Below, in pieces: positions 1 through 64,000 of a stretch of DNA of 64,000 nt (its first letter is position 1; the number at the start of each line of letters is the position of its first letter). This stretch comes from the human T2T-CHM13v2.0 reference genome, Homo sapiens. The stretch lies in the NCBI RefSeq assembly GCF_009914755.1, contig NC_060947.1. One strand, written 5' to 3'. Under the pieces are notes generated by a model. That model saw only the letters and a program-made list of their open reading frames with translations, ran no database searches and had not been told where the DNA came from. The position numbers and the translations under genes were made by a program.

Positions 1-386
1 GCTGTTATTTTGCACCTGGGGGGCTTTTGACCACGGTGCAGTCTGAAACCTGTAAAGGGAAGTGGGAGTGGAGGAAGATTGGATAGGAAGATCCTCAGGT
101 GTCATTGTGTCTCCGAGGAAGGTTCAGCCAGCCCAGGGGTCTCCAGTGCGAAAATCATTCATAGGGTAGCAACACAGAAGACAGAAATGAGCATACCCTA
201 CTGTTTGGTCACCATACTCCACCTTGGCTAGGAGCTCCCACAAGAAGAGTGTGACTTCCACATAAACACAGCAGCTGATCTTGAGGCATTGCAGCTGGAG
301 GCTACCAGCCAGCTGTAGTCCCTGAAGCTAGTAAATGACCTCTTTTCCAAAGGGAGCTTCTGGTGGCACATCTCCAAGGCTGCCAG
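1..386 (-). mobile_element. LTR16-family ERVL LTR fragment
   Basis: The right end (…ggcacatctccaaggctgcca) and the internal layout match the reverse complement of the LTR16 5' end as I recall it; old and diverged. Confidence 0.55.
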
Positions 387-624
387 TCACCTATGTTTCT
401 AAATCCATTCGAGTATCTGTATAGAGTCTGTTCCTGTGCTATAAATGCCAAGGATTGCCAGAGTTCGGTATTGCTACATTTCTGGGTGTTTGTTTCTCTA
501 CATTGTCTTACTTGAAGACTGTTCATGTGTGGTTTGTTTTATTTAAGAGTGTGTGGGAGGGGGGTAAAGACAAGCACAAAGGGCTTCATTGTAATTAAGC
601 TTGTTTAGTTGAAGGGACACTTAT

Positions 625-1304
<680 letters not shown>

Positions 1305-1323
1305 CTTATTCTGCCTATAATAC

Positions 1324-1691
1324 TGTCTTAGTCTGTTCAAACTGCTATAACAAAATACCATAAACTAGGTAGCTTATAAACAACAGAAATGTATTTTTTT
1401 TTTTTTTTTTGGAGCTTTGGAGGCTGGAAGTCCAAGATTAAGGAGCCAACAGATTTGGTGTCTGGTGAGGGCCTGTTGCTTGGTTCCGAGACAGCACTTT
1501 CTTGCTGTGTCCTCACATGGTAGATGGGGCAAGAGAGCTCTCTGAGGTCCCTTTTATAAGGACATTCATGCCATTTGTGAGGCCCAATCCTCATTACCTC
1601 ATCACCTCCCAAAGACCCCATCACCTTGGTAGTGAGGATTTCAACATAGGAATTTAGAAGGAGTAGGGACACAAACATTCAGACCATAGCA
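1324..1691 (-). mobile_element. MLT1A-type MaLR solo LTR
   Basis: TGTCTTAGTCTGTT…GGAGGCTGGAAGTCCAAGAT…ACATTCAGACCATAGCA is the typical MLT1A reverse complement. Confidence 0.85.
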
Positions 1692-2216
1692 AACAGGGAT
1701 TATATTATGAGTTCTAATAGTAGTAGTAATGATAGTAGTATGGTAATTACAGTGGTAAAAGGAAGGAGAAAGAGTGGAGGAAGAGTAGTAATAGCACTAA
1801 TAGCAGTGATTGTTAATATTTATTGGACATAGTACAAAGACATTTCATGTAATACCTCATGAAATACTGGCATCACTGTGAAGCAAGGATTAATATTATT
1901 GTGACTTTAGAGATAATGTTTAGGTTAAATGACTTGAACCAATCTATTGAGCTAATAAAGAGACAGAAGTAGAATTCAAACCCATACAGGAAGAGGGCCA
2001 GGCACCTTCTCTTATCTGCCACCATTTAGAATCAAGACATGGGCTTGATTATTCCATTTGCTCTTTGTATAACTTAAATCTGTATATTTACACTTTGTAA
2101 GCAATGATTTCCTCTCCTACAAAAAATTGATAATAATAAACCAACCTGACTTTCTCACAGGGTTAAGGTTAGAACTTAAAAAAAAAAAAAGGATGACACT
2201 GAGAAAGTGTTTTTGC

Positions 2217-2273
2217 AAACTGCAAACCACTTTTGCAGTAAACTGCAAGCCACTTTTGCAGTAAACTGCAAAC
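2217..2273. repeat. 23-bp tandem repeat (~2.5 copies) with self-complementary units
   Basis: AAACTGCAAACCACTTTTGCAGT / AAACTGCAAGCCACTTTTGCAGT / AAACTGCAAAC. Confidence 0.9.
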
Positions 2274-2571
2274 TCTTCCTAAATGAATATTGGTTATTAT
2301 CTTACTGGTATTCAGTAGTTATGTGTTCTAGATATGAGAATAGTTTGCAGTTACACAACTTTGCCAATAGCAAGTGCCATAAATTTATGCTCAGAAATTA
2401 TGATCCCTGAATTTGAAAGCCAGAAAAGGTTTTAGAGATGATCCAGTTCAGTGTGTGTGTGTGTGTGCATGTATTCTCCCAAGATGATTCTAATGTATAG
2501 TCGGGGGACAAAAATGACTGAATTGGACCAACACACTTCTTTCTGATAATTACGATAACTGTATATTTACC

Positions 2572-2676
2572 TAGGGCAGTTACAGTTGACACTTGTTGCT
2601 CAGTGTCCCATCTGATGGTCCTGCCCTCTTTCACTCTCAGGTGTCACAGTTTGGATGATAAATTGTGTAGTCCCTC
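2572..2676 (-). mobile_element. MER94-like hAT-Blackjack DNA transposon relic
   Basis: TAGGG start; CTTTCACTCTCA…GTTTGGATGATAAATT resembles the MER94 consensus as recalled. Confidence 0.5.
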
Positions 2677-4657
2677 TGCTGATAAGGAACTGAGACTTAG
2701 AGAAGCTGTTTCCCTTCTAAAAAGGAACTAAATATAGTGTCTGACCTGGGCTTTCAGAGACTCCCTTGGAGTCATGTTGAACACCATGTGGGTATGCAGG
2801 CTGCTTCTTGGTATTCTTAAAGTGAGAGAACTTCTTAATTTTTCTGTGACAATAAAACTGTTAAAAATAGAAATATGCTGTGTTTCCCTGTCACTCAACT
2901 AAGTAATGCAATACTGAGGTCTGTTATCTGACCCAATTCCTTTATGAGGACATTTGATTATTGCTTACAGTTGCTGGAAAAATCTTCTCATGCATGCCAT
3001 CAATTGTTCTTTAGGAAATTCTGTTTAGAAAACAAATCAAGAGCTTTATCAACTGCCTTGACACTGGTTTTCTGAATATCATCATGCATAGCAATGTGGA
3101 TCCTGCTGTATGTGACATGTCTAATGATGACATTTAATGAAACCTCTAATCAAAAGACTTGAACACGCAATTTGGACGTGGTGATGCAGTCTTCTTGGTT
3201 GAGATTTTGCAGCCAATGTCAAATTTAATTTTAGCATTTAGGTCATCATAATCCATTATGTGCATTTCTCAGAATAATGAAGATACTTTTAAGCTAGTAT
3301 AAAGGAAGTTTGTATTCTGTTCGCATCAAAATCTATTGATATGGGCACATTTCTAGAGTAATAGTTAAGTGTTTCTTTTCATCATTGGGCATATTGTTCC
3401 AGTTTGACCCAATCAGAAATGTAGATCTTGAAAAGTGAAGGTTTGCCTCCAGAGGTGTTGCCATTGAAACCCATCAGAATGAAACTAAGGACAGAATAAG
3501 TTCTTTTCATCCAGCATTAATGACTTCACCTACTTGGGGAATCCAGGGATTGTATGATATTCCAAGGATCCAATGTGCATCACCCTGGTGGAGACTAGAG
3601 TATTCACCCGTCTTGCTCATCGACGATTGTGGGTGAAAGTCAGAAACTGATTGAGTAGCAGAGATTCTTTCTATTACAAAGTCTCAAGAAAGCCTTTGCA
3701 AACTACGCTGGGACTTCCTTTGATGTAAACAGTTCCATAGCCTCACTGTGAATGTTGGGAACTGTGTTATAGCTGTGCATATATGGCCCCTCAACAAACT
3801 CTTGTTATTTGCCAAGTGTATTTTCTAACATTGAGATTTAGAGTCTGGGAAATCTATATTCTTATAATTACCTAATTTAAAAAAGAAAGATCAACAGATT
3901 TCCCTAGACACAGAGGAAATGGGACACTTGAAAGTGTTTTTCCTGGTTCATTCAAGCCTTGTTGAGTGCTTCTTCTCTGTATTCCTAGTGCAGTATGCAC
4001 ATCCCTTTATCGTGATTCATAGCACATTGTACTGTAATTATTTGTTTGTGAGTCTTTCTCTATTACTAGACTGGAGAGCAGAAATCAGGTCAGACGTATT
4101 TGCATCCCCCGCACTTAGCAACAAAATTGGAACACAATGGATATTCAAAAACTTTGAGTGAATTAATAACTGCCCACAAAATGAAGAGCACCTTGAGTAT
4201 CCAGTCAAGCCGTGTGACCTCGGAGTCCTTCCACACACACTCAGGGAGCTATAATATTTAAGCTGAAGCCAGAATGGTAAAATGAAATTTCCTATGAATG
4301 AGACAGTTAAACTCACTCAATGTCTAGAGAGAATCACCATCTTACTATACCTGCTTGGAAGAGCAAGGGAAGTAAGAAAGGCTTACCAAAATCTGTTTTT
4401 GCTCAAATGGAACAATTTAATTTAATAACTCTTCTGAGGATGCTGAAACAGTCATGCCCATCAAAATTCATTTTGAGTTAATCCAATCTGTGTGGAATGT
4501 CTTTCAACCTGGAAATGCCCAAAGCTTCATTGATACCCTTTCTAGAACAATGTTATTATGAGATCAACCGAGGATGACCTAATGGGAAGATTTTAAGAAA
4601 GCCTAGAAAATTCTGACTCACTATGTGAGTGAAAATCACTGCACATATCAGAAACAA

Positions 4658-4957
4658 GGCTGGACACAGTGGCTCGCACCTATAATCCCAACACTTGGAA
4701 GCTGAGGCAGGCGGATTGCTTGAGCCCAGGAGTTTGAGACCAGCTTGAGCAACATGATGAAAGCCTGTCTCTACCAAGAAAAAAATACAAACATTGGCCA
4801 GGCTGTGGTGGCACGAGCCTGTAGTCCCAGCTACTCAGGAGGGTGAGGTGGGAGGATTGCTTGAACCCGGGAGGGGAGGCAGAGGTTGCAGTGACCGAAG
4901 ACGACACCACTGCAGTCTATCCTGACGGAGTGAGACCGGTCTCTGTCTCAAAAAAAG
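4658..4957 (+). mobile_element. AluJ element
   Basis: GGCTGGACACAGTGGCTC…; J-type GGATTGCTTGAGCCCAGGAG; A tail; TSD AGAAACAA on both sides. Confidence 0.92.
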
Positions 4958-7900
4958 AAACAAAAGTGAGTTACTAATCCTACTATCACCTGCCTCATCA
5001 GTGACAGCCCTTTCTAAAGAGGTGGTTCAGCTGTCAACTCCAAAATGTAAGAGCTCTGAGTCTGTTAGACTTTCCATGTGTTTTTCTTACATAAAGGTGC
5101 CACCTTTGAGCCACTGCATCCCCTACATGGTAAAGAAAAAATTTAAAAAAGTATAGAGAGTTGGATTCCTGAACAGAAAGCTGCTTTTTGTAATGTCAAG
5201 CAGTTACTGATTTCCAAGCGTGTATTCAAGAGTATAAACCAGCTGGCTGAGTTCAGTTGTGCCTATCCATAAAATGCCAGATGGCCCCGAGACACCAGTT
5301 TTGCTTACTAATCAAAAGCGATGTCATGTATATACCAGTATAATGTGTAGGTTGATAAAGTTATGCAATTCTCGTGGGAGTAGGGGAGTTTTATAACCGA
5401 ACCAGTTTCTACACCTTCACAATTTGTAATGTTTACAGGCTGCTTTGGGAATTTTTCTCCAAGTATAAATCAATCCCTTTAATCTCGTTACCATCTATAC
5501 ATCACTGAGGTATTTTGCTCTGTGCTTTTGCCAGTTTGCAGGATGATGGGAACTCTTCCTTCTGGATGCCAAACCAGCATATGTAAGGAGCTGCTGGGCA
5601 ACCTCAGACTACTGGAAGCCCCCTCACAGTCTCTAATCCCCGACCCACCAACATTACAAAATAACAGGGATTTGGAACTGTATTGCTGTCCAGAAAACAG
5701 ATTTAGAGAAAAATTTCCCTGAAATTAGCCCTAGCAGAGGTGGCAGAGTTGACTAATTCATCTCTCCTTTCTTCGAGTGTCCTTTGTTTGCCTGTTTGCT
5801 TGGGAAGGGTAGTTGATGTTTACTGCTAACCACTATCTGCCTTAAAGAAATCCTGCAAAATAATTAACTTCACAATTTACTGATGACAGAAACTATTTCA
5901 TGTGACTTGGATAAAAGTGATTATGTTTCTGTTTTTCTAAAAACACAGGAGAGATGTTAAATTATAATAACCTTGGACAGCAGTATTACTTTTAACAGGA
6001 ATATATTATACATAAGCTGCAGTGAAAGAATAATTACCTCATATGTTCATATGAATATTGTTTGTCTCATTTCTATGTGTCAGTTCTTCATTTTTTTAAT
6101 CTAATGAAATCAGGTATTTTAGAACTAGGAGACAGTAGTTCTAATTTTCAGGACAGACATTTCTGAAGATTATGAAAAAAATAATATTTTTGTCTTTTTC
6201 ATAAGCAATTGAATTACTTTTCCCAGGAATAAAACCTTTTTTCCATAAAATCTGCACCCTATAGTCGTGATAGTATTAATTCCAGTTTTCAAAATGATGA
6301 GGAAATCAGCATACTCAATTAATTTCTAAAGGTGTTACTATTAGAACTTTCTGCCACTGTATTAATTCTAACTGTGTGAACTCTTTCTGCAGTGGAGGTT
6401 AGCTTCCATTTTTAAAATAGCTCGATAAGAGATCTAGGGTGAATGCAAGACCCAGAAATCCATTTATATTTTCAGCCTTTTAATATAGTTGTAGTAGAGA
6501 GATGCAGCTTCTCAGTCCTGGAGAACTAACTGTAAATGACCCAGAATACTTGTGTCTGTGTCTGCTTCATGCTCTTTCTTGCAATAATCATGAATATCCT
6601 TTTGTATTTTATAGACCTGCCTGCTCTGCTTAGTTTAAGTTTTCAGACAGTGCCTAATAAAACTTTTTGCAGTATTTGGTGACTCACTGGGGCTACTGGC
6701 TTGTCCTTGTCCAAACTGTCAGGAAACCATCAGTGCCTCTTCAGATCAGAGTGTTTCTGCCCATACTCCATGCAGGTGATGGCAGTTCCTGTCTGAGGTG
6801 GAGTCTGACTGGATTGCCACCCTTGTCTGGGCAGGTGATCTATCTGCTCTGAAATCTCATGAAGCCCAACATCCTAAGGAGAGCAAAATTCTGTAACTGC
6901 AAACACAGCTTCTTATCTCTCAAATATATCCAGATATTTATGTTAAGCTGCAAGGAATCTCCATCAGTTAAAACTAGCAATTACATTCCAATGTAACATG
7001 ACTGATGATTTCAAGAGATTAGGGCCTTACTTGATTGCATCTAAATGCAACTTAATTCTCTTCTTGTTCAAATATCCTGTGTTCTCTATCTTGGTTTATT
7101 GCATAGTTCCTTTGCAGAAATTCTGACTCAAAGCCCTTATTTAATGTGTTATTTTGTGAAGCCACTCTGTATCCTAGGTCCAGACCCCTTTCTGTATGCT
7201 GGCATAGGGCAGTTATCTACAAGATGCCCTACCTTGCAGGCACTTATTTGAACTGATACTCCAGAATCCACTAGAACCCATATTTCTCTCTTTTTATCCA
7301 AATGTGTGGAGTTTTAATAATTTTCTAAGTACCCACTATGTGGCAGGTATACACACTAGACAGCATTTTATCATTTAATCTACCCAAGAGCCTGAGTGAA
7401 AGATGGGCAGTCATTTGATCCCCATTTTAAGATCAGACACTTAAAGTTTACTGAAGTTAAATTAATTTCTTAAGGTGACATAGCTAGTGATTCGACCAAC
7501 CAGAATCAAAGATCTGTATGATTCCAAAGTCAATACCCTTCACATCCACGATGTCTCCTGGTTAAGAGCTTTGCTTCCATCACTTACTTTCTACCAGGTC
7601 TAATGAGGTCTGATTGGCTGGGGCACCCGGCCACATTTTCAGCAGCAGCACCCAGTGCCTCTCTCTCTGAGTGTCCTACGTTTCAGTCAGGGTTGTGTTC
7701 TTTCATGCATTCCTTATATGCACACACAGCTCCCTGTGTTTTTCTGCCAGTTTCCCTCTGCCCTGACCATTTTGCTAACTCCTCCTCACCTGCATCACCC
7801 ACTTAAGCATTACGTACTGTCTATGACTTTCTTGACTTCCCTCCTGGCTTCATCATTCTAAGCTCTGTGGCATCCCTCCATATATTGAATTGTGGTGACT

Positions 7901-8845
7901 TCGGGTGTGTATCTCTCTGTTCTACTATGAATTCCTTAAAAACAGTATCAGGTTTTAATCATCTTTGTGTTCTCAAGATCTCATACAGTGGTAAGACCAT
8001 AATAATGATGGAATATATACTTACTTATTTCATTTGAATTAACATTTCCTGCCACTTTGCTCCTACAGCCCTGTTCTGACTCTGATTTTTAGTCACATTA
8101 CCACAGGATCTTACCAGCTAGGAGCATGCTTCCACTATATCTTCTCCACTCTCTTAAAATGGACCCATCAACATCTCATCCCTTCTGGCGTGGGGTGTGG
8201 GCATGTTGTGAACAATCTGACCTCAAACTCTTGTTCATCTGATTTTCCTTGTCTAGAAACTCTTGTCCTCCTGCTTCACCCACCTCCATCAAATTCCACA
8301 TGTCCTACTTTTACATCCATGTCTACCTTGACCTCATGTTTGCCTTGTGCTTCCCTTGAATGGTTCTCAGTGATGCTTATGACTGCATGGTTAGTTTACT
8401 TGCATGGATGTAAGGCCTTATTATACTTGACTTTCTGCTTTCCCAGAGGGATACAGGAGCTTTAAGAACAGAAACACCTGTGTGTTTTTCACCTCTTGGT
8501 GGAAGTCTTTATGAGGAATAATTATATTCCCCATGCCACTCCTCAATAAGTCCCAATAACTGTGTATTCAGCACCTGATGAGTTATTGTCAGATCTCTAT
8601 AATTCATCCTCTCTCCTTCTCTCCATCTCTGAGTCTCTTTCTCTTCATCTCTGTATATCTCTGTCTCCCCTTCTGTCTCTTTATCTCTCTTCCCCCATTC
8701 ATTCTTCTCTGTTTCTTCATTTTTCATTTTAAATGTTGATCTTACACCTTCAAGTTAAGAGAAATGAGGAGGAGGAGGAGCAGGAGGCATTGCTGAGCAC
8801 TTGTGAGAAGAGCTCCTTTTTTATGCCCCTCCCTGACTCTAGCAC

Positions 8846-9356
8846 TGCTGAGACCAGCTCGGCTGGGGAGACCCTAACCCAGCGGCACTAGAGGAATTAA
8901 AGACACACACACAGAAATATAGAGGTGTGAAGTGGGAAATCAGAGGTCTCACAGCCTTCAGAGCTGAGAGCCCCGAACAGAGATTTACCCACTTATTAAC
9001 AGCAAACCAGTCATTAGCATCGTTTCTATAGATGTTAAATTAACTAAAAGTATCCCTTATGGGAAACGAAGGGATGGACCGAATTAAAGGAATAGGTTGG
9101 GCTAGTTAACTGCAGCAGGAACATGTCCTTAAGGCACAGATTGCTCATGCTATTGTTTGTGGCTTAAGAATGCCTTTAAGCAGTTTTCCCCACCCTGGGT
9201 GGACCAGGTGTTCCTTGCCCTCATTCCTGTAAACCCACAACCTTCCAGCTTGGGTGTTAGGGCCATTATGAACATGTTATGGTGCTGCAGAGATTTTGTT
9301 TATGGCCAGTTTTGGGGCCAGTTTATGGCCAGATTTTGGGGGTCTTGCTCCCAACA
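8846..9356 (-). mobile_element. MER9 (HERV-K HML-3) solo LTR
   Basis: Reverse complement starts TGTTGGGAGCAAG and ends GGTCTCAGCA; 6-bp TSD TAGCAC at 8840-8845 and 9357-9362. Confidence 0.92.
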
Positions 9357-9494
9357 TAGCACTATCTCTCTTCACCTGCCACCCTCCCATATGTCAAGTG
9401 CCTAATCAACCTATATTCTCAATTTGCAAGGATCATAAGTTTTCTTGTGCCTCTCTGCCTTTGCACAAACTCTTCACCTCACTGAGTATGCCCT

Positions 9495-9858
9495 CATATT
9501 AGTCTGTTCTCACATTTCTGATAAAGACATACCTGAGACTGGTAATTTATAAAGAAAAAGACATTTAATTGACTCACACACAGTTCCATGTGGCTGGGGA
9601 GGCCTCACAATCATGATGGAAGGTGAAAGGCATGTCTTACATGGTGGCAGGCAAGAGAGAATAAGACCCAAGTGAAAGAGAAACCCCTTATAAAACCATC
9701 AGATCTGATGAGACTTATTCACTACCACGAGAACAGTATGGAGGAAACTGCCCCCATGATTCAGTTATCTCCCACTGGGTCCCTCCTACAACATGTGGGA
9801 ATTATCGGAGCTACAATTCAAGATGTGATTTGGATGGGGATCCAGTCAAAGCATATCA
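9495..9858 (-). mobile_element. THE1 (THE1B-like) MaLR solo LTR
   Basis: ATTAGTCTGTTCTCAC…GGCTGGGGAGGCCTCACAATCATG…CATATCA. Confidence 0.88.
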
Positions 9859-10749
9859 CTCTCCCTTCTCCCCTGTGTTGTTTGTTTGCCTGGAATCTCC
9901 CTACTGGTCCTTTGGACCAGCGAAATTTCTCTTTATTTGAGTTGGCATTTCAACTTATGTCCTTCCTACATAAGGGAGAAATAGAAGTCTTCTTGATACT
10001 CTATTATAATGCTTATCAATTGGTTCATTACTGGTTATTTTCATATACATGATATTTATGTAAGTCACTGCTGATTTACATACATGAACCTGCCCAGATT
10101 TTGGATTTTATCTTGTTCCTCCTTGTGTCTTAATAGTATGCAGTGTACCTGGTACATCCTAACCACAAAATAATGACTGAAAGCACTTCCACTGCAGGCA
10201 GACTTCAGGGACTTGACTATGTATTCAGCCTTGGGCTTCCTTTGATTCAAAAGAAGGGGACTTTCCTTCATGAACAATAAGCACAGACATTAGTATCAAT
10301 AATTTTTATTTTAATAATTGAGTTGATTATTTTTAAAATACATCCTATTTTTATAAGCTTGTCATATCTTGTAAACAAGCTAGTGGCTCTCATCCAGACT
10401 ATCATGAGAGCACTGCTAATTTTCTTTAGGTGTGCTTTGAAAGCATTTCATTAGGATGGAGTTATACTGCTCTTTCAAAAGCAAGTATTATGAATGTGGA
10501 GTGCTGTGGAGGGTCCTGTTCTGAGGAGTTTCAGAGGGCCATGGTTTAGTGGAATCAGATTAGGCTAGTTTTGGGGCATCTGAAGTTGGAATCTCAGTTT
10601 TGTCTTTAACCTGATGTATAACCTGGTCATGTCCCTTGAATGTATAGTTCCCTCGTTTGTATAATATACTATCTCATGCCAGAATTTTACAAGAAATAAT
10701 TTGAAAATGCTTAAGCATAAAGCAGAATAGAAACATAAGGGTTTAATAT

Positions 10750-10837
10750 TGGGAGGCGGAGGTTGCAGTGAGCCAAGATCATGCCACTGCACTGCAGCCT
10801 GGGCAACAGAGCAAGACTCCGTCTCAAAACAAAACAA
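10750..10837 (+). mobile_element. Severely 5'-truncated Alu (3' end of right arm only)
   Basis: GGGAGGCGGAGGTTGCAGTGAGC…GTCTC plus A-rich tail; ~20-bp TSD AGAAACATAAG(G/A)GTTTAATA on both sides. Confidence 0.9.
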
Positions 10838-10944
10838 AGAAACATAAGAGTTTAATAATATTGAGTTACTTAAATTTATTTCACTGTATTTTCCTATATA
10901 TATATATATATATACCTCTTCTTATTATTATTGTGATCTTATTT

Positions 10945-11148
10945 TTGTTTCTTCTTCCTATTTCTTTTCACCACCTCCTCCTCTTCCCTTTTTTCTCTTC
11001 CTCTTCTCCTTCTTCTTTCTCTCTTCCTCCTTCTTCTCCTTGTCCTTCTCTTATTTCTTTTTCTTTCTTTCCTCTTCTTCCTACTTCTCTTCTCCATCTT
11101 CTTTTTTTTCTCCTTTTCCTTCTCCTCCTCCTCTTCCTCCTCCTCTTG
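10945..11148. repeat. Polypyrimidine (CTT/CCT) low-complexity tract
   Basis: About 200 bp of almost exclusively C and T on the + strand. Confidence 0.95.
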
Positions 11149-13559
11149 TCATTTAAGGTGATGCCTTCTATTGACCTGTGCTCCCTTGGATAGGAGGTTT
11201 TTGTTCGACAGCTCAGTAGGATGCTCCCTGCAGTGAAGAACTTCAGGAATTTTTGTTTGAATACATTTTTCTCTAGAAAGGAAAAACAAAAGATAGAAGG
11301 CAAACAGTATTGATGGGGCAACTGTACGTCCCAGACACTGTTCCTGCTGCTTTCCACAGTGATTCATTCGATTCTGTCAATAGTCCTTACGGTAGACACA
11401 ACCAGTTTCCTTTTATAGGAAGTTATATAACCAGCCAGTGATGGGACAGGGTTTCCCCTATGCCTGTAAAACCAATAGCCTGTGCAAAAGACTTTAATAC
11501 ATGCCTTTGATACACTTAACCATAGAGAGGTACTCAGAGAGTAGTTTGGGGGTCCTAGTTAAAGAAAACAAAATAAGACAGAACTCAGTCTGCACTTCTA
11601 ACATCTGTACTTGGGATCTATACCAATATATGTCCTAGACGCACCCCTGGCTCTGCTGTATAATATTGGGTCCCAGTAATTTGTTCTGGCTCTCCATGTT
11701 GCCACCCCTGATAAGCTTAGTATTTAGTTAAAAGAAAATTCCTACTGAGAAAAGTATTACTGACAGTGGGTCTACTATTTTGTGTTCTTTCATTTCTAAT
11801 ATCTTTGTTTTATTTTGACTATTTTCATGTGAAATATTCTTCTAAAGTAAAATATTTAATTTCCTTGAAGATAATTCTTTACAAGGAAATGCTGTTTTCT
11901 TTGGGGCCTTTTTTCTATTACTTTACCTTGCTGTTGCTTTGTAATTTATTTACAGTTCTGTTCTTTGTTTGAGAACATTGCTTTGCCATATGTTTATGAC
12001 TTTGTTTTTCCTGCAGATGGCTTTTTTCCCTTCTGTTTAATTTCTCTGAGACAGTCGTGTCCTATATATTTTCACATGCACCTCATTGTTTTTTCATGGC
12101 ACTTCATAAACCATGATTCATGTCACACTGAGCAGAATCACTACATGAATTTTCTAAATCTGTTACTTGCATCACAAATGTGTGTATCCACTTGGGAATT
12201 CTGTGGAATGTCTGATATTGATAAGGTTGGTTGACACTTCAACAACACTGCTTTTCAATTTTTTTCCCTAAATGTTTACAAAAACTCATAAAAAACAATC
12301 ATGCATAGCATAATATATTTTTATTTTTCTCCTTAAAAAGATTGTCTCGTCTATTGGATGTGACATGTACCCTCGTGAGTCAGTTCCCTACGTTTAGGTC
12401 TTCTACAGCATTTGTTTTGAAAACAAAATCTACAGATTTTCAAAGATACTTAGTTGGGAAATAAAGCAGAGATATTGTGAAAATATGAGGATTTTAGCTA
12501 TTGCAGATACTCAGCTACAAAGAGTAGTGGTTCTAAATTTTACCACTTTGCTGATGCCCTGTTTTTCTCTGACTTCAAACTTTGTCCGTGCACCTCATTC
12601 TTCCCTAAGGGCAGTCAATAAAGTGGGCAACTTTGAAAAAGTATTTGCTTTTCAGCTAGGAGATGGGAAATACACACACATGCACATGCATGCACATATA
12701 CATATACATGCACATATGCACACACATATCCACAGATGAATGTGTCTGTGTATATACAAACATATATGTAGGATGGTAATGCATGGTTTGGCTGCAACTT
12801 GACTAATTTAGTTGACAGTAGGATCTGTGCAGAAGCGAAGAGGAACAGAAGAGCAGAAAAGTGAAGAAGCCTCTATCATCCCAGTTTTTGGCTAATTTGA
12901 GGGCAGGACCGAGCATGAACCTAGGGTGTGGGGCAGTGGGTAAAAGGGCTTTTTGGTAGCCACAGTGGATAGAAGTTGCCATTGAAGTTTAGAGATTTCT
13001 ATCAAGGTTTAGGCAGTAGAATAGAAATCAAGTCCCTCTGGGAGGTGGGAAGAATGCTAGCAGGATGAGTCCCCATGGTTTCCTTGCCAGAGCCATCTAG
13101 CCTGAAATTTGGGCTTATTTCCTATTTCCAATAAGGAACTAAGTTGGAAAGCAGAAATTAAGGCAGAGCACGGCAGGAGGACCCAATTGTAAGTGGCCCA
13201 TAGCTCAGCAGTTTCTGAACTTTCTTGCTATCAAGGCAATGCATGTTCACTGAGAAAAACACATTTCTAAACAGATAATGAAATGGAAAATAACACTCAA
13301 GTAATTATCAAGATTTACATTCAAGTTTTATTTTTTCATTTATTAGAGACAAGTGGACATTTTCTCTTTGGGGTAATTTATAGATGTGCCATGTCAGAAA
13401 ATCAGGGTTGTGTACCATTGAGGGAGAGCTACAGGATGCGGATGGACTCAGACCAGGGGACCAGCGCAACATCAGCTAAAGTGTTTGGACTGGGCTTGTG
13501 AGCAGCAGGAGACATGTCACATGCATGAGGAAGGTGGGGATGAGGAGAGCTGAACTGGT

Positions 13560-13930
13560 AAAATGTTAATTGTGTGTGGAGGTGTCAAGGATTGTGTGAA
13601 GCAAAAGTACAGGGAGCTGACAAGTTAGCTGGTAGTTTGGGTCAGGGAGAGTTAAGAGCACCTGAACTAGAAAGGTGAAGGTGGACATGAAGAGAAGAGA
13701 AGGATTTGAGAGCTCTCAGGAAGTAGAATGCAGGTAACGTGGCACCTGATGAGAGCTGTTGGGTGAAGAAGGACAGACATTGCGAGAAATGAAGTTCTGT
13801 GTCCCATTGACCAAAATGAGTGGAAGCTGACAGTTCTCACATGGATTTGGCTGGGAGGCAATCATAGGCCTCAGTGTTGGACATTCAGGGGAATGGAGAA
13901 GACATGGGAATAGGCTGTGGCAGGCTAAGG
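13560..13930 (-). mobile_element. L2 LINE fragment (old)
   Basis: Purine-rich stretch resembling the reverse complement of L2 ORF2; boundaries approximate. Confidence 0.45.
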
Positions 13931-16900
13931 AACTGACTTCATTTTGGAAATGGCTTCAAGGAAGGTGGCCCATAATATATTCCTATTGTTCATACAGGTA
14001 CCATCATTTATTTCATTTCTACCTACTCCTTATGATCAAAAATCAAGGCACAATGTCAAAATAATGACCTGGTTAATGAGATCTATATTTTCACAGCTTT
14101 TCAGATTCCTTTGCCATCTTTCTTGGGTTCAGCATTCTTAGAGCAGTGTTCAAAAGTCTCAGGTTGGTAATTCCAGTTCATCAGGGAAAGCTGACGTTAC
14201 ATCCACAGTCCAGTCCAAGAAAGATGCTAGAGTTGAAAGCTATTATAAGAGAGTCAGAAAATGTCAAGAGGAAAAGATCAATGTGCTTAAGTACAACATT
14301 AAGATACATTCTGCATGGTGTTTCCAAGCAGCTCTTGGAAGTAACAGATGGCTTCTGTAAGGGAATGATATAAGAAAAGTACCTAAGTCATTTTCACCTT
14401 TGGCATGCGGGGATTTTTGAGTCACTAAATATGAATTCTGTTACACTATGACAGATTATAATCTCTAACATCAAGCATGATGCTAGAAGGGAATTTGAAA
14501 GAAGGTCCTCCATTTCAACTCTTCTATTTTTAAATCCTAACTGTACCTTTTACGACAGGATTTCAAAGGAACTTCTTAATTCAACCTGGTCTGTTATACA
14601 AGGCGCATTGAGAGAGTCATCCCCCGGTTCTGTGGGGCAATGTAGAAAAGGGGTAGATCCTGAAATAACAGTGCTCGTTTGTTGGGTGTTTTATGCTCAG
14701 ATTACACACAACACTACCCTGACAACTCATTCACCTCAGCCTTCTCCGTCTTGCATTATGTTTATAATATCTTTAGTTAGGCAAGCGTGGTAAATAGCCT
14801 AAATTTCTAAAGTCTCTGTAGGTGAAGATGAAAAAATTGGTAACTGGTTATAAAGTAGATTGCAAATATAATCAAGTACAAAATCATTACATCAAGTCCT
14901 TATGCTTTTAGCATTCAAATATAAGTGAACTAGCCATCATTTTTGAAGTTAATTCCAATAAACATTTTATGAATTTTAAAAATGGTAGAAAAACGGGTAC
15001 AATGATGGAGATAATTTGTCTCATGCATTTTCCACAAGAGAAATTTTTTGTAAGTTAATTTTTAAATGCTTTGTGAAAGGGCATAAAATTTTGAATTAGA
15101 AGTCTTGTGTTTGTATTCTGGGTCTACCATTTAACTCTCATTCACAGAAAGTTCATTTTCATGTAGGACCTTCAGCTAAATCATCTGTAAAGAGGAACTG
15201 CTAATATAAACCCTTCTGTTGAGCCTTGCAGATAGCTAATGTGTGTGAAAGAATGTAGTCAGCTGCAGAGCTCAGTGCAAATTTACAGATGTCATAAAAG
15301 TATATAGTCATTGCCTTAAATAGCAATATATATACATTTTTCTTTTAAAACTTTATTCATGAGAAATTAAGTACTCCATGAGTAGTAATTCTAACTCCTT
15401 GAATAGTAAAACTGAATGCACTTTTCCTGTAATACGCCGTTTGATATCAAGACAATAATGTTTAAGACTTTCCTAGGTTTAATGGATAGTGGAGATTAGA
15501 GCTCTTTTTAAAAATGATCAAATTTGTCCTAGAATAGAAAGACACTGCAGTCAAATCACTATTCAGTTTGCTTGTCTTATTCCAACTTTCTAAGCTATTT
15601 CCTAGAGAATCATTGAATATTTGCCACCTCTTTTGAAATTCACAAATGATATTTAGGAAAGAATTTTCATTTTAGAAAGATAAATGGTAAGCAGCATTGA
15701 ATGAGTACATCTGGTGTGCAGAATATCTAGATAATGCTATATGACAGGAGGTCTGATGTGGCTGAAAATGAGAATAATAGAGAATTTTCAACACTAGATA
15801 ATGCGTTGACCTCCCCACCCACCTTCAATTAATTTGAATCAGCTGATTTATCTAAGGACCTAGGGACACTGGGGGCAGGACAGGAAGCCTCAGTTAGGGC
15901 CAACAATTGCAATACATAGACACGTGTGTGGTGGCTTTCAGGGCAGGAGTCAAGGAGGGAGAAGATACCTTCAAGAGCCAAATCCCCACAGTGGGAGGTG
16001 TATCCCCTGAAGACACACTCATCCTACAAGAAGGAAGAACTCAGCAACACTGTAGGAGTTTTTTAAGGGAAACACAGGTTTACCCACTATCCTGGCTTTT
16101 AGAAGAACTCAGGGAGTAAGAGATAAAACAGCTATTTCTGGTGCTAACAGCCAGTAGGAAGCAATTGTTCCTTCTCTCCTAGGTGATAGCCAGTCTGCCT
16201 GTGGTGTGTAGAATTGTGGTTGATTCTCTTACGCCATGAAAGATGAGGACGTCTCTGGGCCGCTGCAGTTGCTACAGCCTTTCCCAGGCATTTCCTGTTC
16301 TACAAAATTGTAATTTTCCTGACTTTGAAAGCGGTTTGGAGTTAAGATTTCTTGATATACAGTGGAAATCGTGCTGGATGATAAAAATCCCTCTTCTGGA
16401 GGAAGAGTCAGATATTAGAAGACCCAGGGAAAAATGACCAGGATCATTTAGCATTGCTTGAATCATTTCCACTGCTTTCTGTATTGAAGGAAAGATTGGG
16501 GGATAGAGGAGATAGGAATCATGGCATTGCTTCTCTTTGCCTTTCCTTTGGTCAGCCCCTATTCCTTGATTCTGTCTCATGTTCCCATTTTAAAGGTAAG
16601 CAATATTGGTTGCCTGAGGATAGTTTGTCCTATCACAAACCTTAGATAATTAATAATACATATGCAGAGAGAATCCATTGCATGAAAGGTGAGACTCCAG
16701 ATTCCTGGGAAGCCATAAATCAATGAGTAAATGTGGCATCTTTTACCAAAAAGCTCAAAGGAAAAACAGAGAAATCTTACTGGGATGAGAATGTTCTTCT
16801 GAATGAATTTAATATTCTCAAAGGATTTTCTTGGAAGGATGGCTAGGGAAAGCATGCCGCATTGCTGGCACATGCTCAGAGGCATGGAAGAGATTTAAGA

Positions 16901-17709
16901 ATCCTAGGAGAAGACAGGACTGGATTACTGTAACATAATACTCATTCTGCAGGCCAGGAGCTCATGCACATGCATCACGTGAAAAATAAAGACTGTCTCA
17001 AACACAAGATAAAACGTTGCCGAGCATCCTGGGCCATCTTAGAATTTGCATGCCCTGGGAATGATTCCCTCCAGTTTCCATCCAGTGCTGCGATTCTCTG
17101 CTTGAACCTAGCTTCGGCAGAACTTTTTCTTACGCCCAGGGTGTCAGAATTAAGCTCAGGGCTGTGATGTTTGTCTTCCAGGAAGTCACTGGCACATGCC
17201 CACTCTTGATTTGTTTTCAGATTTGTCACTCGGCTGACTTGCAAGCCTGTCCATCAGCCAGAAATCAGGAAGCCTACAAGTCACAACTGGATCCATTGGT
17301 GAAACAAAGCTCAGCTGCCAGTCTCAGCAGAGAAAGCATGTTCTGCTCAGGAGTCACATTTAATTATGCAGAATTTATGCGTTTTATTTTTTTGTAACTC
17401 TTGAGTGTTAAACCATAAATGTGAGCTAATGAAAGATAATATATGTGAAATACCTAGCAGGGTTAGGCAGAGAGGAGACACAAAATGAAATCCGTCTTGT
17501 TCGTTCCTCTTGTACTTCTCTCTCCCTTACTTTACAAGTAGAGTAATAACTTGTTAGAGGTGGTTAATTAATATAAACTTCCAAAAAAAGTATCAACACA
17601 AAATGGTGCACATATATTTGTGAACGAAGATAGATAGGAGGATACGATTAGAAAAATGTAATCTACTGTCCTCAAAAAAGCCAAGATGAATGTCCATTGG
17701 TACATTTTC

Positions 17710-20227
<2,518 letters not shown>

Positions 20228-20604
20228 TAGGTTAAGCTATACAAAATAACAAGAGCCTTCTAATTATAAGAATGTAACATGTTTTATAGAAGTATAACTC
20301 ACTGCCCCCACTAATGCTATAGCAAAATCTAACAACTAATCTCGTTTCAAATATAATTTTAGAAATAGCATCTGAAGTGCATGCAGAACAAGTAAGGAAA
20401 CTAAGATGATGCGTTGAACATCTAAACAGCTCCACAGCCAGTCGGTAGGTTTTGGAATTCAACTCTGACAACTGCACCAATCCTTTAATCTTCTTCCCAT
20501 TGTAGATTTTCCATGATCTTATTCAGAATGTAGAAACTGTGCTCCCATTGTTAGTATAGAGGAAGAAATAGATAAATAAACATTATAAGCTAAAAATTCA
20601 CACA

Positions 20605-21892
20605 GTAAACAGAAGACCAACAGAATGGGAGAAAATAGCTGCAAGCTATACCTCTGATAAGGAACTTGTATTAGTCCATTTTCATACTGCTGATAAAGAC
20701 ATACCCAAGACTGGGCAGTTTACAAAATGGCTGGGGAGGCCTCACAATCATGGCAGAAGGTGAAAGGCACATCTCACATGGCTGCAGACAAGAGAAGAGA
20801 GCTTGTGTAGGGAAACTCCCCTTTTTAAAACCACCAGATCTCATGAGACTTATTCACTATCACGAGAACAGCATGGGAAAGACCTGCCCCCGTGATTCAG
20901 TTACCTCCCACTGGGTTCTACCCACAACATGTTGGAATTCAAGATGAGATTTGGGTGGGGACACAGCCAAACCATATTAGAACTAATACCTAGAGTTTAT
21001 AGGGAACTCAAATCCGCAAGCAAAAAAGCAAATAATCCCATTAAATTGGACAAACTACATGAACAGACATTTCTCAAAAGAAGATATACAAATGGCCAAG
21101 AAACATAGGAAAAAATGCTCAACATCACTAATCACCAAGGAAATGAAAATTAAAACTACAATGACATACCACCTTACCCCAGCCAGAATGGCCGTTATTA
21201 AAAAATCAAAAAACAATAGCTGTTGGCATGAATGTGGTGGAAATGAAACACTTATATGCTGGTGGTAGCAGTGTAAATCAGTATAGCCTCTATGGAAAAC
21301 AATATAGAGATTTCTCAGAGAATTAAATGTAGATCTACTATTTGATCCAGTGATCCCACTACTAGGTATCTATACAAAGGAAAAGAGGTCGTTATATAAT
21401 AAAGAACCCACATACATATGTTTATCGTAGCACAGTGCACAATTATAAAGATATGTAATCAACCTAAGTGCCCACCAACTGATGTGTGGCTAAAGAAAGT
21501 GTGTTTTATACACATACACACACACACACCATGGAATACTACTCAGCCATGAAAAAAGAATGAAATAATACCCTTTGCAGCAACTTGGATGGAATTGCAA
21601 GCTATTATCCTAAGTGAAGTAACTCGGGAATGGAAAAGCAAATACCACATGTTCTCACTTACAAGTGGGGGCTAAGCTGTGACTATGCAAAAACATACAG
21701 AGTAGTACAATAGACATTGGAGACTCAGAAGAGGAGAGAATGGTAGGAGGTAATGAAAAATTACCTGTTAGGTACAATGTATGCTATTTGGGTGATGGAT
21801 GCACTAAAAGCCTGGACCTCACCACTGTACAATTCATTCATGTAACCAGAAACCACTTGTACCCCCAAAGCTATTGAAATGAAAATAAATAA
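20605..21892 (+). mobile_element. L1PB-like 3' fragment interrupted by THE1
   Basis: ORF2 C-terminal remnant ([12 protein letters not shown]…HLTPARMA), L1 3' UTR, A-rich end. Confidence 0.88.
20667..20979 (-). mobile_element. THE1B-like solo LTR with an internal deletion
   Basis: TGTATTAGTCC…CAAACCATATTA; 5-bp TSD GAACT at 20662-20666 and 20980-20984. Confidence 0.92.
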
Positions 21893-22976
21893 TGGAAGCA
21901 AAATACAGCATGCGGCATAAATGCACAGAGCATGTATGTGATGCATTTATATGATTTTAGCCATATTTGTATTTATATGAACTTTTCAATTGATGGTTTG
22001 GCATATGAGATTAGGAGGCCTTTAAGGAGAATATACCTGGATTTTGGAGACGTGAGTTCTGTACTTCCTGTGTACTATGAAATTTCTGGACTCAAACCTT
22101 TTTTGATTTTGCAGTACACAGCAAAATAGAACTGTCTTTTCTGGGCACATGACAGAAATTAAAAGGAGAAGGGGCTAAGTTCAAAGGAATATAATTAATG
22201 TCCTAAAGGGGTTAAAAGCGTAAACTTAATCATTGCATCATCAGGTGACCTGTCAGCATGAGAACATTGCTTAATCTTGTACAAGTTACCTTCAGGAGAA
22301 AGTTGGTAATTCTTCCATGATTAGAATTACTTGTCAGGTTCACTTTAAAAATACGTAAATCTGAGTTTTTCCCGGTGACAACCAGCCCAATCAAAGAAAG
22401 CATGTGTTAAATAGAATGAAATTGCATTGTAAGTCAATAAGCCCAAATTAGAATAGCACTGTACAACTTCTCTCGGTGTTGCGATCCTAAAGATTTGTTA
22501 TACAAGTGAAGTTAGGGACAGATCGAAAGACAGAGATCGCACATGTTAAAGAATGGTTGTGATGGAGGTTACTAAAGAGCTAGCTATACTGATAAAATGC
22601 ATCAGATTGTTTAAACCTAAAATATATGGAAATAAAAATGTTGGAAACAAACATCTCAGTGAAGCTTTCTTCAATGGTTTTGTGTGACTCCATTTAAACA
22701 GAGATTACTAAAACCACTATAAACTAGAAAGTACAGAATCTCTAGGTAAAAGCTGAAGAAAGCACTGAAAGGGCATAATTCACATAAATCATGATCTAGG
22801 ACCATCACTTAAAGAATGTAACAGCATTTTCTTATCACAGGGATTCTTGCCCATTGATGAACACTGAAGCTTTCTGAAGTTGTAACTGTTCTTTCCATTC
22901 TTTCTACCCTTTTATCTTGGAATGCAGCCAAGGATACTTGGCATAATGTGTTGCACAGTGACCATTCCACAAATTG

Positions 22977-23095
22977 TGAAACTGACTTTACAAAAATTAT
23001 ATCAATGAGAAAATTATGACAGTGAAAGAGATCTGAGCTCATCCACTCCCCATCTTACCTTTCCCTTAATTATTCCTGCATTATTGGACCTAGCT
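22977..23095 (+). mobile_element. LTR8-family (ERV1) 5' fragment
   Basis: TGAAACTGACTTTACAAAAATTAT…ATTATGACAGTGAAAGAGATCT; homologous to the copies at 23092-23491 and 23983. Confidence 0.8.
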
Positions 23096-23491
23096 GATCC
23101 ATCAAGGGCAGGGTCTGCAAAATATCTCAAGAATTGATCTTAGGTTTTACAATAGTGGTGTTATCTCCAGGAGCAATTTGGGGAGGTTCAGACACTTGAA
23201 GCAAGAGGTTGCATGACTCCTAAACAGTAATTTATAATCTTAAAGCTACTTTGTTAGTCCTACAAAGGCAGACTGGTCCCCAGACAAGAAGGGGTCTATT
23301 TGGGTAAGGGCCATTATCAATTTTGTTTCAGAGTTAAATGAGAAACTAAATTTCTTCCCAAGGTTAGTTCGGCCTATGTCCAGGAATGAACAAGGACAGC
23401 TTAAAGGTTAGAAGCAGGATGGGGCCAGTTAGGTCTGATTTCTTTCACTGTCATAATTTCCTCAGTTATAATTTTTGCAAAAGCAGTTTCA
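23092..23491 (-). mobile_element. LTR8-family 5' half
   Basis: Reverse complement starts TGAAACTGCTTTTGCAAAAATTATAACTGAGGAAATTATGACAGTG. Confidence 0.85.
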
Positions 23492-23982
23492 AATCCACAC
23501 TTACTTTTATCAGGGAATTTTGTGAAGTCTTGTTCTATGATTTCAAAATACTGTGTTAGCTTTCGACAGCTTGGGAACATACCCATTCTATAAATTATGG
23601 CAAACTGTACTTGCTACGGTTTTATATTTTATTATATCACATGATTATCATGACAGTTTGTGGACTTATTTTCCTTTCTTTTGAGATTTCTTGTTAGGAC
23701 TTGGGTCTTTTGGAATGTCAATTTCAATGATATTTATTGACTGCTTACTAAGCAGGTATTATGTAGAGCAACTAAAATAAGCAAGCATCTAACTTGGAAA
23801 GAGCAAAATATAAACCAAATGAAGAAAATGCAATAGGAAAAGGGTGTAAAAATGCACTAAATCTTTTCCTGAACTCTACATTCATTGTCCTTATTTTTCT
23901 TTTTCACTGTTTGTATAATACAGGGTATAATTAATTGGAATTTTTGTTTTGTTTTGTTTTGTCCCCATTCCAATTCTGCCCC

Positions 23983-24703
23983 TGAAACCACCTTTGCAAA
24001 ATTATCACTGAGACAGTGAAAGAGATCTAACTTAATCGACTCCATCTTGCTTCCAAACTCCAAGCTGTCCTTGTTCATTCCTGGGCTCAGGGTGAACCAA
24101 CTTTGGGAGAAACTCAGTTTATAGTTTAAACTAAGGATGATAACAACCCTTTCCCAAAGGAGGTCTCCTTCTTGCCTGGGGTCTAGATTGCCTTTGTAGG
24201 ACTAACATTAGCCACAAGATTAGAAATTGTTTCTTAGGAGTCATGCAGCTGGAGGCTACAAGATTCTGAGCCTCCCTAAACTGCTCCTAAGATCAGTGCC
24301 TGAGATATTTTGCAGACCCTGCATGTGACAGATCAGCTGGCACCTCCCAGATCAGTAAACTGGGTCATCTGATCCTGTGCCCCTGACCCAGTAACTGACT
24401 CAGTACAAGAGGACGGCTTCAACTCCCTATGATGTCATCCCTCACCAATTAGAGCTCCTGGCTCACTGGCTTCACCCCACCCACCAAGTTCTCCTTAAAG
24501 ACTCTGCTCCTGGAGTAATAATAAAACTCTGATCTCCTGCACAGCTGGCTCTGTGTGAATTTCTCTTTCTCTATTGCAGTTCCCATCTTGAGAGATCGAC
24601 TTTGTCTGGGTAGCAGGCAAGGTGAACCTATTGGGAGATTACAAATTTGGGTGCTCATCTGAGATTGCCCTTATGGCTACTTCTGCCCATGGTTTGATAC
24701 CAG
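23983..24703 (+). mobile_element. LTR8 5' LTR (23983-24643) with tRNA-Pro PBS and a short leader
   Basis: TGAAACCACCTTTGCAAAA…GAGATTACA, then TGGGTGCTCATCTGAGAT (24648-24665), a decayed match to PBS-Pro TGGGGGCTCGTCCGGGAT. Confidence 0.85.
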
Positions 24704-25294
24704 CCTTGGTAAGGTTTCCCTTTTAATGAAAAGAAGCCCCCAAATAATTTCTTTTCTAACAGAGAGCAGCCTGTAAAATTGAGCTGCAGACATAGATAAC
24801 CAAGCTGGAAGCTTACACGGGTGAATGCCGGCAGCTGTGCTAATAGGAAAAGGCTACCTGGAAGCTAGGCATGTCCAACATGGTGGCTCCATCTTCCCCT
24901 TTCCTTGCCAACCACATGTGCAGTAGGGAGCAGACAACATGGCACTCACTAGCCCACTAGAAAACCCATTTGCATAATAAAAAGATTAGCATGGGGCAGC
25001 CAGGTTCTTTGCGTGCTATATAAACATCACACCTGGTCCAACCAATCTTTGAGTCCTATGTAAGTTAGACACCGCCTCCTCAAGTCAGTCGTAAAACCCC
25101 ATGCACTTCACCACAAAATCGAAGACCCACTTGGGTAGCACCCCTCTCTCTCTGCAGGAAAGAGAGTTATTCTGTTTTTCTTTCGCCTATTAAACCTCCA
25201 CTCTTAAACTTACTCCTCGGGTTGTCCATGTCCTTTATTTCCCTGGCATGAGGCAATGAACCTCTGGTATTACCCAGTGAAGGATGCCATTTCA
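24704..25294 (+). mobile_element. LTR9-family (HUERS-P3) LTR lacking its first ~50 bp
   Basis: GGTAAGG…TTTAATGAAAAG…GAGCTGCAGACATAGA…GGGTGAATGCCGGCAG; ATTAAA signal; ends GCCATTTCA. Confidence 0.75.
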
Positions 25295-25705
25295 GTATCA
25301 CAGAGAAGTTTATCCCTTCAATGGAAACTGTGTTATGTGGACTATTAGCAATAATAAATGGGTTACTACCTGGTGAAAAAATATGTTATTTTATAATATC
25401 AGACTGCCAGTTTTTTTCTGTCTTTGCTCCATCTTGACCTTAAGATGTTCATCAACTCATTTTTTTCAAGCAAAGTACATGACTGATGGAACTGCCATAA
25501 TAATAATATTTCACTGAAATCTGGCATTACAAAATTTAAGTGGGTATTTGGAGGTCCATGCATTGATTACAGTTTTTAAATTTGAAATAAATAACCAGCA
25601 TCCTTTGAATATGAAAAGCTGTTTCCTTTTGACATTTAATTTACCCTGTTTAAAACGTGAGATGTAAAGCGGTGGTTAGTCAGTGAACTAGAATTTTTGT
25701 TGTAG

Positions 25706-25814
25706 AGTATCCAGGACTTGGAAGAGTATCATGAAAGAATTCTTTTTGGTTGGTGAAGAGTGTCAACTTGAAAAATAAATCGCTGTGTTCCAAAATAAAA
25801 TTGTGTCAGAGACT
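25706..25814 (+). pseudogene. SYCP3/FAM9-like penultimate exon (SYCP3 exon 8 homologue), disrupted
   Basis: Flanked by TTGTTGTAG and GTAAGT. Removing a 4-bp TGGT duplication leaves 105 nt, SIQDLEEYHERILFGEECQLEK*IAVFQNKIVSET, colinear with recalled SYCP3 [35 protein letters not shown]; phase 0 at both ends. Confidence 0.85.
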
Positions 25815-25922
25815 GTAAGTAGTGCGTATTTAATCTTAATAACTCAAGATTGATGTAATTACTGGAATATTTTATTTGAAGAAATGTGTATCACACTTAC
25901 TAAATTTCGTTTTTTAAAACAG

Positions 25923-26330
25923 CTGCAGCAAGAGTGGCAGTTATTCAGTTGTCTCTTTAACCTCTGTTATTCTGATGACTGAAGGAAAAACTTGAACCTA
26001 TGTTATGTGATATAAGCATAATTTGAGCTACACTGAACCACATGACAGTGCTTTGATAATCTTGTATAAATCAGTATATCTCTTCTCTCATTAGTCTGTT
26101 TGTTAAATGCCAGACCTTGTTTCTGTCATCTTTTGAATGAAACCAAGGTAGTTCTGTGAGAAAGCAGCAATTGCAGAATTATACACCTGGTGAATTAAAT
26201 TTTAACATTAAAGATAATTTAGTTTTAGATTTGGCCTCTGTGGATCTGTATCAGTTCCAAAAATGTAGAAAGCACGGGCATGGTAAAGTACATTTTTCTG
26301 TAATAAAAAAATACAAAACCTATTTTATCT
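25923..26330 (+). pseudogene. SYCP3/FAM9-like terminal exon (SYCP3 exon 9 homologue plus 3' UTR)
   Basis: 108-nt intron 25815-25922 with a TACTAA branch-like site and TTTTTTAAAACAG acceptor. With one 1-nt gap the exon reads LQQE(x)AVIQLSL*PLLF** against SYCP3 QQQEIASVRKSLQSMLF*. AATAAA at 26302; 3' end approximate. Confidence 0.8.
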
Positions 26331-26484
26331 GTGCATTCTTTTGTATTTATTCATTAGGTTAAAGAGGCAATTCCAAAGAAAGTATGACTTCAAAAAATTA
26401 TATATAATCTATGGCCTTAATAAAATTATTAAAAGCACCTTAACATCTGTGTTCTTGACAAAAAATAAACAATAAATGATTAAC

Positions 26485-26865
26485 TGTGATGGTTAATACT
26501 GAGTGTCAACTTGATTGGATTGAGGGATACAAAGTATTAGTCCTGTGTGTGTCTGTGTGGGTGTTGCCAAAAGAGATTAACATTTGAGTCAGTGGGCTGG
26601 GGAAGGCACATCCACTTTTAATCTGGTGGGCACAATCTAATCAGCTTCCATCGAATGTAAAGCAGGCAGAAAAATGTGAAAAGGCGAGACAGGCCTGGCC
26701 TCCCAGCCTACATCTTTCTCCTGTGCTGGATGCTTCCTGCCCTCGAACATTGGACTCCAAGTTTCTCAGTTTTGAGACTCGGACTGGCTCTCCTTGCTCC
26801 TCAGCTTGGAGACAGCCTATTATGGGACCTTGTGATTTTGTAAGTTAATGCTTAATAAAGTCCCC

Positions 26866-26904
<39 letters not shown>

Positions 26905-26933
26905 ATATATATTCACACACACACACATATATG
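26485..26933 (+). mobile_element. MLT2A1-type 5' LTR (3' end lost)
   Basis: TGTGATGGTTAATACTGAGTGTC start; ends in a (TG)n/(CA)n microsatellite that runs directly into gag. Confidence 0.9.
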
Positions 26934-29900
26934 TGAAAGAGCTGAAATTGTGGAAAAACAGACACAAGCTCTTATCACGTGAGGGGCTGACCTTCAATGA
27001 AAGATGCATGCACAGCCTCGCCAGATGTCTACTGTTAAAGTGAGGGCATTGACTGGAAAAGAATGGGACCCTGCAACTTGGAATGGGGACGGTGAGGGAG
27101 GACCCTGATGAAGCTGGGGACACTGAGTTTGTAAACTCCAATGAACCTTTTTTTGCCAGAAGGAACAGCTTCCCCATCCCCTGTAATGGCAACATCCTTT
27201 CCCTGACCCATGGCTGCCATCAGCCTTTCCACCTTTGTCTGAGGAGATAAACCCTGTGCTGCCTGAGGCAACAGTGATGGCCTCCCCTGAGGCAGTTGCC
27301 AGACAAAATAATGTTGATTCTCCTCAGGAGCCACCCCTAACACCCCTGTTTGCTTCTAGATCTATCACTAAAGTCCCAGCAGGCCCCTAGAGGTGAGGTT
27401 GAGAATGTGACCCATGAGGAGGTGCGCTACACTCGAAAAGAACCATTTGAGTTCTATAATTGATATAAACAGAAATTTTGGAGAACAGGCATGGGAATAG
27501 ATATTAAGGGTATGGGATAATGGTGGAAAGAACATAGAGTTGGATCAGGCTGAATTTATTGATTTGGGCCCACTAAGTAGGGACTCTGCTTTTAATTTTG
27601 CAGCTGGGGAGTTAAAAAAAGGTTCTAAGAGTTTATTTGCTTGGTTAGCTGAAATATAGATTCAAAGATGGTGGTAAAGGCCAAATGGAAGCCATTAGAG
27701 CTGCTCCTACCTAGAAAAATAGTGAATAAAAACAGTATCCCATCCCTGGAGGGATTGTGGAGATTAGTGTCACCATCAATGCACCTTGAAAGATGCAGGG
27801 ATGGTGATTCCCACCACATCCCCATTCAGCTCTCTTATTTGGCCTGTGCAGAAGACAGATGGATCTTGGAGAATGACAGTGGATTATCGTAAGCTTAACC
27901 AAGTGGTGATTTCAGTTGCAGCTGCTGTACCAGATGTGGTTTCATTGCTTGAGCAAATTAACACATCTTCTGGTAATTGGTATGCAGCCATTGACTTGGC
28001 AAATGCCTTTTTTTCCATTCCTGTCCATAAGGCCCACTAGAAGCAATTTGCCTTTAGCAGCAATATACCTTTACTCTCCTACCTTAGGGGTATATCACTT
28101 CTCCAGCTTTGTGTCATAATCTCGTTTGGAGAGACCTTGATTGCTTTTTGCTTCCACAAGACATCACACTGGTCCATTGCATTGATGATATTATGCTGAT
28201 TGGATCCAGTGAAAAGAAGTAGCAAACACACTGGACTTATTGGTGAGACATTTGCGTGCCAGAGGATGGGAAATAAATCCAGCGAAAATTAATGGACCTT
28301 CTACCTCAGTAAAATTTTTAGAGGTCCAGTCGTTTGGGGCCTGTCAAGATATTTCTTCTAAGGTAAAGGATAAGTTGCTGCATTTGGCCCATTCTACAAC
28401 CAAGAAAGAGGCACAACGCCTAGTGGGCCTATTTGGATTTTGGAGGAAACACATTTTTCATTTGGGTGTATTATTGTGGTTCATTTATTGAGTGACCTGA
28501 AAGGCTGCCAGTTTTGAGTGGGGTCCAGAACAGGAGAAGGCTCTGCAACAGGTCCAGGCTGCTGTGCAAGCTGCTCTGCCACTTGGGCCATATGACCAGC
28601 AGATCCAATGGTGCTTGGGGTGTCAGTGGCAGATAGGGATGCTGTTTGGAGCCTTTGGCAGGCCCCCATAGGTGAATCACAGTGGAGGCCTCTAGGATTT
28701 TGGAGCAAGTCCCTGCCATCTTCTGCAGATAACTACTCTCCTTTTGAGAGACAGCTCTTGGCCTGTTACTGGGCTTTGGTGGAAACTTAACCTTTACCTA
28801 TGGGTCATCAAGTCACCATACAGCCTGAACTGCCTTTCATAAACTGGGTGCTTTCTGACCCACCTAGCCATAAAGTGCGTCGTGCACAGCAGCATTCCAT
28901 CATCAAATGGAAGTGGTATATACAAGATCGGGCTCAAGCAGGTCCTGAAGGCACAAGTAAGTTACCTGAGGAAGTGGCTCAAATGCCCATTGTCTCCACT
29001 CCTGCCACCCTGCCTTCTCTCCCCCAGCCTGCACCGATGGCCTCATGGGGAGTTCCCTATGATCAGTTGACAGAGGAAGAAAAGACTAGGGCCCGGTTCA
29101 CAGATGGTTCTGCACAATATGCAGGCACCACCCGAAAGTAGACAGCTCAAGCACTACAGCCCCTTTCTAGGACATCCCTGAAGGACAGTGGTGAAGGGAA
29201 ATCTTCCCAGTGGGCAGAACTTTGAGCAGTGCACCTGGTTGTGCACTTTGCATGGACAGAGAAATGGCCAGATGTGCGATTATATACTGATTCATGGGCT
29301 GTAGCCAGTGGTTTGGCTGGATGGTCAGGGACTTTGGAAGAAGCATGATTGGAAAATTGGTGACTAAAAAATTTGGGGAAGAGGTATGTGGATCGTCCTC
29401 TCTGAGTGGTAAAAAACAAGATATTTGTATCCCATGTGAGTGCTCACCAACAGGTGAAGTCAGCAGAGGAGGAGTTCAGTTGTCAAGTAGGTAGGATGAC
29501 CCATTCTGTGGACACCACTCAGCCTCTTTCCCGAGCCATCCCTGTCATTGCCCAATGGGACTATGACCATAATGGCCATGGTGGCAGGGATGGAGGTTAC
29601 CCATGGGCTCAGCAACATGAGCTTCCACTCACCAAGGCTGACCTGGCTACGGCCACTGCTGAGTGCCCAATTTGCCAGCAACAGAGACCATCACTGAGCC
29701 CTCGATGTGGCACCATTCCTCGGGGTGACCAGCTAGCCACCTGGTGTTAGATTGATTATATTGTACCTCTTCCATCATGGAAAGGGCAGAAGTTTGTCCT
29801 CACTGGAATAGACACTTACTCCAGATATGGGTTTGCCTATCCTGCATGCAATGCTTCTGCCAAGGCTACCATCTGTGGACTCATGGAATGCTTTATCCAC

Positions 29901-30084
29901 CATCATGGTATTTCACACAGCATTGCCTTTGACCAAGGCACTCACTTTGTGGCTAAAGAAGTGCAGCATTGGGATCATGCTCATGGAATTCACTGGTCTT
30001 ACCATGTTCCCCTTCATCCTGAAGCAGCTGGATTGATAGAGTGGTGGAATGGCCTTTTGGAGTCTCAATTACAATGCCAACTAG

Positions 30085-30468
30085 GTGACAATACTGCAGG
30101 GCTGGGGCAAAGTTCTCCAGAAGGCCGTGTATACTCTGAATCAGCATCCAATATATGGTACTGTTTCTCCCATAGCCAGGATTCATGGGTCCAGGAATCA
30201 AGGAGTGGAAGTGGAGGTGACACCACTCACAATCACCCCTAGTGATCCACTAGCAAAATTGTTGCTTCCTCTTCCTGCGACATTATGTTCTGCTGGCCTA
30301 GAGGTCTTAGTTCCAGAGAGAGGAATGCTGCCACCAGGAGACACAACAACGATCCCATTAAACTGGAAGTTCAGATTGCCAGGACACTTTGGGCTCCTTC
30401 TACCTTTAAGTCAACAGGCTAAGAAGGGAGTTACAGTGTTGGCTGGGGTGATTGACCCTGACTATTAA
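30085..30468 (+). pseudogene. HERV-L integrase C-terminus / dUTPase remnant
   Basis: ORF contains PPGDTTTIPLNWK…GHFGLLLP…GVTVLAGVIDPDY (dUTPase motifs) and then stops prematurely. Confidence 0.85.
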
Positions 30469-31097
30469 GATGAAATCAGTCTACTACTCCACAACGGAGG
30501 TCAGGAAGAGTATGCATGGACTACAGGAGATCCATTAGGGCATCTCTTAGTATTACCATGCCCTCTGATTAAGGTCAATGGGAAACGACAACAGCCCAAT
30601 CCAGACAGGACTACAGATGACCCAGGCCCTTCAGGAATGAAGGTTTGGGTCACTCCACCAGGAAAAAAACTATGACCTGCTGAGGTACTTGCTGAAGGCA
30701 AAGGGAATACGGAATGGGTAGTAAAAGAAGATAGTCATCAGTATCAGCTACTACCACGTAACCAGCTGCAGAAACAAGGACTGTAATTGTCGTGAGTATT
30801 TCCTCCTTTTTTTGTTAAAAACATGTTTGTATGCATGTGTACACTTGTTCTAAGAAAATATCTTCATTTTTTCCCTTTTCTTTATCATGTGGCATAAGAT
30901 TTATTGACATTATATCAGCATTTAAGTATTGTTAACTTTATGTAATAGTATTTGGGTTGGGGATTGGTGTGTTTCCGGTTGTAGAAAGAATAGTTGTATT
31001 ATGGTAGGCATAATTATGACCTCATTATTGTCTTTATTTGAAGATTATGTATGATCTCAGGAGATGTGTATGGGTTCAAGTTGACAAGGGGTGGACT

Positions 31098-31476
31098 TGT
31101 GATGATTAATACTGAGTGTCACCTTGATTGGAGTGAAGGATACAAAGTATTGATCTTGGGTGTGTCTGTGTGGGTGTTGCCAAAAGAGATTAACATTAGA
31201 GTCAGTGGGCTGGGGAAAGTAGATCCATCCTTAATCTGGTGGGCACAATCTAATCAGCTTCTAGTGAATATAAAGCAGGCAGAAAAACGCGAAAAGGCAA
31301 GACAGGCCTAGCCTCCCAGCCTACATCTTTCTCCCGTGCTGGATGCTTCTTGCTCTTGAACATTGGACTCCAAGTTCTTCAGTTTTGGGACTCGGACTGG
31401 CTCTCCTTGCTCCTCAGCTTGCAGATGGCCTATTATGGCCTCGTGATAATGTAAGTTAATGCTTAATAAGCTCCCC

Positions 31477-31514
<38 letters not shown>

Positions 31515-31607
31515 CACACACACATATATACGTACATATATATATATGTGTGTGTGTATATATATATATATTAGTTCTGTCACTCTAAGAGAACCCTGAC
31601 TAATACA
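31098..31607 (+). mobile_element. MLT2A1-type 3' LTR
   Basis: TGTGATG…GAACCCTGACTAATACA; about 10% divergent from the 5' LTR by my manual count over ~380 bp. Confidence 0.92.
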
Positions 31608-31969
31608 ACAACTGAGCAGGATATATTAATATCAGTGCTGAGCCACTGGTTTGTGGGTATGTCATTTCCACAAAGACATCAAAATGCCATTTAGTTTGTT
31701 TTGGTCCACCATTCAATAATACCTCCCTTTAGCATTGAATGAAAGTATTTTATTAACATTTATTTATGCTTACAATTATTTCACATCTTTGTCAAGGCAA
31801 ATTATGTAGAGTGCTTTGTTTTTTAAGTTTAATATTTGTAAAGTATGTGGAAGTTTAAGTATACATGCATATAAAAACTTGAATGATGAATTCTCCTACC
31901 TTTCCTTTTGTAATATGCAGTTTTTGCATGTAACAACATACAAAATGTTCATTTGGAAACACTTTAGTA

Positions 31970-32019
31970 AGTATGAAATTCAGAGTATATTTAGAGTATG
32001 AAATTCAGAATATATTTAA
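31970..32019. repeat. 25-bp tandem duplication
   Basis: AGTATGAAATTCAGAGTATATTTAG / AGTATGAAATTCAGAATATATTTAA. Confidence 0.85.
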
Positions 32020-32799
32020 AGTCAGTTAAATATATTCTTTTGCTGAGTTTCTGAAATTCCATTTATGGATGGTTCAAAACACCATACTCCCATTGGGAGG
32101 AGAGGAGTGACTGCCTCTCATTTTTCCTTGTTCTTTTCATTTTAATTGGCTCCTATATACCACTCTTATCTTTTCAAGGTTTTCCACATTTAAGAAAAAA
32201 AGCAAATTCATTCAGATTCTGTTTTTCTGCCTGCAATCACTTATACAGGAATAAGTGAGTCCTTATGGGGAGCATTTAATTCCTAAAGTTTGCATTTTTC
32301 TAAAGGATTTTCCTTTTACCCAAAGCATGTGTTGATGTGTAAGTCTTAAGTACTACTTCAAGTTTCTAAGAAGATCCTTAATTGAGATCTCTTTCAGTAG
32401 TTACAGGGGCAAAATAAGCACTGCAGAGGTCCATGTGAGAGTTCTATTATACATACTGGGCTATATGACTATTTGTTCTATAGTGGAAGGACAAGAAAGA
32501 GGCCATAATGTACTTAGTGATGGAACAGTTGATATTTATGCCACCCCTTACCTCAAGTGAGTAACTGTGTACTTGAAGTCACTTTGGCAGATATTCTGAA
32601 GGGAAGAAAGTTTTTGCCCTTAAAAGTTATTAGGGGTGTGTGTATGTATGTGTTTAAATGTGTGTATATGTATAAATGTGAGTGTGTATGTATGTGTATA
32701 TGTGCATATACATGTATGTGTGTATACATATAACATGCATATATGTATACTCTATGCATATATGTAATGTGAATATATGCACACACATACATATATATA

Positions 32800-33010
32800 T
32801 GACTTTATTTTTTAGAATTGTTTTTAGTTCACAACAAATTGATCTGAAGGTCTAGAGCTTTCTGATTTACCACCTGTTCTTCCACCATGGCATTTCCCAC
32901 TATCCATATCCCCCACCAGAATGGTGCCCTTCTTATACCCCATGAACTTACATTGACACATCATTATCACCCCAAGTCCATAGATTATTTCAGGGTTCAC
33001 TCTTGGTTCC
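32800..33010 (-). mobile_element. Old L1M 3' end fragment
   Basis: TTTATTTTTTAG…CATTGACACATCATTATCACCCCAAGTCCATAG…GGGTTCACTCTTGG. Confidence 0.7.
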
Positions 33011-33994
33011 TTTTTTTTTTTTTAGTGACTATTTTTCTCATGTCACCTGTGCTAGTAGTCCCTGTTTTATTTTTCATAAAGAGAACATTTTATTTATACT
33101 TTTTTGTGACCGGGAAATGTTAGGTCAGAATATCAGAAACAAGTCACACTAAAACAAATGTAAAGATTCACTTTTCTTCTGAAAATGGCAAGACAGATAA
33201 GTTTTATTTACATACATATGCTTGAAACATTGCAGTTAGTCCCTTTAAATTCTAGACCGAAGCACATATTTTCTTTTGTTCCATAATAAATATTCCCTTT
33301 AAAGAATGGCTGATATCAAGAGCATCATGTCTCCTAATATGGTCTCACTCAACAGCTGAATGTTGAAATGTACAGCCACAAAGCACTAAATATATCCTTA
33401 GAACAATGATGTACTGAACAAAATTCAGAGGTCATATGCAAAGACAGCTCCCAAGGAAGTTTGCAAGTGGCAAGTCCTTTCCTTCAGCAACTGAAACCCA
33501 GGAGAAACAGAGTCTCTTGCCTCTGCTTCTTGGAGAGGGGTTCTCCTGACACCGGAGGGAAATGGCGATCTCATCTCCCTGATGTTAGTTAAAATTTCAT
33601 CTTGGATTGATAGGTTCATATCTTTGTGAAGATATCTAAATTAAGGTGATCCAGCCAAATCACTAAATACTCGGCTCACTCCTTAGGAGGAGCTTAACTC
33701 TGCCATGATTTCTGTGTACACACCTCATTTATTGCACTCAGAGTACAAAAGCTCTGAGATGTAAAATTGAACCAGGCAGCACATTGCATTCTTATCCAAG
33801 TGAATCAAGGCTTTCTCAGTGCTACTCATCCAAAGCACATTGAAATCAATTCTTCTTATTTATTTGTAAAACAGACAGTGATGATGGTGTCTGTGTCAGA
33901 GGGTTACTGTGAGTGTCAGAGGAAACGATGATGGTGAGAAGGTTAGACACATGGTACATGTTGAATTAATGTTAGCTATTAGTTACCAATACCT

Positions 33995-34335
33995 TCATGA
34001 TTTTTATTGGTATGTAATAGTTGTAAATATAAAAGGGTAAATGTGATATTTTGATTTGTGAATATGTAAATATCAGATCAGGGTAGTTGGAATATTCATT
34101 ATCTCAAAGTTTTATCATTTTTTGTGTCGAGAACATTGCAAATCTCATCTAGGTATTTTGAGATACAGGATAACTGTAGTTACTCGAGTGTGCTATTGAA
34201 CACTAGAACTTATTTCTTCCCTCTAACTGTATGTTTATACCCATTGTCCAGCATTTCTTTTTCCCTGACATCCCTCCTACCGTTTCCAGCCTCTGGTAAC
34301 CACCATTCTACTCACTACCTCCCTGAGATCAATTG
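33995..34335 (-). mobile_element. L1MA-like 3' end fragment
   Basis: …CCAGCCTCTGGTAACCACCATTCTACTC and other L1M 3' UTR motifs. Confidence 0.7.
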
Positions 34336-36287
34336 TGTCCAGGAATGAAAAGCAAATAAGTGGTAAAGATGGACTAGTTGATAGTTAATAACCATGACTG
34401 GTCTATTCTTTGTCTGCTACACTTTCTTTCCTCTATGTGTGGCAAGTGCCTACTTACTCTTTTAAGGCTTGTGTCAAAGACCACCGAATTCTTCACCTTT
34501 TCTGGAATCTGTTAGTTCTCAAACAAAATTGTGCCCGTTTTCTTCTCTTTTAGTGGTTCTGTACCTCTCAAACCCCGTATCGTGGCTGTGACTTAAACGT
34601 TACCCTTGAGAGTAAAACTTTTATCATAGTTTTGTTTTTGGAACCTTGCACATTTCTAGACATACAGGAGGTGCACAATATACATGTACTAAGTAAATGA
34701 ATGATTGGTCATTTGAAAGAATAAGTGTTGAATACACAGCAATTCTCCAATCTCTGTGTTTATGCAAACACAAGAATTAACTTTGCCTAATTCAAATATT
34801 ATATTGAAATTTATTCAAACTTCCCATTTTCCATGAATTAAGCAGACATCCGTTGTTACTAGATTTTCACTAATCAGTTAAATCTCTTTTGCCTTGTATC
34901 ATTTTAAAAGAGCATGTGGAACAAAATCAAACAGCTTAGGTAGTTTACATCTCTTGAGCTCACTATTTTAAGGAGCGAAGTTCACCCTGCCACTTGCCTA
35001 TCTGTCTCAGTACTCACACAACACTTGCATCGATGTCCTGCTAATGTACATCAAATCAAATATTCATACCTGCTTTTAAGTGTGCTCCCGTCAACAAACA
35101 GTTCACTTGGTTAGTATTATCTTCCATCCAGGATCAAGATAAAATATGTGCCAGAGAAAGATGCCTTATAGAGATTCTCACAATGTACTAGTTACACATA
35201 AATTAATTACTGGAGCAGACATTCCTACCTTTTAGAAAGTGAAGACTTGTTCATAGGAGTTGAGAGTGAAGAAAATCAATTCTTGTCGAACTGATAAATG
35301 TTCCTTCTAGATAGTTTACATTGCCATTAAAGCATAAAGTTGCCATTTTTCTTTATCTGTCAGCTACTTATTGCACAAGCTATTCTGGCTTTTCAAATCA
35401 TATCTTTTGGTCATTTGCCAAGTGCTTGGCAGTTGGGTACACATGGATTAGCCAGTAAAAGAATCTCAGAACTTTCCAGCTATTTTTGATCAGGTACACC
35501 TGTAAATCTTAAAAAGCCTATAAAGAAATACCTAACTAGCACATTGGATACAAGAAACAAAAATCTCACGTAGGAAAATAGTAGCTGAAGTTCTGAATGT
35601 TGACTCAACTTAGGAAATTGCAGGCATTAGGGAGAAAAATCCTTAAAGCTTAAAATTCCACTAGGTGGTAACCACTGTTAACACACACATGCATTTCCCT
35701 CTTCATATTTGGGAAATTGATGGTTGTGTTTTCTTTTTAGGGTGGAAGAAGGAATTCTCCCTTAAGGGAAGGAAAATATAGGAAAAAGAACCACTCTTTG
35801 AAGGCATCTGTTGTCCAAATCATGAGGAAGAGCTTGTAGTTCTGAGTTGCACAAATGTGCTTTAGTTGTTTTTCTGTAGGATACTTGGCGAGGTCACCTG
35901 TTTCACCATAGCTGTGTCCTCAGACCCAGTGTAGGAAAAGGGTAAAAAAATGTTGATTGGATAAATGTGTGACATTGCTAGTTCATACCTCTCTGAGCAT
36001 CTCTTGAAGCTGCTGCAGGTAAAATTCCTCCATCTTTTCTTCATTCTGTCACTTGCATATTGGGAGCCTTTCCTACTGCCCTTGTTATGTTGCTTTGGTT
36101 TGTGCGTGAATCTTTTCCATTACATATGTTTGTACTTCCAGGATCTCGCACATAACTGTGCTCAATAAATATCAAATGAATGCATGAATGACTGAACACA
36201 TGAGTTTCAGATGTCCTTTACAGCCTTTTCTCATTGAAGTATATGCTTGTTCTTTGCCTCTTAAAAAGGGGTACAACTCAATGAAAA

Positions 36288-37201
36288 TAGGGTTGCCAAA
36301 TGTTGCAAAACTAAGCGTAGTCTTAACAAAACTAAACATAGACATGCCATACGATGTAGAAATTACACTCCCTGGTAATTACCCAAATGAAAACTTATGT
36401 CCACACAAAAACTTGTATGCAAATGTTTAGCAGCTTTATCTATCATTACCAAAATTTGGAAGCAACTAAGATGTCCTTCAATGGGCGAGTGCCTAAACAA
36501 ATTGTGGCACATTCATACAATGCAATACCATTCAGCAATTGTAAGAAATGATCTAGCAAGCCATGAAATGATCAGAAGGAACCTGAAATGCATATTGCCA
36601 AAAGAAAAAAGCCAATCTGAAAAGGCTGCATGCTGTATGATTCCTGCTATATAGATGACATTATGGAAAAGGCAAAAGTATGGAGACAGTAAGATGTTTA
36701 ATGTTTACAGGGGCTGGGGACAGGGAAGGATCAATTGGTGGCGCACAGAGAATTTTTTAGGGCAGCCCAAATACTGCGCATCATACTAAAATGATGGATA
36801 CTTGTCATGATGCATTTGTCAATATAAAGAGTGAACCCTAATGGAAACTATGAACTTTAGGTTATAACGATGTATCATTATTGGCTCGTCAGTGATAACA
36901 AACCTATCAGTCTGAGGTGGGATATTGAAAGTGTGCATGTAGGTTTGTTGGGGAAGGAGGTACATGGGAACCTTACGTACTTACTGCTCAATTTTGTTGT
37001 GAATCTAAACCCATACTAAAAAATAAAGTCAACCCAAAAAGTACGAGGTACTCAAATAAATGCAAATTTCAGATACACAACGAATACTTTTTTAGTATAA
37101 GTGTGTCCCAGGCAGTCTTTAGGACATGATTATACAAAAAATATTTCATTGTTTACCTGAAATTCATGTTAAACAGTCCTGTATTTTATCTGGCAGCCCT
37201 A
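36288..37201. mobile_element. MER53 palindromic hAT MITE split by an L1M insertion (~36311-37035, + strand)
   Basis: Terminal inverted repeats TAGGGTTGCCA (36288) and TGGCAGCCCTA (37201); palindromic core at ~37065-37170; L1 ORF2 end and 3' UTR in between. Confidence 0.75.
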
Positions 37202-37809
37202 CTTGAGAGAAGACATCTGATCTTATAGCTTCTTGGTGTTCACCACAATGTCAGGGGAGATGTTGGGGACTTGGGCTTTGCTTCTTGGAGAGCTGCATGA
37301 GATGACTTCAGCAGTACTTCTTCCAGCTCAAGAAACCACACTACTGAAAAAACCTGGATAAACTGAACACACTTTGAGGAGAATAATGAGAAAGATGACT
37401 CAAAACCAAGTTTCAGGATGTGTGGTTGATGACACTGAGGTTATATAATCTGGAGAAGGGATGATCCAGGAGTAATGGGAAAGTTGTTGCTAAGGCATCT
37501 TTTTCATAAAGATTAATAAAGTCATTTTCTAAAGCTGCAAGGGGTAACAGCAGTGCCAGTGAGTGAAGGCCACAGCAAAGCCTATTTCAGCTGGCTGGTG
37601 GGATTCTTTTCTAATAGCAAGAGTCATTCAACAATGGAAGGGGCTTCTTTGAAAGGTGGTGCCTTGCTCTATCCTGGGTGTATTTGTACATAAGCTGGGT
37701 GATCCCATGGCAAGGGTGCTGATGTGAGCATTACCATATGAATGTGTAGACTGACTGGTGACACGTGTGTGTGGGCTCATGCACACAAAAGAACTTTAAC
37801 ATAGTACTG

Positions 37810-38045
37810 ACCTTTTCATTCATTTTTATTGAGATATTGCACATAGTACAAAATTTACCACTTTAAAGTATAACTATTCACTAGTTTTTAGTATATTCAC
37901 AAGGGTGTACAGGTATCACCATCTCCACTATCTAATTCCAGAACATTTCTGTCATCTCAAAAAGAAAGCCATTAGTAATCACCCTCCAATCTTCCCTTAT
38001 CCCAGCCCCTGGCAACCACTAATCTTTCTGTCTCTATGGATTTGG
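37810..38045 (-). mobile_element. L1MB-like 3' end fragment
   Basis: …CCCAGCCCCTGGCAACCACTAATCT…TCTGTCTCTATGGATTTG. Confidence 0.75.
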
Positions 38046-38239
38046 GACTGGTTAATATTTAAGGTAAGGTCCCCTTGAACTTGGAGATTCTCTTGTCTCT
38101 GTAAGGAGGCCCTTGGGATCCACCACCCAAACACAAGGAGGTCATTCCCAAGGACAAAGGAATCTCAGCACACTGGAATCAGTGTTAAACTCAGACCCTC
38201 AAGAAGTTAGAATGCACCGTCTTTAAATCCCACATTCTT

Positions 38240-38559
38240 TTTTTTAAATTTTTTTTTTAAATCTTCATTTGGATTGGTTTATTTTATTATTATTATACTT
38301 TAAGTTTTAGGTTACATGTGCACAATGTGCAGGTTAGTTACATATGTATACATGTGCCATGCTGGTGTGCTGCACCCATTAACTCGTCATTTAGCATTAG
38401 GTATATCTCCTAATGCTATCCCTCCCCCCTCCTCCCACCCCACAACAGTCCCCAGAGTGTGATGTTCACCTTCCTGTGTCCATGTGTTCTCATTGTTCAG
38501 TTCCCATCTATGAGTGAGAATATGCGGTGTTTGGTTCTTTGTTCTTGCGATAGTTTACT
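38240..38559 (-). mobile_element. L1PA2/3-like 3' end (~280 bp) with poly(A) and a short extra tail segment
   Basis: Near-consensus young L1 3' UTR; left TSD copy TAAATCCCACATTCTT at 38224-38239. Confidence 0.95.
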
Positions 38560-38596
38560 CTCCAGTGGTGCAATCGGTTAGCGCGTGGTACTTATA
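38560..38596 (+). pseudogene. tRNA-Ile(UAU) 5' exon retrocopy fused to L1
   Basis: CTCCAGTGGTGCAATCGGTTAGCGCGTGGTACTTATA against tRNA-Ile-TAT GCTCCAGTGGCGCAATCGGTTAGCGCGCGGTACTTATA: 35/37 identical, both differences CpG>TpG. Ends at anticodon+1; right TSD copy at 38595-38610. Confidence 0.9.
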
Positions 38597-38735
38597 AATC
38601 CCACATTCTTATGGCGGCACTGTCTGTTCAAATAATAGTTTTTTTTTTTTTTCGTTCCATATAAACATGCACTGGTGAGCCTGAGACTTAAAGGAAATGC
38701 CATGAAGTCAAAATAGTGAAAACTACATTTTACTT

Positions 38736-39175
38736 TGTCAACCTAAATAACAGAGAGTCTCTCCAAAAGAAAAGATGTTTATTTGTGAACAGGGCATTGC
38801 AATAGAAACACACATGCCATAGTAAACTATACGCCTATTCAGGGAGGTAAAGGAAGACAAAAGTTTTTAAAGGGAAAAATGAGGAGGATGATGTAACTGT
38901 TTTGAAATCATTATCTTTGACTACAAAAATCAATAACAAAGGTGACACCAGTCCGAGTTTGGTCAGGGAGTTGTTTGGCAGATGTCCTTATAGAAGTATT
39001 TTTTCTGTAAGGTTGCGATGACATTTGTGCAAGGTTGTGGTTTTTGCAGCCTTTTGTGATAGTTTTTGTTATCAGACCTACAAGCATGTGAACCATCTCC
39101 ATGGTTTTCCCTGGCTCTGTTTGCCAGGATTTTCTTAACACTAGTCACCCCCACTTCATTCTCACAACTTTCACA
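38736..39175 (-). mobile_element. MER65-like ERV1 solo LTR
   Basis: Reverse complement starts TGTGAAAGTTGTGAGAAT and ends TTATTTAGGTTGACA. Confidence 0.75.
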
Positions 39176-40109
39176 AATTGCAGCCTCGTTTGTGTGTGCA
39201 ATAAGCCTTCATTTCTATTCTTTTTTGAATATTTTACAGATGGGGTACAGTTGCTCTCTAGGGTTTTTTCTTTTATTTCTTTTCTTCATTAGTAACTTGT
39301 GATTCTGAAAAGAGGAAGTAGGAAATTACAACATTGTTTGTGCTAAAACTTGACATAGCATGATTAGAAAAACTGTCCTTGGGCACAATTGTGATGAAGA
39401 CATGAGTGGGTTCTCTCTTGTTTCATCAGGACAGCTGGTAAACTCCCACACTTGTGCTTCTAGCCTTTCTTTTGGCGGGGCATGAAAAGCTCAGCTACAA
39501 TAAATCATCGTCTAGCCTAAGACATTTATGAATAGATATGTTTTATGAGAGTAGCACATTCAGGATCTGATGAAGACATCTGCTTTTTATTCTCAGTGTG
39601 TCACATCTGGGTTAACTACTTTGCAAAAGTGTAGAAATGTTATCATTAAAAATGAATTTGGGTTCAATTGTGGCAAGAGCCACAGCTGAAAACAATGACG
39701 GGTTGACAGTTGCCTGAGAAAGCTAGGGCTTTTATTTATTTATTTTAAAGCTATGGCTAGGAGAGGGCTTAGGGACCAAAGGAAAATACTCTACAGTGAG
39801 ACTTGAACACTTTACTTAACTGTGATCCTGCTCCCGGGTCTGCTCAGGGCACTTTATAGGTATTTTGAGTCAGGGGGAAGTTCACATGCTGTCAATGTGT
39901 AAGGAAGGCTCTCTTTGATGAAATACAGTGTGGTGTTGACTTGATGAGCCCACTGTTTTTTCTTAAGGAAATACCTTTGTATTGACTGCATTTGAGGACA
40001 AGTAGTGACTCATAAACCTGGAGCAATATGAGGATCTAATAAAATCAACCCCTTTACCTCATACATTCCTAGTGGATGCTCCACAAGAGTTCTGGGGCTA
40101 CTCAGGGCA

Positions 40110-40639
40110 GGAAGCCATCCTCACAGGGTTCCCAAGAATTCCGGACAGAAATAGAGTCATCATTCAGCATTCCTCAGGCTGCACTTGCACCCACTTCCTT
40201 GTAACCACGAGCCCCATAGCACTAGATCCTGACCATTTGCATCTCTGTTGTTCCTATCGAAAGGATCTCTGATGTTAGAATCAGAGGCTTCTGTTTAAGA
40301 ATTGCTTCAGCAGATCCTGAATTCCAGTGAAACAGCTGAGGCCAACCAGTTTGAAGACCCCCCACAGAGGAACCCAATCAGCGTGAGAACACAGCTTCTT
40401 CATTGCCCTGTCCCATGACTTCACCCTGCACTCTTCTACCAATCAGTGATCTCCACGCTTCGGCCCACTCCAAAACCCTTAAAGCCCCTAGCCCCAAACT
40501 CCTTGGAGAGATGGATTGAAGGTTTCCTCTCATCTCCTCATTTGGCAGCCCCATGATTAAACCTCTTTCTCTGCTGCAACCCGGTGTCTCGGGGCAGTGA
40601 CTTGCCACATGCACGGGGCAATGGACTTATTAGGTTACA
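40110..40639 (+). mobile_element. MER66-like ERV1 solo LTR
   Basis: GAAGCCATCCTCACAGGGTT…GAAGACCCCCCACAGAGGAAC…ATTAAACCTCTTTC…GGTTACA. Confidence 0.75.
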
Positions 40640-40956
40640 GGAGAACCTTGACGTACAGAAATGTGGAAAAAGTTTACAAACCATTTAGGAACATCAAAAG
40701 GGACTTGTGGCTACATCACTGGGAGGACGTCCTATACAATCATATCCTCCCAAGTTGGCCTGACAACAGAACATCCATACCCCAATATACAGGCACTGGG
40801 GTCGGTTAACAGTGGAGGATGTGGAAGCAAAGGTGAAACCAAGCCAAGTGGCTGCACCACCCCTAAGCAGCACTGTGGCGGCCCCTGATAGCTTGGTTTG
40901 CCGTTGTCCCATGGATTTGGCTAGTAAGGAGATGATGAGCCAAGATAGATTCTGAC

Positions 40957-41293
40957 AGTGTAGGACTTACACATACATGTGTCTTCCAAAGCTCATACGC
41001 TGGAACGTAGTCCCCAAAGGGAATGTATTAAGAGATGGGGCCATTAGCAGGCGATTAGTGCCCTTATAAAAGGGCTCTGGGGACTAACTCGTCCCTTTTG
41101 GCTTCTGCCATGTTGAGGACCCAGTCACAAGTTGTCATTTTGGAAGCAGAGAGCAGTTCTTACTAGATACTGACTCTGCCAGTGCCTCAATCTTGGACTT
41201 TCCAGCCTCCAGAACTGTGAGAAATAATTGTCTGTTGTTTATAAATTACCACTCTCAGCTATTCTGTGATAGTATCACAAACAGATTAAGACA
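40957..41293 (+). mobile_element. MSTD/MLT1A-like MaLR LTR
   Basis: …CTTGGACTTTCCAGCCTCCAGAACTGTGAGAAATAA…ATTAAGACA. Confidence 0.8.
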
Positions 41294-42174
41294 TTCCCCC
41301 CTACCCACGCTGCCAGTTATTTGCCACAGACAAACCATCCCTTTCTCTCTTTTGAGAGGGAGTGATTGCATTGTTGTCAACACCTAGGCACTTGGCAGCT
41401 CTCAGTTACTTGGGGACCAAGGTGAAAAAGACTTAAACTTGACAAGTGAGTGAGAAAGAGGGATGAAGAGATAACATCTCCCCACCATCTGGCTTAGCCA
41501 GCTGAAGAATAAGATAGAAGGTCTTATTGCAGCTGAACATCTGGTTGAGCTCATGGACTCACCTGGAGATGGATGACTCTCCAGCAAGACCTGCATCAAA
41601 ACTGCTCTAATTGTTTTTATTAGTTTTCTCTGGCTCAGCTTAGTGGGTTGGGTTTTTTTTTTTTTATAATTGGGAAGCTCCTGCCTTAACTTCTGTGTCA
41701 GTCATAGTGATAAAATATGTTGAGTATGCCCTACAATAATGATGTATACATGCTTAAGATGCAAATTGCATCTGTGTGCATGAGATGGAGGTCAAACCCA
41801 AGGGTGTCCTCTCTTGAACTTCCACCGTAAAACATCAGACCCCTAGGGCTTCCTCGTGCTTGACCCCTGAGGGTTCACCAAATCATCGCAGAAGAGTCTG
41901 CTTGGATTTTATCCTTACTTAGATACTTGTAGATGCTTTATTATTGCTATTAGCTATTTATTAATCATTTTCTTTTAGCACATTATTTTAATAATTTTTA
42001 TATTGCTCCATTCTGTTACCATGTCTTCAAGAGATAAAGAGAGCATCAAAAGATGATTTGAATCTCCACAGTGAAAAGGCACAGTGAGTAGCTATGAACA
42101 TCAACCTTAATCCCAAACAATAAACACTGAGATATGCTGTGGCAATATTATAAGATTTTAAAGAAACAAACAAA

Positions 42175-42349
42175 AATCCTCCCCTAAAGCCTCCAGAAAG
42201 GAATGCAGCCCCACCAACACTTTGATTTCAGTCCCGTGAAGATTGTTTTTGGACTTTTGACCTTCAGAACTAGAAGATAATTAATCTGATTCGTTTTCAG
42301 CCACTGAGTTTGTGGTCATTTGGTATAGCAGGAATGGGAAACCAACACA
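42175..42349 (+). mobile_element. MLT1D-like LTR 3' fragment
   Basis: GCCTCCAGAAAGGAATGCAGCCC…AGCCACTGAGTTTGTGGTCATTTG…AACACA. Confidence 0.7.
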
Positions 42350-43799
42350 GTGTCCATTTTCTTTTCAGTTGCTTTGTGTAGTTTTGTGAAAAGATTTATA
42401 GAGATTTTTTTAAAACCTCACCATTGTCATCTTGTTTTGTCTAGGATGTTGTTTTCTAAATTACATTTTATTTAAGCTTTAGTGCACTGGACTAAGTTGA
42501 CTGAGAATTATTAAATATATTTTCCTCCCCCAAACTGTTATTGGAAGCAATATTTTATAGGAACGAACACAGGGTTCATGATACTGGCTCTTAAACAAAA
42601 TGTGTGTTTTTATAGAAAATATTCTGGGCTTGCTCATTGTTTATAGCAAGGGAAAAGGAAACTTGTGTTCCATTTTTCACTCCCTTTTACTGACACATTT
42701 TTTATGGATATTGAAGCTATTGCTGGTGTCTTCCCTGTAAGTGACACATTTGTACTTTTCAAAAACCATTTTAGAGGTATCAAAGATATGAGCTAGTGAA
42801 AACCACCTGCTCATGAGCAAGAAGAAATGAAGCACATTTGCCTCCATTTTTCGGGATTGCAATGTATGGACCATTCATTGAAACCATCTTAAGACGTGGA
42901 TAAATTTGAGGACTTCTGGAAAATGTCTTTTGCAATGTAGTGAATGTGGATGCTCAATTGATGATGTAAAAAAATAGACTCATATAATACAGTGAAATGA
43001 GCTAATTAAATCTGTGACATTTATTGTGGCACAGATGTAATAGATAAAATCTTTTTTTTCATATTCTTCTTAACTTCTTTTCTTATGGTTAAGCCAGTTT
43101 TGCTTAAGGCTTAAAAATCAACACCTCTAAAACCTCTGGCCTGTCTTCTTATTTGCTGTAATAGGACACTGTCTTCACTACACCCTGTCAAAGTTCTGGT
43201 GCCTTAGAGAATTTTGGGGCAAGGATGGCCTGCTCTCCCTGACCTTCCCTTGTGACTCTCATGAAAAGCATGTGGCTGACAGTGATGTGTGACCCATAGG
43301 AATAGTCATCTGGAACTGGGAAGTCTTCTGCACAATTCATGTCACTTTTCTAATTGTGATAGAAATCTCATATGTGCATCAGAAAAATAACTTTAGGACA
43401 TGGTGCTGAGCCTAGATTCTAAAATCATAACTCAAATCACACCAAATGCAGCTTGGGGACTAGAGTACAGATTAAACTCATGCCAGTAGAGCAAGCTTTG
43501 GGCATTGGGTTCACCACTGAAGATTCAATCACCATTGAAATGCTTACTCCCGAGTCTGGTGTCCAAAGTATTCTCAGATCTGAGACATTAACATGAAACA
43601 TATTTCTCTCTCCCTCTCTCTTTCACTGCATATGTTTTTGCAGTGCTTTCTAAACTCATCCAAAGACTCTATCATTAATCCTTTTTCCATCAGTCCAATG
43701 GAGTAGGCATGCAAAGGCATCTTATTACAGTAGAGATTGGAGGAAGAAGGTCCAGAAAGGATTCAGAGTTATATTGTAGTCAATATATTGTGATATATG

Positions 43800-43802
<3 letters not shown>

Positions 43803-43865
<63 letters not shown>

Positions 43866-43885
43866 TAGTAGTAGAAGTAGTAGTA
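43803..43885. repeat. Compound microsatellite (TC)n(TG)n(TAG)n
   Basis: Directly visible in the sequence. Confidence 0.95.
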
Positions 43886-45939
43886 AATTAGTGATAGAAT
43901 GATTGAAGGCACGCTGGACTGATTCACCTCAATCCTCTGCAGAATGATACAGCCTTCCTTACCGTAAAAAACGTAACTTTTTTTTTTTGCCATACATTTA
44001 GGGCTCCATCGGTAATTATTAAGCAGCAAATAGACAATTGCCTGGAGAGCCCTCCCTAGAGCCCACCTTCCTGCCATTATTTCTCCCTCCCTTATTCCAT
44101 TAGCCGTATGGGAAATGATCTGAGCTCTCCCAGCTAGCCTTCCTGGTTCCAGCTCTGTCCTCTGTCCCAACCACTACTTGTTGCTTTCCCTGCACATGCC
44201 AGGGTGTGCGGGCTCTGACTGCTTCTCTCTTCCCTTAGCACAAATCACCCTCATCCAATGTCTTTTGAGTTGAGATTTCATTTGCATGGGGCAAGTCCAG
44301 AAGGAAGCTCATTGTAAAATATTTGAGAGTCAGGTGTGTGTGTCTCATACTTTGGTGCATCCTCATGGCATATCTGTTATGATACTTTGAATCTAGTAGA
44401 TGTTTGAAGATTATTAATTGGTTCCTTGAATTAGCACAACTAAGCAATGAACACAAGAGGAAACCTCATCATTTCAAATATCGGCATTGTGGAGATCTTT
44501 TTGGGTTTTCTCTTGCTACTTTGGCATGCTTACAGCTCACACTGCATGCCTTTGGACATGCACAACCCCTGAAACTACTCACCAAGACATAATCAAACTG
44601 GTTGTGTGTTTAAGCACACAGCTGCCTAAATATCATGTGGATATTATTGAGATTTTATTATCCAGATGTAATGGGGAAATATCCTAATGGAAAACACTTT
44701 ACTCATTTTCTGTGAAAGGTGTAACTGTTTTGAAGATTGATTGGGCTGACCAATAAGCATAGAAGGGATTACAGAAAGGCAACCATTTGTAGAAACCCAT
44801 ACTGATAAGTACCAGGTGAACAACATGTTTATTAATCCCACTTAAAAAAAAATGTATCCAGCTTTGGCCAGAGGTTTTCCAGTTTGTCTTCCCATCTGAT
44901 GCTCAAAAACACTGTGTAAGATATCATTATAAAAATAATTATAGTCACACTACAACTGGCAATGGTACACAGAATTGCCTTGCAGAAGGTCATGCAGTTA
45001 GTAAATTGTAGAACAAGATTATCACCAAGCCTTCTGACTCCAAATTCGGTGTCTGTTATATATCACCCTGGCTACCAAATTCCAGGACCCATGGAATCTC
45101 CCAGAACCTATGGATAGACATTAGGGAGGCTGTAAACACTCGGAAACTATATGTGCACATCCATAATTACATCTTTCTCAGGGAACACACCTTGATATTT
45201 CAAATTTCTTAAAAGGTTTTATGACGTTTACAGACCATCAGAGATAAAAAGCATAGGAAATGAAAACTATAAAACTTAAAAGAGGCAGCTTTCCATCTTT
45301 TCTGTTAGAATACATGCTTATCACTCCCACAGAATGTACCCTCAGAAAAAATCTCTGTTTTACACTAGTGGCATATTGATTTCTTTATTGATGGCAATAG
45401 GGGTAGTGATAATGAAAGGTGATAGAGTTTCTTTAGTTATATGCAAATATAATATATAAGTTGTGTTGCATTTCCAGTAGCCAAATATTAGATAATGATT
45501 TGTCCTGATAAAAATCACTAATAAGATTCATTTGTCTCTCTCCAAACACCAGCTTCTCAATATGAAAAGGCATCTCTGAACTACTGTTACTGACTTAGAA
45601 ATATTGTTCACTGGGGATGGCGTCATCATACTGCAACCAGTAAGAATGGCGTCACTCCTAGAGGAACTGTTCATACAGAGGAATCCTGCACAAAGCACAC
45701 CCCTGGTATTGGGCAGTGCACAATTGCACAACTTCACACAGTGACCCTGACTCTGTGAGCAAAAATGGAAAACAATATCAGGGCAGGAATCTGAGAGCAG
45801 GCGAGCTCAGGAATAAGAAGCTAAACACTGGCTACGTATCAGATAAAGACTGGACAATACACAAGTGTCAAAGGACAAGATAAATGAATGACTGACTAGA
45901 CAGTTGTCAGGCTGCCTGTGAAGGTAGGATGCTCTCCTT

Positions 45940-47300
<1,361 letters not shown>

Positions 47301-47565
47301 AAGAATAAATACCTTGAGTGATTTTCAAAGTTTATATTGTCAATTTTTTAAAAGGCATACACTGTATAATTTTATTTATATGTGGTATCTCGAGTGGGCA
47401 AACTCCTAGAAACAGAAAGTGGCACCCTAGGGGGCTACTAGGGTGTGGGGCAGGGGAAATTTGGAATTGTTTAACGGGTACACAGTTTCATTTTTGCAAG
47501 ATGAAAAAGTTGTAGAAATTGGATTTACAACAATATGAATATGCTAAATACTGAACTGTATACTT

Positions 47566-47723
47566 TTTTTTTTTGAGACAGAGTCTCGCTAATTTTTTGT
47601 ATTTTTGGTAGAGGCGGGGTTTCACAGTGTTGGCCAGGATGGTCTCAATTTCCTGACCTTGTGATCTGCCCGCCTCCACCTCCCAAAGGCTGGGATTACA
47701 GGCGTGAGCCACCACATCTGGCC
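47566..47723 (-). mobile_element. AluS with almost the whole right arm deleted
   Basis: Left arm plus linker joined to GCGAGACTCTGTCTC and the A tail; TSD TGAACTGTATACTT on both sides. Confidence 0.9.
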
Positions 47724-49154
47724 TGAACTGTATACTTAAAGATGGTTAAGAGGGTAAAAATGGTATGTTCATTTGTGATAAGATTAAATCAATTTAACAA
47801 TAAAATAGAAACAAATGAATCAATAAATCGGTCTACATATTCATTGTAGAGTTCCTGAAATAGAAATTATTTATTATTCTTATGAGACCCAAAACCAGGT
47901 AAAATGGATTATATATACATATAAGTGTTATATATACATATCATTGTAAGTTTTGTATATACATATAATTGTAAGTTTTGCACTAATGTCACAGTTTCCT
48001 TGGAGGAATTTTTAATAATGTGGTTTAGTATTTTCTTCTTAAGAAGAAACTAAAGATTTATTTTTGCACATTACGTGTCACCTGAATAAGTGTTGCAAAT
48101 GTAATATGATTTCAACATGAAATAGCCTAACAGACTTCTCACCTGCCTATTACCTTAAAAAATAACCAAACTGAACACAAGAAAATTAGATTGCTGAAAA
48201 CCTTCACTCTGAAGTGAAGAACCTGAGTTGTTCCTGCAGGTGGCACTGTCCGACAATAAAAAAGACCAATCTATGAACTGCCCTGTTAAAAATTCAATAC
48301 TAGCCTTCTTGACCTAATGTTTAAACATATATTTTCTATAGTATAAAAATGAACTTTTTTGTTTGTGGTAATATCTATTAACAACTGTTCTTGTCCTTTA
48401 TTCAAATATGGATATTTAACTTTTACTATTGAACATTAGATTGTTATTTTTAGTATTTTTTAAAGGTATTCAGTTAGTGAAATAATATCTTAGATTTCTG
48501 GAGTTTATATATTTATCATTATTATTAATTTTCACCAAACCAAAAAATCCTGAATCATCCTGAATGCAGCTAAATTCTTCCTTTCTAGGTAAAGACCCTT
48601 GAGTGATACCTGACCACACATACTTGGTCACCCTGTGGGTGTGTCAGAAGCACCCCAGTCCTTCTCTTTGGACAGGCACTGGGGCTTTTCTTGAGTTAGA
48701 TAAGAGGAAATTCCTTGGCAAATGGTTCACTTTGTAGCACCTCACAGGATTTAGGAGCTTAACTCTATGCCTGATACCTTGGCCCCTGTCCTCTTGGAAG
48801 AACCAAGGTGGAAATATTGTTGCCAAATAGACTATTCACTTCAAACAGAAAAATAATGCTTGTTACTTTCTGTCTCCTCTGTTGACATTCGTATTCAAAA
48901 ATGACTTTTCCTGTTCAATTAAAGTAGGGAGAATGAGTTCTTAAGAGTTGAGAGATTCCATAAACTCAGGGAAAGCCTTCATTTTATTGACTCTTTTCAA
49001 TTGTTTCTCAATGTCTTAATTCACTGGATCCATGCAAGGGTGTGTAATGTGCACTTTCAACAAAAAGCAGCCTGAGAAGCAGGCATCTAATGGCCTGGTG
49101 CTAGTGCTCTGTTGCCTTTTTACAACTGTGTCAACACAAGGCTTCCTCTATGCC

Positions 49155-49270
49155 CTCCAGCCTTCATTCTGAGCACCCAAGCCTTTGTGCTGGGTGGCTT
49201 CTTCTTTCCTGACTCCAGCCTTCATTCTGAGCACCCAAGCCTTTGTGCTGGGTAGCTTGTTCTTTCCTCA
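49155..49270. repeat. 58-bp tandem duplication
   Basis: Copies at 49155-49212 and 49213-49270, with 3 mismatches. Confidence 0.95.
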
Positions 49271-50259
49271 CTCAACATACATCACAAAAATACTTCATGT
49301 GTCGAGGCCACTTTTAAAGTGTTTAACTTACCCTCCCAATCCTCTTCTGCAATTTATTTCAAGATACAGACTCGATGAATTTAATGTATAGCATGCCTCC
49401 TGAACCTCATTTAAAACTCAGTCTTTTAAGGGTACTTGTGACTTGGTTTGACTCTTCTGAGCATTAGAATCTTGCCCCCCATTATTGAGAAGGTTCATCT
49501 TTTCAGGTACCTCTCTCTATAATAATTTAAAGAGCATTCTATAAAATCTAGCTTTACAAATACAACAAAATGTTGAGGATAATGAAGCCCACACTCTATA
49601 ATAAAACTCAATAGCTTGCCAAATGAATATTCAGACACTTGTATCAATATTTTCTAGATATGCAACAGATTCTATAAGGTATACAACAACTTGAAATAAG
49701 ACTCCAGGTTCCACTTACTGTTGAGATGGAGACAAATCCTGCCAAGCAACAAAAGTTTGTGCTTGCACTGCTTCCTGTTTGGTTGTGAATTAATATTGGT
49801 TGGGAGCAAACATTGGAGCACCTATTTGCACTGCATGAAGACCTCGTAGGGAAACACCTTTAAAATTCCTCTAGAAATACTAGCTCTACTTTAATCAATT
49901 TATGCTTTTTCAATTTGCATTCAGTGCCCTCTGGCTTATAAAGGCAAATACTCAACAGCCACGCCTGTCATTTTCTAAATCATTTCCATGTAGAGGCTTT
50001 GGAAGGGATCAACCCACCCTCATTTATAACATGCAAGAAGGAAGTGTACCTCATATACCTTCTTGACTATATCTTTATGGACCCACAAAAAGGCCTTCAT
50101 TGACCCAGAAATGGAAAAAAAAAATCAAACTAATAGCCATATGTGAGTGCTTCATTTCAGACTCTAATAATGTGAACTTCTAGAACCATGTAGCATGAAG
50201 TGGGAAGTGGGGCATGGGTTAAGGATTAGAAAGGAAATAGAGTCTCAGAAATAAAGCAC

Positions 50260-50620
50260 TGTTATAGTCTGAATGTTTATGTCTTCTAAAATTTCTGTGT
50301 TGAAATCCTTATTCCCAGTATGATGGTTTCAAGAGGTGAGGCCTTTGAGGGTTGATTAGGTATAAGGGTGGGGCCCTCATGAATGGGATTAGTGCCCTCA
50401 TATAAGAGATCCCAGAGAGTTCCCTTGCCCCTTCCACCATGTGAGGACACAGCAAGAAGGTGCTGTCAATGAACCAGGAAGTAGGTACTCACCAAACACT
50501 GAATCTGCCAAGTCTCGATCTTGGACTTCCAGCCTCCAGAACTGTGAGCAATAAATGTCTTTTGTTTACAAGCCACCCAGGCTACAGTATTTTCTTATAG
50601 CAGACCTACTGACTAAAATA
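50260..50620 (+). mobile_element. MLT1A0-like MaLR solo LTR
   Basis: TGTTATAGTCTGAATGTT…CCATGTGAGGACACAGCAAGAAGG…GACTAAAATA. Confidence 0.85.
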
Positions 50621-51448
50621 GGACCTTCCATAATTTTTTTTTTCCAGGACAGCAGATGGAAAAAAAAAAGCCTATCAAAGAAATCCAAAAGATTAGAGAT
50701 TATGTAATAGTCTGTGAAGACACTTCTGAAAGCATGGTCTGCATATGGCTGAGGTGCAGTGAGCTAAGTTTTTAACATGACTCTGACTGCCCTCTCTAGA
50801 TTGCATTGACCCTGGGCCACCTGGAACCAGGGGACTTCTTCCGCTACCCTCTAGCAGGGAGCTGCATGCAAACTCAGCTGCCCATGACAGGAGGGCCTGT
50901 AACAACCCCTTGGGTTCCAGAGTCTCTAGGTGCCCAGCAGCTATAAATGGCTGCTGACCAGTTCCAGGTGACCAGACAGCCAAGAAGTTTGTGTGTCATT
51001 TCACTGATAAGGTTGCCCACATGCTTGTCCTATACACAAAGGAGAGCAATCAGGTGGCCGGGTGTCCAGCCTAGACCCTCATGGTGTGTCCAGCCATGCT
51101 GTCCTCTGCACACCTCTCTGAAGGATGAGGATGGACAGAAACAGTGGTTTCTCTTCTCTCATTGACCTTGGCTTTTGAATGTACCCCAGTCTCCAATGAA
51201 AGCTATCCCTTCACCCATGCTGTGTCATTGTTGGATTTCTTGTAAATGCTGATGCAGCAGAGAGACTGACCATGCAGTCACTCATCCTGCCCCAGTTACC
51301 TAAGTTAGAAGCAACCAGAGCTCTTCTAAAAGCACAAATTTCTAATGCTCAGGCACAACCTATTGAATCAGGATGAGCCTGAATTTTTAAACAGGTTCTC
51401 AGGTGAGTTCTACCACAAAATGACTTTGAAAACTAGTGATCCAAGACA

Positions 51449-51624
51449 TTGTTTCTCAAACCATTAGATGACCTGAAAGGCTTGTGAAACAGATTGCTGG
51501 GGCCCAGACTCAGAGTTTCTGATTCCGTTGATCTGGGGTGGAGTTCTGTAATTTGCATTTTATCCAAGCTTTGGGGTGATGCTTTTACTGCTGATCCTGG
51601 GAACTAAATTTAGATAACCACTAG
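51449..51624. mobile_element. MER5A hAT-Charlie MITE
   Basis: TTTCTCAAAC…CAGATTGCTGGG…GAGTTTCTGATTC…ATTTGCATTT…AACCACTAG. Confidence 0.75.
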
Positions 51625-52154
51625 CCTAAGTCTTAGACTCTAAGAGAAAAACAGTGCTAATGTAGTCACAGTAACCTTTGAGGAAGCTAAGAATTTTTTC
51701 TGGTGTCTACATTCCTAACATAAGAGAAGAAAAAAATGAAAATACATATTCTGAAGCAACATACTTCTGGCTTCCTTACCAATATATCTGGAAAATGGGG
51801 GAAAAGAGACAAAGATAGAATGGCACAGTAAACATTTTTTTGGGAGAATGTGACAATATGATACCATGATCACTACAACTGAAAGTTTTGTACATGTGGC
51901 ATAAACCAAGAACAAAGCAGTATTTAGTAGATTTCCAAATATTTCATACATCGGGAATGTGTAAGTGCTATAAAACTGCAATATAAAGGCACAAGTTATT
52001 TAACAGAGTACACTACATTTCCCCTCTTCAATAAAGATCTAAATACAAATGTAAATGTCAGAGTTATGTAATCCATGTACATAATTCCTTTTCCATTTAT
52101 TCACTCATATTTAATGAACCTTGAGATGCATAACTTTTAAAAACATGGATAATG

Positions 52155-52371
<217 letters not shown>

Positions 52372-52544
52372 TTATTTAATAGCCACTTACCATGTCTGTT
52401 CCTACTTGTATTTAAGTTCAGTGACATTCAGTGGTAAGATATTTGCTCAGTAAATGAACAAATGATTAACAGTGTACATTATGTAGTTTACAAAAATTGA
52501 AGGAATAAGGGGGAAGAAAAGGAGTACCCATCTCTCTTTTCTTC

Positions 52545-53370
52545 AAATGGTTTTATTGTGATAGAGTGTGTATGCCACTTAATTCACTCATTTAAATTGC
52601 ACAATTCTGTAGTTTTTGGTATTGTGTTAGTCTGTTTTCACACTGCTATAAAGAAATATCCAAGACTGGGTAATTTATAAAGGAAAGAGGTTTAATTGAC
52701 TCACAGTTCTGCATGACTGGGAAGCCCTTAGGAAACTTACAATTATGGCAGAAGATGAAGGGGAACTGAGTACCTTCTTCACATGGCAGCAGGAGAGAAA
52801 AGAGTGAGTGAAGGAGGAACTTGCCAAACACTTATAAAACCATCAGATCTTGTGATAACTCACTATCATGAGACCAGCATGGGGGAAACCATCACCGTGA
52901 TCCAATCACCTCCCACTATGTTCCCCCCTCAACACCTGGGATTTATAATTCAAGATGAGATTTGGGTGGGGACACAAAGCCTAACCATATCAGGTATATT
53001 CACAGACATTGTGAATATTACCACGGTCAACTGTAGAATATTTTTATCATGTCAGAAAGAAATCTCATCTCTTTTAGCCATCATCCTCAGTGATCCTAGC
53101 CTTCTCCCAGCCCCTGGCAACCACTAATTTACTTTGTTTCTATTGGTTTCTCTATTCAAGATATTTCATATGAATGTAATAATATACTATGTGGCATTTT
53201 TATGCCTTGCTTCTATTAGTCAGGAAAATGGTTTTAGGTCCATCCATGTTATAGCATCTATCAGTAGTTCATTCTTTTGTGGCTGAAAAGTGATGATTAT
53301 GTAGTTACATGACATTTTGTTAATGGGCATTTGGGTTGTTTTCAATCATTAGCTGTTATGAAGTACCTCC
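52545..53370 (-). mobile_element. L1MB-like 3' fragment interrupted by MSTA
   Basis: L1M 3' UTR motifs on both sides of the MSTA. Confidence 0.75.
52623..52992 (-). mobile_element. MSTA MaLR solo LTR
   Basis: TGTGTTAGTCTG…CCTAACCATATCA; TSD GGTAT at 52618-52622 and 52993-52997. Confidence 0.92.
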
Positions 53371-53936
53371 CTTATTCAGTGGTAAGATATTTTTATTGTA
53401 ATAATTTTAAATGAAAATATTTTCTATTACTTTCTAAACTCTATAGTGTGGGTAAATTGAACATCATTTTTTCTTGAGTCATGCGGTTTTATTGGGGTTG
53501 ACTTGGTACCCCCTTAAAAATATATATGCATAACTTTGAAACAATAATTTATAGGTATACATATGTAATTTTGAAATGTCATACTATTCATACATTATTT
53601 TGAAGCAGTCACCAACTTACAAAAAATTTGAGTATAGAATACAAAGAGCTTTCTTTTTTCCTAAAACATCTGAGGGTAAGTTTCCACTCTGATGCTTCAT
53701 ATCCTGAATATTTTAGCATGCATTTCCCTAGAAGAGGATTATTATACACAGACACAGTCAAGACCTAAAAATCAGGAAATGGGCACTGATGTATTTCTAC
53801 CTTCTAATGGTCAGACTGCCTTTAAATGCTTTGAGGCAGGAGGAGCCAGTTAGAATTATGCATTGCCATGAGTTTTCACGTCTCTTAGTCTCCTTCAGTC
53901 TGATTTCTCATCTTTCTTTGACTTTCCTGGTCGTAG

Positions 53937-55409
53937 TGTGTCCGGAATTGGTGGGTTCTTGGTCTCACTGACTTCAAGAATGAAGCCGTGGACCCTCGCA
54001 GTGAGTCTCACAGTTCTTAAGGGCAGCGTGGCCGGAGTTTGTTCCTTCTGATGTTCGGATGTGTTCGGAGTTTCTTCCTTCTGATGGGTTCGTGGTCTCG
54101 CTAGCTCAGAAGTGAAGCTGCAGACCTTCACAGTGAGTGTTATAGCTCTTAAGGCGGTGCATCTGGAGTTGTTCATTCCTCCTGTCCGAAGTTGTTCATT
54201 CCTCCCGGTGGGTTCGTGGTCTTGCTGGCCTCAAGAGAGAAACTGCAGACCTTCATGGTGAGTGTTATAGCTCATAAAGGCAGTGTGGACCCAAAAAGTG
54301 AGCAGCAGCAAGATTTATTGCAAAGAGCGAAAGAACAAAGCTTCCACAGTGCGGTAGGGGACCTGAGCGGGTTGCCGCTGCTGGGTCAGGCAGCCTGCTT
54401 TTATTCTCTTATCTGGCCCCACCCACATCCTGCTGGTTGGTCCATTTTACAGAGCGCCAATTGGTCTGTTTTACAGAGAGCTGATTGGTCCATTTTGACA
54501 GGGTGCTGACTGATGCATTTACAATCCCTGAGCTAGACAAAAAAGTTCTCCACGTCCCCACTAGATTAACTAGCTACAGAGTGCCAATTGGTGCATTCAC
54601 AAACCCTGAGCTAGACACAGGGTGCTGATTGGTGTGTTTACAAACCTTAAGCTAGATACAGAGTGCTGATTGGTGTATTTACAATCCCTTAGCTAGACAT
54701 AAAGGTTCTCCAAGTCCCCACCAGATTAACTAGATACAGAGTGTCGATTGGTGTATTTACAAACCCTGAGCTAGACACAGGGTGCTGATTGGTGTGTTTA
54801 CAAACCTTGAGCTAGATACAGGGTGCTGACATAAAGATTCTCCAAGTCCCCACCAGACTCAGGAGCCCAGCTGGCTTCACCTAGTGGATCCCACACTGGG
54901 GCCGCACATGGGGCTGCCTGCCAGTCCCATGCCGTGCGCCCACACTCCTTAGCCCTTGGGCGGTTGATGGGACTGGGCACCGTGGAGCAGGGGGCAGTGC
55001 TCGTCGGGGAGACTCAGTCATGGCGGGCTGCAGGTCCTGAGCCCTGACCTGTGGGGAGGCAGCTAAGGCCTGGTGAGAAATCGAGCGCCGGTGGGCCAGC
55101 ACTGCTGGGGGACCCTGCACATCCTCCGCAGCTGCTGTCCCAGGTGCTAAGCCCCTCGCTGCCTGGGGCTGGCAGGGCCGGCCGCTCCGAGAGCGGGGCC
55201 CGCCAAGCCCACGCCCACCCAGAACTCTAGCTGGCCCGCAAGCGCCACTCGCAGCCCCAGTTCCCACCTGTGCCTCTCCCTCCACACCTCCTCACAAGCC
55301 AAGGGAGGCGGCTCTGGCCTTGGCCAGACCAGAGAATGGGCACCGAGGCCGAGGAGGCACCGAGAGTGAGCGAGGGCTGCGAGGGCTGCCAGCACGCTGT
55401 CACCTCTCA
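53937..55409 (-). mobile_element. LTR12C-type (ERV9) solo LTR, 1473 bp
   Basis: Reverse complement starts TGAGAGGTGACAGCGTGCTGGC and ends CCAATTCCGGACACA; tandem CCAAT-containing enhancer repeats; 4-bp TSD GTAG at 53933-53936 and 55410-55413. Confidence 0.95.
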
Positions 55410-55900
55410 GTAGCACAATTAAAATGTAGCAGCCAGTTATTTCACAGAATGTCCCTCCATTTGAGTTTGTCTGCTATTTCCTCCTGATTGTATCTGGACT
55501 GCACATATTTTCCAGAATTAGTGCAAAAGTGAGGCCCTGTTCTTTTCTTCACATTCTGCCACATTCTAAGCAAATGATTTTCAATTTGTCCTATTATTGA
55601 TGAGGATTTGATTAAAATGTTCCCCAATTTTAACACTCTTAAACCATATGAAATCTTTACTTGATGCTAGCTCAATTAGCAGCTAAGACTAGATTCTATA
55701 ATAAAATAATTCTGTCAAAATTTTAGACATGAGAAACATCAGTTCCTCTTTTAACATATGACAAGTACTCCTAATGTCTAGAATGTAGAATGACCACTTA
55801 TTCGTCTGTCATGTAGATTCCACTATTAATTTTGAAATCCATACGGCATTTTATAGGAAATTGAATAAAACTCAAATGTTTCTGATTAAATTTTGCTTAC

Positions 55901-55994
55901 CTCTTGAATCTTTTCTTTCCTGAAAACTCATCAAACTGAAATGCCTTTGTAAGAACTTCTTGATTGTGTCTTTTGGAAAATAGAAAGCCACATT
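55901..55994 (-). pseudogene. Candidate SYCP3/FAM9-like internal exon (SYCP3 exon 5 homologue)
   Basis: On the minus strand: TCTTTTTACAG | 94 nt | GTAAGC. The phase 1-to-2 frame is open: CGFLFSKRHNQEVLTKAFQFDEFSGKKRFK(R/S), against SYCP3 ALLAKRKRLEMYTKASL…QQDQR. Confidence 0.45.
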
Positions 55995-56239
55995 CTGTAA
56001 AAAGATATAAACAACATTACTTTCTCAAAAACTCTAATTCAATATATAAATAGTATACCTTCACATTCATGAATCCTACTGTGTTCAAAGTTTACTAGTT
56101 TTCTAGTTATTCCTTTATTCATATTTATGTAGAATATTTCAGAATAAGTAATATTTAATTTTAAAGAATATGTTTCACAAGGTATTTTCTGATGTTTTAA
56201 ACTTGTTTTATCAACAGAAGATACATGCTCAGAGTAAAT

Positions 56240-56480
56240 TGTGTGTTTTCAACCTCAGCGCTACTGAAATGTGTGTTGGATTGTTTTTGTTGCGAGAGGG
56301 CTGTCCTCTGCATCACAGGATGTTTAGCAGAATCTCTGGCATCTACCCACTAAATGCCAGTCTCACCCCCACCCTCAATCCTGACAAACAAAAATATCTC
56401 CAAACATTGTCAAATGTCCCCTTCTGGGTTATGTGGGTGGGGTGTGTGTGTGTAAAATTGCCACTGGTTGAGAACAACTG
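56240..56480 (+). mobile_element. MER20 hAT-Charlie MITE
   Basis: TTTTCAACCTCAGC…GGCTGTCCT…GGATGTTTAGCAG…GGTTGAGAACAACTG. Confidence 0.85.
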
Positions 56481-59400
56481 AAGCAAATTTTAGAATATTT
56501 ATGTAATTTTAAAGACTTCCAATTTAGTAACTATAGAAGTAATTATAGATTATAACAGATTTCTAGTGGAGTAGAATTGTCAACATTTACATTATTAGAA
56601 GTTTGAGTTGTTATAAATTTCAAAGAAAAGACCAGATAGGGTTACATTTTAAATATTTCTGAAGGTGTGTTTTTACAGCATAATATATATTAAAATAGAT
56701 GATATAGGACTAAGTGTTATTGTTAAATTCAATCATAGTTTGGACAAAATGTAGTCCTTTTTCATGTCAGTTAAGCAAGTTGACTTATCTATGAATAGAT
56801 TTTGATAGGATTTCTTGTCAAATGAAAGAATGAATCCTGGAACAGCAGTCATCAAGATTGCAGTTGTTATAACTGGTCAAAAAAGCACTCATTCCTGATA
56901 AGGATTTTTTTGTGGGAATATATATATTTTTTTACTCTAGCCAGTTTACAGTCAAATCAAGACCTGCTACAGCTATATTTTAATGTGCCAAGTTCATATA
57001 TTTTTTTCAATCCTTTTCTATTAGATTGCCACTGTGCATATTGAATTGTAAGTAACTGCAAATAATTTGATATGGGTTTATATTAACTACAAATATCCTC
57101 CTTCTGGCAAACAAAATATTTTTACTAAATTTTCTGTAGGTGGTAGGGAGAATTGGGAAACAATTTCACACAATATCTACTGGGTTCTTGGTTAGGTCAA
57201 AAATTCAGCATAAGCAACACCAGGTGCTTAGAAAGGATTGCAAAAAAACATATTTGATGTGTTTTTTTTGTCCATTTTGCAGGTATTTGTTTTATTACTG
57301 CTATTGAAATGCTTTTAGAAATATTTTCTGGCAAAGCAAACATTTATTTTGGAAACATTTACTTGGCTTCTAAGGTTGCTATTATTCAATTGTTTGCTTA
57401 ATCAAGGGGAAAAATGTTTGGGAGGTACCTGATGGTTCTTTTATTTCCTCTGAGAACAAATCTGTGGTGTTATGTGAGTGTTAAAATGGTTCAGGAATCA
57501 AATAAATATCTGAAGGAGTTAGAATAAGCCAATCTGTTTGACACAGGAAGGAGACAGGTCCTGGCAGAGGGTTAAGAATTTAAAAAAAAAAAAAAAAATA
57601 AAAAGAAAACAAAAAACTTGAAGGTGAAAATTGGGTGACAACCACAGACAGAGACTAAAGGAAATTAGCAGCAGAAGGAGCTTCAAGGGAATATGGAATT
57701 TCCCTTTGTTCTAGGTTTCTGTTTTCTGCATTTTTTTTTCCTCTGGCCGACCTTACTGTCAGAAGCTATCATGAAAAGTCAGAAGCTAAGAGTGTGATGT
57801 AGGTCATGGTTAGGCATGAATCTAAGTTTCTGCTAAACCGGATTTATGAATAAAGGAGAATTTGTCTTACAGACAAGAAAAAAATCAACTTAATAGATTC
57901 TATGGCATGTCTAGAGAAAAGAAAATTTAGCAATTGCTATCTATCAATATATGGCAAGCTGAGCATAAAAGCCAGGAGGTAAGGGGTAGTGAATTGAAAC
58001 CCATGAGCAAGATATAAGTGTTGGTAGTCCCTGAAGGACAAGGAAAACAGCGTGATGAATTCTGAGTGACAAAGACTGGGAGGGTTTTCCATTTGGGGTT
58101 GGATTTCTTGTTTCTGCTGCTACGTAAATCAACACATATGGAGTGACAAAACTCAGTACAGCAAAGGCCAGGAGAAAAAGACATATTCCATCTAGAGACA
58201 TATTGTAGAGATGTGGGGAAAAATACAAAGTTTTATTTTGTTAATAATCTTTATTGCTCATGCAGTTGACACACACACACAAAAAAATCACCTTCTACCC
58301 ACAGCATCTCGGCATCAATTTGTGGAGTCTGACAAGGAAACCCAGGTTATATACAAGTATGGGTCTTAATACCTATATATTTTATTAGCTTTACTCAGAA
58401 AATTAACAAAACTTCCACTTTGAGAAGCTTCCATCTTATGACCTGGAGAGACATAAATATAATTAGTAAACTTTTGTTTCCAAAGCAAGATTGGTTGTGC
58501 TGCCCTTCCCTCCATCCTTTGAAAGAACAATCTGTTTCCCCCCATTTTGCTGTTTTCCTTTTAATTTCCCTGCTCTTCTCTGGATGTCTCTAAACCTGCG
58601 TTCATCTCTGTTCTCTTCTGATCCAGCTGGATGTCTTGGTTTCAGGGCCTTCTTATACTTTTGACCTTGTTTACAGCCCTCACTTGGCTGGATGTAATTA
58701 GCTTCTCACCTGTGTCCAGGATTATTTTTTAACCCTTTTCCTGGTCAATTGCCATTTTGTTAGTTCTTTTTCCTTTGACCAGGATCACAAATGCATGGCT
58801 GTGTTTAAGGGAGAGCTGCAGGAGAGAGAAGAGGTGACCTGAAGTCACGTTCTGTTCATTGTAGGAAAAGTAATATGACTGGGATGGTTAGGTCACATGA
58901 TGTTTGAGAACCTAATGTTCCTCATTAGCATCAATTGGATGTTGACCTTGGTTCAAGCTCCTTCTTGTTTCCAATCACATAACCACTGCCCCGAGCTAAA
59001 GACAACATTGGTAGGATACAGATGCTGTGTGAAAAGCCACATGCTGGAACAAGGTTCTGAATCTTTCAGCTGATGTGAGTAATTAATCCAGCTTTTCATT
59101 GGACCATAAAACATGATTTTCCAGGAATACAGGAGAAAGCTCTTCTTTGCTCCTTTTGTTCCTTTATTCTGTTGATCAACCTGCCTCTTCTGTGGCTCAT
59201 AGAATTATTTTATTTTACAGTCATTGTCAGTGCCTTGTGTTTTTCAGAAGTATTATGACAAGCCTAGGGGAAGGTACCAATCAAATGTGGCCATGATCAT
59301 GAATACAAAGAAGTGATTTCTTCTCTTCTTTCTTATGCAACTCAGCAGAAGTACCCTCAGCTTACCTTTGAAAGATCTCTCCTTTTTTTCTGCCTGATGA

Positions 59401-60512
59401 GTGAAAATACTTTGATGACTCCTCATGAATAGCAATGTGCATGATCATTTCACATCCATTTTTGTGTTTCCAGAGCCTTTGTGCAGTATGCACAGGGATA
59501 GATAGTGCTAAAATGATAATGATTGAAATGAAACGAAGCTGAGATTAAATTGCTCTCCATGAAGCTCATGGTATAGCTAAAATTCAGGCTCTGAGAGAAT
59601 GGGTGGCATCTGTCATCATGGAGATTAGTATATCTAATAAAGTTTAAATTCTTGAGGGATTTGTCTTCATTCCAAGCCTTCTATTAGGACTTATTCATAG
59701 GTTGGGAGAAGTTGAGAAGTCTTGTCAACACCACATGAGGAGGGACACAGATGGGTCCTTTCTACCCTGAAATGTTATACATGGGCCCAGCAATAATAAA
59801 TGGCCGTTGCTTTCTAATAGCATTTGAAACCCCAGGTTAAGAAGGAGCTATGCAATACAGGACTGATACAATCAGAATTTTATTACAGAATTTCCATCCT
59901 GGCAATACTATCACCTCAAGCAAGTAATGCAATAGTCACCTGTTTCTTAGATGAATGAGAAGTTCATTCATATGAATAGCTCAGTGCTTTATGTCCGTGG
60001 AACACAAAAAGCTAATGCTTTAAGTTTAACTTTTCTCATATGATGATTGAATATTCTGGCAATTTCTGGTATCTGGAATTATTAAATAATGTATTATGAC
60101 ACAAGATTATTTTAAAATGTCATTGTTATCTTTACCATTTCACATTCAATAAACAATATATCTGAGCCTAACATTTCACATTTCTTTACACTTTCACCAG
60201 CTAAATTTCCTTTAATTCTCACCAAATCCATCAAACTAAATGCGTGTTAACTTGGCTAATAAAAATGTCATGATATTTCTTAAGAAAATGTAGCTATGTG
60301 TGTGTAGATGAAAATGGAGTTCGTTTGTAAATATTGACCCATACAAAGGTAAACACAGGTGTAGATGAAGGATTTATATGGGAGGAAATAAAAGCTGAGA
60401 GTGTGAACAGGTTGTGTTTCAGATGGTACAAATAAAGGAGAAAGAAAGATCAAAAGAAATAGCAACATTCTAAAATAGTGTTCAAGGACCTGGGAAGGAG
60501 TCAAAGGAGAAC

Positions 60513-61899
60513 CAGTGGTTCTCAAACGGGGCTTCAGGGCTCCCTAAGTGGTATTTATATTGGGGTGGGGGCATGCTTGGTTGTCACAATTAGAGGGGGA
60601 TTGCACAGGCAATGGATGGGAGGGTTCTGTTCTACAGAGAAGTATCCATGTCACACATAAGTTTTGAATGACCCCCAGGAAATAGTTGTGTGTCATTCTC
60701 CAACACTAAAAACAAACTTCAGTTTACATAGAAACCCCAGGCATTCTATATATTGTTTTAAAATATACTGCATATTCTAGCAGTGCAACGAGCAAGTAGC
60801 CTGAAGAAATTTGTTTGATTGCTTGTGCACTCCTGCTCTGTGACCCAGGCTGGAGTGCACTGGCACAATCATAGATTGCTGCAGCCTCGAACTCTTAAGC
60901 TAAAGTGATCCTCCCACCTTAGCCTACCAAGTAGTAGCTGGGACTACAGGCAGGCATGTGCCACCAGGCCTGGCTAATGTTTCTAAAAAAAAATTTATAC
61001 AGATGGGCTCTCAGTATGTTGCTCAGGCTGGTCTTGAACTCCTGGTCTCAAGTGATCCCCCCCACCTTGGCCTCTCAAAGTGCTGGGATTGCAGGTGTGA
61101 GCCATCATCCCCAGCCTATTTTGTTGGTTTTTGAGATGGGGTCTTGCTCTATTGCCTAGGCTGGGTGCACAATCATAGCTTATTGCATCCTTTGACTCCT
61201 AGGCTCAAGTGATCCCCCAATCTCAGCCTCCCAAGTAGCTAGGACTACAGGCACACATCATCATGCCTGGCTAATATTTTTTTATTTTTTATAGAGATGG
61301 GGTCTCACTGTGTTGCTCAGTCTAGTATTGAACTCCTGGTGTCAAGTGATTCTCCCATCTTGTCCTCCCGAAGTGCTAGGATTACAGACATGAACCACTG
61401 CACCTGGCCTTGAGGAAATATATTTCACTTTATTTTATTCAGTATGTCATTAAGAGTGTTTTTCTGCTTGAGAAAATCATATCACTTTTGACAGTGCCTC
61501 TTGTTGTTTGAATTGTTGGTCTATATTCATACGTCAGGCTGCAGGTGAAGTTTATGTATTTATGGCACATTTACAACTATGCACAAATACACTTTTGTTT
61601 TCAAAATATCCATTTTAAAAAAAAACATATTATTCATTTGAAGAGATTGTTCTTATTAATAGGAGCAAGCATATAACAACCTTATTCTGCATTCGAGTGC
61701 CATTGTGCCCTAACATTTACATATTTTAAAATGTAACATAAATCATATTGTCTTTATTTCTGCTTTATATTGCAATGGGCCTTATTTCCTGTAATGTTTA
61801 TAATAATACGTGTAGGTCATCTATGCTCCCTCTCGATTCCATTTCAAGAGTTAAAAAGGAATGAGGAAATATTTTTGGTAAGGAGTAAAAGAGCCACTG
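60513..61899 (+). mobile_element. MER20B-like hAT element interrupted by two Alus
   Basis: CAGTGGTTCTCAA start and GAGCCACTG end; internal similarity to MER20B as recalled. Confidence 0.65.
60830..61409 (-). mobile_element. Two tandem AluJ elements (~60830-61117 and ~61127-61409)
   Basis: Two consecutive diverged dimeric Alus with J-type ACAATCATAG…GCAGCCTCGAACTC / GCTCAAGTGATCC. Confidence 0.9.
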
Positions 61900-62164
61900 A
61901 TAAAAAGGCCTACAGGACTTGGGAGGAACTGCAGGGAGTGGAAAAGTCAGATCATTAGCGGAGCTCTAGAAAAAGCATTGGCGCTTAGGCTTCTTAAAAG
62001 ATTCACATGCTGGTGTGGAGAGGAGGGCCTACTAACCAAGGCCTGAGAGAAAGAAGCAGGCTCCAGGAAAGCATAGGAATGGGGCTTCTCTGAGAGGGAC
62101 TGTTAGCAAAATGTTAAGATAAATTTGAAACAAACAAAAGAGATAAGGACTTTTTCTAAACCTG

Positions 62165-62194
62165 AACCGCAATTACTTTTGCACCAACCTAATA
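62165..62194 (-). mobile_element. Solo Hsmar1/MADE1 terminal inverted repeat
   Basis: AACCGCAATTACTTTTGCACCAACCTAA followed by TA; matches the MADE1 terminus. Confidence 0.85.
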
Positions 62195-62404
62195 AAAATC
62201 ACCTATGACGTACCAAGCTGTTTTTTTGCCTCAGATCCAAAGATGACCAAGACAGATCCCTCCAAGAAGGGTGTATATCCTAGTGTGAGTGAACTACACA
62301 AACATGACACAGGAAAAGACAACTGGTTCCCAAGGTTAAGAGTGCAATTCACTTTTGTGAAAAACATGCCTGAGAGTGTTGCTAGAGGTTCTCATTCTGT
62401 TTTT

Positions 62405-63250
62405 TTAAATATTTTTAAAAAATCCATGTTTAAATTGACAAATAAAAATTGTATGTATGTTATCATGTACAACATGTTGTTTTGAAATATGTATACAATG
62501 TGGAATGGCTAACTCAAGCTAATTAAGATATGTATGATCTCACATACTTATTTTTTTGTGGTAAGAACACTTAAAATCTATTCTCTCAGTGATTTTCAAG
62601 TATGCAGTACATTGTTATATAGTGAGCATGATGTACAGTAGGTCTCTTATTCCTCCTGCCTAACTGAAATTTTGAATCCTTTGACCAACATCTCCCCAAC
62701 CCAAACCCTATCTTCCCCTTAACCACTAATAATGACCACTCTACTCTCTACTTCTATGAGTTCAACTTTTTAAAGATTCCATACATAAGTGAAACCATTC
62801 AGTATTTGTCCTTTTGTGCTTGGCTAATTTCACTTAGCAAAATGCCCTCCAGATTCATCCATATTGTTGCACATTACAGACATTTCCTCTTTTTTTAAGG
62901 CTGAATCAGAATTTCATTACAGAATTACCCCATTGTGTATATATACACAATATATACACAACATATTGTAGATATATACACAATATATACACAACATATT
63001 GTATATATATACACAATATATGCACAACATATTGTATATATACACAATACTCCATTGAGAAAAATCACATCACATCCATTGTGTATGTATACCACATTTT
63101 CCTTATATGTTCATTTACTGATAGACACATAAGTTGATTCTATATCTTGGCTATTGTGAAAAACGTGGAAATGAACATGGGAGGGCAGATATTTCTTTGA
63201 CATACTGATTTTACCTCCTTTCAATATACATCCACTAGTGGGATTGATGG
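62405..63250 (-). mobile_element. L1MA-like 3' fragment
   Basis: L1M 3' UTR motifs (GAACACTTAAAATCTA, ACTCTACTTCTATGAGTTCAAC, GGCTATTGTGAA). Confidence 0.85.
62932..63048. repeat. 33-bp AT-rich minisatellite (~3.5 copies) inside the L1
   Basis: Unit ATTGTATATATATACACAATATATACACAACAT. Confidence 0.9.
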
Positions 63251-64000
63251 TTAAGTTTCTAATTCTCAAAAGATTAAGATAACCTTTATAAATGTCTGGA
63301 AAAGTTTACATATATTTATAATTACATATAAATATATGGGATAATTATATATAAGTATATAATTATGACAGAAAATGAATCTTTTTCTCCTATTTAAATG
63401 CTTAAAAATCATTCACCTCAAGAAGATCAGATACTTATCTATTTTTTTCTCCTATGGGTCATAGTTTTAATTAAATTCTCTAAACAATTTTGGGCTTAAA
63501 ATTTGTGTTTGATATGATATAAAACTCTAAATCTGTTTATTTTACCCAAAATTTTAACCAAGTTTCCTGGTAACGTCTATTGCAAAATTCTTTCTCTCTC
63601 GACTAGGGTAGTTTAATTAATCCCCACCTCCTACACTGAGTTATATTTAATGTATACTTCCAGTTTCACAGAGCCTAAACTTTATTCTTAATGAGAATCA
63701 GTGATTAACCTAGTATGATCCTACCAAGTAAGTTAGAATATTATGTTGCCTGCCTGAAATACATTTTTTATATTGAACACAGAATAATAGATTTATGCTA
63801 TTTGCCTAAAAAGTATTTTCTCTGCTTCCATTTAATAAATAGTGGACAGATATTTAGATAACATATTTCGAAGGTACACCAAATTATTAGATTACCATGA
63901 TAGCCACATGATTTCACTTGGCTTTAGGTTGATTGCACTGTTTTTTGTTTTTTCTTTTTAAAACCTCCATCATCCTTATTGCGAGTTGAAATTCTTCTTG

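What the first reader, a model, noticed from the sequence alone, without database searches (positions are those of the whole stretch)
38224..38610. Single insertion made of an L1 3' end and an inverted tRNA-Ile(UAU) 5' exon
Seen directly: one 16-bp TSD (TAAATCCCACATTCTT) encloses a minus-strand young L1 3' end and a plus-strand 37-nt tRNA-Ile-TAT piece, joined 5' end to 5' end. The last bases of the tRNA (TA) overlap the TSD. Established: tRNA-Ile(UAU) carries an intron and TSEN cuts after anticodon+1, exactly where this copy ends. U6-L1 chimeras are in the same orientation, tailless tRNA retrocopies are primed by microhomology, and twin priming normally uses the same L1 RNA. Inference: twin priming in trans, where the second DNA end primed on a different RNA (a tRNA splicing intermediate or 5' half). 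That would be a fossil of tRNA fragments present in the germline L1 particle, and may be an under-described chimera class.
Basis: partly seen in the sequence, partly recalled or inferred. Interest (0 to 1): 0.85.

Follow-up and report, generated by a model that had tools for sequence, protein, structure and literature searches.

The report
Known L1 plus inverted tRNA-half insertion
This is one old L1 insertion that also carries a back-to-front copy of the first half of a tRNA-Ile gene transcript; the structure is real, but this kind of chimera, and this very locus, are already in print.

Summary
One exact 16-bp target-site duplication (38224-38239 and 38595-38610) encloses a minus-strand L1 3' end (38278-38559) and a plus-strand tRNA-Ile(UAU) piece, nt 2-37 (38560-38596), joined 5' end to 5' end. 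A diverged paralog on the same chromosome has the empty site, with one TSD copy and neither part.

A second reverse transcription primed from the other DNA end on a tRNA transcript (twin priming in trans) is the best explanation. It is not new:
- Doucet 2015 proposed it for inverted snRNA/L1 chimeras.
- Law and Burns (bioRxiv 2025, Cell Genomics 2026) describe 21 tRNA/LINE-1 chimeras, mostly antisense 5' halves.
- Their table lists chrX:7986658-7986973, L1PA3 plus tRNA-Ile-ATA:2-39, which fits this locus.

The splicing-intermediate idea is not supported:
- The end point is hidden by 2-3 nt of microhomology.
- 15 of 15 truncated copies of intronless tRNA-Ile(AAU) also end in the anticodon loop.
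- All 10 stand-alone tRNA-Ile(UAU) half copies carry a gene-specific 5' leader, and 6 match 2-17 nt into the same gene's intron.
- At least 3, and probably 7, of 10 tRNA-Tyr copies carry intron sequence.

These results point to internal priming on unspliced pre-tRNA, as Schmitz and Noll proposed.

One extra feature: 19 non-L1 bases between the L1 end and the poly(A) match a unique chr9 site.

The parts
38224..38239 (.). Left copy of the 16-bp target-site duplication, TAAATCCCACATTCTT
   Evidence: It is present once at the empty paralogous site G000:C23:8326518-8326533.
38240..38258 (-). Poly(A) tail of the insertion, read as T on the + strand. In the L1 sense it is A10 TTT A6.
   Evidence: Read directly. 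It abuts the T-rich 3' end of the left TSD copy (TTCTT), which is the primer for first-strand synthesis.
38259..38277 (-). 19 non-L1 bases between the L1 3' end and the poly(A). They are a short 3' transduction or a template-switch tag.
   Evidence: Absent from 11 of 11 aligned L1 3' ends. There is an exact match, extended by the 8 preceding bases AAAATAAA, at one unique site, G000:C9:85022646-85022664 on the minus strand. That site is single-copy.
38278..38559 (-). 5'-truncated L1 3' end, about 280 bp. The published RepeatMasker-based table calls it L1PA3.
   Evidence: 96-97% identity to most of the best genomic L1 3' ends. Law and Burns, mmc3 sheet 7, last row.
38560..38596 (+). tRNA-Ile(UAU) nt 2-37, that is the 5' exon without G1, antiparallel to the L1
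   Evidence: 35 of 37 matches to the 5' exon shared by the five genes. Both differences are CpG to TpG.
38595..38610 (.). Right copy of the TSD. Its first two bases, TA, are also tRNA nt 36-37.

Best explanation
This is a single L1-mediated insertion made by two reverse transcriptions at one staggered break.

1. On the + strand, the nick after ...CATTCTT gave a T-rich 3' end. It primed on the poly(A) of an L1 RNA of L1PA3 type, which carried a 19-nt non-L1 tag. About 280 nt were copied.
2. On the - strand, 16 bp away, the 3' end ...GGGATTTA annealed through 2-3 bases to the UA(A) of the anticodon loop of a tRNA-Ile(UAU) transcript. It was extended to the 5' end of that RNA.
3. The two cDNA ends were joined bluntly. 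G1 and any leader were lost, and fill-in produced the 16-bp TSD.

Shown: the anatomy, the TSD, the empty site and the microhomology.

Inferred: the order of steps and the identity of the second template. I consider that template most likely an uncut nuclear pre-tRNA or a mature tRNA primed internally in its A/U-rich loop (about 0.55 of the total). It is less likely a pre-cut 5' half (about 0.2) or a TSEN 5' exon (about 0.1).

The insert has no B box and no 3' half, so it is an inert fossil.
For: - One exact 16-bp TSD encloses both parts, and neither part has a TSD of its own.
- A paralog aligns over 640 bp (88.9%) on the left and 714 bp (94.1%) on the right. It has one TSD copy and lacks window 38240-38594 entirely.
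- Both nick sites look like L1 endonuclease sites. Read in the tRNA sense the site is TT/TAAA, a motif scored 'Yes' in the published table. Read in the L1 sense it is AT/AAGA.
- The tRNA copy runs from the loop to nt 2 at the joint, as expected if a cDNA was extended to the RNA's 5' end.
- At class level, 16 of 21 published tRNA/L1 chimeras are antisense, and 12 of 21 end at nt 35-39. The authors propose twin priming, and this locus is row 21.
- Doucet 2015 gives the same model for inverted U5/U1-L1 chimeras, with loop truncations and target complementarity.
- Kojima 2010 reports that the microhomology profile at the 3' junction of tailless tRNA copies resembles that at the 5' junction of inverted L1.

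Evidence on the template:
- All 10 stand-alone tRNA-Ile(UAU) half copies have G1 plus at least 3 leader bases of one particular gene.
- 6 of the 10 match 2-17 bases into the same gene's intron.
- None of the 10 continue into the 3' exon.
- At least 3, and probably 7, of 10 tRNA-Tyr copies carry intron sequence after G37.
- 15 of 15 truncated copies of intronless tRNA-Ile(AAU) end at nt 33-39.
Against: - No outgroup genome could be examined. The paralog shows only that both parts arrived after the duplication, not that they arrived together.
- The published catalogue found this locus by proximity only (found_by_msa_prediction = 0) and did not analyse its TSD.
- The L1/tRNA joint has no microhomology. 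Twin priming allows this, but end joining of a captured cDNA fits it equally well.
- Two of the 10 stand-alone tRNA-Ile(UAU) copies (L007, L071) have an Alu beside them with a third copy of the same TSD. Re-use of such sites by a later insertion therefore does happen.
- Nothing at this locus itself tells which form of the tRNA was the template.
- My surveys required nt 2-32 (nt 1-32 for tRNA-Tyr) to be present with at most 3 mismatches, so older copies and copies truncated earlier were not sampled.
Confidence: 0.8

Rival explanations
1. One reading: the second template was the 5' exon of pre-tRNA-Ile(UAU) released by the TSEN splicing endonuclease, primed at its very 3' end.
For: - In all five genes the shared 5' exon stops at the A after the anticodon, and the sequences diverge from there. 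The window copy has no base that must come from beyond it.
- Two stand-alone copies (L070, L071) show no intron match after nt 37.
- 4 of the 21 published chimeras come from intron-bearing tRNA families.
Against: - The end is ambiguous between nt 35 and nt 38, because TA(A) is shared with the target.
- Intronless tRNA-Ile(AAU) copies end in the same loop in 15 of 15 cases, including an antisense L1 chimera (L099).
- 8 of the 12 published chimeras that end at nt 35-39 are from intronless tRNAs.
- 6 of 10 stand-alone tRNA-Ile(UAU) copies pair across the 5' splice site into the intron, and one carries 17 intron bases.
- tRNA-Tyr copies end at varied places inside the intron.
Confidence: 0.1
2. 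The version of Law and Burns: the template was a pre-cut 5' tRNA half made by a stress or turnover RNase (angiogenin, RNase T2, RNase L), then copied by twin priming.
For: The authors argue this from the half length of the pieces. The end in the anticodon loop fits such cuts.
Against: - Stand-alone tRNA-Ile(UAU) and tRNA-Tyr copies carry 5' leaders and intron bases. They are therefore nuclear primary transcripts, not halves of mature tRNA.
- Noll 2015 argues for internal priming over pre-cut RNAs for tailless copies (passages seen).
Confidence: 0.2
3. Two separate events: a tailless tRNA-Ile(UAU) retrocopy with the 16-bp TSD came first. Later an L1 inserted, without a TSD of its own, exactly between the left TSD copy and the tRNA 5' end, removing G1 and the leader.
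For: - The left TSD copy ends in TTCTT, a usable endonuclease site.
- G1 and the leader are missing here but present in all 10 stand-alone copies.
- L007 and L071 show that a later Alu can land right at such a site.
- The catalogue gives no timing evidence for this locus.
Against: - It needs an L1 insertion within a base or two of one given point, with no TSD.
- In L007 and L071 the second element does have its own TSD copy.
- 18 of the 21 catalogued chimeras were supported by alignment-based timing as arriving together.
Confidence: 0.06
4. Capture of a free tRNA cDNA, or filler, by end joining at the L1 5' junction, without priming from the target.
For: The L1/tRNA joint is blunt and lacks microhomology.
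Against: - The other end of the piece shares 2-3 bases with the target, right at the TSD border.
- The piece runs to the tRNA 5' end.
- The class is biased to the antisense orientation, 16 of 21.
Confidence: 0.05

Closest known systems
Antisense tRNA-half/LINE-1 chimeric insertions (Law and Burns, bioRxiv 2025; Cell Genomics 2026, PMC13174262)
   Same: Same build: a 5' half of a tRNA (about nt 1-37), antisense to a 5'-truncated L1, inside one TSD, with twin priming proposed. Their table S sheet 'tRNA', last row, reads chrX:7986658-7986935(-) L1PA3 plus chrX:7986936-7986973(+) tRNA-Ile-ATA:2-39. The strand, the lengths (278 and 38 bp) and the order fit this locus. It is also the only tRNA-Ile(UAU) fragment found on this chromosome.
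   Different: Nothing differs in kind. For this row they give no TSD and no timing. They attribute the pieces to RNase-made tRNA halves. In the passages searched they do not mention TSEN, pre-tRNA or tRNA introns (0 occurrences each).
Inverted snRNA/L1 chimeras formed by twin priming (Doucet et al. 2015, PMC4476161)
   Same: A 3'-truncated small RNA in inverse orientation to the L1 within one TSD. The truncation lies in a single-stranded loop, and the RNA is complementary to the insertion site (passages).
   Different: The second RNA there is U5, U1 or another snRNA, not a tRNA.
Tailless tRNA retropseudogenes (Schmitz et al. 2004, not held here; Noll et al. 2015, PMC5322556)
   Same: A 3'-truncated tRNA copy with no A tail, ending in a loop, with target complementarity. 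Unprocessed pre-tRNAs serve as templates (passages). The 10 stand-alone tRNA-Ile(UAU) copies found here are of this kind.
   Different: Those copies stand alone between their TSDs. Here the tRNA copy shares its TSD with an L1.
Classical twin-priming L1 inversions (Ostertag and Kazazian 2001, cited through)
   Same: Two primings at one staggered break, an inverted 5' segment, and microhomology at the outer 5' junction.
   Different: There both cDNAs come from the same L1 RNA. Here the second template is a different RNA.
U6/L1 chimeras (template switch, or RtcB ligation: Moldovan et al. 2019, PMC6789731)
   Same: A small nuclear RNA fused to the 5' end of a truncated L1 inside one TSD.
   Different: U6 is full length and in the same orientation as the L1. 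That cannot give the antiparallel arrangement seen here.

Membership tests
L1-mediated (target-primed) insertion | Target-site duplication of about 7-20 bp flanking the whole insert | tested here: met
   16 of 16 identical bases at 38224-38239 and 38595-38610
L1-mediated (target-primed) insertion | Poly(A) tail at the 3' end and an endonuclease-like nick site | tested here: met
   The tail is at 38240-38258. The nick read in the L1 sense is AT/AAGA, two bases off TT/AAAA. The nick on the other strand is TT/TAAA (motif scoring as).
L1-mediated (target-primed) insertion | Empty site with a single TSD copy | tested here: met
   The paralog G000:C23:8326518-8326533 has a single TSD copy and lacks the insert. 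This is a paralog, not an outgroup ortholog.
Antisense tRNA/LINE-1 chimera (twin priming in trans) | A non-L1 RNA copy at the L1 5' end, inside the same TSD and antiparallel to the L1 | tested here: met
Antisense tRNA/LINE-1 chimera (twin priming in trans) | The RNA copy reaches its 5' end at the inner joint, and ends in a single-stranded loop with target microhomology at the outer joint | tested here: met
   The copy starts at nt 2 at the joint. It ends in the anticodon loop with TA or TAA shared with the target.
Antisense tRNA/LINE-1 chimera (twin priming in trans) | Both parts arrived at the same time | tested here: inconclusive
   The paralog lacks both parts. No primate orthologs are available, and the catalogue has msa = 0 for this row.
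Copy of a TSEN-cut tRNA 5' exon | Ends exactly at nt 37 with no base from the intron or from nt 38 | tested here: inconclusive
   The end is masked by the TA(A) shared with the TSD.
Copy of a TSEN-cut tRNA 5' exon | The nt-37 end point is specific to intron-bearing tRNAs, and their copies are free of intron bases | tested here: not met
   15 of 15 truncated copies of intronless tRNA-Ile(AAU) end at nt 33-39. 6 of 10 tRNA-Ile(UAU) copies match 2-17 intron bases. 7 of 10 tRNA-Tyr copies have 5-18 further bases after G37, checked against a source-gene intron in 3.
U6/L1-type sense chimera | The small RNA lies in the same orientation as the L1 | tested here: not met
   The tRNA piece is on the + strand and the L1 on the - strand.
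Functional tRNA gene | A complete cloverleaf with both internal promoter boxes | tested here: not met
   ARAGORN finds 0 genes in 37500-39500. Rfam gives no tRNA match at E up to 10. Only nt 2-37 are present.

The most novel reading that the evidence does not exclude
tRNA-splicing intermediates enter L1 insertions by two routes.

1. At this locus, a TSEN-released 5' exon of pre-tRNA-Ile(UAU) was copied by twin priming.
2. In the published table, the three sense-oriented half-tRNA/L1 chimeras are tRNA-Tyr, tRNA-Tyr and tRNA-Arg(UCU). All three are from intron-bearing families (family assignment recalled), ending at nt 35-38. They could be 5' exons, which carry a 2',3'-cyclic phosphate, ligated by RtcB to L1 RNA in the way U6 is.

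Among the 12 chimeras ending at nt 35-39, 3 of 3 sense pieces come from intron-bearing families, against 1 of 9 antisense pieces (my count). This is post hoc, rests on small numbers, and has an exact one-sided p of about 0.02.

Evidence against: the one sense tRNA-Tyr chimera I could read (L083) carries a 5-nt leader and may end at nt 35. The family surveys also favour uncut pre-tRNA.
Probability: 0.1. Interest if true: 0.55.

Novelty: already known. Interest (0 to 1): 0.2.

Why it matters
The gain is modest. The locus is a clean fossil showing that an L1 complex at its target can copy a second, unrelated nuclear RNA from the other DNA end.

- its exact TSD,
- an empty paralogous site,
- a 19-nt tag pointing to a chr9 source.

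The small surveys also bear on a point the catalogue leaves open. For intron-bearing tRNAs, the templates of stand-alone half copies were leader- and intron-bearing pre-tRNAs primed internally. They were not RNase-made halves or spliced-out exons. If that holds generally, the 'tRNA half' reading of these chimeras needs revision.

Tried and rejected
- **Microhomology at the L1/tRNA joint.** I first expected a 3-nt overlap there. Alignment with 11 L1 copies shows the joint is blunt and G1 is missing, so I dropped the idea.
- **tRNA detectors.** ARAGORN and Rfam at E up to 10 do not see the half tRNA. The four weak Rfam rows are chance matches to unrelated bacterial or protist families.
- **The chr9 site.** I looked for a coding exon upstream of the 19-mer match (36 open frames listed). 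By eye I saw nothing that looked like a coding exon, and no family search was run. Whether the site is a transcript 3' end remains open.
- **Other 19-mer matches.** The four one-mismatch matches of the 19-mer (L021-L024) share no flanks with the window and are taken as chance. The reversed control gave 1.
- **RtcB ligation for this locus.** Rejected, because the piece is antiparallel to the L1.
- **tRNA as primer of the L1 cDNA.** Rejected, because the tRNA would then sit at the poly(T) end.
- **L083 end point.** I tried to settle where the sense tRNA-Tyr/L1 chimera ends. It stays ambiguous between nt 35 and nt 37 with one mismatch.
- **Rfam tRNA family search of the genome.** One search returned only intronless genes. 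The tRNA-Tyr genes came from the chr14 cluster instead.
- **Missing gene sequences.** As a result, 4 of the 7 tRNA-Tyr copies with extra bases after G37 were not compared with their source introns.
- **Literature not available.** Schmitz et al. 2004 is not held and is cited only through Noll, Kojima and Doucet.

Full report
**What is in the sequence**

- TAAATCCCACATTCTT occurs at 38224-38239 and at 38595-38610, 16 of 16 identical. It is the only direct-repeat family in that stretch.
- After the left copy comes a poly(T) run interrupted by AAA (38240-38258).
- Then come 19 bases that are not L1 (38259-38277).
- Then comes the antisense 3' end of an L1 up to 38559.
- From 38560 to 38596 the + strand reads nt 2-37 of tRNA-Ile(UAU).

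The genome that holds the window has five intron-bearing tRNA-Ile(tat) genes, found by ARAGORN in 5 of the 8 loci scanned. All five share one 5' exon, and the window copy differs from it at two CpG sites only. The 37-mer has 10 genomic matches at 3 or fewer mismatches, and its reversed control has none. The last two tRNA bases lie inside the right TSD copy. ARAGORN and Rfam do not call a tRNA here, as expected for half a molecule.

**The L1 part and the joint**

A search with the L1 stretch scored 40 of 1521 first-look candidates. Most of the best copies are 96-97% identical over about 280 bp. Aligning 11 of them shows three things.
1. The L1 is complete at its 3' end and truncated at window 38559.
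2. The L1/tRNA joint is blunt. Other L1 copies continue with bases not seen in the window, the tRNA starts at C2, and there is no shared base.
3. The 19 bases before the poly(A) are absent from all 11 copies.

The published table calls the element L1PA3.

**Empty site**

No primate genomes are available, but the left flank has a paralog on the same chromosome. The paralog aligns with window 37600-38239 (88.9% over 646 columns) and with 38595-39300 (94.1% over 714 columns). The two alignments overlap by exactly the 16 TSD bases, so the paralog holds one TSD copy, no L1 and no tRNA piece. This fixes the pre-insertion sequence. It shows that the TA shared with the tRNA belongs to the target. It also shows that both parts came after the duplication. 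It does not prove that they came together.

**Mechanism**

The arrangement is what twin priming predicts when the second template is another RNA.
- The + strand end ...TTCTT primed on the poly(A).
- The - strand end, 16 bp away, can pair through TA, or through TAA if the template had an A after nt 37, with the anticodon loop. It was extended to the tRNA 5' end.
- The two cDNA ends were then joined.

Read in each insert's own sense, the two nicks are AT/AAGA (L1) and TT/TAAA (tRNA). The published table scores the second motif as an endonuclease site. Either nick could therefore have been the first. Other routes fail:
- A template switch or RNA ligation gives the same orientation, not the opposite one.
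- A tRNA used as primer would sit at the poly(T) end.
- Two independent insertions would need a TSD-less L1 landing within a base or two of one given point.

I keep the two-event reading at about 6%. Two stand-alone tRNA-Ile(UAU) copies (L007, L071) have an Alu next to them with a third copy of the same TSD, so such sites are re-used.

**What is already in print**

- Doucet et al. 2015 (passages) describe 3'-truncated U5 and U1 copies in inverse orientation to an L1 inside one TSD. The truncations are in loops, the copies are complementary to the target, and the authors name twin priming.
- Law and Burns (bioRxiv 2025: outline and passages; Cell Genomics 2026: passages and supplement) report 21 tRNA/LINE-1 chimeras. 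These are 'typically half the length', 'predominantly antisense', with the region 1-37 highlighted and twin priming proposed.
- In their table (mmc3, sheet tRNA) I count 16 of 21 antisense, 12 of 21 ending at nt 35-39, and 18 of 21 supported by alignment-based timing.
- The last row is chrX:7986658-7986935(-) L1PA3 with chrX:7986936-7986973(+) tRNA-Ile-ATA:2-39, found by proximity only and with no TSD given.

That row matches this locus in strand, order and lengths (278 and 38 bp). The window holds the only tRNA-Ile(UAU) fragment found on this chromosome. I could not run a liftover, and the implied offset between assemblies is about 446 kb. The class and the locus are therefore known.

**The splicing-intermediate idea**

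The Cell Genomics text does not mention TSEN, pre-tRNA or tRNA introns (0 occurrences each), so I tested the idea in four ways.

1. *End point at this locus.* It is not determinable, because TA lies in the TSD. The next base, A, fits mature A38 or the first intron base of one gene.

2. *Other tRNA-Ile(UAU) copies.* Two pattern searches (controls 0) give 10 further non-gene copies of the 5' exon. In one search:
   - All 10 have G1 preceded by at least 3 bases identical to the leader of one particular gene: six to the gene in L006, two to L003, one to L008 and one to L004.
   - None of the 10 continue into the 3' exon.
   - One (L002) carries 17 bases of the L008 intron.
   - Five more share 2-5 bases with the intron of the same gene, inside their TSD. 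The primer therefore paired across an uncut 5' splice site.
   - Four show 0-1 such bases and say nothing either way.

3. *tRNA-Tyr.* The exon pattern has 26 matches. I fetched 10.
   - None of the 10 run into the 3' exon.
   - Seven have 5-18 further bases after G37.
   - In L084 these are the first 5 intron bases of the chr14 gene whose 6-nt leader it carries.
   - L085 and L089 carry 5-6 leader bases of another chr14 gene and resemble that gene's intron with mismatches.
   - The other four were not compared with their source genes.

4. *Intronless control, tRNA-Ile(AAU).* The pattern has 37 matches. I fetched 20, leaving out 15 in gene clusters and 2 duplicates on C17.
   - Three are full-length with terminators, one is a longer copy, and two are the same duplicated locus.
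   - That leaves 15 distinct truncated copies, all of which lose similarity at nt 33-39.
   - One of them (L099) abuts antisense L1. It appears to correspond to the published row tRNA-Ile-ATT:8-39/L1PA3, on the same chromosome at a nearby coordinate, but this was not checked by liftover.

An end in the anticodon loop is thus general. Noll et al. 2015 (passages) state the same for tailless copies: truncation in loops, 2-18 nt of target complementarity, 'processed or unprocessed' tRNAs, and a case for internal priming. Kojima 2010 (passages) found the microhomology profile of tailless tRNA copies to be like that of the outer junction of inverted L1.

My surveys have limits. They need nt 2-32 (nt 1-32 for tRNA-Tyr) with at most 3 mismatches, and the classification of TSDs and ends was partly by eye.

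**The 19-base tag**

The 19-mer has two exact matches in the genome: the window, and G000:C9:85022646-85022664 on the minus strand. There the preceding 8 bases (AAAATAAA) also equal the last 8 bases of the L1, giving 27 matching bases. The chr9 stretch is single-copy and has no L1 beside it. The tag starts right after an AATAAA signal and is 19 nt long, which is the usual distance to a cleavage site. Two readings fit:
- A short 3' transduction from a source L1 that once sat at that chr9 site, having been primed on its own terminal AAAATAAA, and that is absent from this assembly.
- Reverse transcription that began on a polyadenylated chr9 transcript and switched to the L1 RNA at the 8-nt homology.

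I cannot tell them apart. I saw no obvious coding exon in the 1.5 kb upstream (by eye).

**Verdict**

The special twist is not supported, and the class, including this locus, is published. What remains open and mildly interesting is which form of tRNA feeds these events. Also of note, the three sense-oriented half-tRNA chimeras of the published table are tRNA-Tyr, tRNA-Tyr and tRNA-Arg(UCU). All three are intron-bearing families, an assignment I give from recall rather than from a call.

Noticed in passing
window 38259-38277 (-); G000:C9:85022646-85022664 (L019): 19 non-L1 bases between the L1 3' end and the poly(A) match a unique chr9 site. With the 8 bases before them, 27 bases match, and the tag starts just after an AATAAA. 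It is either a short 3' transduction from a source L1 absent from this assembly, or a template switch from a chr9 transcript.
   Followed up: partly
G000:C23:8325018-8328356 (L012), against window 37600-39300: An inverted paralog lies about 786 kb away on the same chromosome. The flanks differ in identity: 88.9% left of the insertion site and 94.1% right of it. This may reflect gene conversion or a composite duplication.
   Followed up: no
L007 1476-1880; L071 (minus strand) about 555-290: Two stand-alone tRNA-Ile(UAU) half copies are each followed by an Alu, with a third copy of the same target sequence after the Alu tail (TSD, tRNA half, TSD, Alu, TSD). Either the same nick site was used twice or the events were coupled.
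   Followed up: partly
L067 and L068 (tRNA nt 35): Two independent tailless copies, with leaders of two different genes (L006 and L003), both read TTCTA instead of TTATA in the anticodon. This is the same A to C change, two bases from the priming end. It could be a misincorporation early in reverse transcription or next to modified bases.
   Followed up: no
L006 gene (G000:C6:28408983 onward): 6 of the 10 stand-alone tRNA-Ile(UAU) copies carry the leader of this one gene (3-5 bases ending in GTG). It seems to have been the main germline source.
   Followed up: partly
Law and Burns, mmc3.xlsx, sheet tRNA: The three sense-oriented half-length pieces are tRNA-Tyr, tRNA-Tyr and tRNA-Arg-AGA. Of the 16 antisense pieces, only this locus is from an intron-bearing family. 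Also, in some rows the TSD columns appear shifted by one row. For example, the chr5:86372886 row lists TSD coordinates on chr6, and the chrX:107695404 row lists chrX:65017944.
   Followed up: partly
L083 (G000:C11:131778852-131779283): This is a sense-oriented tRNA-Tyr/L1 chimera. It carries 5 leader bases of the chr14 gene in L079. It ends at nt 35, or at nt 37 with one mismatch, before the L1 ORF2 sequence.
   Followed up: partly
L099 (G000:C11:91925763-91925934): An intronless tRNA-Ile(AAU) piece is joined to antisense L1 at the same L1 region as in the window. It ends at nt 38-39. It has the same build as the finding and serves as a natural control.
   Followed up: partly
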